Notes under the pieces: generated by a model
What the model was told of the DNA's origin: nothing
Databases searched by the model: none
Seen by the model: the letters and a program-made list of their open reading frames with translations, nothing else
IMG/VR virus record: IMGVR_UViG_3300012953_000001
Location: 64,001-128,000 of that record
Length of the DNA: 64,000 bases
From: a virus
Direction: 5' to 3' (one strand)
Program-made: the position numbers and the translations under genes
Part shown: positions 1-64,000 of the stretch, piece after piece
Position numbering within the stretch: the first letter of the stretch is position 1
Layout of the letters: every line of letters starts with the position of its first letter

Positions 1-6
1 CGTAAA

Positions 7-798
7 ATGACCGATAGAGACGCTAAGCTTCCAGAGGATTACTGGGAGCCTTTGTGGCCGGGTAAGCCTATCAACAATGAGTACAAGCATGTTGATGGGA
101 ATGCTACAGCGGATACTTGGTGCAACGAAAAGTGCCAAGTTTACGTGTACGATTACCCCCCGCTAGAGGGGTGGCCACCTATTATTGAGATGTCCCTAAA
201 GTTGAATTCACGAGAGCCGTGGAGAGACTGGCGGGATTTTTACCGGATTAAATCAGAGCTATGTGGGACAAAATGCTGGGCTATAGAGGTGTACCCCGCG
301 CAGGATGCTTTAGTGGACTCCTGTAACCAGTACCACATGTTCGTTTTCCCTCCAGACGTAGCGTGGCCTATCAGGCTTCACCAAGCAAAAATCACCAGTT
401 ACGGTGAGGAATTCCAAGAGATGCACCGACTTGCAGCTAAGGAGTTTGGTGAAGAAGAGTGGCAGGCCATGTCCAGTAGGACCAAACAAAGGGATTGGCA
501 TGAGCACCATAAATGCGATGAGCTTCCTGAGATTGGCCCGGTCTGGAGAAAGCGTGGGTACTTCATTAACGATGAAGGCGAAGTTGAGAAGGGGGAGGCT
601 CCGGTAGAGGAGCCCCCTCAAGATGTTGGACAGATGCTCATGCAAGCTGTCTTGGGCACAATGACGGGCACCTCTTTTGATCCGGACTATAAAGAAGTAG
701 CGCCAAAAACGACGCAACGGAAAAAAGGGAACAAGAGCAGGAAGAAGATGAGCAAGAAAAGCCGACAACAAAACAGAAAACGACGAACCAAGAAGTAG
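7..798 (+). CDS. Conserved phage hypothetical protein (DUF7694-like domain) with a very basic C-terminal tail
   Basis: Motif RDWRDFYRIKSELCG...AIEVYP...LVDSCNQYHMF resembles a recurring phage domain; the tail RKKGNKSRKKMSKKSRQQNRKRRTKK is K/R-rich. Confidence 0.55.
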   Translation: MTDRDAKLPEDYWEPLWPGKPINNEYKHVDGNATADTWCNEKCQVYVYDYPPLEGWPPIIEMSLKLNSREPWRDWRDFYRIKSELCGTKCWAIEVYPAQDALVDSCNQYHMFVFPPDVAWPIRLHQAKITSYGEEFQEMHRLAAKEFGEEEWQAMSSRTKQRDWHEHHKCDELPEIGPVWRKRGYFINDEGEVEKGEAPVEEPPQDVGQMLMQAVLGTMTGTSFDPDYKEVAPKTTQRKKGNKSRKKMSKKSRQQNRKRRTKK

Positions 799-807
799 GA
801 GGGTAGA

Positions 808-876
808 ATGCTTGGGTTTACAATTGGTACTGTCTTTGGCGCAGCTGTAATTATTTACTTACGCGACTATCGGTAA
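808..876 (+). CDS. 22-aa hydrophobic micro-protein missed by the ORF track (MLGFTIGTVFGAAVIIYLRDYR)
   Basis: AGGAGG at 797-802, ATG at 808, TAA at 874-876. It fills the gap between two co-oriented genes and encodes one TM-like helix with a charged C-terminus. Confidence 0.6.
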   Translation: MLGFTIGTVFGAAVIIYLRDYR

Positions 877-880
877 TAAC

Positions 881-1132
881 ATGTGGTTCTTTTATGTGGT
901 TAGATGCTCTGACAACTCTCTCTACGCAGGAATAACAACCTGTGTAGAGAGACGTATAAAAGACCACAACACAACTGCCAGAGGTGCAAAGTACACAAGA
1001 AGCCGAAGACCTGTCTCCTTGGCTATGACTAAAATATTTGGTAATAAATCAGAGGCCCTTAAATATGAGATCGGCTTCAAAAGACTGTCTAAAAAAGACA
1101 AGGAAGATATATGCTCAAAGGAGGGTATGTGA
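881..1132 (+). CDS. GIY-YIG nuclease, short UPF0213/YhbQ type
   Basis: FFYVVRCSDNSLYAGITTCVERRIKDHN...GAKYTRSRRPV matches this family; 83 aa with no DNA-binding extension. Confidence 0.9.
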   Translation: MWFFYVVRCSDNSLYAGITTCVERRIKDHNTTARGAKYTRSRRPVSLAMTKIFGNKSEALKYEIGFKRLSKKDKEDICSKEGM

Positions 1133-1414
1133 ATGAAAACTAAATACGCAATACCAACAGCGTTAGTAGATGATTTAATTCTTTCGGGAATGGCTACTGA
1201 CGAAGATGAGGCTATAGAAAAAGTAGCCTCCGGTTCAGGGCTAGTAGCTCTCAGAAACCACAAACAGCGACAGCTTGAAACGCTTATGATTGAGAAGGAC
1301 CATGGTATTACTCACCGTGGAGCCTCAGAAGGAAGCAAGATCTCCGAACTAGAAAGCGAGATTGAAGAGATAAATAAGTTGATTGAGTTTCGAGACGTAT
1401 CGGTGGAGGACTAG
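1133..1414 (+). CDS. Hypothetical protein with a C-terminal coiled coil
   Basis: Starts immediately after the previous stop and ends immediately before recA; tail KISELESEIEEINKLIE is heptad-like. Confidence 0.6.
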   Translation: MKTKYAIPTALVDDLILSGMATDEDEAIEKVASGSGLVALRNHKQRQLETLMIEKDHGITHRGASEGSKISELESEIEEINKLIEFRDVSVED

Positions 1415-2470
1415 ATGGCAAAGGATGATTTATCAAAGCTAATAAAAGGCGTTCAAAAGAGCTTGGGTGGGGCGGCAAAGATCTCCCATCTAGCCGAAGT
1501 GGATGCTCCGTTTCTGACTAGGCTTCCCACAGGGATTTTAAGTCTAGATCTAGCGTTAAAGGGCGGCTTCCCCGCAGGCTCTATGCACCAATTGTTTGGT
1601 CCTGACGGCGCAGGCAAAGACTTCCTTTCAAATCTAGTTATTGCCCAGCTACAGAGAGACTATGGAGAAAAGGCAAACGTTGCCTGGATGAGCTTCGGCT
1701 ATAAGCCCGATGTCCCATTCATGGAAATGTGCGGAATTGATGTCGATCTAGGTAACCTAATGTTTATTGATATTGGGAACGAGGACGCGTTAGACCAGCC
1801 TGCTGAGTCTCTTTTGACTGCAATGCTAGATCTTATCAGGTCTAATAAATTCCAGCTTATGGTTATCAATGAGCTTGGGTCGGGAGAGACCAAAGACAAT
1901 GTTAAGAAGGGACTCCATGAAGACGCTAAGATTGCTACTTGGGCAAGCTTGATGTCTACATTCTGCCAGAAGTTCTACAGTGCTATGCGCACTCCTGGCG
2001 AAGATGGTGAGCCTAACAAGACATGTGTAATAATGATTAATCCTGTTCGCGCAAACATTGATGCACGTTCTGCGAAGTACTTCCCATACTCTCAAGGTGG
2101 GGGTTACGCGCTGAAGCATGCTAAAGCTGTAGACCTTCACCTCCGCGCTGGAAGCACTATCAAAACTGGTGGTGAGAAAGTGGGTAAGGAGATTAAGTGG
2201 AAGATCAGCAAAGGCAAGCACGGAATCTCAGAGGGTGCTGAGGGCGGCTACACATTCATGTTTAACCGAGGAGTTGACCTTATAGAGGACCTCGCGAATA
2301 CAGCTAAATCTCTTGGGGTAATCAGAAGCTCTGGCCCTGTGTACTATGTCTTGGACTACGATGACAAAGTAAAGGGCGGAATCAGCGGCGTTGTAGACAT
2401 GCTGAAGAAGTCACCAACTCTCTGCGAGGAAGTCCGACAAGCAGTCTTGGAAAGGACTGCTGATGTCTAG
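1415..2470 (+). CDS. recA: RecA/UvsX-family recombinase with non-canonical catalytic motifs
   Basis: LPTGILSLDLALKGGFPAG, P-loop LFGPDGAGKD, GGYALKH (RecA GGNALKF) and KISKGK (RecA KVVKNK); 351 aa. Confidence 0.9.
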   Translation: MAKDDLSKLIKGVQKSLGGAAKISHLAEVDAPFLTRLPTGILSLDLALKGGFPAGSMHQLFGPDGAGKDFLSNLVIAQLQRDYGEKANVAWMSFGYKPDVPFMEMCGIDVDLGNLMFIDIGNEDALDQPAESLLTAMLDLIRSNKFQLMVINELGSGETKDNVKKGLHEDAKIATWASLMSTFCQKFYSAMRTPGEDGEPNKTCVIMINPVRANIDARSAKYFPYSQGGGYALKHAKAVDLHLRAGSTIKTGGEKVGKEIKWKISKGKHGISEGAEGGYTFMFNRGVDLIEDLANTAKSLGVIRSSGPVYYVLDYDDKVKGGISGVVDMLKKSPTLCEEVRQAVLERTADV

Positions 2471-3224
2471 AATCTACGTTAAGATAGGACCCAAGTCCAT
2501 AAGGCACATAGTTGACGGTTTACCCTTCTTACCAGGGCTGTGTATGCATCGAATGCCTACATCTGGAAAGATAAGTGAACTTTACAACATTACGCATAAT
2601 AATAGTGGGCTTGCGGTCCTATCTTCCGTAGCGGAGAAAAACCTAGAACTGGCGAGAATGGTTCTGGGTCGATTGTTGTGGGACAGGTCCTCCGCCGCAA
2701 TCTTTGAAGATGAGCGGTACCACAAATTAATGGAGGAGGCTGACGCTGTGCTGACAAATCATGAGAGAAGTAAGAAACAAGAGAAACGAATCGCAGAAGA
2801 TGTTGGCGGAAAACGCCAGCCAGCGTCCGGTTCTCGCTGGGGGTGTAAGCGAGATATCGTCTCGCCACGCCTGCTGATAGAAGCAAAAACAACTAGGTCC
2901 GCTAAGCAAGCGGTATCAATAAAAGATCTACACTTCCTAACCAAGCAAGCTTACCAACAGGGCAAAATACCCGCGTACGTTATTGAGCTAGGCTCCAAGG
3001 AGGAAGTTGTCGTTATTCATTCGCAAGACATCGCTGAAGACGTTTTTTCGGAGTTCAACGAACAGAAAGAGATAAATTGTCAGACCAAGAAGTCATTCTC
3101 TATAACATCGGGACTTGTTGACTGGTTAGGGTCTGACAACTGCGCTTTGATAGTAACGTCTAGTGGGACTTACGCCCTGCTGAACTACTACTTCTTTTTG
3201 GAAGTAGCCAAGAGGGGATTATGA
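2463..3224 (+). CDS. PD-(D/E)XK nuclease (Hjc/resolvase-like) with an N-terminal extension
   Basis: EKRIAEDVGGKRQPASGSRWGCKRDI...LLIEAKTT carries the E...D...ExK motifs typical of phage Hjc-like nucleases. Confidence 0.7.
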   Translation: MSRIYVKIGPKSIRHIVDGLPFLPGLCMHRMPTSGKISELYNITHNNSGLAVLSSVAEKNLELARMVLGRLLWDRSSAAIFEDERYHKLMEEADAVLTNHERSKKQEKRIAEDVGGKRQPASGSRWGCKRDIVSPRLLIEAKTTRSAKQAVSIKDLHFLTKQAYQQGKIPAYVIELGSKEEVVVIHSQDIAEDVFSEFNEQKEINCQTKKSFSITSGLVDWLGSDNCALIVTSSGTYALLNYYFFLEVAKRGL

Positions 3225-3937
3225 CAAAAGAAAGTAAAATGCCTGTGCGATGTCTCAGAGGAGACAAGCTACGGCATCACAACAACTTCAATACGAAGAA
3301 TGAGTATGACGCCCTCCTAGAGCAAGACAACAAAAAGCCTTGGACTAGGAAGGTCGGCCATCATCACCCATCTTCAATTGGGAATGTAAACAATGCTGCT
3401 TACGGGTGTCGTAGAGCCCTGTATTATGACCGAATAGGGGTGCCGCCTAAGGCGAGAACGACTGCGGATAAGCAAGTCATTTTTGACATGGGCCACTCAC
3501 TGCATGACATGATTCAAGACCGCTTCAAGGAGATTGAGGGCTTTGAATCAGAAGTGAATTGTGAATTCCCAGACCTAAATATTTACGGTCATTGTGATGG
3601 GGTGTTTCGCGAACAAGACTGGGTTCTCGAAATCAAAACGGTAGGCGAGAGTGTTTATCGGACATTGGTTCAGCCCAAGATAGAACACATCTGGCAGGTG
3701 CACTGCTATATGTTCTGCTTGGACATACCGAGAACACAGCTTTTCTACATAAACCGAGCCAGCGGCGCTACGAGACTTTTCAGAATCGAGTTTTCAAACA
3801 AGATCTGGGAAGAGATCGCTGCTGTCATTGGTGAGATTGAAGACCACGTCGAACGGCAAGAGCCACCCCCCAAAGAAGTGAGTAAATGGAAATGTGGGGG
3901 TTGTAAATTTTATCACGAATGTAAACCAGAATTTTAA
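3221..3937 (+). CDS. Cas4/AddB-like PD-(D/E)XK exonuclease with a 4-Cys Fe-S staple
   Basis: GCRRALYY, GHSLHDMIQ, GHCDG, LEIKT, QVHCY and C-terminal CGGCKFYHEC. Confidence 0.85.
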   Translation: MTKESKMPVRCLRGDKLRHHNNFNTKNEYDALLEQDNKKPWTRKVGHHHPSSIGNVNNAAYGCRRALYYDRIGVPPKARTTADKQVIFDMGHSLHDMIQDRFKEIEGFESEVNCEFPDLNIYGHCDGVFREQDWVLEIKTVGESVYRTLVQPKIEHIWQVHCYMFCLDIPRTQLFYINRASGATRLFRIEFSNKIWEEIAAVIGEIEDHVERQEPPPKEVSKWKCGGCKFYHECKPEF

Positions 3938-3953
3938 TCGGGAGGCACCGAGT

Positions 3954-4541
3954 ATGACCCAGAAGAAGAAAGATCTTTTTCTGGAGCTACGGGGCACGCT
4001 GGAGGAGGACCTAAAAAGGACGGGCTTTGACCCAGACACAAATCCTCCAGGGAAAGAGCCTAAGATACGGGGCTCCGTAAGTGACCTAGACGCTCCAAAC
4101 TTAAAGAAGTTATATGACCAGTTCTTAGCATTCTACGACTACATAACCGACCAAATCGCTACAGATATTGGTTTCGTTATGGTCAGCAAAGCAAGACTAG
4201 AACAAGTTCATGCACAAGCACTGCTGAGGGCTCAGGGAGACTCATCCCTAAAGAATGCGGAACAGCGAAAAGCCGCAGCCACTACAGATGGAACGTATGT
4301 AGGGGCGCAAAGAGACTACACGTACTTCAAGGCTAAACTGGCGATGCAGCAAGAGCGCAGAGACAAATATAAACGCGCCATGGACAGGATCGGCAGGGAG
4401 CTTTGGTACCGAACGCAGGACGATAGTCAAGAGTTCTACACACCGGCATCAATCGCTAGACCTGTAGCGGACAACCACGCAGCGGAGGTTCAGAAGTTTA
4501 AGTCCGGTTATAAGCGGAGGGCGGTGAAGGATGGAACGTAA
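3954..4541 (+). CDS. Helical hypothetical protein, possibly a UvsY-like recombination mediator
   Basis: GGAGG at 3941-3945 favours ATG 3954 over 3894. Long helical region (LKNAEQRKAAATTD...KAKLAMQQERRDKYKR) within the recombination cluster. Confidence 0.45.
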   Translation: MTQKKKDLFLELRGTLEEDLKRTGFDPDTNPPGKEPKIRGSVSDLDAPNLKKLYDQFLAFYDYITDQIATDIGFVMVSKARLEQVHAQALLRAQGDSSLKNAEQRKAAATTDGTYVGAQRDYTYFKAKLAMQQERRDKYKRAMDRIGRELWYRTQDDSQEFYTPASIARPVADNHAAEVQKFKSGYKRRAVKDGT

Positions 4542-4950
4542 GAAAGTATTCGAGGCGGAGCTTACAATACTCCCCCCATCAGTAAATAGAATGTATGTGT
4601 ACACGACACGAGGCCCAAGACCTTCTTCGGATATGAAAAAGTTCAAGGCTAAGGCGTCTACACAGTTAGCAAAACAAATCCCCTTTGGGGCTAAGCCATT
4701 ATCCCAAAATACCCCTTATGCCCTTCGACTGGAGTTTCACCTACCGGCGTTGCTGAACAAGGGGTGGCCGAAGAAAGCTAAGACCAAATACAAACGAAAA
4801 GATGTATCAAACCTGATCAAAGTCGTTGAGGATTTACTTTCTTGGTGTTTGGGAATAGACGACTCATGCTTCTTAGAGGTATCGGTTCAAAAGATGGATG
4901 GCTTAGTTTCAGAGTTTGTTGGAGTGAAAATAGAAGTACATGAAATCTGA
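4531..4950 (+). CDS. rusA: RusA-family Holliday junction resolvase
   Basis: LPPSVNRMY, RKDVSNLIKVVEDLL and GIDDS align with RusA motifs. Confidence 0.85.
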   Translation: MERKKVFEAELTILPPSVNRMYVYTTRGPRPSSDMKKFKAKASTQLAKQIPFGAKPLSQNTPYALRLEFHLPALLNKGWPKKAKTKYKRKDVSNLIKVVEDLLSWCLGIDDSCFLEVSVQKMDGLVSEFVGVKIEVHEI

Positions 4951-5236
4951 GAACATACCGTTAAAGCCCCTGGAGCTACTTCATGTAGCGTGGGAGCAGC
5001 ATGGCCAAAGAATAGCCATGCACGAGAACCCTGGGCAAATTCAGGAGCTTTTGTCGTATAAGGATGACGAAGTCCAAAGCAGCCCATTTAACCCCATGCG
5101 TGATGAAATCATGCTATATATAAAGGATAGAAGAAATATGCTAAGTTTATCGTGTGATGGCAACTGTTATGGCCACACAGATGGCGTTGTGGCGTTTTGC
5201 CACCAACAACTTATGGAGGACCAGAATGGCCGCTAA
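4940..5236 (+). CDS. Hypothetical protein with a C-terminal Cys/His cluster
   Basis: Overlaps both neighbours; contains SCDGNCYGHTDGVVAFCH. Confidence 0.55.
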   Translation: MKSENIPLKPLELLHVAWEQHGQRIAMHENPGQIQELLSYKDDEVQSSPFNPMRDEIMLYIKDRRNMLSLSCDGNCYGHTDGVVAFCHQQLMEDQNGR

Positions 5237-6134
5237 AGCTACTAAAAAGATGTTTGATAACCTAGATCGTGCTGAAGTCAGAAAGCTGGCGATTGTGGGC
5301 ATGAAGCTGGCACCAGCAAAAGCCTACACTATGGACTTTAAGACATTAGTCTCGTGGGTCCATGCGCGAGCTACTGAAGTGCCCGCTGACGAAGTAAACG
5401 GTGATCGCGACAGGGACCCTAGGCCCTTTGTCGAGGTTGACTTGGATGCAGTTGGTAACGAAGCCTTTAGAGACGGCGTTATGAGCTACATCGCACAGCT
5501 ACAGGATTTTGTCCGAGGCAATCGCGACAGTGCGCCAGCATGGCCACCTAGTGATGCAGGTGACGCGATTAAGGCTAAAGAAGTGACTCCTGAGGAGCCT
5601 AAGGCCGAGGTTGCTCCTAAGCGAAAGCGTGGCCGTCCGCGTAAAATGGATACGGTATCCAAGGAAACGCCTATTACTAAGAAGCCTGTCCCTGAAGCGA
5701 AGGCTGCTGCTCCTAAGAAAGAAGTTGCACCAATCGCTAAGACAAAGCTCAAGAAGACAAAGCTTTCCACAAAGAAAGCGGAGCCTGCGCCAGAAGCTGT
5801 TGATACCACCGTCAAAGAAGCCACCACTACGCCAAGCGTTGATGTGGTTGGGTTGATGGCTGCTATTGAGAGCCTGTCTGCGCGTGTTGAAGAGCTTACG
5901 ACCACCGTTAATAATATTAGTGCCTACACTAATGGTTTAGCGGAAGGCGTAAAAGATGGCTTCACTACAGTTAGTGATCAAGTGGCCGCTGTTCGAACAG
6001 AGCAGACCGCTGCTAATAACCTACTTGGTAATGCTTTATTGTTCCTCATGAACTCTGTGGTTTTTGAGGAGGGCGAAGAAAAAGTAGACCTTGCAGGTGT
6101 CCCAGAGCCAAATAGCTATTTGGACCTGGATTAG
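5226..6134 (+). CDS. AT-hook / histone H1-like DNA-binding protein
   Basis: GGAGGA just upstream of ATG 5226 (in frame with the 5154 ORF); PKRKRGRPRK AT-hook, K/A/P/T-rich linker and C-terminal coiled coil. Confidence 0.65.
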   Translation: MAAKATKKMFDNLDRAEVRKLAIVGMKLAPAKAYTMDFKTLVSWVHARATEVPADEVNGDRDRDPRPFVEVDLDAVGNEAFRDGVMSYIAQLQDFVRGNRDSAPAWPPSDAGDAIKAKEVTPEEPKAEVAPKRKRGRPRKMDTVSKETPITKKPVPEAKAAAPKKEVAPIAKTKLKKTKLSTKKAEPAPEAVDTTVKEATTTPSVDVVGLMAAIESLSARVEELTTTVNNISAYTNGLAEGVKDGFTTVSDQVAAVRTEQTAANNLLGNALLFLMNSVVFEEGEEKVDLAGVPEPNSYLDLD

Positions 6135-6158
6135 TCCATACCCTCCTTTGGACTTGAT

Positions 6159-6201
6159 GAGCCCCTCGCGTATCTTCGGATATGTGGGGGGCTCTTTTTT
6201 T
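6159..6201 (+). terminator. Intrinsic terminator with a cUUCGg loop
   Basis: GAGCCCCTCGCGTATC-TTCG-GATATGTGGGGGGCTC forms a 16-bp stem with 3 G-U pairs, followed by T7. Confidence 0.9.
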
Positions 6202-6251
6202 AGCTACAAAACGTGCAAAAACGACCCCCTTTTTAGGGATAAGAATAGTGA

Positions 6252-6312
6252 AGGAAGGGATAGCTCCCTTTCGAAGTCGAATTAACAGCGGTGAAGTCGC
6301 CGCGAATTTCCT
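6252..6312 (+). promoter_or_regulatory. Structured 5' leader: three hairpins, two with identical AAGU loops, directly before the RBS
   Basis: AGGGA-TAGC-TCCCT, TTCG-AAGT-CGAA and GCGGTG-AAGT-CGCCGC, closed by AGGA/TCCT; AAGGAGG at 6313-6319. Confidence 0.5.
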
Positions 6313-6327
6313 AAGGAGGAAAGTGCT

Positions 6328-6621
6328 ATGGGTATCAAAATCAATAACCCCTTTAAGAAGGCCCAGCCTTCTCGTCGTGACCAAGTTATTGCCGTAGGCA
6401 AGAACGCTGCTACCCTTGTAGTGTTCTCTTGGCTCATTCAGAAAGGTGTCGAAGGACTCGATGCTGCTGTCAAGGGTGCCGCCCAGGGCTTCAAGTCTGC
6501 CAAGGAAAATATGGCGGCGAAGCGTGAGGCTGCGAAAACTGCTGCGGAAGCACAGGCTAACGCTGCGACCTCAGAGTCGCAGGCTACCAGTGAAGAGGCT
6601 TCTGCCTCGGCTGCTGCGTAG
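6328..6621 (+). CDS. Small protein with one hydrophobic/amphipathic helix and an Ala/Glu-rich tail
   Basis: Strong RBS AAGGAGG; VIAVGKNAATLVVFSWLIQKGV segment; terminators on both sides. Confidence 0.75.
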   Translation: MGIKINNPFKKAQPSRRDQVIAVGKNAATLVVFSWLIQKGVEGLDAAVKGAAQGFKSAKENMAAKREAAKTAAEAQANAATSESQATSEEASASAAA

Positions 6622-6628
6622 TTAGCCG

Positions 6629-6663
6629 GAAAGGTTGTGGGGGCTTATGCCCCCCAACTTTTC
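6629..6663. terminator. Bidirectional intrinsic terminator between the convergent blocks
   Basis: GAAAGGTTG(T)GGGGGC-TTAT-GCCCCCCAACTTTTC hairpin with A-rich and T-rich flanks, between the stops at 6621 (+) and 6681 (-). Confidence 0.8.
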
Positions 6664-6680
6664 TTACCTATTTTTCTTAC

Positions 6681-9600
6681 CTACCAAATTGTCTTAAGCT
6701 TAGACTGTTTCGCATCCTCTGGATAGAACCACTTCGTCGTAGAGCCCCACTTCTGGAAGGCATTGTCTCCTGCGCCGCCGTAACCACTCTGTGTTTGTGG
6801 ATCAAGCTGCGGCCAATCGGTACCGTGATCGAGGAGGGTGGCAGTTTCAGCATCAACCCAGTCGTTATGTGCACCTTGATTGGGATGACCAGTGTTCGAC
6901 TGTCTGTGGATAACGTGCGTGAGACCAACGGTTGGTGTCATAGCGAGGTGGTCCGAGTAGTCGGACCAATTTGGGGCAGCGATCCCTGGCTTGTTACTCC
7001 AGTAGGACCCCATCCACAGGTTCACGTTATGGTGCTGGATGTTACCGATATCGACCATTGAGCCGTGACTCTGCCAAGTCTTATTACCGTTAATTGTACC
7101 ATACAGGTATTGTCCGGATTCAGGGTCCCACCCAGATATGGTCACTCCACGAGCGTCGATATTGGTGGCGGTAGAATCCCATCCTGGCCTATAACCAGCA
7201 GCCCAGTCTGTAAGGTTATTACCAACACTAGCGACAGAACCACCTGTTACCTTAAGTATGGTGCGCCCGCCACCCTTGTTTCCTACCAAGACGGCATACG
7301 CGCCGTCAGTCTGCCCTGGCGTTGTGCCTGACTGAGCGTTAGGATCCCAAGGTATTGTCACCGGGACTCCCACATAGATCCCAGCGTTCACCTTGTTGCT
7401 ATTGAAGATCATGCCCTTGTTGTAGACATCAAAACAATGCTGGTAAATCCGAGTCTCCGCACTATTACCTGCGTAATCACCCTGCATCCAATCATTGGCG
7501 TGGAAAATGTTACCGGTAATGACCATGTTCGAGTTGGTGCTCATCTCGTCAGTGTGCACCCGCATGAACCAGTTGTTCTGGATACGTGCCCTATGCATTC
7601 TGAAGTCGGAGCTATTCGGAACAAAGCATTCGCCATTGGAGTACCCTCCGTCACCCAAATCAGTATGTGCATAAAAGTCCGTGCCCTCGACTGTACCAGC
7701 TATGTTACTCCACACGCCATTTACCGATGGGAGAGTGGTTGATGGTATTCCGCCCAATCCCCAGTAACCGATAAACCACCCCCAGGCGTCATTGACCATG
7801 AAGGGGTCATCGTCGAGGTCTACGACCTGTTGCTGGCTGACCAAGTCATTATTTGAGAGTTGTAATCCGTCATGGTTACCTCTTAGCTGGATACAGCCGC
7901 CCATCCCGAACGAGATCCCAAGCCGACCATTCCAACAATCGGCTAGCCACGAGTCACCATAACCAGACAGGTCAGTCTCATCCCAAGTCTCTGCTCCGGT
8001 ATGGGTCGCCATACCGTGCATTTTATTATCGCTGACGGTCAACGAATTTGAACGTACCGAATGGAGGAGCTTAACCCCAACGTTGCCCGAAACTACAGAG
8101 CCCTCTCCTTGACCAATCGTGATGAATGGGCCCCAGAGCCCCCAGTTAAACCCAGCACCAAAGAAATTCTCCTCATCGGTCATCAATGCGAGATGATGCT
8201 CATTTTTACCTAAGAACACGTTGTCCTTAATTATCGAAGAAGCTCCGCCTCGTCTGGAGTGCGGCGCAAACATCGCAAGGCTTGGTAGATAGTTGCAGTT
8301 ATGCATAATAGCGCCAACACCAGTATTTCTAGAGATAATGGTGCCCTTGCCTGCGGTGGTAATATGTCCACCAGTAAGCATATTGTCGCAGATTTCATTT
8401 GAACGTGCTTGACTCTGACGCGGTGTGTTTGCACCAACAATGTACTCGTCATGGACTCCGCCCATCGCAAATTTGTCCGGTGCATCGTCCCAAGTCCCTA
8501 CAGCGATAGCACCCGTGATGTATGCGGAGGTGTATCCCACTATATTGCTGGTGACCTTGCAGTTTCTTGGGTAACAACCAAGCTGGATGTACCCGCCAAG
8601 GTCAGACCCACCTAGTCCGTTCCAGCCTCCGCTAATGTTGCCGCTTGTCGAAGGCCCATCTAACGGCTTCTGGATAAGTGCAGGGACGTACCCGAGTTCC
8701 CAGGTGGCCGGGTCTTGGTTTCTATTTATACCAAATCGGGAATACAATGTGTTGTTGCCGCTAACGACAACTCCCGCGTAGCTAGGGTATCTTAGCTGGC
8801 CCAACGTCTGTATCTCGTTATCCGCGAATTCCATAACCGAGATGTTGCCACCACCAGTGTGGTTATTCACGATCCTGCTACCATCGACCTGGGCGTAAGG
8901 GGCAGTCATAAAGATACTACCACCTAAGTGGTCGAGTTTATCCCGATCTGCAACTGGGTACATAGACATGTCTGGGTCTGGGTGGAACGACATATCGTTC
9001 TCCGAGAAAACCGTGTTCATGGTTCGCCCAAACGTTTCCGTGAGATTTACAGAGCAACCATTAAACCGATTGCCCGCAATATAGTTATGCTCTGCGGCCA
9101 TAACGGCAGGAGACGCCTCGCCCCCTGGCACACCCCCAAACCTAATTGCATTCCTCTGGTTAGCGTAAACATTGTTGTTCACGAACCGAATATTGAAGCA
9201 ACGAGTGCTGGGCGTGCCAGACATCTCCGCTTCGTACGTCACATAGCTACCAAACTGGTTATTTGAAAAGTCCACATTTCTGATGGTCTCAGCCTGAACA
9301 GAAGCAAACCTACCAGCGTACTCGTCCCCGGTAAGGCTAGACATACCCTGAACCTGATAAGGCCAGTTGTAAGACTGTTCCAGGTTGCCGCTTACCTGCG
9401 CACCATCCACCCAGTAAAGGTCGATAAACGTGTGCCCGAGCGTGGACTTATTCACATTATCCTTAATCTGGACGTTGCTCGCCATAAACTCATCGAGTGC
9501 CCCATCTCCCATGTTGGGGCCCCAGATGTTGTTGTACCCCCCGCTGACCACAATTAGTGGGTGGTATGTGGCAGTAGAAAAGGTAGGCTCATCCTGAGGC

Positions 9601-12600
9601 GCACCGGGCGCTAAGACAGGCCAAGTGTTCTCGCCGCCGACCCGCTCAATAACATTACCAGAAATAGTAATGTCCATCCCTTGATGACGAATAGCGGCAC
9701 AAGATACGTTTTGTGCCCAAGTACCCAGACTCAACTCAATCGTTCCTTCGTTGTAGACGTGCAGCGGAAGGCTGTTATGGTCAATGATAGTGTTGTTGAG
9801 GACCTTGGTCATGCCTCGGGCACCAGGACTGACGGAGGTTCCCGCCCCAAACTTGGACGTTCCGGTGCTGATACTCTCCCAACCGGTTCGAATTAAAGTG
9901 TTGCCCTCAATGCAGCCCCAACTCTCTTGGAGTAGATCAGTATTTGGGTCGCCACTACCATCCAACCCAGCCCACTGAAGCGGTTGTGGTACGAAGACTC
10001 CTCTGCCGATAAAGCCTTCGATATGGTTATTTCGGACCACATAATCAGGGCAAGCGCAAAGAATAACACCGTGGGGATTATACACCTCAAACCCATACCC
10101 ATTTGGTTGTACCTCTGAGCAGGTTGCGTGATTATCCTCAATAAGAACACCTGAGTGATATGTCGGTAACGTACTGCCGGGGCTTAAGGCATCGAACTGG
10201 TACTGTGGGACGATTGTTACAAAGGTCGTGGTAGTTTTAGAGACGCAGTTTCGGATGGTTAACCTATCCATGGCAATGTAGTCCATGTGATGGAAAAACC
10301 CTGTGCCTCCGAGTAAGTGGACATTATCAATGGTCACATCTCGGGACCCATAAGCCCCAGGAATTTCCTGATAGTCGTTGAGGATAACCTCCATCGCGTC
10401 ATTCCCGTGGACGGGATCAAGCGACGATGCTCTGCTATTAGTGGTGTATACCGGATACGCCCTACCTGAATTACCCGTTGCCCAAGGACTGGGGTCTTCT
10501 GTTCGGTTGATGAATAGGTTGATCCCGGACTGGAAATTATGATTCGAATTCCATGTTGGGATGCTAGGACCGCCCCACCAGTAGGTATCCGTGTTCACGG
10601 CAGAGGTTTCCTGCCATGCATGATTACCCCATGTAAAAGACAAGTCCTTAAACACAAGGCCGCTCTTGGCGTTAATATCAATAAGATTTTGTTCAACACC
10701 CGTATCGGACCAAGATGGGTCTGGCTCGTAACCCCAGTGAATCATAGGCATGCCAGCAGCGGTTTCCCCACTATGTTGAACCGGCTTCGCAGGCTTAACC
10801 GTTGGGTGTCCGATAACTGTAAGTCCGTCAGCGGGAACCTTGAGCGGGTAGGATTCGCCTCGCTGTGGGTACAGCCCCTCGTATGTCCACCCGACTACCT
10901 CAATAGTCCATTTACGCGTACCGGCTCCGTCACTGCTTGGAGCGGGAAGGCTAGTCTCTTCCTGGAGCATTTCCCAAATCTCAATGGCCTTAAACGCTGC
11001 GCCAAGAGTTTTAAAGTGGGTCTGGTCCGAAGGGTATGACCCTGAAATGGACCAAGCGTCCGCCATAGGATTAACAAACGCAGTCGCAGTGCTGCCCGTA
11101 TTGCCTACGTAGAGAGTGTTCTTCTGGTCCTCTCTAGAGACTCGTTGTCTCGCGTCATAAACTGCCTGAACACCAGTCGTCGAATCATAGTCAACAAGAC
11201 ATACAAGAAACCCATTAGGCTCATCGTACATTGTCATGCCAAAACTCGCGAAAGCAGTCCCTACCGGAATAATTAGATAGGACCCCTTCATGTTCCCTAT
11301 ACTGGGTTGAGTGTTCATGTCGGTGTCAAAGAAGAATCGCACATAGTAAGAGCCAGTAACCCAACCGTCGAAACACAATCGCGTCTCTGGGTGGAAGACT
11401 TTTGCCCCACCTTTAAGGTACCAGCATTCGCTAAAATCAACCGAGTGCGCGGCATTTCCCTGGGTATAGTCTACGGCGTTACCGAAGTCATCCTCAGAGT
11501 AGGCTTGGAAATGTTGGTTAGCTCCCTTGATAAGACCGTTGGAATATACACCAAAGTTATTTTTTAGGTCCGAGTTGCCAACATATTTCCCCTTCGGGAC
11601 ATACATCCCAGGCAGGGCTGCTTCAATGCCTTCTGTGATAGAAGGTTGGTTGCCCGGAGTTCCGGTATTGATTCGGTGAGGCATCGCCTCGCCGCTCCAA
11701 GTGTGCGGCTCATACGCGGTCGTCACGCCATAGTAGTTCTCATTTACGCCAAGATTGGCACTAGCGGTTTTTGTATTGAGCGTGTGTGCTCGATGGGTGT
11801 CTGGAGAGGTAAGGGGGAGTTTCCACCCCTCATCAGAAAGGGTCCAACCACCATTCTGGATATGACTAAACTCTGATAGGTAGTCCGCCCCGCGAGTGTC
11901 TTGAAAAATTAATGTCCGCACTTGGTTCGGAGCTATTGCGTTGTCCTTGCCTGCGTACATCAAGTACGCGTGCGTGTACTCCATCACTTGCCAACCAATA
12001 GCCCCATGCCAAGGACCGGCACCGGGAGCGAACGCGCCTGAACGCGGACGCATCTCTACAAGGTTCAGGTCATGCGACTCTGGGAGATTTGTGTAGGTGC
12101 GGAAAACCGTTTGGTTGGAAAACTCCTGCGGGAAGATGATGGAGATCGGTCGGGAGTTGGCGGCGTAGGCAATCTTATGCCCTGCGCCCTGCTGCCCTCG
12201 TAACTCTTCGTTTGAAGAGAAGTCCGCATGGTAGGCAGCATTAAGCCCAAAGGTAGTATTGGCGTACTCCCCTGGAGTGTGCTTGTTCTCTACGATGGGA
12301 GCACCGTATAGCTTACTAACTACGAAGTTTTCAAAGCCGCCAAAAGATATGCCATAGATCTGAGTGGGGCTTCCTCCACCCATATCTTGGGATTCCACAA
12401 GCAGGTTGCCACTAGAGGTGTATGTTGCAGACCCTGTCCCATAGTACGGTGCAAGACCGCCCGTCCAGTTGGCTGGGTGGTCATCTGGCATGAGAGCGCG
12501 ACCGACTAGCCCCCTACAAACAAGCATGTTGTCCGATGCTCGAACAAGTGTCGCTGCTGCATGGGCTGGGTGCGCCTGATTCTGGGCGAATGTATGGAGT

Positions 12601-14420
12601 GGGATCCGGTCCCCAGGATGAATCCCTTGTGCGGTTAAGAAGTCCTCTATTGTAGTATTTGGCCCAGGCCCAGTGTGCTCAGTCTGAATGTACAGAAGGT
12701 CATTGCCTAGAGTTTGTTGGGTAGGATTGAACGGACCATTCAGCATGTAGTCCCTAGCCCCTTGTGGGCCAGGAACGGGTAGGTAGCCGCCACTCAAATG
12801 TGAGAGGTGGTCTCTTAGAAGACGGATATCTCCGTAAGTCCAATTCAGTTTTGATGCAGGAGCCTCGTAAGATCCCCGAGTAGCGGAAGCTCCCTGAGAA
12901 CGTAACTGCTCGCCTACCGTAGTCAGCGTATTACAGTATAGGTAATAGTCCTGCTGAATCGTGTGTCGGTCTGCTCCAGGCCCCTCAAAAATCAGTACGG
13001 GGTTGAGTAGGAACCCTAAGGGCGTACAAGGAACAATATGTCCTGGGTTCGAATCCAAAACAAAGCTTACAGGTGCACTAGGCGCTACAACATCAGTGAC
13101 CTCTTCGCTCTCCCAAGCACCTGCGGCTGAGTCGTATCGGAACAACATTGTACCCGACGAGGTAGGGGTCTTTTTGGGCATAGTCCAGTTAGACTGCGCC
13201 CCCTCTTCCATGTCTGGTAAACCAACATCTCCGTAGGCTCTTCGGCCATTCTTCTGGAACCCACTCTGGGCTACCTTATTCGCAGTCCCACCGATACCGG
13301 TATTGAAGTCTTCCCCTGCGCCTAAAGGTGCAAGATACAAGTCTCCCTGCACATCCCCAACATCAGCCACCTCAGGAAGGTCGGGTCGGGGGATCCGGTA
13401 CACAACGTGCGCGTATAGGGTTCTTTCTTCTGGGAGAGACGCCGCATTAGCATGATCTGGATAAGCCTTCCAAGAAACAAGGTCCCCATCACTGAATGTT
13501 GTGTAGTCACCTACTGTGACTTTGGCCAAGTTCCCTCGGGTCAGTACCGCCTTATCACCAGTTCCCCCAGCACCGAGAGCCTCGCTCTGCTGGACCGCTG
13601 TGATTTGGTAGAGGCCATTATTGCTGTTACCCGTTGCACTAGGGTCTCCGTCATTTTGAACTTCGACGTAACACCCTGGTCGGAGACTCAAGTTATGAAA
13701 GCCTAAACCCGTGGACCTGATGGTTAGTCCGTCTGACTCCCATCTATGAATATCAATAGTAATAGCTGTCCCGTTGTAAGGACTGATCTCCGCGTTAATC
13801 GGGGTAATGGGCGGGATTGTGAGCGGTAAAGCGTGCTCGTCATCTCCTTGGTATTCTGTCGGCTGGAAGTACTCCGGTACTCCGAGCTTAGCAGAAACGT
13901 TGACTGGAGAGAGCGAGTGCTTTAGCGACGTGTTTCCACGCGACTGCCATAAGGTTTTTCCCTCTTCACTACCGAAGAGACGAATAAAGTTTTCAAGCTC
14001 TCGCTGATGGAGGCCGCAGTAAACCCATACGGGAGGTACTGTATTCGGGTTCGCTGAACCAGCAAGATCAATAGCATCTTGATAGGTCTGAACACCGTTT
14101 GGGTTTAAGGCACTGTTCTGCCCGAGAGGCCAGAACCCAGCACTCGAACCACCCAGGTCTGTAGAGTCCCTGACAGGAGAAAGAACCTCTTCCCTCATTG
14201 CAGGGGCATCGAGAGTCCCTTTTACGCTGTCGATATTAGCGGATAAAGCAGAGAAAGCGCGGTTGAACGCTGAGCTAGTCGCATCCTCTCCATAAGCCAT
14301 GAACTTAGTCGCAGGTGCATGCGGCTTAAACGGCGTAGTGGTATTCGCAGGAGACGTATCGGCCAGGGTCTCGCTAGCAGGCGTAGTGCCCGCCAGTTTT
14401 CCGAAATACTTATAAGACAT
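6681..14420 (-). CDS. Giant tail fibre/tailspike with a long right-handed beta-helix (pectin-lyase-like) region
   Basis: 2579 aa. FKTLGAAFKAI entry helix, then many hhxNN/hhxGN coils (TIRNCVS, VVRNNHIEG, IEGNTLI, ISGNVIE, FSNNQF, VSGNNT, IKDNVF, IQNNWF). Last gene of the tail block. Confidence 0.8.
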   Translation of the reverse strand: MSYKYFGKLAGTTPASETLADTSPANTTTPFKPHAPATKFMAYGEDATSSAFNRAFSALSANIDSVKGTLDAPAMREEVLSPVRDSTDLGGSSAGFWPLGQNSALNPNGVQTYQDAIDLAGSANPNTVPPVWVYCGLHQRELENFIRLFGSEEGKTLWQSRGNTSLKHSLSPVNVSAKLGVPEYFQPTEYQGDDEHALPLTIPPITPINAEISPYNGTAITIDIHRWESDGLTIRSTGLGFHNLSLRPGCYVEVQNDGDPSATGNSNNGLYQITAVQQSEALGAGGTGDKAVLTRGNLAKVTVGDYTTFSDGDLVSWKAYPDHANAASLPEERTLYAHVVYRIPRPDLPEVADVGDVQGDLYLAPLGAGEDFNTGIGGTANKVAQSGFQKNGRRAYGDVGLPDMEEGAQSNWTMPKKTPTSSGTMLFRYDSAAGAWESEEVTDVVAPSAPVSFVLDSNPGHIVPCTPLGFLLNPVLIFEGPGADRHTIQQDYYLYCNTLTTVGEQLRSQGASATRGSYEAPASKLNWTYGDIRLLRDHLSHLSGGYLPVPGPQGARDYMLNGPFNPTQQTLGNDLLYIQTEHTGPGPNTTIEDFLTAQGIHPGDRIPLHTFAQNQAHPAHAAATLVRASDNMLVCRGLVGRALMPDDHPANWTGGLAPYYGTGSATYTSSGNLLVESQDMGGGSPTQIYGISFGGFENFVVSKLYGAPIVENKHTPGEYANTTFGLNAAYHADFSSNEELRGQQGAGHKIAYAANSRPISIIFPQEFSNQTVFRTYTNLPESHDLNLVEMRPRSGAFAPGAGPWHGAIGWQVMEYTHAYLMYAGKDNAIAPNQVRTLIFQDTRGADYLSEFSHIQNGGWTLSDEGWKLPLTSPDTHRAHTLNTKTASANLGVNENYYGVTTAYEPHTWSGEAMPHRINTGTPGNQPSITEGIEAALPGMYVPKGKYVGNSDLKNNFGVYSNGLIKGANQHFQAYSEDDFGNAVDYTQGNAAHSVDFSECWYLKGGAKVFHPETRLCFDGWVTGSYYVRFFFDTDMNTQPSIGNMKGSYLIIPVGTAFASFGMTMYDEPNGFLVCLVDYDSTTGVQAVYDARQRVSREDQKNTLYVGNTGSTATAFVNPMADAWSISGSYPSDQTHFKTLGAAFKAIEIWEMLQEETSLPAPSSDGAGTRKWTIEVVGWTYEGLYPQRGESYPLKVPADGLTVIGHPTVKPAKPVQHSGETAAGMPMIHWGYEPDPSWSDTGVEQNLIDINAKSGLVFKDLSFTWGNHAWQETSAVNTDTYWWGGPSIPTWNSNHNFQSGINLFINRTEDPSPWATGNSGRAYPVYTTNSRASSLDPVHGNDAMEVILNDYQEIPGAYGSRDVTIDNVHLLGGTGFFHHMDYIAMDRLTIRNCVSKTTTTFVTIVPQYQFDALSPGSTLPTYHSGVLIEDNHATCSEVQPNGYGFEVYNPHGVILCACPDYVVRNNHIEGFIGRGVFVPQPLQWAGLDGSGDPNTDLLQESWGCIEGNTLIRTGWESISTGTSKFGAGTSVSPGARGMTKVLNNTIIDHNSLPLHVYNEGTIELSLGTWAQNVSCAAIRHQGMDITISGNVIERVGGENTWPVLAPGAPQDEPTFSTATYHPLIVVSGGYNNIWGPNMGDGALDEFMASNVQIKDNVNKSTLGHTFIDLYWVDGAQVSGNLEQSYNWPYQVQGMSSLTGDEYAGRFASVQAETIRNVDFSNNQFGSYVTYEAEMSGTPSTRCFNIRFVNNNVYANQRNAIRFGGVPGGEASPAVMAAEHNYIAGNRFNGCSVNLTETFGRTMNTVFSENDMSFHPDPDMSMYPVADRDKLDHLGGSIFMTAPYAQVDGSRIVNNHTGGGNISVMEFADNEIQTLGQLRYPSYAGVVVSGNNTLYSRFGINRNQDPATWELGYVPALIQKPLDGPSTSGNISGGWNGLGGSDLGGYIQLGCYPRNCKVTSNIVGYTSAYITGAIAVGTWDDAPDKFAMGGVHDEYIVGANTPRQSQARSNEICDNMLTGGHITTAGKGTIISRNTGVGAIMHNCNYLPSLAMFAPHSRRGGASSIIKDNVFLGKNEHHLALMTDEENFFGAGFNWGLWGPFITIGQGEGSVVSGNVGVKLLHSVRSNSLTVSDNKMHGMATHTGAETWDETDLSGYGDSWLADCWNGRLGISFGMGGCIQLRGNHDGLQLSNNDLVSQQQVVDLDDDPFMVNDAWGWFIGYWGLGGIPSTTLPSVNGVWSNIAGTVEGTDFYAHTDLGDGGYSNGECFVPNSSDFRMHRARIQNNWFMRVHTDEMSTNSNMVITGNIFHANDWMQGDYAGNSAETRIYQHCFDVYNKGMIFNSNKVNAGIYVGVPVTIPWDPNAQSGTTPGQTDGAYAVLVGNKGGGRTILKVTGGSVASVGNNLTDWAAGYRPGWDSTATNIDARGVTISGWDPESGQYLYGTINGNKTWQSHGSMVDIGNIQHHNVNLWMGSYWSNKPGIAAPNWSDYSDHLAMTPTVGLTHVIHRQSNTGHPNQGAHNDWVDAETATLLDHGTDWPQLDPQTQSGYGGAGDNAFQKWGSTTKWFYPEDAKQSKLKTIW

Positions 14421-14432
14421 TGAATAACCTCC

Positions 14433-15089
14433 CTAGAATCTCAATTCCCACTCAACGCGCAAAACAACATTCGGTGTTACTGCAATTGGGTCAAAAATAT
14501 TATACGCCACCAAGTAATTTGGCTGCGAGGGGTCCGCTTCCCCAGGTATTGCGGGAACTGCTTCATGGGTAAATGTTGCATTAGCATCTGATAAATACAA
14601 ACCAGCTTCAGAAATTGGAACAGAGGTTCCAACATCAACATTTGATACCCGAGTAATGTTACCCGCAAACGATAGCTCTGTCTCTGCAATATCAACAATA
14701 AACCTAGTCCTGAAGTCTCCCGGGAAGTAGGTACTATTGTTTGACTGATTATCGACCTGCTTTAGGTACAGACGCTGTGAGCCTAAAAGCTGGATAGGTA
14801 CCGGATCTTGTAAGGAGGTAACCGTCACTAACTCGGTCTGTCCTGTAGCAAAAAGGGTATTGGTCTGTAGCGCACCGCCACAACCAAATCCCATGTACCC
14901 AATCTTTGATGTAACGTGCGGGCTTGGTGGATCTGTAGAGTAATCATCAGAGCCAACCAGCATCGCCAACCAAGCCCTTCCGGTATTGGTGACAACATTG
15001 TGGCTTAAGCGGCGGTCAACCAACTTACCATCCTTATAAACTCCAATGGCAACATTGATCGTCGGGTCTAGTTTATCTGTTAAAAGCAT
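14433..15089 (-). CDS. Tail-collar/fibre-attachment type baseplate protein
   Basis: HNVVTNTGRAWLA...IGYMGFG...PISEAGLY...LVAYNIF...VLRVEWELRF pattern of this small myovirus family. Confidence 0.7.
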   Translation of the reverse strand: MLLTDKLDPTINVAIGVYKDGKLVDRRLSHNVVTNTGRAWLAMLVGSDDYSTDPPSPHVTSKIGYMGFGCGGALQTNTLFATGQTELVTVTSLQDPVPIQLLGSQRLYLKQVDNQSNNSTYFPGDFRTRFIVDIAETELSFAGNITRVSNVDVGTSVPISEAGLYLSDANATFTHEAVPAIPGEADPSQPNYLVAYNIFDPIAVTPNVVLRVEWELRF

Positions 15090-15098
15090 TGTTAACTC

Positions 15099-17039
15099 CT
15101 ACCCGCCGTCTTCTTCGGTTTCACTAGCGAGGGCTTCATTTTGTGTATCATAGATTGCGGCCAATTCAGGGTAATTGTTCCTAGCTTCTTCCTCGCTGGC
15201 AACCTCAATCCCCTGAGCAGCTAATACAGCCAGCAGGGTTGGGTAAGTATTACTAACCGAAACAGTGTTTACTGTCGCCCCGTAATACTCCGGAGTTGTC
15301 CCGCTAGAAGGCGTATAGCTGTACCCTTGCCCCCCAGAGATCGAGCCGGTCGATTCGCCAGGGTTGTAGCCTGAGTTGGTGTAGGTCTGGTACGGGTCAC
15401 CCCAGTAGACTGCAAACCCCTTATGGGTATTCGACCCATCAGCATTAAAATACACTACTAGTGTCTCTACGTTTTGTGAGGGGTCCCAATCGTTGGGGTA
15501 ATCAGGAAACCTTAAGAATACAGGCGGGTTCGTATACCAGTCATTGCTCCAGAAATTGGGCATTGGGTTTCCATTCTCCAACCACACCTCATTGTCACTT
15601 TCGTGTCCACTGAACGTCCAATTGTTGACCTCTTCCCCGTCCCTCATCAGGACCAAAGAAATAGTGTCTACAGAAGTTTCGGTACTGTAATACACGGCCA
15701 CGTGGTTTGACTGCCCATCGGCGTAGAACGCAGGGGTAAACCCTCCGTCTGGAGCAATGCTTGTTTGACGCATCTCATCGTTTCCGTAATTACCACTCTC
15801 CCCGCCAGTGTCATATAAGACGCCTGCTGGGGCGTAAATAGTGTCACCCTGTCCTATAATAAATGCTGTGGTCGGGTAATCACACGAACCGTCGTCTATT
15901 GTGGCGTTAGGATCGTGATTAATTGCTGCTGGATCTGTGCAGCCGTAGAACTCCCCTCCACCTGATGGGTTTGATGGGTCGTAGGTGCCTGCGACTTTCA
16001 AAAGAAGTCTAATGGGTTCCGCGTCCGTCTCTGTGTACCCGTCATCTTGTCCGAGGGGGTCTGTCGAAAATGTATATGGTGGTGGGCTGCTCGGGTTATG
16101 TCCCGAGGAATCCGTGAACACCATCTGTGTGCTTTTTAATTGCGTAGGGGAGGTGTACCCAAGGTGCGCAGTATTATTGTTAATCCAGCCACCATAGTCA
16201 CCCTCGAAATCCTTTTTGAAGTGTCGCCAAGAGTTTTGGTAACCCTCGCCAGAATACCCAGTACAAATACCTAACCAATACCACCCCGGACCAAGGACTA
16301 AGGGAGTAGAGTAGTTGTGCACGACCGCGCCAAGATCACTAACAAATACCCCACCATCAGTCCAAGAGTTGGGGACATACATATCTGGTCCCGAAACCCC
16401 CGAGGTGCCAAGGTTGGTGTACACCGCCATAGAGATATACCCCTGAGACAGTAGTTGGGTGCACTCGGTGGCTATCGCGGAAAAGGCTGTGACGTAATCA
16501 ACACGAAAAGGAACTGCGTACCAAGTATTTTCGCGCAACGTGTACAGAGAGTTTGCGTCAGTGCAAGGGCCCAAACCATCCCCATTGTCGTACCACTTAC
16601 CCGGGTTCATGTGCAGACGGGTTCCTGCTGAGGTGGAACTCGGGGCATCCATGCCTTCCATCCACCCAAACCACATCACTAAAGGAATAGTGCTGACCCA
16701 TCTGCCCGTTTCGCTATCCGATAAGTCATCTGGTTTTACGTAATAAAGGGCAATCCAGGGAGGAGGTGTATCCCCCATATCCGTGTCTAGCCAGCCCAAT
16801 GAGTTTGGATCCCAAGAGTACATTCCCCAGGTCTTGGCTGGGAAAGGCATAATACCGCCAGAAGCAGCATCCCAATCGAAATTCCGGATGCACGCAATTT
16901 GCCCCTGAGAAAGGTTAGTTCGGTGCTGACTGGAGTCATCGGCGCTACCACCTTTTAAAGCGTCGATAGCCTTAAGCTCGTCTAAATTCTCGACGACTAA
17001 CTGGCCTACAGTAAGTGTATTTGCTTGTTTATGCGACAC
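15099..17039 (-). CDS. Virion adhesin-like protein with a GCTD repeat and a CUB domain
   Basis: Likely GTG start at 17039 (GGGAG upstream, in frame with the 17099 ORF). YGCTDPAAINHDPNATIDDGSCDY, then GVLYDTGGESGNYGNDE...STETSVD...VYFNADGSNTHKGF. Confidence 0.7.
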   Translation of the reverse strand: MSHKQANTLTVGQLVVENLDELKAIDALKGGSADDSSQHRTNLSQGQIACIRNFDWDAASGGIMPFPAKTWGMYSWDPNSLGWLDTDMGDTPPPWIALYYVKPDDLSDSETGRWVSTIPLVMWFGWMEGMDAPSSTSAGTRLHMNPGKWYDNGDGLGPCTDANSLYTLRENTWYAVPFRVDYVTAFSAIATECTQLLSQGYISMAVYTNLGTSGVSGPDMYVPNSWTDGGVFVSDLGAVVHNYSTPLVLGPGWYWLGICTGYSGEGYQNSWRHFKKDFEGDYGGWINNNTAHLGYTSPTQLKSTQMVFTDSSGHNPSSPPPYTFSTDPLGQDDGYTETDAEPIRLLLKVAGTYDPSNPSGGGEFYGCTDPAAINHDPNATIDDGSCDYPTTAFIIGQGDTIYAPAGVLYDTGGESGNYGNDEMRQTSIAPDGGFTPAFYADGQSNHVAVYYSTETSVDTISLVLMRDGEEVNNWTFSGHESDNEVWLENGNPMPNFWSNDWYTNPPVFLRFPDYPNDWDPSQNVETLVVYFNADGSNTHKGFAVYWGDPYQTYTNSGYNPGESTGSISGGQGYSYTPSSGTTPEYYGATVNTVSVSNTYPTLLAVLAAQGIEVASEEEARNNYPELAAIYDTQNEALASETEEDGG

Positions 17040-17049
17040 AGCGAACTCC

Positions 17050-20000
17050 CTATATGACCAGCCAGTTACTGCCGTCAGCAACGAAAGTAGCGGAGCCATA
17101 GCCTTGTGTATATCGTATAGTAGTCAGACCATCGATAGTCTGACCTAACCCTGCTGGTGGGTTGACAACAACATCATGCCTGCCGCCGCTAAGACCTTTG
17201 GCATCTTTAACAGTTACGGTCCTCCCTGTGTCCAATGCGCTAGGTAATTCAATTACAACATCAGAGATAAGCCCCGTACCCAAGTCCGCCGCGATGAATT
17301 CATCGGTCGGCTGTACCAGATAAGGACTTGTCGGATTAGCCAATGTTGGATCTATCACTTTCAGATCAACATGACCGCCACCAACAGTGGCCTGTGTCTG
17401 GCCCCTAAGCCAAATAACACAAGTTACCTCTGCTCCAGAATCTAGAACCGTACCGTCTTCTATGACTTGAACCGCAATCGACTGCCCAGCAGCGACTGGT
17501 ATATTTAAATTTGGTTTTATCGACTGGGGCCACGTGCCGTTCCCAGACCAAGCCACCTCACTCGATGCGTACCAGACAGCCGCGTTCCCAAACGAATTTG
17601 GGTCTGCGGAAATGTTGTCTGAGCTTGGGAGGACTCCCACCCGTAAGCGTAACGAGCCTTCACCCGTATTTATCGCGTTAGTGTGGTTGTAACGGTAGGA
17701 CACCCCAATAATCTCAGCCCCAAAAGGAAGGACTGCGGATTGTCCGTGGTGATCCACTCCCGTCCCAGAATTGGCACCAAAACACCCATAGTGAGTAATA
17801 TAAGTATTACCACTGATGGGGTCTGTAAACTCAGGACCGTCTCCTTGGCCAACGGTTCCTTGGGTGTGGTTCATAACAGTGCAATTAAGCGCTGTCTGCC
17901 ACACGTTCTCCTCGCTAGCTAAGCCAGAGCCGATTGTGTTGGTGCCAATTTTGAGATTAAAATTGTTATCCATCCAGAGCGTAGCTTGCTCAAAGTTAGA
18001 TGGAGCGCCTTTAGCGGTTGCCGGGTTTCCGGCTTGAGTCTTAAGGACGAGCCCTGTCGGGTCCAACAGCCCAGTCACCCCAACATCGCCGTCAACGATG
18101 AAGGTGTTGCTCTTCCAACCCCAGTTCTGTCCAGCAATGACCTGTGACGGTAGTTGGGAAGTTACACCGAGCACCCCATCTTCGAGGTATACCTTGTTCG
18201 CAAAGCTTGGGTTCTCAAAGGTAATGACCCCATCTGACCCGCCCGCTTGGCTCTTACCGCCTCGAACAATGATATCGCCACCGCGAACACCGTCTCCCGC
18301 GCCAAGTCTTAAATCACCACCAAATGAAATGTCGTCTGGATTTCCGTTAACACCAATGCCAGTACCAGCTAAAAGCTCGACACTACCGCCCTTAGAGGCG
18401 TTTGGAAGGAAGTCGTCGCCGTGACCCGCGTGGAGAACGATATCTCCACCATCAACGCCTCCTCCGGGAGTCAGTGCGTTACCACCAGTCACCAGCACTG
18501 TGCCAGGAGCACCACCACCAGAGCCACCCGCGTTAACTCTTACTGAGCCGCCATCTTTAACACCATTAGCGTCTGCATTACCGCCGACAATGTTGACCGT
18601 GCCAGGGACGGTATCAGGAAAGGACGCGCTTAAGGTTTGTAGCGTTGTTGACCCTGTGGCGTTGGTGCCCATACCACCGCTGATGACAACATCACCAGGG
18701 AGGGATGCGGGTTCTGGAGCTACCCCATTAAACCCGTCAGCATTAAACCCGCCTTCGATATAAACGGATCCTGCTTTCGCCCCTGCGCCGGGTCCAGAGT
18801 TGGAGTCTGCGAGAAGACGACCGCCTTTAATATATAGGTCTGGAGAGGTAAAATAGTTAAGCGACCCAGGGTCACCAATACCAGCTTCAATGTGAAGCGT
18901 ATCTGGGCTTCCAAGGACGCCATTAAACCCGTCCATACCCTTGAGGAATACGTCCGCGCCTACCCCATTATTTTGTAGTTGGTGAGTAAGCGTTAGTCGG
19001 GAATCCGCCAACGCGGCCCCAAGGACACCATCCCATCGAGTAATCGCGTTATCTACTGATGAGCCATTAGCTGGGCCGTTGACGTTCCCGCCACCGCCAC
19101 CACCGCCACCAACCAATTGGTGCACAGTACCAGTCTCATCCTTGTAATAAGGCATGTTCTGGGTAAGTGCTGCATCTGAACCGTCTGCGACGAAGATCGC
19201 TCCTTGGGCGGCGTCGATCTCTGCGTTAGCCCCTGCGGGCAGGTTGGTTGCGTGGTCAGTCTCATCGAAGACTAATCCGATAGGGTCGATAATCCCAGTT
19301 ACCTTGAGATCACCATGAACCGTTAAGGTCTTACCCGCAGTGGCACCACCAACACCAAAGTATGATTGAGTGCCAGATGTATAGACGTTTCCGCCAACAG
19401 TAACATCCTGTGCAACATTGGCGTGTCCAGTGGAGATATTCACATCCCCAAGGGCTACGTTGACGCTGCCTTGCTGTAAGTTCACGTCACCTATGGTTAG
19501 GTTGGCGCTACCAACGAGCATCTCCAAGTTACCACCGAGGATATTCGCATCCCCGTTGATGACAGTGAACGTCTGGGCGACATCAAAATTGTTGGAGACG
19601 TAGCCATCGCCAAACACATGAAAGTCTGTAGTCGGATTACCAACAACTGCGCCGACAGCGACCCCACCATTAATAATTCTAATGTGCTCTACTAGGGCCG
19701 CGTTTGGCTCATCGTAGATATAAAAAGATAGTCGATCTTCGTCGTGCTCTGCGGCTACAAACGTGGACACATGCTCAATGCGAGCGGCTGCGGGAACAAT
19801 CGCTGTTCCAAAATCAATCGCGTTTTTACGCTCAGTATTCTGAGCAGGCATGACATGCTTAAACTCAAATGTCGAAGCATCTGAGCCATCATTAATGTTG
19901 CCACCAGTAGACTCTAGTCTGATTGTCGCTGTGTCCTGCCCATCAGCATGAGAGATGTGCAGCTTCTTTTGTGGTTGGGCGTCACCAACACCTACATACT

Positions 20001-21540
20001 GACCCAGGCCTGTCTGCCAAGCCATAAGGGTTACGCCACTATTATTTTTACATATTACTGGGTGTCCAGCAGTTGCCCAGTCAGCCTCTAGGTTCCAACG
20101 ATTTGTCCCGCTCTCAGACAACACGATCATTGGGTGATCATTAAAATTATCACCACTAATATCTAAGTAGCCTTCTGGGGATCTGGTGTTAATACCTACG
20201 AAGGTAACGTTGTTCCCACCAGAGTCTTGTCCGTGCCCATCAATGTATAAACCAGCGGAAGGAGGGTTCGCTCCTCCGTGTGGGAGTATATGAAAAGAGG
20301 TAACCGCATTGGTGGTGTAGAACGTGGCGTCAAACTCACCCATAACAGTTGGATGAGGAACTGCGTGACTTAGGTGGATGTCACTATCTTTAATGAGTTG
20401 GCCCGTGGTCCCATCCCAACGGACTAAATGCTCGTCTTGGCTGGAGATTGGTCCGTGGACTACCCCAGGAAGCATGGTGGTAGAGCCGTGGAACCAGATA
20501 GACCCTGGAATATTTCCTCCGCCACCTGTCTCAGAACCTACTACTAGGACAACACCTACTACACGAACGTTTGCTGGTGTGGCGATCTGGGTGATGTCAG
20601 AAGTTAGGAACCCGCCGTCCGAGATGTAGACTCGGTCCCCTACTGATGCGGCAGCGCCATTATCCAACGTGTTTGTTGAATAGGGGACTACACCGTCAAC
20701 AAGAAGGTAGCTTCTTTCCCCGTTAGGAACAGCATCGTGAAGCGTCAAGAAGATTGGAGCCTCTTTGATAGAGGCCATAGTCGCGTCTATAAGATCGTAC
20801 TGTAAGTTATAGTTCTGGAAGTCTTCCAGACTAACGTCGGAGCCTTTCCAGCGGTAAAGCGTGTTGGCGTCCAGCGTAACTGGTTTTCCAATATCAACGA
20901 GACTACCAGACCTGTTCTGACCACTCGCGATTCTCCTGCCGCCAAGGCTTTTAGAAACAGTGTTTAGGTAACGCTCGACACTTCTAGCCCAGCCCTCATC
21001 AGCGTCGTACTCGGTTGTCTCACCAGCAGCAATAGCTGACGTAGCAGTGGACCAGTTTGCAGGATCTTGTCCCGGGTGCTCCGCGCTGTCTGCCCCCAAG
21101 ACGTTAGCATCAGTGACCTCAAATAATACCGTAAACTCATCAGCTTCCGGGTTAAGAATCGTAGTGCCAGGAACCCCATTAGGGTCTTGCACCCACTGCT
21201 GCGCATTTACTCTAACAAGCCATCTTCCAGGAAGGTTGGGAGTGAATACTTGAGGATTGGCTACGGTTCCGCCTGTGGTCGGGTTCCCGGTGCCAGGGGC
21301 AAGCTGTACGGGCAGACCATCTGGCCCAAATAGATCCCACGAAGAGGTTGAGAGGTCGTACTCGCCTACACTCTGTGAGGCGTCCGTGTCGAATGCGTCG
21401 GTTGGGTTTGCAGGGTCGTTATCTTGGTCAAGCCACACCTCGCAAACCCAGTTCGCCAATTGGTCATAAAGGACCGAATTGGGAGCGCTTCCGTTTGACT
21501 GATCGCCCGTGCCTTGTGATTTAATTACTAGAGTAGCCAT
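17050..21540 (-). CDS. Tail fibre / virion structural protein (mosaic)
   Basis: 1496 aa. GINTRSP/VGVGDAQP fibre repeats, GGDxxxxGG Gly-rich repeats, and the common fibre C-terminus TVTVKDAKG...QTIDG...SATFVADGSNWLVI. Confidence 0.75.
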   Translation of the reverse strand: MATLVIKSQGTGDQSNGSAPNSVLYDQLANWVCEVWLDQDNDPANPTDAFDTDASQSVGEYDLSTSSWDLFGPDGLPVQLAPGTGNPTTGGTVANPQVFTPNLPGRWLVRVNAQQWVQDPNGVPGTTILNPEADEFTVLFEVTDANVLGADSAEHPGQDPANWSTATSAIAAGETTEYDADEGWARSVERYLNTVSKSLGGRRIASGQNRSGSLVDIGKPVTLDANTLYRWKGSDVSLEDFQNYNLQYDLIDATMASIKEAPIFLTLHDAVPNGERSYLLVDGVVPYSTNTLDNGAAASVGDRVYISDGGFLTSDITQIATPANVRVVGVVLVVGSETGGGGNIPGSIWFHGSTTMLPGVVHGPISSQDEHLVRWDGTTGQLIKDSDIHLSHAVPHPTVMGEFDATFYTTNAVTSFHILPHGGANPPSAGLYIDGHGQDSGGNNVTFVGINTRSPEGYLDISGDNFNDHPMIVLSESGTNRWNLEADWATAGHPVICKNNSGVTLMAWQTGLGQYVGVGDAQPQKKLHISHADGQDTATIRLESTGGNINDGSDASTFEFKHVMPAQNTERKNAIDFGTAIVPAAARIEHVSTFVAAEHDEDRLSFYIYDEPNAALVEHIRIINGGVAVGAVVGNPTTDFHVFGDGYVSNNFDVAQTFTVINGDANILGGNLEMLVGSANLTIGDVNLQQGSVNVALGDVNISTGHANVAQDVTVGGNVYTSGTQSYFGVGGATAGKTLTVHGDLKVTGIIDPIGLVFDETDHATNLPAGANAEIDAAQGAIFVADGSDAALTQNMPYYKDETGTVHQLVGGGGGGGGNVNGPANGSSVDNAITRWDGVLGAALADSRLTLTHQLQNNGVGADVFLKGMDGFNGVLGSPDTLHIEAGIGDPGSLNYFTSPDLYIKGGRLLADSNSGPGAGAKAGSVYIEGGFNADGFNGVAPEPASLPGDVVISGGMGTNATGSTTLQTLSASFPDTVPGTVNIVGGNADANGVKDGGSVRVNAGGSGGGAPGTVLVTGGNALTPGGGVDGGDIVLHAGHGDDFLPNASKGGSVELLAGTGIGVNGNPDDISFGGDLRLGAGDGVRGGDIIVRGGKSQAGGSDGVITFENPSFANKVYLEDGVLGVTSQLPSQVIAGQNWGWKSNTFIVDGDVGVTGLLDPTGLVLKTQAGNPATAKGAPSNFEQATLWMDNNFNLKIGTNTIGSGLASEENVWQTALNCTVMNHTQGTVGQGDGPEFTDPISGNTYITHYGCFGANSGTGVDHHGQSAVLPFGAEIIGVSYRYNHTNAINTGEGSLRLRVGVLPSSDNISADPNSFGNAAVWYASSEVAWSGNGTWPQSIKPNLNIPVAAGQSIAVQVIEDGTVLDSGAEVTCVIWLRGQTQATVGGGHVDLKVIDPTLANPTSPYLVQPTDEFIAADLGTGLISDVVIELPSALDTGRTVTVKDAKGLSGGRHDVVVNPPAGLGQTIDGLTTIRYTQGYGSATFVADGSNWLVI

Positions 21541-21543
21541 TGA

Positions 21544-24500
21544 CTAAACTCCTCCAAACGGGCCTGTTCCCCAAGCATTCACGCCCCAGCCGTCTTGTGA
21601 GTGGTAAAAAGCTTTTGGAACAACATCCTCATCCATATGGTACTGCCATACACCGCCAGATTTCATCTGGTATGGCCGGTAGTTTCGCACAATAATATCA
21701 TAATAACCGTATTCTGGAAGGTTATCAGGGACATGCAATTCAAGTACGTGACCATCGCTTGGCTGATCAGGACCGCCGTACAGAAAGTGTTGGTCACCAT
21801 CCCTGTCTTTTCCAAGGTACGTGACTAGTTGGCCTGGGTTTACTCCTTGCTCAAAGTGGTAAGAATCCACCGGAATCTCTAAACCAGTTGTTGAGCTTCT
21901 AAAAAACACCCAGGAACCTCCTATAATACCTTGCTGAATCGACGGGTCTCCGTAACTATCTGGAGTACTCGTTGGGATCCTAACCCTTGTAGGGTCATCA
22001 TTACAGAAATAAAACCCACAAATTCTGATATCGAACCCCGCAGACGAGGGCACGATCATCTTAACCGCTGGAGGCGGAATAAAGAACTCAGTGAATCCAT
22101 GCGTATAGTGATAGTCCTTTCTAGGTCTAATCTTCAACCCATAGTGAATATTCTGTAAATAGGCTGACACCAATGGCGATTGATTAAAATCTTGGATGTT
22201 AACCGCGTTCATTGAGTCTAAGGCCCCTACATCCTCGTAACCGTACGTAAGCTTCGTGATATTTGTATTAATAACATTCTGCCAGTCTGAGTAAACCCCA
22301 GGACTATTACTAGGAATAAACTGTTCATTACCTGGAACAGAAGACCTATAAGGATGTTGTTGTACCTCTTTTTCGTGCTTCTCCGCTAATTGGTAAAACT
22401 CTGGGCTATGCCCTAAATAACCAAATGTCCCGGCCTCAACAGCATCAGGAGCAGTTATCTCAAACGCGTTCGCGTTGATGACATTTGAGACCGCATATTC
22501 CCCGTTTAGCTTTACGGTCCCTGGCGCAATTGTAGTTTGATCTGTGTTCCAGATTCGCACCATATCCCCTGCAATTAGGTGATGTGGATGCATTGTTTGT
22601 ACTTCTGGGTCGGGACCCATTCCTCCGCCAGCGGTTATAGCGGCAATAATACCGCCAAACTTTGCGCTGGTCTCTACATAGGACCCATCAAATGTCGGAG
22701 AAGACTGCTGCCAACTCTTGATGGTGATTCCGCCCGAACCGTTTGGAAAGGGACCAGCCCCAGAATCCACGGGGAGATACTTAGTTAAAATAAGTGATGG
22801 ATCGGAGGCTGGTCCATACTCGATAAGTTTGTCCTGCTGCCAGATGGTCTCCAGTAAGAAATATGGGTACTCCGGTGGGTTTATCTGCCCAGGATAAGAA
22901 ACGTGTGGCTCATGTGATCTTCGAATCACCTGCTCGTCCAGGGGTGGGACCAACTCTGCAATAGCGCCGCTCCACTTGCCCACAATCTGTAGGCTCATTC
23001 CTGGTGCCCATACAGTATTATCGTAAATATTTGTTAGGACATCTAGTCGGGACTCGTCCCCGTAAGCGTTGTAGTTCTGCTGTAAAGGTTCAACATCCCA
23101 CTCGTTAAGTTCGTCGGTGTCTGAACGGTCAAATCCCAGAAGGAGGTACGTGTTCGGATGCTCGTGCTGTGGGGAAAAAATACCGGTCCAAACCTTGAGA
23201 GGGTCCCACGCAGGGATCTTAGGATGAACCCCCGCACCAATATGTAAGATGACTGGCGGGGCAACTTCCCAAATACCAGCGTCCACTTTTCCCGTAGTAT
23301 TTATATGAACCTCAATCGGCTCCCCAATTTGGAACTCAATGTCTTCTTGAGCAGGGGTCGTGTCTTTCAGTACGGGAACCATTATTCTAGATCGGACAAC
23401 GTCAATGTCCGAGCTAAGCGTGTTCACCATGTCTAAGGTTTTACGCTTAAAGTTCCAGGAGCCGTCTCCTGAATAGTCGTCCAAAACGCCTTCGCAGTAA
23501 CCGGACTCGTACTTCTCAAGCACGTCCTCTTTATCCCAATAAGTAACCACTGGTGGGTGGTTGTTGAGTATGTCGGCTGCGGGGTCTGCGAACAGATAGA
23601 TCTTTTCTATGACCCCCTCAAGCCCTAAAAGGTTCATCCCCGCATTAGTCTGCGAAAACTTTGCGAGCACAAAGGCTGGCGCACCATTAGTGGGAAGGCC
23701 CCCAGTCCCAGAAACTGTCTTGTCCATAATATGAAACTGGTCGCCCACAAAAAACCCGAAGCTCTGGGCACCGGAATGCCAAGCCACACCTAGGTTTGTT
23801 AAGTTCGCATTAGACAAAACATGTGGAGGCTGTGGAGGCTGTAGAGGGGTAACCACCTCCCCGTATGCGAAGTTAGCGCCGGTCTGAATTGTATACTCAG
23901 CAGTAATTGGCGGGTTAGCTCCAGCACTGAATGTCACGTTAAAGCCGCCAGGGAGCAGGTCCTCCGCTATAGCTTGAGTCAGTAAGTCTGTGTAGTCGAT
24001 AGACGCCACTTTCTCGTAGGTCTTAGACTTGGGCCACAACAAATCTTCTCTAGACTTGGGCACCACTGGGTGGGCCTCTTGTTGGGCCACGCTGTTGTCC
24101 CAAAGCACGTTCTGGTCGTTTAATGCCCAGAATGGCGAGGTATGTGGAGTATCTTTTAGAGATAGGGTTGGATACAGGTACGGAGTATCTACAACGCTGA
24201 TTTCATCAGTAAGTTGCAGGGAGCCTATGAGAATAAAATCTGTGTACGCGGGTTTCGCGTCATCAAGAAAGGTCTTAATTAGCGGAAATACTTGAGTGGA
24301 CTGCGTGACTGCCATCGGCACGTCAACAACAAACTTGTGGTATTTCTCTATTTGGGTCGGTGTTTGATCGACAATATGTGTGTTGCCCTGCTCATCTATG
24401 TACGTATAGGAGTTCCCACCAAACTGCCTGTCAATCAAGTCTGGGTCTGAGATGTAGTCTGCAATAGTAACTACATCAACGAGCTTGGAGTACATCGTTA

Positions 24501-27500
24501 CTTTCGCGTTACGAATTTCCGCCAATACAGACTCAGCCACCTCAATCTTCTGGCCGTCAACCATTACGTAGACACCAGAGACCTCCTCAATAAGCTCCCA
24601 GTACTTCACATCTGTAAAGAGGGAGTACTTACTCCCAGTGGCTGGGTTTATGGCTAACTCGGCCCCTTTGGGGTAGAAATACGTATGTGACCTTAGATCC
24701 TTATCCTCGATAATAATCCGCCCATTCAGAGTGTCTGTGGGCTCCTCGATATGGATAATCTGCCCCTCTACCTCAGAATAGGGCAAGTCAAAGAAAGACT
24801 GGACAGCTAGTTGTAAGTTGTCGAAGTGTGGTCCACTCATGAACGCAAACCACACCGCCTTGGTTAAGGTAAGGTAGTCTACGTCAGCATCGTATTCATC
24901 CACCAGATCTCTTGGAAGACCTACGTACAGACCAAAGTTATTTTGTATGGTCTCCCAGTTATCGAAGTAAGAAAGCTCCGCCCAGAATCGATCAGGTCCC
25001 GGAGTGTAGGAACAGTACTTTGGTGCCCAGAAATACAACTTCTCAGCAGTGTGTCTTAGCGGTCTATCTAGTGTAAGTGACCCATCACTGTTGTATGAAA
25101 GGACTTGGTACTGCGCCGCATCACCCGCGCCTATGCATATGGTCTCTACATTTTCAATGCGGGGGTCAGAACCGATAAAACTGAGGTTTCCGTGTAGGTT
25201 GAACAGTGTTGATAGTGCTGTATGCACCATAAGCTTGCTATCAGGATAAACTCTGTTGCTTCCCGCCTCGCTACGCACTGTTCCGTGGTACCAGTCTTGA
25301 ATGTGAATACGGCTACCCTTGATATGGAAGTCGAGGTTCTCATTCATTTCAGGCTCTAGGGTGTCCACCCCAAGTCTCGGAATGCTTACAAGGTCTGTGG
25401 CCTTCCCTAGCTTCCTAGATAAGACAATCTTTTTGGGAGACAGCGTAATAGATACGAGGTCTTTTTGTTCCCAAAACTGCTCCTCCCCAGCAAGTATGGA
25501 CTGTGCAATTAGTCCAGACAACAAAGGCCCCCAGTCCACAAAGAGGCACTGTCCCCCGACCCCTAAAATGGTTAGTGGTACCTCAATCTCTGAGTTTGTG
25601 TACGGGTTTTCAAAGCAGAATAGTACGTAATCTCCAAGAGACAGGTCATATTGGCTAAGGTCTAGCTCGTCCCCAATTTTTACGTACGCAGACTGCTCTA
25701 CTTCAATATTTCTTGCTTCACGAAGATGGTCCCACTCACGCGCAAACCCATCGACTGTCTGCACCTCGATCTGTTTATCGCCAGTACCCTCAGATAGTTT
25801 CACAGCGTTCGCTAATAAATTAGGACCCACCTCAGCAATGGTGACAAGCTTCGGATTCTCGTCGTTCTCATCGAAAACACGAATTGTATCCAAACTGGGG
25901 TCAACAACATTGGCTAAAGGATACGTGGGGTCGTCAAAAACAACGCTCTTGGCAGGCGTTGTCTGCGTGAGTAGTGAGGTGTCCCGTGTAAAGTAGCCAC
26001 CCGTTCTTTGTGCCAGTACCTCGAATGATGGGAACGTGTCCTTACTAGACCCGGTTATAGCCCAAGAAAACTTCGTTGGGTCTACTGTGTCACTCCCAAT
26101 CACACCTACTAGGTCAATCACCTTTGGTGCGTGTAACGTGCTACGAAGGAGCGCCTTTCCTACTGACAGCGGGGCTGTAGCCGAATGCTCTATAACTGTG
26201 GCTGTATCAGTAGATGACCCGTAGATAACATCGGAAACATCCAGGTCTTTTACGGTGTAGTTTTCTGGATGAATTATTGTTGCTGTGTACCCTGTTGGTA
26301 CATCGATAGCGGCATCGTAATGCAACCACCGTCTCTGATACCTTCTAGATACGTCTTTTATGGCTTTGGCATAGTCATTCTGCCATGCAGTAACTAAGTC
26401 GGAAGATACCGCTTGTGTTAGAGCCGACCACACAGAAGTTATCTGCGCTTTATCGGGGACAAGATTCCAGAAGTCACTTAGGTATTTCCAAACATATTCG
26501 GAATTTGGTCTATGCCCAATAAGCTGACTTGTCACACCCGCCGTAAAAGTGGCCCTAGAAGGCAAGCTTTCCCTGGTACCGTTATCTACAGTGAGATACG
26601 CCACGTAAACCCCAGGCTTGTCTGGGATAATCACGGGATTCATCAGGTTAGATCCGCTCCCACCGGAGAACTGCACTTCTTGTGTTTTGAGTTTCTCTGT
26701 TCCAGCAGACCCGGCAATCGCTAAGTCTGCCCTAAAAAGAGCGGGGTAAGTCACCTCCTCAAAAGACACTTCATTAGTAGATGGGTCATTGTCTTGGTCC
26801 ACTGCCGCTGGCTGTGAGAAATTTATTACGGTTGATCCGCCCGAAATCTCAATGTTGTAGCCCGCTGCTAAATTATTAGAGAACGCAGTAACCAAGTCAC
26901 CAGCGGTTGTGGTGACCTCCCCATCGTTGTCTACACCCAGCACAATGGATAGAACCTTGCTCACAGTGTCCCAAGACATGCTTAGCAAAGAATTGTTGGG
27001 TCCCTTAGTGGCAGACACTTTGAAATCATTCGCCCACCTAGTGGGCTTGGTGTATGTCAAAACTACGGCGGTTAGAGGGTCCGGGTTGAGCGGGTCAATT
27101 GAGTTGGGGTCATCTATGATTATATCCGCAGTGGCGTACGACGCCCCCTGCATAATACAATTGCTCCCATCAGGGACTAAATCAAACTCCCAATTATAGA
27201 TAATATTCTTTCCACCGGGGTCGTAACTCTTTGCACCAATAAGTGTTTGTGACGTACCTATCTGGGTTTGATACACCGTGTAAGCATCAGCAATCGGTCT
27301 GTCTTCTGGAATCACTCTAGAGCTAGACAGCCGGATAGAGCCAAAAGAAAAAATTGATAGCTCTCCGTCTTCAAACTCTTGCTCTGAGTCCCAAGAAGAC
27401 AGTTTGAGCTTGGAGGGAGCGCTCGACTGCAAGTAAATGCAATCGTTTAGCTTGCCCGAAGATTTCTTAGCTGCGAGGTTGTACTTGAGAACTGCCTCTG

Positions 27501-28128
27501 TAATGTCTGGGTCAATCCCATAAGCACTATCAGAAGGAGCTACATAGATAGCGATTCTTCCGCTCCCGCTACTGACAATTGCTCGCAGATTTAGGCCGTC
27601 AATAAACGTCCCATCTGTTTTGAAGAGTAAATTCTTCGAGCCTGCCAGTATGGTTGGGCTTGGATCTTCTGGGTATGAGGCAAGCGCGATCCCTTCGTAT
27701 GAGAATAAGAAACCAGCAGTGTAGCTTTGTTGGTTGACCGCGCCCACAAACAGACGGTTATCAGGATTCCTGAAATCCAAGGGAATCTGTCTGACGCCTG
27801 TGTCCTCATCTTCATTCGGAAGGAAAATATCAAACTCAAAAGTAAAGCTTTCAGGAACTCCGAAGGGCAGAGCCTCAGACACCTGCAAAGAAGACTTCCT
27901 AACCGTATCAGTCACAACCCCTTGCGCGTCAGCAACCAGAGTGGTGAAGGAATCAGCAGTTACAACATTCCCTAAGGACGTTGCATATGCACTGATTGGG
28001 TTAGGTACTTCTGGCGCAACATACACGACCGCGTCATCAGATAAGGTCCTGTCGTTGGGGTCAGTGGTCTCTGCGGCCCTAAACGTCCAATCACATATAT
28101 CAAACTTTGCTGATGAGGGTAATGACAT
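21544..28128 (-). CDS. Large baseplate wedge protein
   Basis: 2194 aa directly after baseplate J; PKD-like PDKPGVYVAYLTVDNG, YLSDFWNLV wedge-type segment and an HHLIAGDMVRI...NGEYAV module. Confidence 0.65.
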   Translation of the reverse strand: MSLPSSAKFDICDWTFRAAETTDPNDRTLSDDAVVYVAPEVPNPISAYATSLGNVVTADSFTTLVADAQGVVTDTVRKSSLQVSEALPFGVPESFTFEFDIFLPNEDEDTGVRQIPLDFRNPDNRLFVGAVNQQSYTAGFLFSYEGIALASYPEDPSPTILAGSKNLLFKTDGTFIDGLNLRAIVSSGSGRIAIYVAPSDSAYGIDPDITEAVLKYNLAAKKSSGKLNDCIYLQSSAPSKLKLSSWDSEQEFEDGELSIFSFGSIRLSSSRVIPEDRPIADAYTVYQTQIGTSQTLIGAKSYDPGGKNIIYNWEFDLVPDGSNCIMQGASYATADIIIDDPNSIDPLNPDPLTAVVLTYTKPTRWANDFKVSATKGPNNSLLSMSWDTVSKVLSIVLGVDNDGEVTTTAGDLVTAFSNNLAAGYNIEISGGSTVINFSQPAAVDQDNDPSTNEVSFEEVTYPALFRADLAIAGSAGTEKLKTQEVQFSGGSGSNLMNPVIIPDKPGVYVAYLTVDNGTRESLPSRATFTAGVTSQLIGHRPNSEYVWKYLSDFWNLVPDKAQITSVWSALTQAVSSDLVTAWQNDYAKAIKDVSRRYQRRWLHYDAAIDVPTGYTATIIHPENYTVKDLDVSDVIYGSSTDTATVIEHSATAPLSVGKALLRSTLHAPKVIDLVGVIGSDTVDPTKFSWAITGSSKDTFPSFEVLAQRTGGYFTRDTSLLTQTTPAKSVVFDDPTYPLANVVDPSLDTIRVFDENDENPKLVTIAEVGPNLLANAVKLSEGTGDKQIEVQTVDGFAREWDHLREARNIEVEQSAYVKIGDELDLSQYDLSLGDYVLFCFENPYTNSEIEVPLTILGVGGQCLFVDWGPLLSGLIAQSILAGEEQFWEQKDLVSITLSPKKIVLSRKLGKATDLVSIPRLGVDTLEPEMNENLDFHIKGSRIHIQDWYHGTVRSEAGSNRVYPDSKLMVHTALSTLFNLHGNLSFIGSDPRIENVETICIGAGDAAQYQVLSYNSDGSLTLDRPLRHTAEKLYFWAPKYCSYTPGPDRFWAELSYFDNWETIQNNFGLYVGLPRDLVDEYDADVDYLTLTKAVWFAFMSGPHFDNLQLAVQSFFDLPYSEVEGQIIHIEEPTDTLNGRIIIEDKDLRSHTYFYPKGAELAINPATGSKYSLFTDVKYWELIEEVSGVYVMVDGQKIEVAESVLAEIRNAKVTMYSKLVDVVTIADYISDPDLIDRQFGGNSYTYIDEQGNTHIVDQTPTQIEKYHKFVVDVPMAVTQSTQVFPLIKTFLDDAKPAYTDFILIGSLQLTDEISVVDTPYLYPTLSLKDTPHTSPFWALNDQNVLWDNSVAQQEAHPVVPKSREDLLWPKSKTYEKVASIDYTDLLTQAIAEDLLPGGFNVTFSAGANPPITAEYTIQTGANFAYGEVVTPLQPPQPPHVLSNANLTNLGVAWHSGAQSFGFFVGDQFHIMDKTVSGTGGLPTNGAPAFVLAKFSQTNAGMNLLGLEGVIEKIYLFADPAADILNNHPPVVTYWDKEDVLEKYESGYCEGVLDDYSGDGSWNFKRKTLDMVNTLSSDIDVVRSRIMVPVLKDTTPAQEDIEFQIGEPIEVHINTTGKVDAGIWEVAPPVILHIGAGVHPKIPAWDPLKVWTGIFSPQHEHPNTYLLLGFDRSDTDELNEWDVEPLQQNYNAYGDESRLDVLTNIYDNTVWAPGMSLQIVGKWSGAIAELVPPLDEQVIRRSHEPHVSYPGQINPPEYPYFLLETIWQQDKLIEYGPASDPSLILTKYLPVDSGAGPFPNGSGGITIKSWQQSSPTFDGSYVETSAKFGGIIAAITAGGGMGPDPEVQTMHPHHLIAGDMVRIWNTDQTTIAPGTVKLNGEYAVSNVINANAFEITAPDAVEAGTFGYLGHSPEFYQLAEKHEKEVQQHPYRSSVPGNEQFIPSNSPGVYSDWQNVINTNITKLTYGYEDVGALDSMNAVNIQDFNQSPLVSAYLQNIHYGLKIRPRKDYHYTHGFTEFFIPPPAVKMIVPSSAGFDIRICGFYFCNDDPTRVRIPTSTPDSYGDPSIQQGIIGGSWVFFRSSTTGLEIPVDSYHFEQGVNPGQLVTYLGKDRDGDQHFLYGGPDQPSDGHVLELHVPDNLPEYGYYDIIVRNYRPYQMKSGGVWQYHMDEDVVPKAFYHSQDGWGVNAWGTGPFGGV

Positions 28129-28129
28129 C

Positions 28130-31100
28130 TTATCTCGCCTTGTTGAGGATAATGCCTGCCAAATCCTCCATAATATGGAAGCGCTTGTTCAGGTAGATTA
28201 TATTTTCGTCCCGAACGATACGTACAACACGATTCTCATCATGAGTTAAGAACGCAACCTTCTGTGGGAACTCAACGTAGCCCACGCCTTTTCGAGCCAG
28301 CAACGCGGCAACGTCATAAAGCTCAAGCGGTTTGTTGGGATACAGGGTCTTGAAAAAATCCTCCAAAAGGCCGAAGACTTCTGAGTTCCCTAGCGAGGTG
28401 TCTCCATAGCTCAACCCGGCCAAAGGATACGCTGGGAAATAGTGTCGAGAGAGTGGGTTGTTGCATACAACGCGCAGGTCTCGGCTGAGTAAAAGTGATT
28501 GTACATCTTGTACCGGCTGTGACCTTTCGTAGGTCAAAGTTACCTCTGCGCCAGGAAGCGCATAGACATCTTTTAGGTCGCCCGATGTATCAGACAGCGC
28601 TATTGCTGTGGTCCTAATACTCGACTCCTCCCCAAGACTGTAGGAGTAGTTGCTATTCTTTACAACGACCTCGTACCCAAGAGATTTGTGATTGATCACA
28701 TCAAGCTGTTGCTGGTCGTCAACCAGCCCATCTTTCACATTGGGGTCATATGAGGTCAGTGTGATTTTAGCGGAGTACAGACCATACTCATTCGGGACCA
28801 TGTCCGTTGGGTACACGCGCTGGTACTTCTCACGCAACACATCCACGAACACCACTTCAGGGTCTCCTGCTACCGGAGTAGGTTGCCCATCTGAGTTAAC
28901 CACCGAGATACGCCACTGCGCATTCCCTGTGCCTGTGCTGGCGGAGTCTACGTACGTGACGGCTGTGACTGTGTAGGGGTCAAATAGCTCCCACCCTGCT
29001 GGGTAGAAGTTATTGTCCTGGTGGTCTAATGTCTGGCACCTAAGCTCCTCCAGAACACCAATGGTTCCCTCATTAAGCAACTGTACTGCTTTGCTGGAGG
29101 CTATCTGTAGATAGTAATGCTCTGCATTCGTGGGATCTTCCCAGATAGATGCTTTGAGGGAGTCCCCCACCTGACGGTTAATATCCGCCACTGCTTGCTC
29201 TAGCGTGGTCGGGTTTGGACCACTGAAGCTTACAGACCTTCGTTCCCCATCTATCAAGATGGTCAAGACCTTACCTGCGAGGGTAAGATTCTCATCCTCT
29301 AGGAATGGGTCTTGTCCATTAAACAGGTTGGAACGGAACTGCCGCGTCTTTATTACTAAACGATCTCCAACAGAAATCCCATGCTTAAAGAAGTTCTCGT
29401 CTTCACTGATGATAACCCCAGGCGTTGCCGGGTTGATCGTTAAATCAGACGATGCGTAATCTGTTGAGTAAAGCAGAGCGGACTCTAAGGGGGACGGCCT
29501 AAACTGGTATGTCTTTTTGTCGGCCACACTTTTGTAGCTGAAGATTGTATCGGGCCCTGCTTCAAAATACGTCGGGTCTCGGAATACAATCTCTGCACTA
29601 CCAATAGCAGGTCTGCCCAAGGTGAATCTGATGTTCTCAATACTGCTTAATAAGCCTTCAATGGGCCTATCCAAAATCAGTGTGTTGAGCGATGTGCCCC
29701 CAGCAGCATTATCTGTGTCCGTATGCGTAAACCCTTCTACATAAAAATACTTATCCGGGTCTTCAAGAGTATCAATCCGAACAACGTCATACTTGAGTAC
29801 GTTCCACTCAGTAACAAAGTCCTCGCCCTCATGCACAACTAAGTGTGCTTTGGGGTTAGCCGCGTTACCGTTTTCATCGGCACCAATGAGAATTGTAGGT
29901 TCCCATGTTCCTATGGGGTCTTCTCCGATTGATTCCTCATTGATCGGATCGTCATTCATCCCTGCGAACGAGCTAGAGATAATATCTACAGGGTTCTTGT
30001 ATGGAACCGAAACGCCCTCCGTGTCTCCTCCTGAGAGGGAAACAGCTTTAAGCCTAACCAGAGGTAATTCAACACCTGCGGCTTGCTTAGAGTAAACCCT
30101 GTAAGAAAGTCCCGAACCTGTTTCAGGAATAGACTCCTCCAGTACCAGAGTGTTTAGATTCTTACCAATAATCCGGTATTCCCCACGAGACGTATTAGAA
30201 TCGATAGAAATATAAAGAGACGTGTCCGAAGGGCTTGTTCCAAAGTTAAATCCAGAAGGACAGAAAACAGAGAAATCGTTCTTCTGCACAACTAGGTCGT
30301 TGCCTTGTTGGTGAACAACGAGCGGTTTATTAATGCTAGTTGTGCACCCAAACAACGCTCTAAACCTTAGGTTCGCATACGCAGCCCCGTCAGGAAATTT
30401 ACCGTCGATCCTCACACCACCATTTGGGGAAGACGACTGTGTATGAATAGCCCGGAAAAACCTCGGTTGCAGGTCGCCAGAAGGTGGGTCCAGAATTTCA
30501 ATAACTAGATTATCTAGCGAAATGTCCGTCCCTGGTGCGGGGTCATAGTGTTGAACAATAGCTGCCAGTAAATCACCGCTGTCAAAATGCGTTGGGTCAG
30601 TAACTGCGTCAATGCCACCATCAGAAGCAGACACAAGGACCTCGTGTGACGGAGGCGGGTCTTGCGGCGTAGGCGCTGGAAGCGCGTCCGGGTCTATCGC
30701 TTCTGGCTGTAGCAAAATAGGTGCAGTCGTTTGTTCAGCGACAGAGGTTGCCTTGATGTAGACATCGGTCATCCCGCCGATGTGAACCTCATTAGCCTTA
30801 ATCTCGAAATCTCCCCCAAACCAATCAGGGAATGGAGTACTGCCTGGAATACCAGAAACTACAATGCCAGAGTCTTCGGTATCCTCTGCCGCTTGCGCGT
30901 AAACCTGCACAATCTGATTGTTTAACAGGCGGTTTGTGGAGATAGGGTTTGCGTATGGAAACTCTACTCCACCGTAGTGCGCGGGACCAGATGGGTGTGG
31001 CACTAAAAACCCGGAGCTTCCCGTGTAATTAATGTAGGACATCTCATCCAGATCAAACTCTGTTACTGTCGGGTCTTGTGGATTTTTGAGTTTTGTCGCA

Positions 31101-34100
31101 CCGGGAACAACCGGTAACGAACAGCGCGTAAGAATATAATCGTCAAGAGTCCCATCTCCGTCTAAGTCTAGGGCCGTGCCTGCTACGGTACTTCCGGTAA
31201 GTGTGTAACGGGCCTTTGCGTAAGACATCTGGTCTGCCGAGTCATACTGCCCAGTGGGCCACACGTGCGCGTGACCTTTTCCTTGTGCGTCCATGCTGAT
31301 TGCTTCACCAGAAATACATGCTGCGGAGGCGGGTGCCCCCAAGCTTCTGTGAGCCTCTGTGAAGCCTTTGCCTAATCTAAGCCATAAAGCTCGTCGTTTA
31401 TTTACTTCACCATCATTCTCGCTCCACCTGTAGGTGGTGGCGTGGTTGTCGCCCGTATCAGGATCCCATCTGCTGCCACGGTAGTTACTATTTCCACGAG
31501 CAACAACGTGCCCAGTTGTTGTGCTCAGAGTATCTGTACCGTACATGCCCGGTCGTTTATAGGCAGGGGCATAGGCGAAATCATCATAAGAAACACCAAG
31601 GTCTCCACTGGGAGAAATGGTCTCTACTTTGTTCCGGTAGACAGACCAACAGACCTTAAACGGGTTTAGGTAATAGTTGTAGCCTATGGTAAACGCTGGT
31701 GACTCCCTGTTAGGGTCGTTCGCATTTAGTGCTTGGTTTGAGCCTCCGACCTGTGGGATCTCATTTGCGTTAAACTCAAGAGTAATAAGGCCCTGGGAGT
31801 ACTCTATCTCAGCCTTCTCAACCCAAAGACCGTTGACCTCCTCAAGCTCTAGAGCAAGATTAACTGCGTCCTGTAGGTTGGCTGCTCCCACAGCCGCTGC
31901 CATAGCATCAATAGGCGTAGGCCAAACCTGTGTCAGCCTCCCATCCCCAGTATCATCAAAAATATACCAAGTACCTGCGTTGTCAGGGTCTTTGTTAATG
32001 TCCCAGTAGTGAAGTCTTGCACTCCCTCTTTGTATGGGCGTGTTCGCCATTGTCAGAGTAAAGCGAGCCTCCATACCGTCAATGACAGGAACAGTCTCTA
32101 GAATCTCATGCCCAAAAAGGTCTAAGTCAGCGGCTTCGTCGTACACCTCGGGGTAGACATTACCTGCTAATAATACCGGGTCTGTAGCTGGATTATCCAC
32201 AGCTTGATCACACCCAACTTGAACTATCGGACCAAACCCGTAGTTGAACCCGCCTTCCAGTTCCCCGCTCTTGTTCCCTACCTGCGCGGCATACGGAGGA
32301 ATAACAGGCATTGCCTGATTCCAAGTGCCATTTGTAAATGGTGCAGCCGGTGTAGCGTAGTCTCTGTGCGCGAAGTAATACGAGGTGCCGTTATTTTGAG
32401 ACCCTGGCACGGTCGAATACACTCGAAACTTTCCGTCAGCCAGTGGCCCTAGTGGCTCTGCGGCCCAGTCCGTAGGACCTCCATAATTGGTAAGGGGATT
32501 TCCATCGAAGTCTGTTGCGGGATATCCGGGCTTCCCGTTAACCACATCAATTAGTTCCTGAATAAGATGCTGCATCTCTGGCGCGGTACCGTTTTCGAGG
32601 TTCCCCCCAGGAGGCAGTCCTTGTGCATTTTGTTTGCAGAAGAAGCCGTCATTATCGACCGCAATCATCTCACCATACTTGCCCCAGAGTTTGCTCGTGA
32701 TTGTGAACTGTACCTCTAAGCCCACGACCTGCACTTGCATGTCTACTTCAAAGCCGTTGATGGCCGCATTCATAGCGTCCCACTCTGCTTTTAATCCCGC
32801 AGCCCAGTCTCCAACGTAGGTGCCTCCATTATATATGGAAGCGCTATCGTCCACCTCCACAAACCCGCCCACTACATTTGGGTTTGCTGGGTCCGCAAGA
32901 GGACAAATGATCTTCATGATCCCGCCTGGGTAATCTCCCGGGGCTGATTCTGTGAGTAGTGCTGAATCTACAGTGAAGGTTTTGGAAGCAAGTCCTGCCC
33001 CTCCGTTCCAAGAGTGCTTAAGATCGATGTCTTGTTGCCACATCGTCCCATCAATCCACACCTCCATCACTGTGGATTCCCTGTTGGGGTTGGTCATCAC
33101 ATCAAAGTCTGGAATTTGCGGAACGTCCGTCGCCTCAATAACCGCACTAGCGCCCGGAGAAAACTGCGCGAAGTTGTACTCGTGAAGAGGGCCAAAGTCC
33201 AACCCCTCAACCCTTGTGCGCCAGGGAGTCCCTGCGCCAACCTTCTTCACGCGGCCCCAGCCCTGCCAGAGCATGTCGTCGTCTACATTCTGTAGCTTGC
33301 CATCAAAGCTCTCGCGGAAAACGGTACAAGCTACATGCTGCCCAGCAGTGACACCTCGGTCAGCCCATTTCGGCTGCGTATGGTGGAGGATGAGGTCTAC
33401 CTCTGCGGGATGGCTCAATACATTCCAAGAGGACGATTCAGGGATAATCGAAGGAAGGTCATTCATTACCTGAAGTGAGCATCCCGGATTTCTACCTACC
33501 TCTTCTTTTTCTTTTCCACCATAAACCAAGCTAGGATCTTGTGAGTCTTGCGTGTAGTACGGCGTACCATAGTCGTATAATCTTGGGCGTTCCCGCATCA
33601 TGGAGAACACCAAGTTTGGATCAAAATTGTACTCAAGCTTGCCCGGATAAACAGTCCTGTTCTTACTGACAAGGAAACTGTCTACCCTGCCAACACCAAG
33701 CTCTGTACTTGAGTAAAACCTCGTAAGAGGCCACATCTGCAATTTCTCTGGGAGCGTAAGCCCCAGTGGTTGCGCAGCAGCTGTCTGGCTAAACGTAGAG
33801 TCTTCAGTCCAAGTAATTAAGAAATCTCGCCCGGGGACAACAGACCCCGGAATGTCCTCAGGGACAAAGTTCGTTTTTACGTGATCGGTGAATGGTAGAT
33901 GGGCCCCTAGAACAATGTCAGAGCCCTCTTTCTCACCAATCATTTTAAACATGGAGCCTTGTGCAGATCTCCGGTTAAGCCCCATCTCTGGGTCGCTAGT
34001 GTGGAGAGTCCCGATAGCGGGTACTTCTCCGAGAATGTCCACTGGCTCTGGGTAGATATCAAAGTCTTTGAGCTTTATGTAAATAGCATAATCAGACCCA

Positions 34101-35350
34101 GGATTTAGATAGGCACTCTCCACTGCTCGGACACGATTTAAAAGCGCATCGTTATATGTGTTATCCCTAAACCAATGGTTGGCACCAGCCTGCCCAACAT
34201 CATCTCCCCAGTTAGGAGCGCCGCCCTTGCTGGGAATAGGGTTTAGGTTATCGTTATGCGACCATGTAAGACCGCTGCCATCTGCGAGACGGATATACTT
34301 CGCGCTTAACAGTGCTGTTTTAAGCGCATCAGGCCAATCACCGTCACCAGCAACACCACCCCCAGCGTCAGATGCGGGAGGCATCAACTTTAGTACATTG
34401 GTGAATGGTAAAATACAGGAGCCACCGAAAATTGGATGCGACTTCCAATTAGCGGTCATATAAACAAGTGGTCCTAAGTTCTCATCGTACTCAGGCTTTA
34501 CTCTTGCCTGAAGGATATCTCTCTGCATGTCTGGCTCGCCGTGGCCAACGACAGACACAGAAACAATTTCCTCATAGCTATTAAGGATCTCGGTCTCAAT
34601 CCCTCGTTTGGTGTTCAGCGAACGCTCAGACAGACTTCGGGCAGCGCGAACTAGGAACTCCTCGTTAGTCTCCTTGGTAACCCCGCCAGTCATAGCGCTA
34701 AGATTGGTTACTCTGGAGACGCCGTCTAAACCGGTCTGGTAGCGGATAGCTCCCGCTGCGATGTTCATAGACGCATTGGGCTGCTGGGAGCGGACAGGAA
34801 TATCTATGTAATACTTCCCGCCTGAACGGACCATCTCATTGGGCGCGTATGTGTACGCTTCTTCCGCAGCAAAAGTTTCTCCCTTGGCTGTGGAGAAAGT
34901 GATGGACGCATCAACGCCCACAGATCGAGCATTATTAAAGTAGACCCTAACCGTTCCTCTAGCGTAGTCGCCCCACTGTCGCTCCGAGAGGACATTAGAT
35001 AGTAAAGCGTCCATCTCGGCTTCTGTCAGCGTAACAACATCTGACAAAGACTTCTGTGTTCTTAAGAACTCAATCTCCCTCTGCAAAGGCTCAAGGATGA
35101 GCGCCAAAGGGCTAACCAGAACATCTCGTATAATTGATCCTGGGCTTTGAACGTCGAACTGTGGGTACTCATCCTGTAATCGAGAGATAATGAAGGTTTC
35201 GATGTCTACTTTGTACGGATCAGTCCCAAGCCTCTTAATGAGTGGGTCGATGACCTTAACATACATCATAGAGCCCGACTGGTCGTTAAGCGTCGGGTCG
35301 AGGTCGAGAAGTCTCTCTACTAAGAATGTTTTTAATTGATCTATAGCCAT
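28130..35350 (-). CDS. Baseplate J / gp6-like wedge protein with very large insertions
   Basis: ARGTVRVYF...ITFST...DIPVRS...NIAAGAI...VTNLSAMTGGVTKETNEEFLVRA is the Baseplate_J signature; 2406 aa. Confidence 0.85.
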   Translation of the reverse strand: MAIDQLKTFLVERLLDLDPTLNDQSGSMMYVKVIDPLIKRLGTDPYKVDIETFIISRLQDEYPQFDVQSPGSIIRDVLVSPLALILEPLQREIEFLRTQKSLSDVVTLTEAEMDALLSNVLSERQWGDYARGTVRVYFNNARSVGVDASITFSTAKGETFAAEEAYTYAPNEMVRSGGKYYIDIPVRSQQPNASMNIAAGAIRYQTGLDGVSRVTNLSAMTGGVTKETNEEFLVRAARSLSERSLNTKRGIETEILNSYEEIVSVSVVGHGEPDMQRDILQARVKPEYDENLGPLVYMTANWKSHPIFGGSCILPFTNVLKLMPPASDAGGGVAGDGDWPDALKTALLSAKYIRLADGSGLTWSHNDNLNPIPSKGGAPNWGDDVGQAGANHWFRDNTYNDALLNRVRAVESAYLNPGSDYAIYIKLKDFDIYPEPVDILGEVPAIGTLHTSDPEMGLNRRSAQGSMFKMIGEKEGSDIVLGAHLPFTDHVKTNFVPEDIPGSVVPGRDFLITWTEDSTFSQTAAAQPLGLTLPEKLQMWPLTRFYSSTELGVGRVDSFLVSKNRTVYPGKLEYNFDPNLVFSMMRERPRLYDYGTPYYTQDSQDPSLVYGGKEKEEVGRNPGCSLQVMNDLPSIIPESSSWNVLSHPAEVDLILHHTQPKWADRGVTAGQHVACTVFRESFDGKLQNVDDDMLWQGWGRVKKVGAGTPWRTRVEGLDFGPLHEYNFAQFSPGASAVIEATDVPQIPDFDVMTNPNRESTVMEVWIDGTMWQQDIDLKHSWNGGAGLASKTFTVDSALLTESAPGDYPGGIMKIICPLADPANPNVVGGFVEVDDSASIYNGGTYVGDWAAGLKAEWDAMNAAINGFEVDMQVQVVGLEVQFTITSKLWGKYGEMIAVDNDGFFCKQNAQGLPPGGNLENGTAPEMQHLIQELIDVVNGKPGYPATDFDGNPLTNYGGPTDWAAEPLGPLADGKFRVYSTVPGSQNNGTSYYFAHRDYATPAAPFTNGTWNQAMPVIPPYAAQVGNKSGELEGGFNYGFGPIVQVGCDQAVDNPATDPVLLAGNVYPEVYDEAADLDLFGHEILETVPVIDGMEARFTLTMANTPIQRGSARLHYWDINKDPDNAGTWYIFDDTGDGRLTQVWPTPIDAMAAAVGAANLQDAVNLALELEEVNGLWVEKAEIEYSQGLITLEFNANEIPQVGGSNQALNANDPNRESPAFTIGYNYYLNPFKVCWSVYRNKVETISPSGDLGVSYDDFAYAPAYKRPGMYGTDTLSTTTGHVVARGNSNYRGSRWDPDTGDNHATTYRWSENDGEVNKRRALWLRLGKGFTEAHRSLGAPASAACISGEAISMDAQGKGHAHVWPTGQYDSADQMSYAKARYTLTGSTVAGTALDLDGDGTLDDYILTRCSLPVVPGATKLKNPQDPTVTEFDLDEMSYINYTGSSGFLVPHPSGPAHYGGVEFPYANPISTNRLLNNQIVQVYAQAAEDTEDSGIVVSGIPGSTPFPDWFGGDFEIKANEVHIGGMTDVYIKATSVAEQTTAPILLQPEAIDPDALPAPTPQDPPPSHEVLVSASDGGIDAVTDPTHFDSGDLLAAIVQHYDPAPGTDISLDNLVIEILDPPSGDLQPRFFRAIHTQSSSPNGGVRIDGKFPDGAAYANLRFRALFGCTTSINKPLVVHQQGNDLVVQKNDFSVFCPSGFNFGTSPSDTSLYISIDSNTSRGEYRIIGKNLNTLVLEESIPETGSGLSYRVYSKQAAGVELPLVRLKAVSLSGGDTEGVSVPYKNPVDIISSSFAGMNDDPINEESIGEDPIGTWEPTILIGADENGNAANPKAHLVVHEGEDFVTEWNVLKYDVVRIDTLEDPDKYFYVEGFTHTDTDNAAGGTSLNTLILDRPIEGLLSSIENIRFTLGRPAIGSAEIVFRDPTYFEAGPDTIFSYKSVADKKTYQFRPSPLESALLYSTDYASSDLTINPATPGVIISEDENFFKHGISVGDRLVIKTRQFRSNLFNGQDPFLEDENLTLAGKVLTILIDGERRSVSFSGPNPTTLEQAVADINRQVGDSLKASIWEDPTNAEHYYLQIASSKAVQLLNEGTIGVLEELRCQTLDHQDNNFYPAGWELFDPYTVTAVTYVDSASTGTGNAQWRISVVNSDGQPTPVAGDPEVVFVDVLREKYQRVYPTDMVPNEYGLYSAKITLTSYDPNVKDGLVDDQQQLDVINHKSLGYEVVVKNSNYSYSLGEESSIRTTAIALSDTSGDLKDVYALPGAEVTLTYERSQPVQDVQSLLLSRDLRVVCNNPLSRHYFPAYPLAGLSYGDTSLGNSEVFGLLEDFFKTLYPNKPLELYDVAALLARKGVGYVEFPQKVAFLTHDENRVVRIVRDENIIYLNKRFHIMEDLAGIILNKAR

Positions 35351-35357
35351 TATAACC

Positions 35358-36392
35358 TCACTCGCCTACAGGCAGGCCTTCATAGCCTTGACTTTGAACT
35401 ATGCTCTCAATGGCGTCATGTGCAGTGCCGATCATTAAAGAGACAGTTGCCTGTCTACGAGCAAAAGTATTCAACCTGATTGTTAAATTGACCACCGAAG
35501 GGTCATCCTTATCATAATTCACACTTAGAACTTCAACATCACTTAACCGCTCAGTGGGAGGCAATTGACCCCAACCCTGTCTTGCGGAAAACATCAAGCC
35601 CGCTTGTATTATCTTCAATGTGGTCTTTGCCACAAGCACAGAAGGATTACTTGTGGGGGTATTTTGTCCAACCCAGTTTTGAAGATTGCCTCCGGTTTTT
35701 TTATCGAAGACATCTGAGCCTGGGGTGGTCATGAGAACTTTTATAAATTGCTGCACAAGCTTGAACTCACCCTCAACCGTCTGCGGCTCAGAGGAAAACA
35801 AGTAGGCGAACATAGACCTGCGGTTGATAGACTTAGAGTTAGTAATAACCTCAACGTCTTCAATTGCCTGCGCTTTGGGGGGAAGAGAGCAGAGGATCAT
35901 CTGGTTGTTCATTACTGTGAACGGGACAGTCCGCTTATTCACGTATACCGCGACAGCCTTGTTGAACTTGTCTCCCCTGAGTTGAAGGATTCCACCGTCA
36001 ACCGTAACCTTTTTTGACCCGGCCTTTGCCTGAGTATCAAGACCGCCTCCCAGAGAAACAGACTCGTTAGACACAAGGTCGTTGCCCTCCGAGTCCTTAA
36101 CTGTGCGGACAAGGTCAACAGCATTAACCATGGCCATATTTTGGCCCTGCCGCAGCATGTCTAATGGGAGGGCTATAAGAAGGTTGTAGGGGTTCTCCAA
36201 GAAGAAATTAGCGTTACTGCCGTTCACCAGAACACCTGTTACGCTCTTAAAGCTCGAAGTGTCTATATTGACAAACTCTGAGGGTGGCGTTTCAGGGAGG
36301 GTTACCCGAATCATCGACATATAATTTATGCCGCGTAGCTCAGCTACATCCCGCACAAAAACTGCTTGTATATCAATCATCGGTTTCCTCAT
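35358..36392 (-). CDS. Baseplate wedge gp25-like protein with an N-terminal IPT/TIG-like domain
   Basis: KLVQQFIKVLMTTPGSDVFDKKTGGNL resembles gp25/GPW; LRGDKFNKAVAVYVN...ILCSLP is IPT-like; lies upstream of baseplate J. Confidence 0.7.
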   Translation of the reverse strand: MRKPMIDIQAVFVRDVAELRGINYMSMIRVTLPETPPSEFVNIDTSSFKSVTGVLVNGSNANFFLENPYNLLIALPLDMLRQGQNMAMVNAVDLVRTVKDSEGNDLVSNESVSLGGGLDTQAKAGSKKVTVDGGILQLRGDKFNKAVAVYVNKRTVPFTVMNNQMILCSLPPKAQAIEDVEVITNSKSINRRSMFAYLFSSEPQTVEGEFKLVQQFIKVLMTTPGSDVFDKKTGGNLQNWVGQNTPTSNPSVLVAKTTLKIIQAGLMFSARQGWGQLPPTERLSDVEVLSVNYDKDDPSVVNLTIRLNTFARRQATVSLMIGTAHDAIESIVQSQGYEGLPVGE

Positions 36393-36756
36393 CTAGGAGG
36401 CCTACATGTTCAACCTCCAACGCAGCACCAATAGCACCGCTTTTTCCATCTTCACCTATTAATAGCTCTTGAAAGTAATTGAGCCTAGAAATAAGAGTCC
36501 GTTTTGCTCCAATAAAATCACCGGGTTCGTCGTCTTTTCCTTCTTCACCTATTAGCGCTAATCTCTCAGTGAGAACCTCTGCCAAAGAGTGTCCCGTAAA
36601 ATAATCATTTGTTCTAGCCGTATACCGTAAAAATTCAAGGGCTTCCTCAATTAGCGCAGCTGTCTTCCTCTGCGCGGATTTGTCCTTTGAGTCCCCCGCT
36701 AAGAGCGTCGTAGATGGTGGATTCGTAGTAGAATCATCAGATTTAGGTCCAGCCAT
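36373..36756 (-). CDS. Hypothetical protein
   Basis: Co-oriented and tightly packed, with an upstream GGAG; no recognised family. Confidence 0.6.
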   Translation of the reverse strand: MAGPKSDDSTTNPPSTTLLAGDSKDKSAQRKTAALIEEALEFLRYTARTNDYFTGHSLAEVLTERLALIGEEGKDDEPGDFIGAKRTLISRLNYFQELLIGEDGKSGAIGAALEVEHVGLLDEETDD

Positions 36757-36758
36757 TT

Positions 36759-39700
36759 CTACAACTCCTCACCTTGTAATGGGTTTATTAGCTCATCGAC
36801 CTTATCATCCTGGCCTCTGTTGTAATAATCGTCCATGATTCCAGCGCCAAAGCTAACTTCGAAAAAGTCTGTCTCCCCACCTAATTTATCAAAAGCAGCG
36901 AGCAATAAGTTATCTATATTAGATTGCTCAGATACCTCTTCCACAGTCAGGTTTGCGAGATCCCCAAATCGTGCTGTTGTGAGCATAGACATGGGCAGAG
37001 TCAGTCTTTCCTGCTTGAGTGTACCTAGCAACTCATCCACAGTTTTGACAATATGGGCATCATACAAGAGATAGGCTTCGCGAACACTGTTCATCGCATC
37101 ACTAAGTTTCTCCAACAAAGTTACGTACTGCCCCTGTCCTGATCCAGAAGACACAAATACACGTGCTTCCCTCTGAAGCTCTCCAGATCCCGCTGCGGAA
37201 ATCAGTTCTCCCTCGGCTTTTCTTAGATCTCGAACCATAGTGATGAACTTGAACCAACCGTAAGCCACAATCTTCAAGTTCTCATATGGGTACGACACGG
37301 GAGAAACACCATCTAAAATGCGCATGGTCAATTTATTGCCTGAAACAGCTATGACTCTGCCCAACGGCCTAAGGGTTGTCCCTGTGCTCCCAGACAATTC
37401 TTCAAGGACAACGTCATTGGGATGAATCTCATACCCATCTCTTGGGTAAGTTCCTTGGAGATCTACCTCCAACTGAACCTCTGTGGAAAACCCGCTGTAC
37501 AGGTCCCCACTTGTATCAAACCCAAGCCCACCATTTACGGTAGATGTTACAGCGAGCGTACTATCTGATTCCGAGCTTTGAGACCTAGCCCGGATACGAC
37601 TTCTTGAAATATCACATGTCCAGTCGCCTTGGTTGGTAAGCTGTTCCGATTGTGTGTCGTCCACGGCAAGAGTTAGCGGGGGGTATACCTCCACTGCATA
37701 GCTTCCGCCTGAGAGCGCAGCGTAGGCGAGAACCTTGGTATGAAAAACGGGCGTGCCTCGACTGAGGGGCGCTCCTCCTGCTGACCACCTAACTCTTAAA
37801 TCATCCCCTTCCTCGGCCTGAATGTCCTCAGAAAAGGTCAACGTCTCTCCAGAGGAGTCTACTGTAAAGGAGACCCCAGTCATTAAGGTGTTTTCAGGAC
37901 AATCCACGTCCACTAAGCCAATACTGGATACTTGTGAAAACTGCGTGTCTTTTCCGAACCTCTCTTTTCGAGACGCGTACGTTGCCCCAAGAACATAGTT
38001 AGTATTCGGTAATGGGGTGCTCCAAGTTGGCGCAAAAGGTGCCGCAAGAAGTAAAGTACTCTCCAGGTAATTTGGAAAAGCCAACCTTGCCGCAGAACCC
38101 CTTTCGACATGAGGCCGAAAAAGGATGTTTGTGCTCGCCCCTTGCGCTTCTGAGGTAATAAGAAACTTATCAGTAAGGGCAGAAGAATTCAGCGCGTTCA
38201 CTAACATCTGAGGTGTGGTTATCCAGCTTGCAGGAATGCCCGGTGATAGTTCTGACGGTGTCTCGGTTATTACCGGTATTGGTGCCCCTACTAAATCGTT
38301 ATTTAGGTGCGCCCGAATAGCCGTGAATCCTGTTTGTATGCCCGAGTCCCCTGTGCTTACTGTGGCTACAGGCAGGTACTTGTAGTTTGTGTGTATTGAG
38401 GTTCCTTCGACTGCGGGGTAAGGCATCCGAATAAACATGTGTCCCGTCAGGTAGTGAACATAACCATAAGACTTGTGGTACATGTACGCCCCAGCCTGGA
38501 GATAATCTGTGGCAGCGGGGGCATATCCGTCTGTGTCCAGCAAGATCTTTCCAGTGTTATAGTTCACAGACAGACTAGGGGCAGACGCTCCTGTTGTGTT
38601 GCTCGTAACAACACAAAGATTATACCCTGGGTTGTTGGGGTCTGGGTTGGTAGTGGTTTGCCAGTCTATCAGGGCCGCGCCCATTTGCTCGGTAAGCGTG
38701 ATAGAAAGCGTAGAGTTGCTAGCAAGTTGGGCTCTAAGCTGATTGGTTGTAGGCGGATCCCCAAATCCAGGGACGGTAAACTGCTCCAGATTCCCATCAA
38801 AAGGGGTGTCTGGGTCCAGTTCATGCGGTGCCTCAGTGGTTGTACTTTTGTCTATCAGTATCCCATACCCGTTATCAACACAGTTGACCTCTACGGGTCC
38901 TTGCCCACTGTCGAAGTACCAAAAATTAACATTGACCCCGTTCTCATATCCGGGTCTTCCGTCAGATGGTCGAGTAGTTGTCTTAAGCCTCGGTATAGTT
39001 ACGATTGGGTAGCCGAGATCGTCTACCGTTCCGCCTATAAGGCCAGAGTTTTGTAGGTAAGGGTCTTCCGCGTACCCCGTAGTAGAAAACCAACGCTCTG
39101 TTGCAAGAATTTGTTTTGTATATTGCGTGTACAGCGCCCCAGCATCTGTGGACTCGAAGAGTGTGGAATTGACCAAGAAGCCATTCTCAGGTGCTCCAGA
39201 CTCAGGTCCAGAAATAGTCGCAGAAGACTGCTCATCGACCTCAAAAGTATCAGAAGCAGCACCGCCCTCAATAATGAAAGGTTTGGTGTCTCCCACCATT
39301 TCAGCGCGTGTACCCGGAAGGGTAGTCACAGAGCCTTCATACTTTGGGATGGTTACGTCTCTCTTCTTAGAAGATCTCCGACTGAGCAAAGAATTTAGTA
39401 CAACAGAATCAAGGATCGCAGCAGATAAGTCAGAACTTCCCACATGCGACTGAAGTGTCTTGGTGGCCAACTTTGCTTGGTTCTCAAGTGATAATGGCTC
39501 TAACTCAGCGGCGGTGTACTCATCGAGTGCCCCATGAAACCGTGGTATTTCCTCTAATAGGACCCCAATCAGAAAGTTAGTCTCTTCCGCTAATGCCAGT
39601 GATTGCTCTTTGGCGTACGAAGGACTAATGCCCGCATTGTGGAATCCGTCTTCGCCTACACTACTACTTACTAGTGCTTCAGTTACTCTAGAAAACTCCT

Positions 39701-40067
39701 GTAGAAGGAGTTGTTTCCGACCCTCATCAGCAACCTCTAGCTCATCACTTATCGCAATAAGCCTGTCTAATTTAGTGGTGTCAGGTTTGGGGTCTGTTTG
39801 TCTGGATACAGGTGCGTATCGAATAAGCAGGTCGATATTGGATAAGATCTTTGAGCAGATAATAATGTGTCTGTTAGCAAAGAGCTTCAGGAGAGCGTAT
39901 ATAGCGTCAACATCTGAGTTGAGGGACCTAAAGACAAGATCCTGAACACCGCTAACAAGGTCAACGGCTGACTGATTCTTGTTTCGGTCCAGTACCGCAG
40001 CACCAGCTTGAAGGGCTTCCGACCTCGCTAATACTTCTTCTTCGGTATAACTGTTGCTACCACTCAT
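36759..40067 (-). CDS. Large virion (baseplate-region) structural protein
   Basis: 1102 aa: helical ends around a beta-rich middle with a VNYNTGKILL module; sits among baseplate genes. Confidence 0.6.
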   Translation of the reverse strand: MSGSNSYTEEEVLARSEALQAGAAVLDRNKNQSAVDLVSGVQDLVFRSLNSDVDAIYALLKLFANRHIIICSKILSNIDLLIRYAPVSRQTDPKPDTTKLDRLIAISDELEVADEGRKQLLLQEFSRVTEALVSSSVGEDGFHNAGISPSYAKEQSLALAEETNFLIGVLLEEIPRFHGALDEYTAAELEPLSLENQAKLATKTLQSHVGSSDLSAAILDSVVLNSLLSRRSSKKRDVTIPKYEGSVTTLPGTRAEMVGDTKPFIIEGGAASDTFEVDEQSSATISGPESGAPENGFLVNSTLFESTDAGALYTQYTKQILATERWFSTTGYAEDPYLQNSGLIGGTVDDLGYPIVTIPRLKTTTRPSDGRPGYENGVNVNFWYFDSGQGPVEVNCVDNGYGILIDKSTTTEAPHELDPDTPFDGNLEQFTVPGFGDPPTTNQLRAQLASNSTLSITLTEQMGAALIDWQTTTNPDPNNPGYNLCVVTSNTTGASAPSLSVNYNTGKILLDTDGYAPAATDYLQAGAYMYHKSYGYVHYLTGHMFIRMPYPAVEGTSIHTNYKYLPVATVSTGDSGIQTGFTAIRAHLNNDLVGAPIPVITETPSELSPGIPASWITTPQMLVNALNSSALTDKFLITSEAQGASTNILFRPHVERGSAARLAFPNYLESTLLLAAPFAPTWSTPLPNTNYVLGATYASRKERFGKDTQFSQVSSIGLVDVDCPENTLMTGVSFTVDSSGETLTFSEDIQAEEGDDLRVRWSAGGAPLSRGTPVFHTKVLAYAALSGGSYAVEVYPPLTLAVDDTQSEQLTNQGDWTCDISRSRIRARSQSSESDSTLAVTSTVNGGLGFDTSGDLYSGFSTEVQLEVDLQGTYPRDGYEIHPNDVVLEELSGSTGTTLRPLGRVIAVSGNKLTMRILDGVSPVSYPYENLKIVAYGWFKFITMVRDLRKAEGELISAAGSGELQREARVFVSSGSGQGQYVTLLEKLSDAMNSVREAYLLYDAHIVKTVDELLGTLKQERLTLPMSMLTTARFGDLANLTVEEVSEQSNIDNLLLAAFDKLGGETDFFEVSFGAGIMDDYYNRGQDDKVDELINPLQGEEL

Positions 40068-40389
40068 CCCCGAACTCCATACCTCTAAGTCGCCTAGCGT
40101 CTTCTTCTGATATACTAGTAACTTTAGAGCGTACGAGGTCTGGTGATAAGCCTAGAATATCGCATACGATATTAAACGAACAGATATGATCTTCACTGTG
40201 ATCGTGAAAAAGCCATTGTCCTGCATCTGCTCCTATCTTCCGCAATTTCAAGCTCTCATGTTCGTGGTATAGCACCCAATCAACCGCCGCACGCCTAACA
40301 ACAGCAGCCCATAAGCGAAGGTACCAAGGCACTCCTGCCCCGGCATTGCCCCTCTCAATATCCCATAAAGCATCACGTGACGACAACAC
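40057..40389 (-). CDS. Conserved small phage protein (LWxAV...A..W....SF..VC..L family)
   Basis: LRLWAAVVRRAAVDW...AGQWLF...CSFNIVCDILGLSPDLVR. Confidence 0.65.
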   Translation of the reverse strand: MLSSRDALWDIERGNAGAGVPWYLRLWAAVVRRAAVDWVLYHEHESLKLRKIGADAGQWLFHDHSEDHICSFNIVCDILGLSPDLVRSKVTSISEEDARRLRGMEFGDEW

Positions 40390-41344
40390 TCAAGGCCCCC
40401 CGAAGCACCGGCTGGGGAGACATGGTTATACCCATATCCTCATCTGGAGCTTCTTGGGCGACTAAGAGTGTTGCGATTCCGACGCCTACAGCTGAAATCG
40501 TGAGAGTGTTACTGTCTGTAATTAAGTTTACTATAGTCCCACCTACATCATCAGACGTAAGCGTCACAGCGACAAGACCCTCCACTCTCAAGCCGCTCCG
40601 ATGAACGGTTTCCATTGAGAGTACTGCTTCTTGTCCCAACCCTAGGTTTACCACTGGTAGGTCTAGGGGAACTAATAATGAATCCGTGTTCGTGTCTGTA
40701 TACTCGACACCATCAACCACTGGAAATATTACGTCTGGTAGCGGAGAAGCAGCTAGGTCAGGAATCTCGATCTTTCTCGATAGATTCTCGTAACCCTCCA
40801 TATATACTTTGTATGTCGCACCGCGTAATAAATCGACCGTGGCGTAACCTGCACTATCTGTGCGTATAACTAATGACTTTGGGATAATAGCATTTGTTGT
40901 GTTGGTCCCTGAATAGTATGCAAGTTCCGGTAAGTCATCTTCCGAAAAATGAATACTAAGCTGATCCACCGGTCTCCCGTATGAATCCATAAAGGTTCCC
41001 GAACAACGACAAAAGTGATCGTCTGTCGCTGTCGGTAAAGCTGAGACATCAATAAGTACGTCAAACACCTGCGGGTCAGTTACTGCGTCTACAACCGCAG
41101 AGTGCAGATTGCCCTCTATGACAGACGCGGCTCCTAACGGAGGTGTGACTCTAATTTCATAAGTTGCAGCAGGATGATCGCCCAAATCCACGCTACCTGC
41201 GGGGTTTGGTCCTGCTCCCGTGGTCCCAGTAGCAATCGCAACACCGCCGCCAGAGGGATGTAGGGATACAACAACGCCATCTACCATGGCGCTCCCCGGA
41301 TCCCCAAAAGGGGTTGTTCTACAATGTACTAAGACTGTTGGCAT
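40373..41344 (-). CDS. Virion protein with carboxypeptidase-regulatory/Ig-like beta domains
   Basis: Beta-rich; shares the C...G.PV...TDS.GY....L..G domain with 44100-46073. Confidence 0.6.
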   Translation of the reverse strand: MPTVLVHCRTTPFGDPGSAMVDGVVVSLHPSGGGVAIATGTTGAGPNPAGSVDLGDHPAATYEIRVTPPLGAASVIEGNLHSAVVDAVTDPQVFDVLIDVSALPTATDDHFCRCSGTFMDSYGRPVDQLSIHFSEDDLPELAYYSGTNTTNAIIPKSLVIRTDSAGYATVDLLRGATYKVYMEGYENLSRKIEIPDLAASPLPDVIFPVVDGVEYTDTNTDSLLVPLDLPVVNLGLGQEAVLSMETVHRSGLRVEGLVAVTLTSDDVGGTIVNLITDSNTLTISAVGVGIATLLVAQEAPDEDMGITMSPQPVLRGALSVVVT

Positions 41345-41355
41345 TTTCTATCCGA

Positions 41356-42093
41356 CTACCTTGATTTACTAAGCGTAGTTAAGTAGCTACCACCTCGGGA
41401 AGGTCCCATGGTGTTTTGTGATTGGGGGCCAGCTTTCCAGGCGTTATAGCTATTTTTCGCCATCTTTCCGCCGTAATACATGCTCGCAGCGCCAGCGCCT
41501 GTCATACCGACTCGACCAGCCTTGCCCCAGCCACCCAGACTTTTCCAGGGGCTAGACTTGAAGCTCATGCCTCCAAGAGATCTATTCCAGGGCATGCTTC
41601 CGCTGACAGCCGAACGTGCTCGATTACTAAAGCCTGCGCGAGCAGTTTGTGCAGCTTGTTGGGCTCGTCCAAGGCTCTGTCGCTCCAACATTCCTTTGGC
41701 ACCTCGCTGTGCGTAGGTCAGCCCTTTGTACGCGCCTGTGCCCGCCTTCTGCGCTGTACTGATGCCCTTGATAGTGCGACCAGCCATGTACGCTTTACGG
41801 CCAGCATTTGCTGCGCGAGCAGCCAAGACTCCGCCCCTAACAAGTCCACCAGCAACATTTAATCCGGGGATGAACATTGTAGCGGTAAGAGCCGCATCTA
41901 ATGGGTTGTCCTTGATATAGTTACCCACACTCTTAATGCCACCCCACGCCTTACGGCCCACACGTCTAGCCCACTGCCAAGCGACCTTCTCCATATAAGG
42001 GTCGATAGCAACAAGTTCTTCAGCAAAGGAACGCTGCATTCTATTTCTGGCAGCTACTTTCACCAGTGCATATCTTAACTGTTGATTATCCAT
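41356..42093 (-). CDS. Basic KxA-motif protein (putative internal virion/ejection protein)
   Basis: LVKVA and MEKVA motifs, then a cationic Gly/Ala-rich body with hydrophobic stretches; C-terminal RGGSYLTTLSK. Confidence 0.6.
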   Translation of the reverse strand: MDNQQLRYALVKVAARNRMQRSFAEELVAIDPYMEKVAWQWARRVGRKAWGGIKSVGNYIKDNPLDAALTATMFIPGLNVAGGLVRGGVLAARAANAGRKAYMAGRTIKGISTAQKAGTGAYKGLTYAQRGAKGMLERQSLGRAQQAAQTARAGFSNRARSAVSGSMPWNRSLGGMSFKSSPWKSLGGWGKAGRVGMTGAGAASMYYGGKMAKNSYNAWKAGPQSQNTMGPSRGGSYLTTLSKSR

Positions 42094-42676
42094 TTTTTAC
42101 CTCTTCGCTGGGAAGGCCTGTTCCCCATCTTATAGGCCAAATACTTTTCGATAATAAGGCCCACCCGATTGGGGTCGAACTATCATACTTTGTTAATACA
42201 TCTTCGCAAGCTTCCCGTAAGCAACTAAACTCCTCAGAAGGACCCCAGTTGCCAATGTGGAAGTAAGAACCTGACTCAGACTGACAAAGACACATGGCGT
42301 GACCCATCAATTTACTATCACTCTCCCACGAAAAAATCCATATTACTGGGTTATATCTTTCTTGGATTGAGTTTGCGGCCCACACGCTAAAGTCATCACA
42401 GTCCAGAGATCCTTTAGGTTGAGTGTTACCGCTTTCTAACTCAGAAATGGCGTACTGCACCCAACCCGGTGACCCCACAGAGTCCCATAGCTCCTTCACC
42501 CCATCCTTGGTCCAAGTGAGAAGCTCCATCTTTTTTGAGGCCTCTTCCGTGGTTAAGTAGGGTCCAACAGCCATGCTCTTATACTTGTGATGCCAAATGA
42601 ACCGGTAAACACGGCTCCAAATACACCACCAGTATATTGCTACGACGTAGAATTTCTTTGCGAACCAAGCCTTCAT
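42086..42676 (-). CDS. Transglutaminase-like/papain-fold cysteine protease with an N-terminal hydrophobic segment
   Basis: LDCDDFSVWA (Cys), MGHAMCL (His) and FHIGNWG (third triad position); aromatic N-terminal helix. Confidence 0.65.
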   Translation of the reverse strand: MKAWFAKKFYVVAIYWWCIWSRVYRFIWHHKYKSMAVGPYLTTEEASKKMELLTWTKDGVKELWDSVGSPGWVQYAISELESGNTQPKGSLDCDDFSVWAANSIQERYNPVIWIFSWESDSKLMGHAMCLCQSESGSYFHIGNWGPSEEFSCLREACEDVLTKYDSSTPIGWALLSKSIWPIRWGTGLPSEEVKNG

Positions 42677-44100
42677 TAAACCACCTGATTACCGACAATT
42701 ACACCGGCCTTAGGTGCTTTTACCTTTGTCCCGTCTGTTACTCTCTTGGACTTCGCCAAAGCCGTTCTTGCCAAGGCAGACCCGGCTGCGGGTGCACCTG
42801 CTCCGCGTCTACCTCTCGTGCTCTTTAGGCCCTCATCTAGTTTGAACTGCCTTCTCACAGCCGAGGCGGATTGCTGTCCCTTGGCGTCTCTAAGAGCTTT
42901 ACCGAGACGAGACTTCTCATCAAGCTTCTTGATGTCCTTGCGGTCCTGTTTTAGCTGTTTTAGCTGTTTCGCTGTCCTAGAGCCTTTAGTTGCTCCTGTC
43001 ATAATATCCAAGTAGCTTCCGCCTCGGACTCCTGAGGACATGAGACCGCCTTTACCTTTAATCAAAGCAGAGGCTCCAGTATAACCTTTGTCGATTGCTT
43101 TTTTACCGGGACCCATCATGGACGCGGCTGCTGCGGGTATAGAGGAGAAACTAGCTCCAAGCGCGGCACCGCCGAGACCCATGTCTAAGCGTCTCGGGTC
43201 TACTAATGTTTCCCCAACGCTTTTCAAGGAATCCCACTTGCCTGGGTTTAGTGCGTAGCTTCCTCCGTAACCAGCAAGACCACCCTTGGCCCCGTAAGAC
43301 ATAAGCTTCTTACCTGAGCGAGCCAAATATCCCCCGGTTTGTGTCCAAGGCTTGTGAAGCTCATACCCCTTAGGGGCTCGGCCCTTAGCGAAAAATCCTC
43401 TAGGCCCCTTGATGAGTTGCCCAGTTTCCTTGTGTTTGTAAATGTTGCTCAGCCCACTGCCTCGCCCAAACAATTTTTGACGTACGCCCTCGCGCACAGG
43501 CTCGGTCCATCGGGCTGACCCCTTTGGAACGCTCGTTAAGGCTTCGCGTGTAAACGGTTGCATGGTCCTTGGGTCGATAAGCTTAGATGCCGCTCCACCC
43601 AGATCATCAGCTGCCTGTGGGGCTGCACGAGTAGCTCCGCTACGGGTTACCGCAGCCCTCGCTGCTGCACCGCCAGAACGAAGAGCGTTCCATCCAGCCA
43701 GTCCTGCTCTAGCCAACCAAGGCCAGACAGCTTCCTTCTCCATCAGAGCCAGCTTTTGCATCCCGGTCATTGGTACTAATGCAGAACCGACCTTAGGCAT
43801 ACCTGATCCCATACCACCCACTTGTTTAGCAGCAGCAACCCCTACAGGTTGCTTCTGTTGACGAGAGGCATTGGCAGTAAAACGCTTGATCAGCGATTTT
43901 CGCATAGCGCCTGCGGCCCAACCAGTCTGCATTTGTGCATTGTTAGACCCACCCTGGGTCGCGCCACCTGTAGGGTTAAGTGGTCCTGGCTCTGGAGCAG
44001 GAGCACCTGCTTGGCCACCAACGGCTGGTGCGGCTGCGATCTTTGCTGTGTACCGAAGAATCTCTAGAGCAGCGCCCTTATCAAAGTCTGTATTACGCAT
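42676..44100 (-). CDS. Basic KxA-motif protein (putative internal virion/ejection protein)
   Basis: AKIA, MQKLA and MEKEA motifs; Gly-zipper segments; RGGSYLDIM. Confidence 0.6.
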   Translation of the reverse strand: MRNTDFDKGAALEILRYTAKIAAAPAVGGQAGAPAPEPGPLNPTGGATQGGSNNAQMQTGWAAGAMRKSLIKRFTANASRQQKQPVGVAAAKQVGGMGSGMPKVGSALVPMTGMQKLALMEKEAVWPWLARAGLAGWNALRSGGAAARAAVTRSGATRAAPQAADDLGGAASKLIDPRTMQPFTREALTSVPKGSARWTEPVREGVRQKLFGRGSGLSNIYKHKETGQLIKGPRGFFAKGRAPKGYELHKPWTQTGGYLARSGKKLMSYGAKGGLAGYGGSYALNPGKWDSLKSVGETLVDPRRLDMGLGGAALGASFSSIPAAAASMMGPGKKAIDKGYTGASALIKGKGGLMSSGVRGGSYLDIMTGATKGSRTAKQLKQLKQDRKDIKKLDEKSRLGKALRDAKGQQSASAVRRQFKLDEGLKSTRGRRGAGAPAAGSALARTALAKSKRVTDGTKVKAPKAGVIVGNQVV

Positions 44101-46073
44101 TATAAAGTCCTCTTGGGTGCTGCCACGATATTGGGAGTTAAAATATCAAACGGGTCATCTGCACCAGATAGTATTGTCAGTAAATTGGTCGGCCCTTCGC
44201 TACTAGGCACAGTAATCCTGCGTCTGAGTGATAGCGGGGCGATAGATACTTCTACCTGTATCCCCTGCACTAAAGAGAACTCAACGTACCCGTTAGAATC
44301 AGTCTTATAAGTTCTCTGCGAGTCGAAAACGCCAGTCCCAGAAAATAATTCTGGTCGGTGCACTAGTCCGACATGAACTGTCGCATTCCTCACTGGTGTC
44401 CCGTCCATATGGTAAAGCTGTGCGAACAATGTGCACATGTCTGCGGGCGCGGCAGAGGCAGTTACTGTGGGAGAAAACTCCTCAGTTATTAGTTGAAATG
44501 CCTGCGTATCTGTCCCTACAGAAGGATCTGGAAGTGAGTCTTGTCCCGGAATACCTTTGAACTTTACTGGGCTTAGAAGGCTGTCTGCCTCCAAGGTGCT
44601 CGAAACCTCTACTGTCATTTCAAAGTTATTGGTTGTGTAGACAACCCCAGCCTTGGTTAAAGAGAAAACATACTTCCCTGGTGGCACTTCTAAACGTAAA
44701 AAGCCGGTAACATCAGTGACACCCTGCGTTATCTGCACACCAGCTTCAGAACTTACGGTTACTGTGGTTCCTATGTGCGGCCCGGTATTCGGAGCAGAAA
44801 GCTTCCCAACAGTAATTAAGATAGTCTCTTTGCCTACTGCGGGAGTAATCAAGTAATCAGTTACGTAAGCTTGTACATTGTTATTGAACCAAACAATGAA
44901 GACTTCCTGCGCGGTGTTAAACGTCAGGTCCTGGAGTACGTACCCACCATAGGCAGCAGAGTAAAATGCCTGCACAGAGGTTCCGTCTGAGCCGAGAGGA
45001 ATAATATTTCCTCCCTGTGAGCCAAACCCTGTGATGCCTAGCTTCGCCAAGAGACTAGCCGTCCCTGCTTGGAGATCTAATTGGCTAGAGTCTCCTACTG
45101 CCCCTGCTGTCGCATTAAATACCAAATTATTCGTGGACGACTCTTGATCAAGAGTAATACGGTCGCCTGCTGCACCGTCAGTAATCGTTGTCTCAACAAG
45201 AACCTTTAGCTCAACAAAGGTAACGGACTCGCTGCTCAACACATTGTTTGCTGCTGGGGGAGAAACGTCAGTAGCCTCTGAGAGGCCGGTAATAGCGGAG
45301 AAATTGCCCTGCATATTACTAAGTGTAATTGTAGAACTTGAGCCTAAGCTGTCAGTTACAATCTCAATCTCACCAGCAGCGTCACGGGCGTATGCACCTT
45401 TTAACTGTGCGTTAAGAGCCGCAAGGTACGCAGCCTGATTGTTTGCTACACCATCTAGGTCAATACTTCGTACTGTGCCCCCGTCAATGCTGTAGTCCGC
45501 TGTATCCCCAAGTGCGCCTGCTGCGTACGTTGCCATAGTTCCTGTGGCTACCGCAGGAGCACATAAAAAAGTAAGGGTCTGCGGTCCTGTCGCGTTCGTG
45601 TCCGGGAGGACTTGGAATGTCAAAAAGTCTCCATCATCAACGGAGAAAGTTGTTACTGATTGGCCCCCAGTAAACGACGCGTACGTCTTGTCCGCAAGGG
45701 ATACGCCAGAGCCGTTGTAGAGATGCGCAGTAATAATCTCGTTGGGACCGCCAACTATATTATCCTCTAATACAACGTCTACTTCATCCCCGATTGCAAA
45801 ATCAGAGATTGGGTTCTGCCCCACGTCTAGCGTGCCATGCAAAACAACAGAGTCATTATACTTGTAGAATACGTTATGCTGCCCCAGGGTAAGCGGGGTG
45901 TAGGGGTCACTTAGGAAAAGATTCGGGGCTTCGATGACTTGAGAAAAACTAAGCACAGCCACTTCCGAACCAGTAGCATCTAACACCTGCGCCTCTAATA
46001 ACCCGAGGTCAACTACTACTGATTGGCTATCGAAGAACGGTAGTGTCCTTGCTTTTTGTATCTGTGCTTTCAT
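44100..46073 (-). CDS. Virion structural protein (beta-rich, sheath-insert-like and carboxypeptidase-regulatory-like modules)
   Basis: 657 aa acidic, with YSIDGG...LAALNAQL...IEIVTDSLG, GVTDVTGFLRLEVPPGKY and TDSNGYVEFSLVQG. Confidence 0.6.
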   Translation of the reverse strand: MKAQIQKARTLPFFDSQSVVVDLGLLEAQVLDATGSEVAVLSFSQVIEAPNLFLSDPYTPLTLGQHNVFYKYNDSVVLHGTLDVGQNPISDFAIGDEVDVVLEDNIVGGPNEIITAHLYNGSGVSLADKTYASFTGGQSVTTFSVDDGDFLTFQVLPDTNATGPQTLTFLCAPAVATGTMATYAAGALGDTADYSIDGGTVRSIDLDGVANNQAAYLAALNAQLKGAYARDAAGEIEIVTDSLGSSSTITLSNMQGNFSAITGLSEATDVSPPAANNVLSSESVTFVELKVLVETTITDGAAGDRITLDQESSTNNLVFNATAGAVGDSSQLDLQAGTASLLAKLGITGFGSQGGNIIPLGSDGTSVQAFYSAAYGGYVLQDLTFNTAQEVFIVWFNNNVQAYVTDYLITPAVGKETILITVGKLSAPNTGPHIGTTVTVSSEAGVQITQGVTDVTGFLRLEVPPGKYVFSLTKAGVVYTTNNFEMTVEVSSTLEADSLLSPVKFKGIPGQDSLPDPSVGTDTQAFQLITEEFSPTVTASAAPADMCTLFAQLYHMDGTPVRNATVHVGLVHRPELFSGTGVFDSQRTYKTDSNGYVEFSLVQGIQVEVSIAPLSLRRRITVPSSEGPTNLLTILSGADDPFDILTPNIVAAPKRTL

Positions 46074-46090
46074 CTATTGGCCCACCTTAC

Positions 46091-46333
46091 TCAACTCTTT
46101 GGCTCGGAGATGCCAATCAGTTTTTTAACGTTGTCTATTACCACAACGCTATCATACCGCTTTTCCTTCTTCTCTGGACTACCTAGGCTACTTTCAAGCA
46201 CCGACTTTAAGAAAGTTCTTTCCGTTACCAAGCGGAGCTTCTCCGCTGTAACGTACTCCTTCACTTGATCCCTTAGTTTCTCTAGGACCTCTTTCTTATC
46301 TTCGGGCTTGTCAATAACACTCTCGATAGCCAT
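46091..46333 (-). CDS. Hypothetical protein
   Basis: 80-aa helical ORF with an upstream GGAG, co-oriented with neighbours. Confidence 0.55.
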   Translation of the reverse strand: MAIESVIDKPEDKKEVLEKLRDQVKEYVTAEKLRLVTERTFLKSVLESSLGSPEKKEKRYDSVVVIDNVKKLIGISEPKS

Positions 46334-46345
46334 GCCAGTGTCTCC

Positions 46346-47242
46346 TTAGTCTTTGAGCAACGCATAGCCACCAAGTCCAAGTGCCGCAGGAACAGCTACC
46401 GCTTTGGCGGTGTCCATCATCTTTTTACGCTTGGCCCAGTTAGAGGCGAGTCTAGTCGCTCCACCAAGAAGCGCCGCAGCACCACCACCCTCTAATGCGG
46501 CCTTAGCCACTTCGGGTCCGTAAGCTTTTAAGTAGTCCATCGGAGCATCTGCAAACGATTTGCCTGATCTCTTCAGTGCGCGAGCTTTCCGAAGAAACTC
46601 AACCTCTTGGGCTGATCTATCGAAGGCACCCGGCACGAAATCCTTGCCCTCTTTCTTGGCCTGCTCCTTGGCAATGCGGTTCGTGTTGTATTTCTTTCCT
46701 AGAGCCTTACGTGCAGCTAGTCCTTCGGCCCCCTCACCAGCAAGAGTACGTAACTGGCGAAGTCTGTTAAGACCCATACCAAGACCACCAACGCCGCCAG
46801 CGCCCGCTGCGGTTCTACCCACGCCTCCCCATAAACTAAATGGGTTTTTGAAGGCTTGCTTCTCCATCCGATCACCGTAAGTGTTTTCGTAGAGAACAGC
46901 CGATGCCTGGGCAAGCCCACTATGCACGTAATGTGCAGAACTCTTTTTTGCCATGAACGGCGCTGTAGGTGCAGCGAGGGGTGCAGCGAGGGGTGCAGCG
47001 GGAGGTCTTCGGGCCATTGAGCCCATCCCGAACGGTTGCCTACGGGGTTTAGGTGCCCTAAGTGCCCCTGGGCCCATCTGCTTCATATTGTTGATGGCCT
47101 TTGCCACGTTCGGTGAGGGTTTGCGAGCGGGCGCGGCTCCGTACTGGCCCAGAACCGCAACCTTCTCAAGCATTGAGGCTACGCCTGCCGCTTTTTCCAT
47201 ACTCTTCATCGAGGTATCTAATCGTTTTAAGTTGTCCATCAT
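46346..47242 (-). CDS. Basic KxA-motif protein with a C-terminal Gly-zipper helix
   Basis: MEKAA, LEKVA and MEKQA motifs; ends AVAVPAALGLGGYALLKD. Confidence 0.6.
   Translation of the reverse strand: MMDNLKRLDTSMKSMEKAAGVASMLEKVAVLGQYGAAPARKPSPNVAKAINNMKQMGPGALRAPKPRRQPFGMGSMARRPPAAPLAAPLAAPTAPFMAKKSSAHYVHSGLAQASAVLYENTYGDRMEKQAFKNPFSLWGGVGRTAAGAGGVGGLGMGLNRLRQLRTLAGEGAEGLAARKALGKKYNTNRIAKEQAKKEGKDFVPGAFDRSAQEVEFLRKARALKRSGKSFADAPMDYLKAYGPEVAKAALEGGGAAALLGGATRLASNWAKRKKMMDTAKAVAVPAALGLGGYALLKD
46968..47000. repeat. 12-bp tandem repeat (about 2.7 copies) encoding AAPLAAPLAAP
   Basis: GGTGCAGCGAGG repeated in frame within the 46346-47242 gene. Confidence 0.8.
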
Positions 47243-48112
47243 TTACTCCGTAAGATGCCTCTGAAGTTTCTTTTTAATAGTGTTCTTCAGGCGACTAACT
47301 TGGTAATCGGGAATTTTCATTGCACGAGCAATAGTTCCCGTAGAGGACGTTTGAGGTTTGCCGTGTCCGGTCAAATACTCATATACCTCTCGTTCATTAC
47401 CCGTTAGTTCATACTTAAATAGGCGCAAAACCTCTTCAGATTTTGAAGGTGTTAACGCATACGGGTCCTCTTCGAACCCTTGAGAGAGCAAGTCGTTCCG
47501 TAGCTCGGCTTCCATCCTTCCGGTTTCAGCCATTGACCACCCGAGTCGCTCAGAAATTTCTTTAGTCAGAGGTGTCCTACCAAGATCTTCGGTAAGTTCA
47601 TCTCTGGCAGTTGTGAACAACTTGATCTTATAAACCCGATTCTCGGGGATACGACCAATATTCTGGTTCTCAACAATAAATCGTTTGGCCTTGTCTAAAT
47701 AACGAAAGACATAGGTACCGAGAGACCCCTTAGAGGGATCATATGAGCGTAAGGCATCTACAAAGCGTAGCTGAAACTCTGACTCAATAGCTGAGTCGGG
47801 AATCATCTTTACCTTACCCTTGTAGACATTGACCTTAGACCTGATCATTGGACGGAAGCTTTTGAGGAGAGGTCGGAGGTCTTCCGGCCTCTCCCCATTG
47901 GCTTTCCAATTATTCCACATCGCAAGCTCTCGACTCTTCTTATCATCTAAGTTGTCTAGAGCATTGAATGTGGCAAGGTTAGTCTCCGTGGCTTCCTCAG
48001 CATCCCTGGTGTGCTGTTTTACGGATACAACTTTCCCATTAGTTCGCCGTGGGTGTGCTCTTACTTGAGTACTCCCTGCGTACTTGAGAAATTCGGATAC
48101 TGGATCAGCCAC
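47243..48112 (-). CDS. Sigma-70 family RNA polymerase sigma factor (SigB/FliA-like) with an atypical N-terminal tag
   Basis: Region 2 (LLKSFRPMI...FVDALRSYDPSKGSLGTYV), RIPE, region 3 (LGRTPLTKEISERLGWS) and region 4 (TIARAMKIPDYQVSRLKNTIKKKL). GTG 48112 is better spaced from AAAGGT than ATG 48121. Confidence 0.9.
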   Translation of the reverse strand: MADPVSEFLKYAGSTQVRAHPRRTNGKVVSVKQHTRDAEEATETNLATFNALDNLDDKKSRELAMWNNWKANGERPEDLRPLLKSFRPMIRSKVNVYKGKVKMIPDSAIESEFQLRFVDALRSYDPSKGSLGTYVFRYLDKAKRFIVENQNIGRIPENRVYKIKLFTTARDELTEDLGRTPLTKEISERLGWSMAETGRMEAELRNDLLSQGFEEDPYALTPSKSEEVLRLFKYELTGNEREVYEYLTGHGKPQTSSTGTIARAMKIPDYQVSRLKNTIKKKLQRHLTE

Positions 48113-48125
48113 GGACAACATACCT

Positions 48126-48818
48126 TTAGTCTAATGCTTTACCGATGCCATACGCGGTACCACCACCGATGAGACCTTGTCCCATTGGGCTTTTAGCACC
48201 TCGCCAAGCGGCCTTACCAGTTGCTTTTGCACCACGACCAGCAGCCTGCGCTCCCAAAGTACCGTAGTACTTGCCTTGGAATCCTCGCCACTTAGCCTGA
48301 TCGCCTACGGCCTTACCAGCACGCTGCAAAGCTCCACCGGCCTGACGCATCTTAGCCTTAGTAGCGCTAGCGCCTGCTTGACCCATTGCTTTGGTCTTAG
48401 CAGCACCAGCCTGTGCGCCACCCTTAGTTGCCTGCCAAGCCTTACTGACTCTAGCTGCACCAGCCTGCCCTGCGGAACGAGCCTTCAAGGCAGCAGCGAG
48501 ACCAGCTTTACGAGTCGCAGCTAAACCTGCAACAGCCTTTGCTCGGCCTGCGGCCATGGCTTTTCCACCAGCAGCCATGCCTCGTTGAGCCAGTGCGCTG
48601 GTGCCTCTTCCAAGACCCTTCCAAGCAGCAAGCTCGGCTCTACCGGCGCGTCCTGCACCGCTAGCAATAGCTTTACCAGCACGGCCAGCGAGTGCACCTG
48701 CACCACGAGCACCACGGCCAAGAGCCATAAGACCCGCAAGCGAAGCCTGCTTGTCCATGCCATGCGACGACTGCCGCAGGACTAATTCAAGATTGTGTTT
48801 ACGATTTGGTTCTAACAT
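48126..48818 (-). CDS. Ala/Gly/Lys/Arg-rich KxA-motif protein
   Basis: MDKQA, then low-complexity GKA/AGR repeats; C-terminal GLIGGGTAYGIG. Confidence 0.6.
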   Translation of the reverse strand: MLEPNRKHNLELVLRQSSHGMDKQASLAGLMALGRGARGAGALAGRAGKAIASGAGRAGRAELAAWKGLGRGTSALAQRGMAAGGKAMAAGRAKAVAGLAATRKAGLAAALKARSAGQAGAARVSKAWQATKGGAQAGAAKTKAMGQAGASATKAKMRQAGGALQRAGKAVGDQAKWRGFQGKYYGTLGAQAAGRGAKATGKAAWRGAKSPMGQGLIGGGTAYGIGKALD

Positions 48819-48847
48819 TGTTTCTAACCCCTTTTGGTTAATATAGA

Positions 48848-49186
48848 TTATTTGTTGGAGAGAAGTGCTCCTAAACCAGCAGCGCCAGCCGCCACACCGC
48901 CCCCAACCATGAGGGGCTTTTTGTGCTTCTTAAGCACGGAAGTCAATTTTGACTTAGGTAGCAGTCCTTTAGCTGCTGATCGAGATTTTAGCACCTTTGC
49001 TAATAAAGCGGCACCACCCACACCAGCGGCAGCACCTCCGATAATCTTCTTATGCTTTTTTAAGACCTCCAACAAGGACTTAAGCCTTGCGGATTTTGCG
49101 CCTTCCGAAGCGACTGTCTTCAGGGCGCTGCTTTTAGCGGCTAATTTAACCCGCAAAAGCTCTTTAGTATTACTGTTCATACACAT
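48848..49186 (-). CDS. Small basic protein with a duplicated VLKKHKK-Gly-zipper unit
   Basis: VLKKHKKIIGGAAAGVGGAALL and VLKKHKKPLMVGGGVAAGAAGLGALL; N-terminal RVKLAA; GGGAG RBS. Confidence 0.65.
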   Translation of the reverse strand: MCMNSNTKELLRVKLAAKSSALKTVASEGAKSARLKSLLEVLKKHKKIIGGAAAGVGGAALLAKVLKSRSAAKGLLPKSKLTSVLKKHKKPLMVGGGVAAGAAGLGALLSNK

Positions 49187-49247
49187 ACTCCCTTATCTAG
49201 TCACTACGGCCTGTATTATGCAACAATATGTCATGACAACATAGACC

Positions 49248-49484
49248 TTACCTTGATGCAGCAACAATCTTTTTCAATGAGATTCCTTTGGTGACCAACA
49301 ATACTCTCTTGTTAGCACCTACTCCGAAAGTCTCCTCTACCACATCATCGTTATTCCCCAAACTGATTGTATCCGAAGATACCTCATCTGTAGAACCATG
49401 GCTAATAGGCATTTTCGTCGGTTTCATAGCTTTGGCTAAGAGGTCAACTTTCTCATTATCATCGGTAATACTGTTATCTTCCAT
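49248..49484 (-). CDS. Hypothetical protein
   Basis: 78-aa co-oriented ORF filling the gap downstream of the hub gene. Confidence 0.5.
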   Translation of the reverse strand: MEDNSITDDNEKVDLLAKAMKPTKMPISHGSTDEVSSDTISLGNNDDVVEETFGVGANKRVLLVTKGISLKKIVAASR

Positions 49485-49495
49485 GTTGTGTAGCC

Positions 49496-52400
49496 TTACT
49501 CAGAGGATTTAGGGGGTTTGTGATCATACCCTTTTAGTTCTGCTCGCTTCTTTTCGCCAGCATCGTCGTCCATTTCTTCAACCAGACTGCCCCCGACATC
49601 TCGGAACCCTTGTTTTCTTAACCCAGCCAAGTACTTTCGCACACGATTATAGCGGTGCCACCTGGGGTCTATATCTTTATCGAGATCTCTAGGGTTCATT
49701 GGGTCCTTTGCCAGTACCGGCAAAATCGTTGGGACAATCTCTTTTCCTTCCCAATCATTCATCTGCGTATAAGGGCCAAACGCATCTCCATGGAAGCCCC
49801 GAGTAGGTATTCCTTGGCGATAATCGTCGTCCACAAACGCCTGTTGGTCGTATACTTTAGGGGCGAAGCCTGGGTTCATATTACCCATGACTTCTACCAT
49901 GTTAGCGTATTTTCTATCAATATAACCATCGATGAATAAATCAGTCGCTGCCCCTATCTCTTTTAGGGCTAACCATGTATCCGCAAGCTGGTCCGCAGCA
50001 GCCTCAGTTGTTTTCGCTGCTTGGGTAAGGTCTTCGGGGATGCGTAACTCAGTGTACTCAACCCCGCCGCCTCTATCGATTCCTGAGTCGGGCATCTTGA
50101 AAGGAACGGAAACAGTGGCGATACCACTCTCATTGCCACTAATCTCCGCGCCAGTGGTTACGCTGCGGGTAACAGGCTTTGGTTTATCTGCCCCAGGCCG
50201 GAACATGATCGGTGGGTTGTCCAGCACAGACTCGCACCCATACATGGGCATGTAGTACTTGGTACCGATGCTGCCTGGATGATAGATCGGAGAAAGCCAG
50301 GGTGGCATAAGGGTTGATTCAAAAGTAAAGCTAACCTTGCCTACAGCGGGATAGGATACATACCGATAAACATCGACCTCAACGGCATTGTAGCCAGACC
50401 CGTCTATGGCTGAAGCGTTTGGTTTTCCGTCAGCGCCAAGCAGTACGCGTGTTCCAGCGTTGTCATCCCCTTGGGGGGCTTTATTCGAGAAGTTATAATT
50501 ACTGCCTGTTTTACGGGCTTTAATTAGATATCGTCGGCCCTTCTTATACTCATTAGGACCTAAGACACGATTTGCTGCATCAGGCGATGATTGAATAACC
50601 ACGCCCCCGGGAACATCTGGATTAGTATTAGTAATAAAAGCCGTGTGTGGTTTACCGTCTTTAGGCGTAACTGGCTTTTTACCATGCCGCGTGTAGGATC
50701 TCTCAGTAGTGATCTTGCCATCCTTGGTGTCACCAAATAATCCTGCGTCTTCCCTGTGCCCACGGACTTTTATCAATTGAATAAGTGTCTGTGCGCCACC
50801 AGAGACATCGATTGTATGAACGATCTCTGCGATCTGTCCGACGTAGTGCGTTCCTTTAGGTGGGGCAGAGAGATTAACCGTATCTTTGCCTCTGATCTTA
50901 TCCTTGTTGTCTCCCTCGCCACCAACCGCATGAAGAATTCGACTGTCTTGCCTAACTGGATCTAACACAAGGCATGGCATCCCAGGGACAAGCTGTGGTG
51001 AATACCTAGCTGTGATCGCCATAGTCCTTGTGCCGTATCTCTGGGCAAAGAACATGTAGTTCGCCGCTCTTTGTAGATGCGGTTGTGGTGAGAACTTTGC
51101 CTCCCCTGATACAGACCCTTTGTCAAAGCCCTGCAAAGACCCCTTCTCTTCTTTCCACTTCTTCTTGGCCTCTTTCATTTCCTTCTTATGCATCTTCTTG
51201 AAAACGTCTCCGTCCCCAAGACCCATGATGCTAGGAATGATGCCCGTGTACTTCTCGTGCTTCATAACGAAGCCGCCGCCTTTTTTAACGGCCTGTGCGC
51301 AGTCTGTTACTGTAGGGCCTGCCAACATTTCCGCATTAGGTGAAAAGTAGCAATCCTTCTTGTTTCTTCCGCTCGAAGTCTTTCCATGAAGCCATAGTCG
51401 AGTAATCTCACTCATCCAATTTCGACTAAAGCGAATTGCCTGGATGTGGTCTGGAAACAAGACATTGCACCTTGGCGGGGGGCACATGTACACGTCCGGG
51501 TGGAAATAGGTAGTGTAGAGTCTGTCTCTAAGCTTTACCTGCTCTCGCTTAGGCACAACAGTTCTACCAGTAGCGGACCCAATGCCTTTCAAGTAGCACT
51601 CAAGCTTACGACGTATGTAAAAAAGGTTGTCCGAGTCGTGCTTGAGCTTGGCCATATTCTTATTTACTGCCGCGTAGTCATTTCCATGCGCGGCCTGCGC
51701 TCCCAAAAGTTGGGAGGCACGTATCCTAGCTTCCGCTAGACATTTATAGGCTTGCTGAATTCTATCCCCACGCTTTCTTAGCGTCTTGTCTCCTGTAGTG
51801 GCAGCTTTTTCATTTAGCTCCACTTTGATGGCCTGCCCCTTCAGGAAGTAAGGGTCTTTGGTAATGTCTGTAATGTCTGTTCGATCAGTTCCGCTAAGAC
51901 CACCTGGGTTAGACATGATGCCTGTGCCTGTATTGGTCTCATCAAACTCTTTGTGCTTGTCAGATCTTAGTTTCCCATCTTCCGCACGTTTGTACGTGTC
52001 GTTGGCGATCTGAGAGGACTCCCCAGGCTTTCGGTCGATTGTTCGACGATCCTTAAGAGCGTCTGATGTCTGCTTATTTCCTAGAGAGTACGTCTTTTTA
52101 GCGGCCTTCTCGTCAGCACTTAGCTTCCCGTTGTGCGTAAACTTCGCCTTGCCGCTCAGAACATATTCCGTGGTAATTACCGCAGAGTCAGAAAAGTAAG
52201 GGGGTGCAAGCTGTGAGTGCCATGTGTGGTAAATCTTACCGCATAGCATGTTTATGAACTGCATAAAGGTCGCAGTGTACTTCACCTGCTTGGATACTTT
52301 TCTCAAGTAACGCTTAAACGACTTACTGTTCGTAAACGTAGCGGAAGTATCGTCGTCTGTTGACGCCCCAATCTGCCTAGTCAGTTTTAGACGTATCTCT

Positions 52401-53101
52401 GCCTGACTAAGAAAGTCATTACACCCATGAAACTTCTTTTTAGCATCAGGAGAGTAACAACCGGTCGCTGCCTCAAGTACGGAAAAGATACCACCCATTA
52501 ACCCTGGGACATTGGGCATCGCTGAGGGCTTTGCCTGTAGTAATTTAATCAGGTCCCCAGAGCTATCAACCTTACTCTTTCCTCTGTAAAGCTGAGTCGC
52601 GCCCGAGAACACTGCTGTCTTATAGGAGTTGAACACGCTGGAACGCTTCTTACCCCAGTAGACTCGACAGTTGTCCCAGTAGGATGTGTGGTCTTGGCAT
52701 GCCAGTATGATGTCGCGTCGGCCACCTATCTTTGAAAAAGAGTAGCCCATGACTTCACCGACAAATAGCAACTTCCAGTTGTGCCAGTTGTCCTTATCTC
52801 GCAACAGGGTGGCGACACCCTTTTCCTTCGCCTTAGCGAGGTCTTCACCAGACTCTTGCCAATTAGTTTTTGTGGCATCTTTGCCTCGATAAGTACCAAG
52901 CTCCCAGCGAGAATCGAAGTAGAACACATGCACAAGCGTTCTTGGGAGTAAACTATGTACCTCATCACAGCTAGGAATAGTAATCGTAGCTGTGGCAGGC
53001 TGATTCACCCCACACGAGAGCTTCAAAGAGGTAACATCTACCTCAATACCCTCCATAAACAAGCGGACATCTAGCCGCCTTGCGTGTGTAGTTGACTCCA
53101 T
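49496..53101 (-). CDS. Baseplate hub protein (gp27/Mu gp44-like) with long insertions
   Basis: VRLFMEGIEV...PATATITIP...LLPRTLVHVF...LFVGEVMG...LACQD and PQLVPGMPCLV are hub-type beta motifs; 1201 aa. Confidence 0.65.
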   Translation of the reverse strand: MESTTHARRLDVRLFMEGIEVDVTSLKLSCGVNQPATATITIPSCDEVHSLLPRTLVHVFYFDSRWELGTYRGKDATKTNWQESGEDLAKAKEKGVATLLRDKDNWHNWKLLFVGEVMGYSFSKIGGRRDIILACQDHTSYWDNCRVYWGKKRSSVFNSYKTAVFSGATQLYRGKSKVDSSGDLIKLLQAKPSAMPNVPGLMGGIFSVLEAATGCYSPDAKKKFHGCNDFLSQAEIRLKLTRQIGASTDDDTSATFTNSKSFKRYLRKVSKQVKYTATFMQFINMLCGKIYHTWHSQLAPPYFSDSAVITTEYVLSGKAKFTHNGKLSADEKAAKKTYSLGNKQTSDALKDRRTIDRKPGESSQIANDTYKRAEDGKLRSDKHKEFDETNTGTGIMSNPGGLSGTDRTDITDITKDPYFLKGQAIKVELNEKAATTGDKTLRKRGDRIQQAYKCLAEARIRASQLLGAQAAHGNDYAAVNKNMAKLKHDSDNLFYIRRKLECYLKGIGSATGRTVVPKREQVKLRDRLYTTYFHPDVYMCPPPRCNVLFPDHIQAIRFSRNWMSEITRLWLHGKTSSGRNKKDCYFSPNAEMLAGPTVTDCAQAVKKGGGFVMKHEKYTGIIPSIMGLGDGDVFKKMHKKEMKEAKKKWKEEKGSLQGFDKGSVSGEAKFSPQPHLQRAANYMFFAQRYGTRTMAITARYSPQLVPGMPCLVLDPVRQDSRILHAVGGEGDNKDKIRGKDTVNLSAPPKGTHYVGQIAEIVHTIDVSGGAQTLIQLIKVRGHREDAGLFGDTKDGKITTERSYTRHGKKPVTPKDGKPHTAFITNTNPDVPGGVVIQSSPDAANRVLGPNEYKKGRRYLIKARKTGSNYNFSNKAPQGDDNAGTRVLLGADGKPNASAIDGSGYNAVEVDVYRYVSYPAVGKVSFTFESTLMPPWLSPIYHPGSIGTKYYMPMYGCESVLDNPPIMFRPGADKPKPVTRSVTTGAEISGNESGIATVSVPFKMPDSGIDRGGGVEYTELRIPEDLTQAAKTTEAAADQLADTWLALKEIGAATDLFIDGYIDRKYANMVEVMGNMNPGFAPKVYDQQAFVDDDYRQGIPTRGFHGDAFGPYTQMNDWEGKEIVPTILPVLAKDPMNPRDLDKDIDPRWHRYNRVRKYLAGLRKQGFRDVGGSLVEEMDDDAGEKKRAELKGYDHKPPKSSE

Positions 53102-53505
53102 TAATCTGTCGGGCCTTGTTGAGCGTGGTCAAAAGTCGGTGCTTTACCGCGTAGTCTAGTAGGTACTCGCTTCTCTCTATGGCCTTTCGGCTCCTCTGGA
53201 AGCTTTGGTGGTTCGGCCATCGTTGGTTGATGGACTCCCATGTCGCTCAAAAGGTACTTTAGGGTCACCTGCTGTAAGCTAAGAGTGTGCTCTAGGTTAT
53301 CCATCCTCTTAGCATTATCATCAACATCCTCACTAATTTTATCTAGTGTGTCCGCCAGAGCCCGGTAGCTCCGCTTGTTCATCTGTTTGCTTTCGACGAC
53401 AGCGCCATGATTTACGGAGTACCTATTTATCAAAGACGTACCTAAACCGGATAGCCCGGTAATAAGTGCTACGATTACTGCTGATGTTGTTCTATCGATC
53501 TTCAT
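53101..53505 (-). CDS. Single-TM plus coiled-coil membrane protein (holin/spanin-like candidate)
   Basis: Start likely ATG 53505 (GAGGGT upstream); SAVIVALITGLSGLGTSLI TM helix followed by a heptad region. Confidence 0.5.
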   Translation of the reverse strand: MKIDRTTSAVIVALITGLSGLGTSLINRYSVNHGAVVESKQMNKRSYRALADTLDKISEDVDDNAKRMDNLEHTLSLQQVTLKYLLSDMGVHQPTMAEPPKLPEEPKGHREKRVPTRLRGKAPTFDHAQQGPTD

Positions 53506-53518
53506 TATACCCTCTCCC

Positions 53519-55381
53519 CTAGAAGTCCGTAATCGGACTACTGCCAGCATCAAAGCTGCCAGCCTCGTATTGTCCCCAGGTATTATTTGAATCTGTTACG
53601 AATGAGGAGCCGGTTTGAGCGCCAGTAGCAGCGTCGTACCCACTAGTTGCGCCAAGTCCAAGTACCTGCGTGGTGCCTAGCCCCTCGTTCCCATACTGGA
53701 TTACATCTTCTAGTGGCTTCATCTGCACAAGAGTCGCTGCTCCAGGCACAGCCTTGCTATATGCGGTCTCTCTTGTATCGTCACCGAGTCTGCCTGCACC
53801 TATAGAAAAGGCCATCGCGCCAAGCATTCTATCGATACTTCCAGACATGAAAGCTTCGCTCATGTTCTCCCCAAAGCCAGCAGGGGCACCAATCCAGTTT
53901 GGGTTGTTCTGCGTAGACCCTGGTCCGCCAGAACCCTGAGTCCCCCCGCCCATGGCCTGCATCTCTGCTGGTGATCTTTGCCCTGGCGCGTATCCTGAGG
54001 TATCTGTACCGGCACGACTTTTGACAGATATCCGGTCAACTACATTAGCGATAAATCCGAACCAAGCGTTGATCTCTCCACGCTGGACGCCCATGCCTTT
54101 CTCCGCTTCACCAATTCCAGCCTTGGCCCAAAACTTGAGACTATTATAGGCAAATTGGCGACCCCAATTAGTTAAAAACTGGTTGCCGATAGAGTCGCTC
54201 ACAGCATAACTAAGCAACCCTTTGCCCATACCGTCGATAAGGTCTGATAAAGCCGCCCCTGTAAACCTAGAAAAGGCTTGGGCTGTTTCACTGTCGCCTG
54301 CCCACGCACTCATTGCTCTATTAACAGCACCACCAGCCTGGGTTGCTCCGTAAGGACCAATGTACTCCAGTCCATGATTACTTCTAAAGAACTGCGCCAA
54401 GTCATCCGTCTTACCTGCTGACCCTGGTCCGCCAGTGTACCCGCCACGAATTCTGGAAATACGCGCTCTCTGCTGAGCCATGAAGCCTGATTGGGCGGAA
54501 GTGTTGATGTAGTTAGTCACATAGAACGTAAACTGGAAGGTCATGGCGTTCGGACTATCAGCGGTCTCAGCCGCTGCTGCGTTGATTGGGTATCCCTCAA
54601 CAACAATATCTTCCCAGCCAATGTACATTCTAGCGCCTAGCTCAATGAGCTTCGTGGCGCGAAAATATCGATCCCAGTTCTCCCAAAAAACTGCTCGCCA
54701 GTTGTAATCCAAGCTGTTCAACAGCAAACCTTGGAATTGCAAAGCTCTAGGTCTTTCACCAAAAGCATACAAGTAGGTATCGCCAAAGGTCTCTACTACC
54801 TGGGTTCTTTCCATGCGCTGCTCTCGGACTGATTGCAAAATCCAGTCTGTCCAGGCAGCTTTATTAGGAGGGTTTTTGGGTTGATCTGGTTTATCTTCTT
54901 TTGGGGGTGTGGAACCAAAGCTTAGGTTAGGCACGGGGATATCTGGGATTGCTATCCCGGTAGCAGGCCCTTTTAAGTATGTACCACCGCCAGCACCAGT
55001 CACAACGTCTTCTAGCTTTTGTTGTGTGTACTTCTCATCCTTGTCTCCGTACTTCCCGCTTCCATACTGCCCTGACAGGGATAGCTGCTCTTCTGACTTG
55101 CCTAATCCCACCCCTAACTGATTGAAAAGATAGACCGGGGTGCCGTTCTCTCTAAGTACTTGTACAAATGCATGTGTGTTGGGCTTAACTGACATCCCAT
55201 TAACGGGCCTACTTACTGTAGCAATATCGTTAAGGTCCCAACCACGGGCAGTAGCTGCTTCTGCTTGGGCTTTTAATGTGTCTTTACTAGACTGCCCATA
55301 CTGAGGGATGTACGCAGACACCGTATTGGCAGTCCCAATAAACGCGTCGGGTTCAATTAAAACTAACGGTGTCTTCGACAT
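53519..55381 (-). CDS. Tail tube initiator / distal-tail-like baseplate protein
   Basis: Core WILQSVREQRMERTQVVETFGDTYLYAFGERPR...NWRAVFWENWDRYFRAT...IVVEGYPIN resembles tube-initiator folds; adjacent to the hub gene. Confidence 0.5.
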   Translation of the reverse strand: MSKTPLVLIEPDAFIGTANTVSAYIPQYGQSSKDTLKAQAEAATARGWDLNDIATVSRPVNGMSVKPNTHAFVQVLRENGTPVYLFNQLGVGLGKSEEQLSLSGQYGSGKYGDKDEKYTQQKLEDVVTGAGGGTYLKGPATGIAIPDIPVPNLSFGSTPPKEDKPDQPKNPPNKAAWTDWILQSVREQRMERTQVVETFGDTYLYAFGERPRALQFQGLLLNSLDYNWRAVFWENWDRYFRATKLIELGARMYIGWEDIVVEGYPINAAAAETADSPNAMTFQFTFYVTNYINTSAQSGFMAQQRARISRIRGGYTGGPGSAGKTDDLAQFFRSNHGLEYIGPYGATQAGGAVNRAMSAWAGDSETAQAFSRFTGAALSDLIDGMGKGLLSYAVSDSIGNQFLTNWGRQFAYNSLKFWAKAGIGEAEKGMGVQRGEINAWFGFIANVVDRISVKSRAGTDTSGYAPGQRSPAEMQAMGGGTQGSGGPGSTQNNPNWIGAPAGFGENMSEAFMSGSIDRMLGAMAFSIGAGRLGDDTRETAYSKAVPGAATLVQMKPLEDVIQYGNEGLGTTQVLGLGATSGYDAATGAQTGSSFVTDSNNTWGQYEAGSFDAGSSPITDF

Positions 55382-55384
55382 TAT

Positions 55385-55597
55385 TTACTCCTCAGAAGTA
55401 AGCTGCATCGCCCTAAAAGCAGACCCACCTAACGATGGTCCGTCTTTGCCAAACGTATCACTGGTAATATTATCAACCGGCTCTACGGCTTGGGATACTT
55501 CCTCAGGAATATATTGTTGGTTGCGTTGGATCCCTACGCCGCCCTGAATATTTTCCATCTCATCTCGCATAGCGATGAGAGTTTTTAGATCAAGCAT
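55385..55597 (-). CDS. Small protein with a degenerate leader (MRDEMENI)
   Basis: The N-terminus parallels MRDELEKIA of 58016-58810. Confidence 0.5.
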   Translation of the reverse strand: MLDLKTLIAMRDEMENIQGGVGIQRNQQYIPEEVSQAVEPVDNITSDTFGKDGPSLGGSAFRAMQLTSEE

Positions 55598-55710
55598 ATC
55601 AGTTTCCGACTGTTACAAGCACAAGCATGATTGCGGCGTGTACTGAATAAGACATAAAAAGGAACTTATAGAACAGCACATCGTCTGAGCGTCTTCGGTT
55701 CATAATAAAG

Positions 55711-57132
55711 TCATGTTTTGAGACCATACCTATCTCCTGCATCATAATTATCGGGCACAGCGATACCGACCTCTTTCATCCTCGATTCAATCGCAGACGT
55801 AGCGGTCGAGCGCCCTTTGTTAAAGTGCTCATTCTCATGAGCGTACGCTAAAAGTTCATCAAGCTCTCCCCTGCCTAGTGCTTCTGTTAGCTCAGAAACA
55901 GTGGAGCCTGCTAACTCAGTCAACTTGATTCGCTGTTCGGTCGAAGGGGTCGTAACCTCTTCCGGGGCTACCTTATTAAGAGAGCCGCCCAAACGCGAAA
56001 AATTTCGAAGTAACGCTTTTTGAGCCGAAGCAGCCGTTGAAGCAAGGTCTGCGAGTTTCTCAGCTGTGGTCGTTTCTTCTTCAGACGCAGAAGACCTAAT
56101 AGCCTCAAGATCCGCTGCTCTCTTGGCACGAGCCTCCTCAGCCTGGGCAACGTATGAGGCATTGTATGCCTCAGCGAACTTTGCTGACGCGACTTCAACC
56201 GTATCGGAACTATCCCAATCATCTCCTACCGCTGCGGCCATAAGGGCCACGCGACCAGCGGGAAGCGCCTCAGCTACCGTACTAACAGTAGTGGTGCGTT
56301 CTTCCGCTTCCGATGGCAGAGTTATCTCCCTAGGTTGGAATCCAAAAGGTGGTATGGGGGTGTTTATAATACCCTCCGCACCAAAGGACCTAAGAGTCTT
56401 TCCTGTGGAAGCTGGTTTGGCGAACCGATCACTACCGCCCGGAGTTGCCATCCTCTCAATCCTAGCAGGAGGCTCAAACCCAGCAGCGGAAAAAGCGGCA
56501 CCGCGCCTTTTGGTACTGAGATCCAAGAAGTCCTGGTACTGCGACCAGTTGATTCCTAATCTGCTTTCGATGTTCTCCGCCGTAAGAGACCCTTTGTCTA
56601 AAGCCTTAGCCATCCCAGTGGTCTCTGGGCCAAAGCCTTGAGAAGCAAGGTGCGCTTGTACCTCAGGGATAAGTTGTAGGGCAGGCGCTCTACCAAAGAC
56701 TAAAAACCTGTACCCGTTGGCATCAAGCTCTCCTGCATCACGCATAGTTGCGGCAACCACCGCAGTCATCTCGCGGCCACCAAGAGCTTCCCGCGCATCA
56801 TCGACACCGCTGTAAGTGTCCGGGTCATTTAGTACTGCTAATGCAGTTATGCGCTCAGCCTGGAATCCGGTCTCCAGCTTTGCGGCAAGGCCTTCATCAG
56901 ACTCAGATAACGTCAGTATCGTAGATACAATGCTGGACTCAAGCTCTAAACCAGAGACTTCATAGGCCGATGCAATAGCTGCTGCGTTCGGTGATGTGGA
57001 CTCCGAGATAAGCGACGTGAACACCTCAGAGGCGTAAGTCAACCTCGATTCCGTCGTCAAGGTGTCACCCACTGCCGTAGCCACGGAAACTAAATTCGCA
57101 GCACTGGATACTGCACCTTCATCAATCGCCAT
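55711..57132 (-). CDS. Acidic Ala-rich hypothetical protein, probably virion-associated
   Basis: 473 aa, GGAG RBS; C-terminal LDELLAYAHENEHFNKGRSTATSAIESR motif. Confidence 0.55.
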   Translation of the reverse strand: MAIDEGAVSSAANLVSVATAVGDTLTTESRLTYASEVFTSLISESTSPNAAAIASAYEVSGLELESSIVSTILTLSESDEGLAAKLETGFQAERITALAVLNDPDTYSGVDDAREALGGREMTAVVAATMRDAGELDANGYRFLVFGRAPALQLIPEVQAHLASQGFGPETTGMAKALDKGSLTAENIESRLGINWSQYQDFLDLSTKRRGAAFSAAGFEPPARIERMATPGGSDRFAKPASTGKTLRSFGAEGIINTPIPPFGFQPREITLPSEAEERTTTVSTVAEALPAGRVALMAAAVGDDWDSSDTVEVASAKFAEAYNASYVAQAEEARAKRAADLEAIRSSASEEETTTAEKLADLASTAASAQKALLRNFSRLGGSLNKVAPEEVTTPSTEQRIKLTELAGSTVSELTEALGRGELDELLAYAHENEHFNKGRSTATSAIESRMKEVGIAVPDNYDAGDRYGLKT

Positions 57133-57153
57133 CTCTTTGTCCTCCGATAGTTA

Positions 57154-57336
57154 CTAAGCGTTACGCTCTTCCTGAACCTGCTTACGCAACTCTTTGCACT
57201 TAGTCGCAACCGTTTGTAGGACTTTTCGCACTCTTCCGCCAGCAGCATTGTTACCGTCTCCATGCTTGTTGGCATCAACAAGGGATTCGGCTAATACATG
57301 AATCATGTCTTCCATCTGTTTTTCTACGCTCTTCAT
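57154..57336 (-). CDS. Histone H1-like (Hc1-family) small DNA-binding protein
   Basis: DANKHGDGNNAAGGRVRKVLQ...KELRKQVQE matches the Hc1 core GNKAAxxRxR; AGGAG RBS. Confidence 0.75.
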   Translation of the reverse strand: MKSVEKQMEDMIHVLAESLVDANKHGDGNNAAGGRVRKVLQTVATKCKELRKQVQEERNA

Positions 57337-57337
57337 A

Positions 57338-58006
57338 CTATCCTCCTATTTTCGTGTTAGGCATTCGAGCAAAACCAATTAACCTAGTTTCTCTATCAAG
57401 ATCGTGGGTTAATCGTTTTACGTGGGAGGGAAATCTCCCAACGTTTCCTTCTATTGTTTCTATCACACCGTGCTGATAATTCTCAATAATTCCAATGTGG
57501 CCTTGCCAAGACCCAGGCTTTCCTCGATCCCAGCATACGATATCGCCTGCTGCTGGTATCGTTACCTCAGACCCCGCTTCTTTGATATACTTGTACAGCG
57601 CTTTCGCTCCGTGACTAGTTTTGAAGGGAAGGTCAACGCCGAGACTATCCGCTGCAACCATACAGCAGTAACTAACGAAACTAGCACACCAAGCACCATC
57701 ATCATCAGGATTGCCGTCGTCAGGAATTCCTTTATAGCGAGCGATATGCTCCCCAGAGTTGTTACCACCAATTTCACCATTGCCGATCTCCTTGATAGCT
57801 GTTTCTAAAGCCATGAGACCGAGATTACTTGTGGGACCACTATTACCAAACATATCTAATAATAATGACTGCTGGGTTTGTGGGCCGCAGTAACCATCAA
57901 CAGACAAGCCCTTGCTTTCCTGCCAATGTTTAACGAGATGCATTATCTGCTCTTGGGTAAACAGCCCAAGCTCGATTTGGTGTTTATTATATGATTCTGC
58001 GCTCAT
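57338..58006 (-). CDS. Modular endolysin: N-terminal PG-binding domain plus CHAP amidase/peptidase
   Basis: VKHWQESKGLSVDGYCGPQT (PG_binding_1); AWCASFVSY, GHIGII and TIEGN (CHAP motifs). Confidence 0.9.
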   Translation of the reverse strand: MSAESYNKHQIELGLFTQEQIMHLVKHWQESKGLSVDGYCGPQTQQSLLLDMFGNSGPTSNLGLMALETAIKEIGNGEIGGNNSGEHIARYKGIPDDGNPDDDGAWCASFVSYCCMVAADSLGVDLPFKTSHGAKALYKYIKEAGSEVTIPAAGDIVCWDRGKPGSWQGHIGIIENYQHGVIETIEGNVGRFPSHVKRLTHDLDRETRLIGFARMPNTKIGG

Positions 58007-58015
58007 ACGTATCCT

Positions 58016-58810
58016 TTAAAAATTCATCCTGAATAAGTTGCCCTGCCCAGTGGGGCTAAATGGCAATACGCCTGTATTCTTTTGTCCAAAAGGGTTGAAC
58101 TTTTGTCCAGCCCTAGGGGCTCTTGGAGTAGCCGGTGGCTTAGCCGGTCTTGTGATGCCTGAATTTGGGTACATGGGCGTTCTCGCCCTCATCAAACTGT
58201 TTGGCCCTGCGGCACTAGTCGCATTGGGTGACGGGGGCGTAGGCATCTTGGGGATCTTCAGCTTTAGCTTCGAGACAAGCGAAAGATTTTTACTCCAAGG
58301 GTGGGGTCCAGCCCTTACCGGAGTATGCGTTGGTCCCGTTGGTCTATTGAGTACGTTTGGTGCTGACTTACCTACCACTCTAGTTGGTTGACTGTATCCC
58401 CCAGGGGTAGTCTTGGTCCCAGATAAGGGTGGGGAAAGCATGGAGCCCTGTAGCAACTCCCCAGGACCACGCATACCAACTGGTTTAGATGAGTCCATGT
58501 ACCTACTCTGCCTATTAGTAGCTACTGCTTTTGCTTTTTGGTGCTTAGCTTGGATCTTATTCTGGATCCCTGTCCCTAATGCACCACCCTTACTACCGTA
58601 ATTGCCTGGAGCTTTAGGCATGTCAAATGCTTTGCCTCCGGGATGCGGCTTAGGGTTCTTAGTGCCATCCTTTACCACAGGTCTTGGGCGAGCTTTTCTT
58701 GGGGAATACGCGACCTTCTCCAACAGACCGAGGACATAATTGTCCGCAATCTTGGCTACAGCTATTTTTTCAAGCTCATCCCGCATTGACCTAAGAATAG
58801 ACACGTTCAT
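58016..58810 (-). CDS. Pro/Lys-rich disordered KxA-motif protein
   Basis: MRDELEKIAVAKIADNYVLGLLEKVA gives three motifs in 35 aa; the remainder is low complexity. Confidence 0.6.
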   Translation of the reverse strand: MNVSILRSMRDELEKIAVAKIADNYVLGLLEKVAYSPRKARPRPVVKDGTKNPKPHPGGKAFDMPKAPGNYGSKGGALGTGIQNKIQAKHQKAKAVATNRQSRYMDSSKPVGMRGPGELLQGSMLSPPLSGTKTTPGGYSQPTRVVGKSAPNVLNRPTGPTHTPVRAGPHPWSKNLSLVSKLKLKIPKMPTPPSPNATSAAGPNSLMRARTPMYPNSGITRPAKPPATPRAPRAGQKFNPFGQKNTGVLPFSPTGQGNLFRMNF

Positions 58811-58815
58811 TGCAA

Positions 58816-59733
58816 TTAACCCTTTTGCATTTTTCGGGCTAATTCAAGCAGTTTATCCTGAACACCCTTCTTACCGCCCAACTCACCACGAGTGCTTAGT
58901 GGAACCGAGATAGACCCGTCTCGCTTCATACGGTCAATCGCTTTATCTCCAAAGCGCTTTCTCCAAGCCTTCTCCATTGCGGGAGACAGCTTCGAAGCCG
59001 ATGTGTCTGGCATAAAGAACGCGCCCATTGGGTTTCTTTTGCCTCGCTTCGGTTGCATATTAATAATGTCTTTCGCCCCCATCATCTTATGCAGTCTTCG
59101 TCTACCAAAGAAGCCAAGGGTTGGAGTATCTTTAATGCCCTTCTTCAAGGCTGATACGGCTAACATCTGTGGCCCCATCCCCACTAATTTTGCCTTGAGC
59201 ATCGGGCTCAACGTGGACTCGCCCTTTCTAGCAGCCTTAGCCCCCAACGCAGCGGCAGCAACATTACCAGAAGCCCCAGAGAGATAAGTCGTGTAAGCCC
59301 ACAACAGATCCCTTCGCGCCTTCTTGTATGTTTTTGGTGCAATACCTTTGAGCTTCTTTAGAGCCTTAAGTCCATGGTACGTGGCCAAGAATTCTTCTGC
59401 CAGTCTGGGTGCTTCCCCTGCGGCTTGAACTGCGCCATCTTGAACCATGTGTTTTCGTAGTTCTTTCTTACTTGGGGCCTTTCCAACGCCACGAGAATAC
59501 CGACGATACTTGTTAATTAGTTGAGAGACCCCTGGGCCTGCTCCATAACCAAGCATCCGAAGCTTTCGAACAGTTTTGCTTGAGCCTCTTAACGTCTTTG
59601 CATGCCCAAGCTCATGTGCAAGGATAGATGCAGGCGCTCTATGAGGAGTGCCTTTTCGTACAAGAGTCTCTAGCCCTCTACCCATCATCTGTTTTAGTGC
59701 GCTCTTCGCAGCATACTTCTCTAATGCGTTCAT
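58816..59733 (-). CDS. Zincin metallopeptidase (YugP/Zn_peptidase_2-like) with a MNALEKYAAK leader
   Basis: ILAHELGHA, LAEEFLAT and KARRDLLWAYTTYL parallel YugP AHEVGHA / VEFDAS / ARKVLxAAALTYV. Confidence 0.65.
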   Translation of the reverse strand: MNALEKYAAKSALKQMMGRGLETLVRKGTPHRAPASILAHELGHAKTLRGSSKTVRKLRMLGYGAGPGVSQLINKYRRYSRGVGKAPSKKELRKHMVQDGAVQAAGEAPRLAEEFLATYHGLKALKKLKGIAPKTYKKARRDLLWAYTTYLSGASGNVAAAALGAKAARKGESTLSPMLKAKLVGMGPQMLAVSALKKGIKDTPTLGFFGRRRLHKMMGAKDIINMQPKRGKRNPMGAFFMPDTSASKLSPAMEKAWRKRFGDKAIDRMKRDGSISVPLSTRGELGGKKGVQDKLLELARKMQKG

Positions 59734-60281
59734 TAAAATGTCCCCTGTATATTACCGGTAAAGTAGGGTTTTCGTTGGTTCCGACCTGCTCCTACTGGCA
59801 ACCGCGCCCCAATATTACCACGAATATTCTTTGATAATCTTCCGCCCCAACCCATGTTTAAGGTGCTTGGTCGTCCACCCGACAAGGTGGTCCCAACGCT
59901 AAGTGGACCGGCTTTCACGCCTAAGTTAGTCATAGACTTCTTCGGCATTACATCTCGCCAAGTCATTCCGACCGGCGCTCCGCTTCTGGCTAAACTTCGA
60001 TTGATAGAGAGACGCTGCAAGTTATCAGTTGCGCCCTGACCCCTAGCCATAATGCCTTGTAATCCCTTAGTAGGTCTTTCCATTTTGCTAAGAGAGGTCA
60101 TCGGGTTGCTTGAATGAGAAGCTGTCACCTTAACGGGTGACTTAGAGTACGCCTTGCCAATCCCAGAAAGGGTGGCCCCAACAGACGAACTAACTGTTGG
60201 CTTAGCCAAAATCTTCTTAGCTATCTCGGCTAACTTGGTAGTTAGCTTTCGCTTGGACGCGTATTTCTCTAAGGCGTTCAC
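59733..60281 (-). CDS. Basic protein with a (M)NALEKYASK leader
   Basis: GTG 60281 with AAAGGGG upstream, just after the previous stop at 60284; in frame with the 60341 ORF. Confidence 0.6.
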   Translation of the reverse strand: MNALEKYASKRKLTTKLAEIAKKILAKPTVSSSVGATLSGIGKAYSKSPVKVTASHSSNPMTSLSKMERPTKGLQGIMARGQGATDNLQRLSINRSLARSGAPVGMTWRDVMPKKSMTNLGVKAGPLSVGTTLSGGRPSTLNMGWGGRLSKNIRGNIGARLPVGAGRNQRKPYFTGNIQGTF

Positions 60282-60283
60282 GG

Positions 60284-60916
60284 TTATGACCCCTTTACCC
60301 ATTTCTGGTTGTCTTTGTCTTTCGTCTTGCTTGGGCTCCACTTGACCTTATCCGCCCAATAAGCCGCACTCAAACGACCCTTGGAAATGTTCTTGCCGTG
60401 GCGGGACTTAAACGCCTTGCGTTGACCAGCGGTCTGGTTGGTCTTCACGCCCTGCTGCCCAAAGCGGATAGTCTTTACTTGGTCACCCTCTTTAGCAACA
60501 ACGATGTGAGACTTAGTAGGGTGATTAGGTGTGCGCTTAGGCTTGTTGTAGCCAGAAACACCAGCACGTTCTAGCCGTGGGTCTCTCGAAGCGGCAATCT
60601 TAGCCCAAGCCTTCTTGGTCTTCTCGTCTTTAGGGACCACTCTCTCACCCTTATGCACACGAGCGTATGGCTTGCCCTTCTTGTCGGTCAAATAGCCATC
60701 CTTCTTCACGGGTCCGCCCTTGGAATAACCAGCTAGTCCGCTACCCTTCATCATCCGTTGGGTGAAATTGGAGTTCCCCATCATGGCGATTTTCAGCTTG
60801 TCACTGACAGCCTGAAGACGTTCGGCTTGACTTTTATGCATCTTGGAAGCCCCGTGAAGTTCCTTAACAATCTTCTTGAGCTTCTTCTTAGCGGCATATT
60901 TCTCTAGCGATCTCAT
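60284..60916 (-). CDS. Modular basic protein: MRSLEKYAAK leader, GG...HKGERV module and RFGQQG...SAAYWA domain
   Basis: ATG 60916 overlaps the previous TGA (ATGA). The C-terminal DPRLERAGVSGYNKPKRTPNHPTKSH...RFGQQG...RH...SAAYWA domain is one I recognise as a standalone small protein in marine phages. Confidence 0.7.
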   Translation of the reverse strand: MRSLEKYAAKKKLKKIVKELHGASKMHKSQAERLQAVSDKLKIAMMGNSNFTQRMMKGSGLAGYSKGGPVKKDGYLTDKKGKPYARVHKGERVVPKDEKTKKAWAKIAASRDPRLERAGVSGYNKPKRTPNHPTKSHIVVAKEGDQVKTIRFGQQGVKTNQTAGQRKAFKSRHGKNISKGRLSAAYWADKVKWSPSKTKDKDNQKWVKGS

Positions 60917-62064
60917 ATAGACCACCGGTCATTCTTTAGGCCTTCCTTCGTTCTCGGCGTAAGGTTTTGCCTATTGATCTGGGGTGTTGGGTAATACTCT
61001 CGGTATGGCATGGTTCCTCCGGAAGGAGTAGTCTTGCCAGTCTTACCGCCTAATCCGCCTTTGGCTTTAGGAGATTTGAGGAAAGCGCCCTTTGCTGCCT
61101 TAAGCCTATCGGTGAGACGGTTCTTGTCCCATGCTTTTTTGGCTTCCCAGCCCAGTACCCCTCCAGCAGCAGCGATTGCTGGTTTAGAGTTAACAAGCCT
61201 TGCAGCCATGCCACCCATTCTTCCGTAGTTTCTTCCAGCACGAGCAGCGAAAGTAGCCCCTCTGTTACCCCAAGTGGTAACAGGTGCTTTGATCCCAGTG
61301 CGTCCTCGCTTGAATCCCTCTTGCAAGCCTTTGCCAGCAGCCTGGGGGATTTGGCGGAGTCCAGTGGCCCCTGAGCGAACAGCAGCCTTTAGTCCTCTCC
61401 CTAATAAAGCCAAGTTTGCTGTCTTCACAGCGTCAACGCTCCCAGCCTTGCTCAACATAGTTAAGTAGGATCCTCCACGGACTTGCGAAGGGGGCGTAGG
61501 CGGCTTTATTGTTTTCGCCGCCGCGCTCAATGCCCCAGATTGCGCCTTATGTATCCAGCTACTCTTAACCTTTATTGGTTTGCCTGTGGTGTCAGGTTGT
61601 CCATTGCTTCCTTTAGGTAATTTGTATGCACCATAAGAGGACGCTTGCAGCGTGAGCGGGTGACCGCCCTGGGCGATTTTGCGTAATGCTGAATTTAGTT
61701 TCACTTTAGCTCCTGGAAAGACTGCGTCTTTGACCGGGTTTGGGTGCTCCCAGACCCTCTTCAGGGTTTTCTGGTAGCGCCCTTCTGGTTTTCTTGGTGT
61801 AGAGGATATTCCGCCACCACCTTTCATAATATCCAGGTAACTTCCCCCACGCGCCTGCCCACGTTGCGCACCACCGCTGCTCCCTTTGGAAGCTGAGGCT
61901 ACCGCCCTACTTAAGATCTTTGACGTGTCTTTTGTCTCTGGGTACTTCATTGGAGCGCCAGAGTACGGGTCTAACCCTGACTGCCTAAAAATTTCGAAGT
62001 CAGACTTGGCTAGCTTCTCAAAAGCATCGTTAATATATGCTAAGTAATACTGCTTAGTACTCAT
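60913..62064 (-). CDS. Basic KxA-motif protein with two RGGSYL motifs
   Basis: FEKLA, LRKIA and VKTA motifs; RGGSYLDIM and RGGSYLTML. Confidence 0.6.
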   Translation of the reverse strand: MSTKQYYLAYINDAFEKLAKSDFEIFRQSGLDPYSGAPMKYPETKDTSKILSRAVASASKGSSGGAQRGQARGGSYLDIMKGGGGISSTPRKPEGRYQKTLKRVWEHPNPVKDAVFPGAKVKLNSALRKIAQGGHPLTLQASSYGAYKLPKGSNGQPDTTGKPIKVKSSWIHKAQSGALSAAAKTIKPPTPPSQVRGGSYLTMLSKAGSVDAVKTANLALLGRGLKAAVRSGATGLRQIPQAAGKGLQEGFKRGRTGIKAPVTTWGNRGATFAARAGRNYGRMGGMAARLVNSKPAIAAAGGVLGWEAKKAWDKNRLTDRLKAAKGAFLKSPKAKGGLGGKTGKTTPSGGTMPYREYYPTPQINRQNLTPRTKEGLKNDRWSI

Positions 62065-62073
62065 TATTACCTC

Positions 62074-62490
62074 CTAATATCCAGAAGAAGCTGAAGCTAC
62101 AGCAGCTTGTGCTTTTCCGCTAGTCCCAGTGCTCATTCGATCACCAGTTTTAATACGCATGTTAGAATCCTTCAATAGCTGATCTTTAACCAACCGGCTA
62201 AACGGTTCGAGAACTTTATTAGATGACAGCACTCGGTAAAAGCCAGCCATCTTAGACTGGTGTACCAGCAGAATATCAGGAGATACATACGCGAGGAAGC
62301 GTATATGGTGGGTTGCGGTGTCATAAGAGTAGGTCGTAAAGACCTCGTTCCTGTTCGGACCAATAGTTGTGTACTGTGCTGGTTCGCCCGAAAAAGGAGT
62401 CTGCTGAAACTGCCCCGTGCTGTTGTAGGTTTGTCGATTAACTCCATAGAAGTTAGTTACGACATCGAACTTGTTTGCGAGTGAAAACAT
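62074..62490 (-). CDS. Hypothetical protein downstream of the probable tape measure
   Basis: GGAGAG RBS, co-oriented; no family recognised. Confidence 0.55.
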   Translation of the reverse strand: MFSLANKFDVVTNFYGVNRQTYNSTGQFQQTPFSGEPAQYTTIGPNRNEVFTTYSYDTATHHIRFLAYVSPDILLVHQSKMAGFYRVLSSNKVLEPFSRLVKDQLLKDSNMRIKTGDRMSTGTSGKAQAAVASASSGY

Positions 62491-62502
62491 TTATTACTCT
62501 CC

Positions 62503-64000
62503 TTAATTCTGTCCGGGCGGCTTCCAAGCCTTCAATTTGTCTGCCAATCCACTGAGTGCTGTTAAGACGCCCTGCACTGCTTCTTGGGCTCCTGCGCCTC
62601 CACCACCTCGGCCAGAAGTAGGATTAAGCGGAGCGAGGTTCGTTGATAGTCTTGTAATAAGCTGTTCACGCTTGGCCTTATCTCCGGCAGAGCCCGAGAC
62701 AAGATCTTTACTCAGCCCTTCGACCTCCTCCTCTGTAGCAGTCTTGCCAGACTTGCGGAAGATATCCCTCGCGGTCTCATTTAGCATACTCTCCAGTCTA
62801 GTGGTTAGTTCGCCTTTACCAGAAGAGGGATCTTTTAAGTACGCTTGTTCTTGCTTAGTCAGCTTATTGAATTTGGGGTTGTGCGAGATTGAGGACAAGA
62901 ACTTCATGGGAGAGTCTTTCGCCTCTTCCCACTGTTTCGTGTAATAACGAACGTTTGCGCCAACAACTGCCGCTCTACCTGTAAAGGCTGTACCACCCTT
63001 AGCCAACGAAGTAATTGCCCGATCTTTACCCTCATCGGTCATGTCATCGCCTAGGAACATCCCGGCGACTTTTTTCATTGCCTCGTTTTCATGGTCTTTA
63101 ATCTTGAAGCCTGACGATGGATCGTAGCTTCCCTGACCTTTATTAAACTCCTCAAGGTGCTTAGAAAAAGCATTCTTGCTGGCGTACCCACCAGCCATCG
63201 CTGCCATTCTAGAGCCTGAGGTGGCTTGGATTGACTCATCACCAAGAGCTTTTGTACGACCACCCAAGTAGCCGATGAGCTTTTTGCCCTCTTCACTGTC
63301 CTTGACCAGGGTGTCAAAGTTGGTTCCTTGGCCCCACCCGGCCTGCGCCAAAGACTTATTGGCACCCGTGTGAAGCATCAGTTTGTCATTGAGCGCACCG
63401 GGCTCTTTCATTTTATCAATAAAGTCGCCTGCGGTCATCTGGTCACCGGACCCAAATGCGCCACCAGTCTTAGCTAACGCTGCACTAAACCCTGGGACAG
63501 AACGAAACTCATCTATGTAGGAAGACCTCTGCGAAGTAGTAAGTTGGCCTCTAGCTCTATCCGCTTTTAACCTAGAAAGAATGCCCTGATACGGAGAACC
63601 CTCCGCGCCAGATAGTGTTCTATGAATTTCTGATAATACCGCGTTGTCTGTTTCTTGAGTGCCGGTGCCCCCGTAAGGGCTTTGCAAGCCTGAGCTGTTC
63701 ATGCTCAACGCTTTAGCTGTGGGTGTGCTTGAGGCCCTGACTAGTTTTGTTATCTCTTCATGCGGGGCCAACCCATCCCCCTGCTTAAAGTCAGGATTCT
63801 TCATGTTTGTGAGATGCTTTGAGAGCGTCCCCTCATCTACCCCAAGTGTCGTAGACAGTCTTGATAAGGAATCACCAGACTGGTGCCCCAAAAGTTGCTC
63901 AGCAATTCGTTTTCCTTGATCGCCACCCTTACCCAAAAGAGCTGTGATGTGAGCACCTGTTCTGTGTCCAAGCATTGTTGTTGTTCTGTCCCGAGCAGAC
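62503..64000 (-). CDS. C-terminal part of a long helical protein, probably the tape measure (5' truncated by the window edge)
   Basis: The frame stays open from 63975 to the edge; helical, Gly/Ala/Lys-rich, ending GGGGAGAQEAVQGVLTALSGLADKL; upstream of tube-initiator and hub genes. Confidence 0.5.
   Translation of the reverse strand, partial: SARDRTTTMLGHRTGAHITALLGKGGDQGKRIAEQLLGHQSGDSLSRLSTTLGVDEGTLSKHLTNMKNPDFKQGDGLAPHEEITKLVRASSTPTAKALSMNSSGLQSPYGGTGTQETDNAVLSEIHRTLSGAEGSPYQGILSRLKADRARGQLTTSQRSSYIDEFRSVPGFSAALAKTGGAFGSGDQMTAGDFIDKMKEPGALNDKLMLHTGANKSLAQAGWGQGTNFDTLVKDSEEGKKLIGYLGGRTKALGDESIQATSGSRMAAMAGGYASKNAFSKHLEEFNKGQGSYDPSSGFKIKDHENEAMKKVAGMFLGDDMTDEGKDRAITSLAKGGTAFTGRAAVVGANVRYYTKQWEEAKDSPMKFLSSISHNPKFNKLTKQEQAYLKDPSSGKGELTTRLESMLNETARDIFRKSGKTATEEEVEGLSKDLVSGSAGDKAKREQLITRLSTNLAPLNPTSGRGGGGAGAQEAVQGVLTALSGLADKLKAWKPPGQN

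What the first reader, a model, noticed from the sequence alone, without database searches (positions are those of the whole stretch)
60284..60916. KxA sites fall at module junctions: a mini-polyprotein
The layout is leader-LEKYA, helix, KLKIA|MMG...GGPVKKDG...VHKGERVVP, then WAKIA|ASRDPRLERAGVSGYNKPKR...SAAYWA. From memory, standalone marine-phage versions of the last domain begin at about M-x-x-DPRL, where the KxA ends. If so, a foreign gene was captured behind a KxA linker, which is the best internal hint that KxA is a cleavage site releasing cargo domains.
Basis: partly seen in the sequence, partly recalled or inferred. Interest (0 to 1): 0.7.

Follow-up and report, generated by a model that had tools for sequence, protein, structure and literature searches.

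The report
Protease-jointed phage cargo mini-polyprotein
A 210-residue protein of a 178-kb marine phage is a chain of small basic modules joined at Lys-x-Ala motifs, the same motif that marks this phage family's head proteins. It is therefore probably loaded into the capsid and cut into separate pieces by the head protease, though no cut has been measured.

Summary
The gene (window 60284-60916, minus strand) encodes four parts in order:
- a leader ending LEKYA;
- a helix ending KLKIA;
- a 56-aa middle module followed by the linker KKAWAKIA;
- a 102-aa domain (phrog_7595).

Free-standing homologues of the last domain start M-x(2-5)-D[PS]RL, exactly where KIA ends.

Comparison supports the junction reading:
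- The middle module occurs in 38 protein clusters at any position. K-x-A directly precedes it in 18 of the 20 full-length copies found by a motif search.
- In fused homologues of the window-type last domain, K-x-A ends 1-6 residues before D in 48 of 64, against 6% at random positions. In the remaining (other-type) fused homologues it does so in 1 of 37.
- Modules occur split, fused and in permuted order.
- K-x-A followed by S, A or G is enriched in scaffold and head proteins here and in the cultured relative, Salmonella phage Arash.
- K-x-A is invariant or nearly so at two flexible sites of a T4 gp21-like protease.

Caveats:
- Bare K-x-A is at chance frequency in this protein and in the proteome.
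- Two of the four sites have an atypical next residue.
- No cleavage has been measured.
- There is no DUF5754 match.

This scan has reported the same kind of protease-jointed cargo polyprotein on other phage DNA with hydrophobic-x-Glu joints. The new element here is the Lys-x-Ala rule.

The parts
60284..60916 (-). Gene for the 210-aa precursor. Start ATG at 60916, stop TAA at 60284-60286. Predicted pI 10.5.
   Evidence: The ATG overlaps the TGA of the upstream gene (ATGA).
60893..60916 (-). Leader, aa 1-8, ending LEKYA with Ala as the next residue. It is one copy of the family-wide cargo leader.
   Evidence: LEKYA-type leaders open 6 or more genes in this genome. LEKYA is encoded 9, 4, 2 and 2 times in four relatives, with 0 in the controls and with synonymous codon differences. 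The strict 5-mer occurs 39 times against 8.6 in shuffles, and 24 of the 39 lie in the first 40 aa.
60785..60892 (-). Basic helix module, aa 9-44, ending KLKIA.
   Evidence: A homologous segment lies after the middle module in P0008. In L133:5200-6057 it is joined directly to the last domain. It is single copy in this genome.
60617..60784 (-). Middle module, aa 45-100 (P0001). Its core is 75-90% conserved.
   Evidence: It was found in 38 cluster representatives at any position in proteins of 69-935 aa. K-x-A directly precedes 18 of the 20 full copies found by motif search, and the other two have K-E-G (by eye 20 of 22). In most copies a K-x-A follows 4-8 residues after the VVP motif.
60593..60616 (-). 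Linker KKAWAKIA, aa 101-108, holding two K-x-A sites. The second abuts the last domain.
   Evidence: The same linker, KKAWAK-x-A with minor variants, follows the module in P0002, P0003, P0004, P0007, P0009 and P0021, with unrelated sequence behind it. WAKLA also precedes the module in P0011, P0015 and P0019.
60287..60592 (-). Last domain, aa 109-210. It matches phrog_7595 and is basic, with a helix, a beta-hairpin and two helices.
   Evidence: phrog_7595 at E 1.6e-32. AF2 model with pLDDT 80. No PDB fold match. Free-standing homologues. Fused homologues and junction statistics.
59733..60281 (-). Next cargo gene. Its real start is probably the GTG at 60281, two bases after the TAA, which gives (M)NALEKYA.
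   Evidence: Sequence reading. Its orthologue in relative G003 starts MNVLEKYA.
58016..59733 (-). Two more leader-bearing basic cargo genes: 58816-59733 (starts MNALEKYA) and 58016-58810 (has LEKIA and LEKVA).
60913..62064 (-). Upstream basic cargo gene with FEKLA at aa 15-19. It has 9 K-x-A against 5.0 expected.
57338..58006 (-). CHAP and peptidoglycan-binding hydrolase that flanks the cargo cluster. The same flank is conserved in relatives G001 and G003.
   Evidence: Arash carries a cell-wall hydrolase in its virions (PMC10585845).

Best explanation
The gene encodes a capsid-addressed precursor.

1. Its N-terminal LEKYA-type leader is shared by many otherwise unrelated basic proteins of this phage family. 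The leader takes the precursor into the prohead (inferred).
2. The phage's T4 gp21-like head protease (genome 25605-27290, outside the window) cuts after the small residue of accessible Lys-x-Ala motifs (inferred).
3. Cutting separates the leader, a basic helix peptide, a conserved module of about 58-64 aa and a 102-aa basic domain (phrog_7595).
4. The pieces stay with the DNA as internal or ejected proteins (inferred).

Shown here:
- the module architecture;
- K-x-A conserved at the joints across many unrelated contexts;
- the same modules found split, fused and in permuted order;
- enrichment of the motif in head proteins;
- conservation of the motif at two flexible sites of the protease.

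Not shown: cleavage, packaging and ejection.
For: **Middle module.**
- It sits anywhere in 38 protein clusters.
- K-x-A directly precedes 18 of the 20 full copies found by motif search. The middle residue varies (Q, M, S, L, Y, E, K, T, I), the upstream sequence is unrelated, and the other two copies have K-E-G.
- Copies at a protein's N-terminus still carry a mini-leader of the form M-x-x-K-x-A.
- A K-x-A follows 4-8 residues after the module in most copies.

**Last domain.** In window-type fused homologues, 48 of 64 have K-x-A and 55 of 64 have K-x-[ASG] ending 1-6 residues before D. There are 11 distinct P5-P1 contexts. The figure at random positions is 6%, and in the other-type fused homologues it is 1 of 37. 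In several proteins K-x-A also follows the domain directly.

**Split, fused and permuted states.**
- Relative G003 has an ORF that runs leader, module, second complete leader, other cargo.
- A second module ('mod2') lies before or after the middle module, or is a separate leader-bearing gene.
- The helix module lies before the middle module here and after it in P0008.

**Head module.**
- K-x-A occurs 54 times against 25 +/- 4.5 in this genome, and 39 times against 16.9 +/- 3.7 in Arash gp220-226. The next residue is S, A or G in about 70% of cases.
- The scaffold has 6 sites against 1.0 expected.
- The major capsid protein has KEKIA followed by A at aa 23-28, and Arash has VKEA followed by G at the same place.

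**Protease.**
- The model's best PDB match is T4 gp21, 5JBL (probability 1.0, E 9e-4).
- K29-x-A31 is invariant and K229-x-A231 nearly so in 35 homologues. Both lie in segments with pLDDT below 50.

**Virion context.** Arash virions contain RNA polymerase, a sigma factor and a hydrolase (PMC10585845).
Against: - No proteomic or biochemical data exist for this phage. The Arash paper did not analyse cleavage.
- Bare K-x-A is at chance frequency in this protein (4 against 3.6). It is barely enriched across the proteome (324 against 296, z = 2).
- Some K-x-A lie inside folded domains, for example inside the Hc1 domain of P0005, so the motif alone cannot be sufficient.
- Two of the four sites here are followed by M or W, not S, A or G.
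- A generic test on BLAST alignment boundaries gave only weak enrichment: 0.18 against 0.14 and 0.23 against 0.15.
- Of the window-type junctions, 16 of 64 lack strict K-x-A. Seven of those have K-x-S or K-x-G, for example the KTS-then-AA junction of L133:5200-6057.
- K and A could simply be conserved first residues of each module.
Confidence: 0.7

Rival explanations
1. Only the last domain is cargo. The first 108 residues (leader, helix and middle module) form a long propeptide or carrier. It is diced at K-x-A and lost, as with the long propeptides of SPN3US gp53 and gp54.
For: In SPN3US all mapped cuts, apart from the protease's self-cleavage, produce N-terminal propeptides, and these are cut several times (PMC10052503). 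The middle module is far more conserved than whatever it is joined to, which would fit a part that docks on a conserved head component.
Against: The middle module is single copy per genome, whereas the LEKYA leader is multi-copy. The module also occurs at C-termini and almost alone in proteins of about 104 aa. A discarded carrier would not be expected there.
Confidence: 0.2
2. K-x-A is not cut. It is part of an amphipathic helix or linker that binds the scaffold or capsid interior, or is just a flexible joint. The protein acts as one fused chain.
For: The leaders stay conserved for about 12 residues beyond the first K-x-A, which suggests a binding helix. Bare K-x-A is at chance frequency. No cleavage data exist.
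Against: Permuted module order, and the same modules found both split and fused, are easier to tolerate if the modules work separately. Six sites in an acidic scaffold, and conserved sites flanking the protease fold, match the pattern of processed heads. N-terminal mini-leaders of 5-6 residues ending K-x-A have nothing to link.
Confidence: 0.15
3. The joints reflect how the genes recombine: short conserved DNA at leader or linker sequences acts as crossover points. Under this reading K-x-A has no protein-level role.
For: The linker KKAWAK-x-A and the leader recur and could offer 20-40 bases of microhomology. Earlier first-reader notes raised this idea (e1-5770752).
Against: The middle residue and the flanks of K-x-A vary widely, with 11 or more distinct P5-P1 contexts. 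Leader codons differ at synonymous sites. Recombination would not explain the enrichment in scaffold, capsid protein and protease.
Confidence: 0.05

Closest known systems
Phage T4 internal proteins IPI, IPII, IPIII and Alt: capsid-targeting sequence plus processing by prohead protease gp21 (PMC9026906)
   Same: A short N-terminal leader is shared by unrelated head-internal proteins. The leader ends in the protease's motif. The same motif occurs in the scaffold, the capsid protein and the protease. The protease here has the gp21 fold.
   Different: The motif is Lys-x-Ala followed by a small residue, not Leu/Ile-x-Glu. Here the sites also lie between conserved modules that are shuffled, permuted and found split or fused. 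In T4 one leader is removed from one protein.
phiKZ-like giant phage SPN3US: head proteins cut at Ala-x-Glu by gp245 (PMC10052503, PMC5694885)
   Same: The motif is defined at P3 and P1 with a free P2, and Ser is preferred at P1'. There are many substrates, protease self-cleavage and several cuts within one protein.
   Different: In SPN3US the cuts produce N-terminal propeptides. Here both flanks of conserved modules carry sites, which implies several retained products. The specificity also differs.
Polyvalent proteins of phages and conjugative elements (Iyer et al. 2017, PMC5512222)
   Same: Several unrelated domains sit in one packaged polypeptide and are proposed to be processed into units. 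NUDIX and other domains are fused to these modules in relatives.
   Different: Those proteins are large, with 2-15 domains, and are mostly thought to be processed by an internal metallopeptidase domain. This one has 210 aa and no peptidase domain, and is proposed to be cut in trans by the head protease at a defined tripeptide.
Herpesvirus assemblin, which cuts (V/L/I)-x-Ala before Ser (my own knowledge; primary reference listed as ref. 56 in PMC5512222)
   Same: Ala at P1, a small residue (Ser) at P1', a specified P3, and the same protease clan as T4 gp21. Herpes proteases appear as weak fold hits.
   Different: P3 here is Lys, not a hydrophobic residue. The likeness is by analogy only and no kinetic or structural test was made.
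Salmonella phage Arash (PMC10585845), the nearest cultured relative
   Same: The protease is 41% identical and the capsid protein 27%. K-x-A followed by S, A or G is enriched in its head module. Its virions contain RNA polymerase, a sigma factor and a hydrolase.
   Different: It has no middle module. No DNA match to the last-domain region was seen among cultured-phage records from Arash, and a protein-level search was not run. Its published proteome was not analysed for cleavage.

Membership tests
phrog_7595 (small basic protein of marine phages, function unknown) | Significant full-length match to the family profile | tested here: met
   E 1.6e-32, profile positions 4-96 of 96, on residues 113-196 of the 213-aa reading. 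The domain is 76% identical to CRP-5 gp32.
   A Pfam scan at E up to 1 lists only DUF3659 and Phage_tail_tube_init, both at E 0.026 and below their cut-offs. NCBIfam gives nothing. DUF5872 occurs in some fused relatives, but upstream of this domain.
T4-type capsid-targeted, protease-processed internal head proteins | A common N-terminal leader on otherwise unrelated proteins encoded with the virion genes | tested here: met
   LEKYA-type leaders on 6 or more genes here and 9, 4, 2 and 2 LEKYA matches in four relatives, with none in the controls.
T4-type capsid-targeted, protease-processed internal head proteins | The leader ends in the motif that also marks the scaffold, the capsid protein and the protease | tested here: met
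   K-x-A in the scaffold (6 against 1.0), at the capsid protein N-terminus and at conserved protease sites. Head set: 54 against 25. The T4 motif itself (L/I-x-E) is not the one used.
T4-type capsid-targeted, protease-processed internal head proteins | A gp21-like prohead protease encoded by the phage | tested here: met
   phrog_18299 at E 1.8e-9. The AF2 model's top PDB hit is T4 gp21, 5JBL, with probability 1.0. His104, Ser160 and Asp168 are invariant and His144 nearly so.
T4-type capsid-targeted, protease-processed internal head proteins | Physical presence in the head and removal of the leader | not testable with these tools
   No virion proteome exists for this uncultured phage. The Arash data do not address cleavage.
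Polyvalent proteins (Iyer et al. 2017) | Two or more distinct, independently occurring domains in one polypeptide of a virion-associated gene | tested here: met
   The helix, the middle module and the last domain each occur in other contexts.
Polyvalent proteins (Iyer et al. 2017) | An internal processing peptidase domain (a metallopeptidase in most) | tested here: not met
   No peptidase domain is found in the 210-aa protein.

The most novel reading that the evidence does not exclude
A large, mostly uncultured family of phages of about 180 kb (with Arash as a distant cultured relative) runs a plug-and-play cargo system. A gp21-fold head protease has a herpes-assemblin-like Lys-x-Ala specificity that is new for phages. 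Any small gene placed behind a K-x-A joint is loaded via a shared leader and then released. This would explain why modules, including Hc1 histone-like and NUDIX domains and the phrog_7595 domain, are found free, fused and permuted. The conserved 58-aa middle module would be an excised peptide with an essential role of its own.
Probability: 0.45. Interest if true: 0.75.

Novelty: new variant of a known kind. Interest (0 to 1): 0.62.

Why it matters
If the cuts are real, this gives a second, sequence-readable processing code for phage heads: Lys-x-Ala before a small residue, alongside the Glu-ending codes of T4 and phiKZ. The code would allow three things.
- Mature virion contents could be predicted from sequence for a very large marine phage family that also packages its own RNA polymerase and sigma factor.
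- It would explain how small foreign genes become deliverable cargo.
- It would point to a minimal tag-plus-joint design for loading proteins into capsids.

The idea can be tested directly in the cultured relative, Arash.

Tried and rejected
1. **Homology between the middle module and the last domain.** MAFFT aligned them, but hhalign gives a probability of 0.2%. Rejected.
2. **PDB sequence search.** The precursor gave no match and the protease gave none that was significant.
3. **PDB fold search of the last domain.** Nothing below E 1. BFVD gives only uncharacterised phage proteins, some of them longer and annotated XkdF or ChaB.
4. **Close orthologues through the neighbouring 490-aa gene in IMG/VR.** None found.
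5. **The middle module in cultured phages.** None found.
6. **A generic test that BLAST block boundaries fall near K-x-A.** Only weak enrichment. The boundaries are blurred by core-only matches.
7. **The apparent 540-aa fusion in L037.** It is an in-frame read-through into a terminase gene, not a fusion.
8. **ESM Atlas on the middle module.** Only unnamed viral clusters were found. The nearest named cluster, crAss cargo protein 1 at a score of 0.75, is at chance level.
9. **The Arash paper.** It gives sequence coverage figures only and no termini.
10. **Signal-peptidase reading of A-x-A-like sites.** There is no hydrophobic core, so this was not pursued.

Full report
**Context.** The window is bases 64001-128000 of a 178,429-bp phage genome. 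The target gene lies in a tight minus-strand run of basic genes beside a CHAP hydrolase. I take its start to be the ATG at 60916, which overlaps the TGA of the upstream gene. This gives 210 aa. The next gene most likely starts at the GTG at 60281, two bases after the TAA, and then reads (M)NALEKYA.

**Observation.** In 210-aa numbering the protein reads as follows:
- leader, aa 1-8, ending LEKYA;
- basic helix, aa 9-44, ending KLKIA;
- middle module, aa 45-100, starting MMGNS;
- linker KKAWAKIA, aa 101-108;
- last domain, aa 109-210, starting ASRDPRL.

The last domain matches phrog_7595 (E 1.6e-32). It has no Pfam or NCBIfam match, so no DUF5754. At the DNA level only this domain matches cultured marine phages, at about 73%. 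Their genes are free-standing, 87-97 aa long, and begin M plus 2-7 residues before the position that aligns with DPRL. Most of the 80 best IMG/VR loci also have a Met 2-6 residues before D[PS]RL.

**Is bare K-x-A meaningful?** Not by count.
- The protein has 4 against 3.6 expected.
- The proteome has 324 against 296 (z = 2).
- The strict leader form, [LIVMF][ED]K-x-A, occurs 39 times against 8.6 (z = 10.5). Of these, 24 lie in the first 40 residues, and the next residue is A, S or G in 20.
- In the head module, outside the window, K-x-A occurs 54 times against 25 +/- 4.5. About 70% are followed by S, A or G. The acidic scaffold has 6 against 1.0, and the capsid protein has KEKIA followed by A at residues 23-28.

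**Cultured relative.** The nearest cultured relative is Salmonella phage Arash. Its protease is 41% identical and its capsid protein 27%.
- Arash shows the same pattern: 39 against 16.9 +/- 3.7 in gp220-226, the same preference for the following residue, and VKEA followed by G at the matching place in its capsid protein.
- Arash virions contain RNA polymerase, a sigma factor and a hydrolase (PMC10585845). No cleavage analysis was published.

**Protease.** Genome 25605-27290 matches a head-maturation protease family.
- An AlphaFold model of residues 1-280 (pLDDT 74) has T4 gp21 (5JBL) as its top PDB hit, with herpes proteases weaker.
- In 35 homologues K29-x-A31 is invariant and K229-x-A231 nearly so. 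Both lie in low-confidence loops that flank the fold. This is what self-processing sites would look like.

**Comparative test of the joints.**
- *Relative G003* (180 kb, found through its capsid protein). It has a 202-aa ORF in which the middle module follows the leader directly. The module is then followed, in frame, by a second complete leader and a different cargo.
- *Search of 1.84 billion representatives.* The middle module was found in 38 clusters, anywhere in proteins of 69-935 aa.
  - K-x-A directly precedes 18 of the 20 full copies found by motif search (by eye, 20 of 22). The middle residue varies and the upstream sequence is unrelated. The other two copies have K-E-G.
  - Copies at an N-terminus still carry M-x-x-K-x-A.
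  - A K-x-A follows 4-8 residues after the module in most copies, often as KKAWAK-x-A, and unrelated sequence comes next. The linker in the window therefore belongs to the module, and the last domain is one of many things found behind it.
- *Module order.*
  - A second recurrent module lies before the middle module, after it, or in a separate leader-bearing gene.
  - The helix module lies after the middle module in P0008. It is joined directly to the last domain in L133:5200-6057.
  - Hc1 histone-like and NUDIX domains are fused into some of these chains and are free-standing in others.
  - 641 longer proteins carry the last domain.
  - Among the 120 best, 64 are of the window type and have the domain internal. 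Of these, 48 have K-x-A and 55 have K-x-[ASG] ending 1-6 residues before D, in 11 or more distinct contexts. The figure at random positions is 6.1%.
  - Among the 37 other-type fused homologues, only 1 has K-x-A.
  - The Ser and Gly variants suggest that P1 must simply be small.
  - The motif is thus tied to one lineage, as a protease-matched site would be.

**Mechanism.** I conclude, at about 0.7, that this is a capsid-addressed precursor cut at accessible K-x-A sites by the gp21-like protease.
- The products would be a leader, a 4-kDa helix peptide, a module of about 7 kDa and an 11.4-kDa domain. All are basic, with pI 10.2-10.8.
- Addressing, cutting and retention are all inferences.
- The last domain models as a helix, a beta-hairpin and two helices (pLDDT 80) and has no known fold relative. 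Its function is unknown. A DNA-associated internal protein is my guess from its charge alone.

**Against.**
- Two of the four sites are followed by M or W.
- Some K-x-A lie inside folded domains.
- A generic block-boundary test was weak.
- K and A could be conserved module residues.

**Relation to known systems and to this scan.**
- The logic is that of T4's capsid-targeting sequence with gp21 (PMC9026906) and of SPN3US cutting at A-x-E (PMC10052503).
- The specificity, however, resembles herpes assemblin. The joints also lie between retained, shuffled modules rather than at the end of one propeptide.
- Polyvalent proteins (PMC5512222) are the nearest published concept for multi-domain packaged chains.
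- This scan has already reported protease-jointed cargo polyproteins in several T4-like phages with hydrophobic-x-Glu joints. It has also reported the two-leader ORF on another genome. Those notes are leads, not evidence. I found the G003 ORF independently.

Noticed in passing
L121:1489-2097 (+), relative G003: A 202-aa ORF with two complete LEKYA leaders in one frame. It runs leader, middle module, second leader, different cargo. It looks like a fusion of two adjacent cargo genes.
   Followed up: partly
P0002-P0016, and L123:4515-4835: A second mobile module of about 75 aa. Its core contains DDDA-x-MLCKVL and WAEYK-x-YKAGD and it ends KSA. K-x-A then G precedes it, and it lies before or after the middle module or in a gene of its own. 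It is absent from this genome.
   Followed up: partly
Protease homologues P0088, P0108, P0123, P0130, P0132, P0133, P0142, P0145: Several homologues of the head protease are 750-950 aa long and carry precomputed Pfam hits PF14528, PF05203 and PF13403, which I take to be Hint and LAGLIDADG families. That would mean inteins inside the protease gene.
   Followed up: no
window 58816-59733 (-): A leader-bearing 305-aa cargo protein with an HExxH motif and a weak hit to Zn_peptidase_2 (E 0.042). It is a possible packaged metallopeptidase.
   Followed up: no
window 59733-60341 (-): The ORF as listed starts at a GTG that overlaps the target gene by 58 bases. A GTG at 60281, two bases after the target's stop, gives the standard leader (M)NALEKYA and is the more likely start.
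   Followed up: partly
L131:2218-3165 (+): A 315-aa very basic protein of another phage repeats the short motif GY-[SA]-KGG-x-VKK several times. The start of the middle module's core is therefore also a low-complexity repeat unit elsewhere.
   Followed up: no
P0005, P0014, P0176, and L133:3028-3216: Hc1 histone-like and NUDIX domains occur inside long chains that also hold the middle module or the last domain. Hc1 is a free 62-aa gene in L133.
   Followed up: partly
Genome 39429-41420 (-), outside the window: A 663-aa protein with 17 K-x-A against 3.7-3.8 expected. This is the strongest enrichment in the genome, and the protein is a candidate heavily processed head or core protein.
   Followed up: no
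window 47243-48121 (-): A sigma-factor homologue (phrog_351, E 1.3e-11) inside the cargo cluster. Arash packages its sigma factor in virions (PMC10585845).
   Followed up: no
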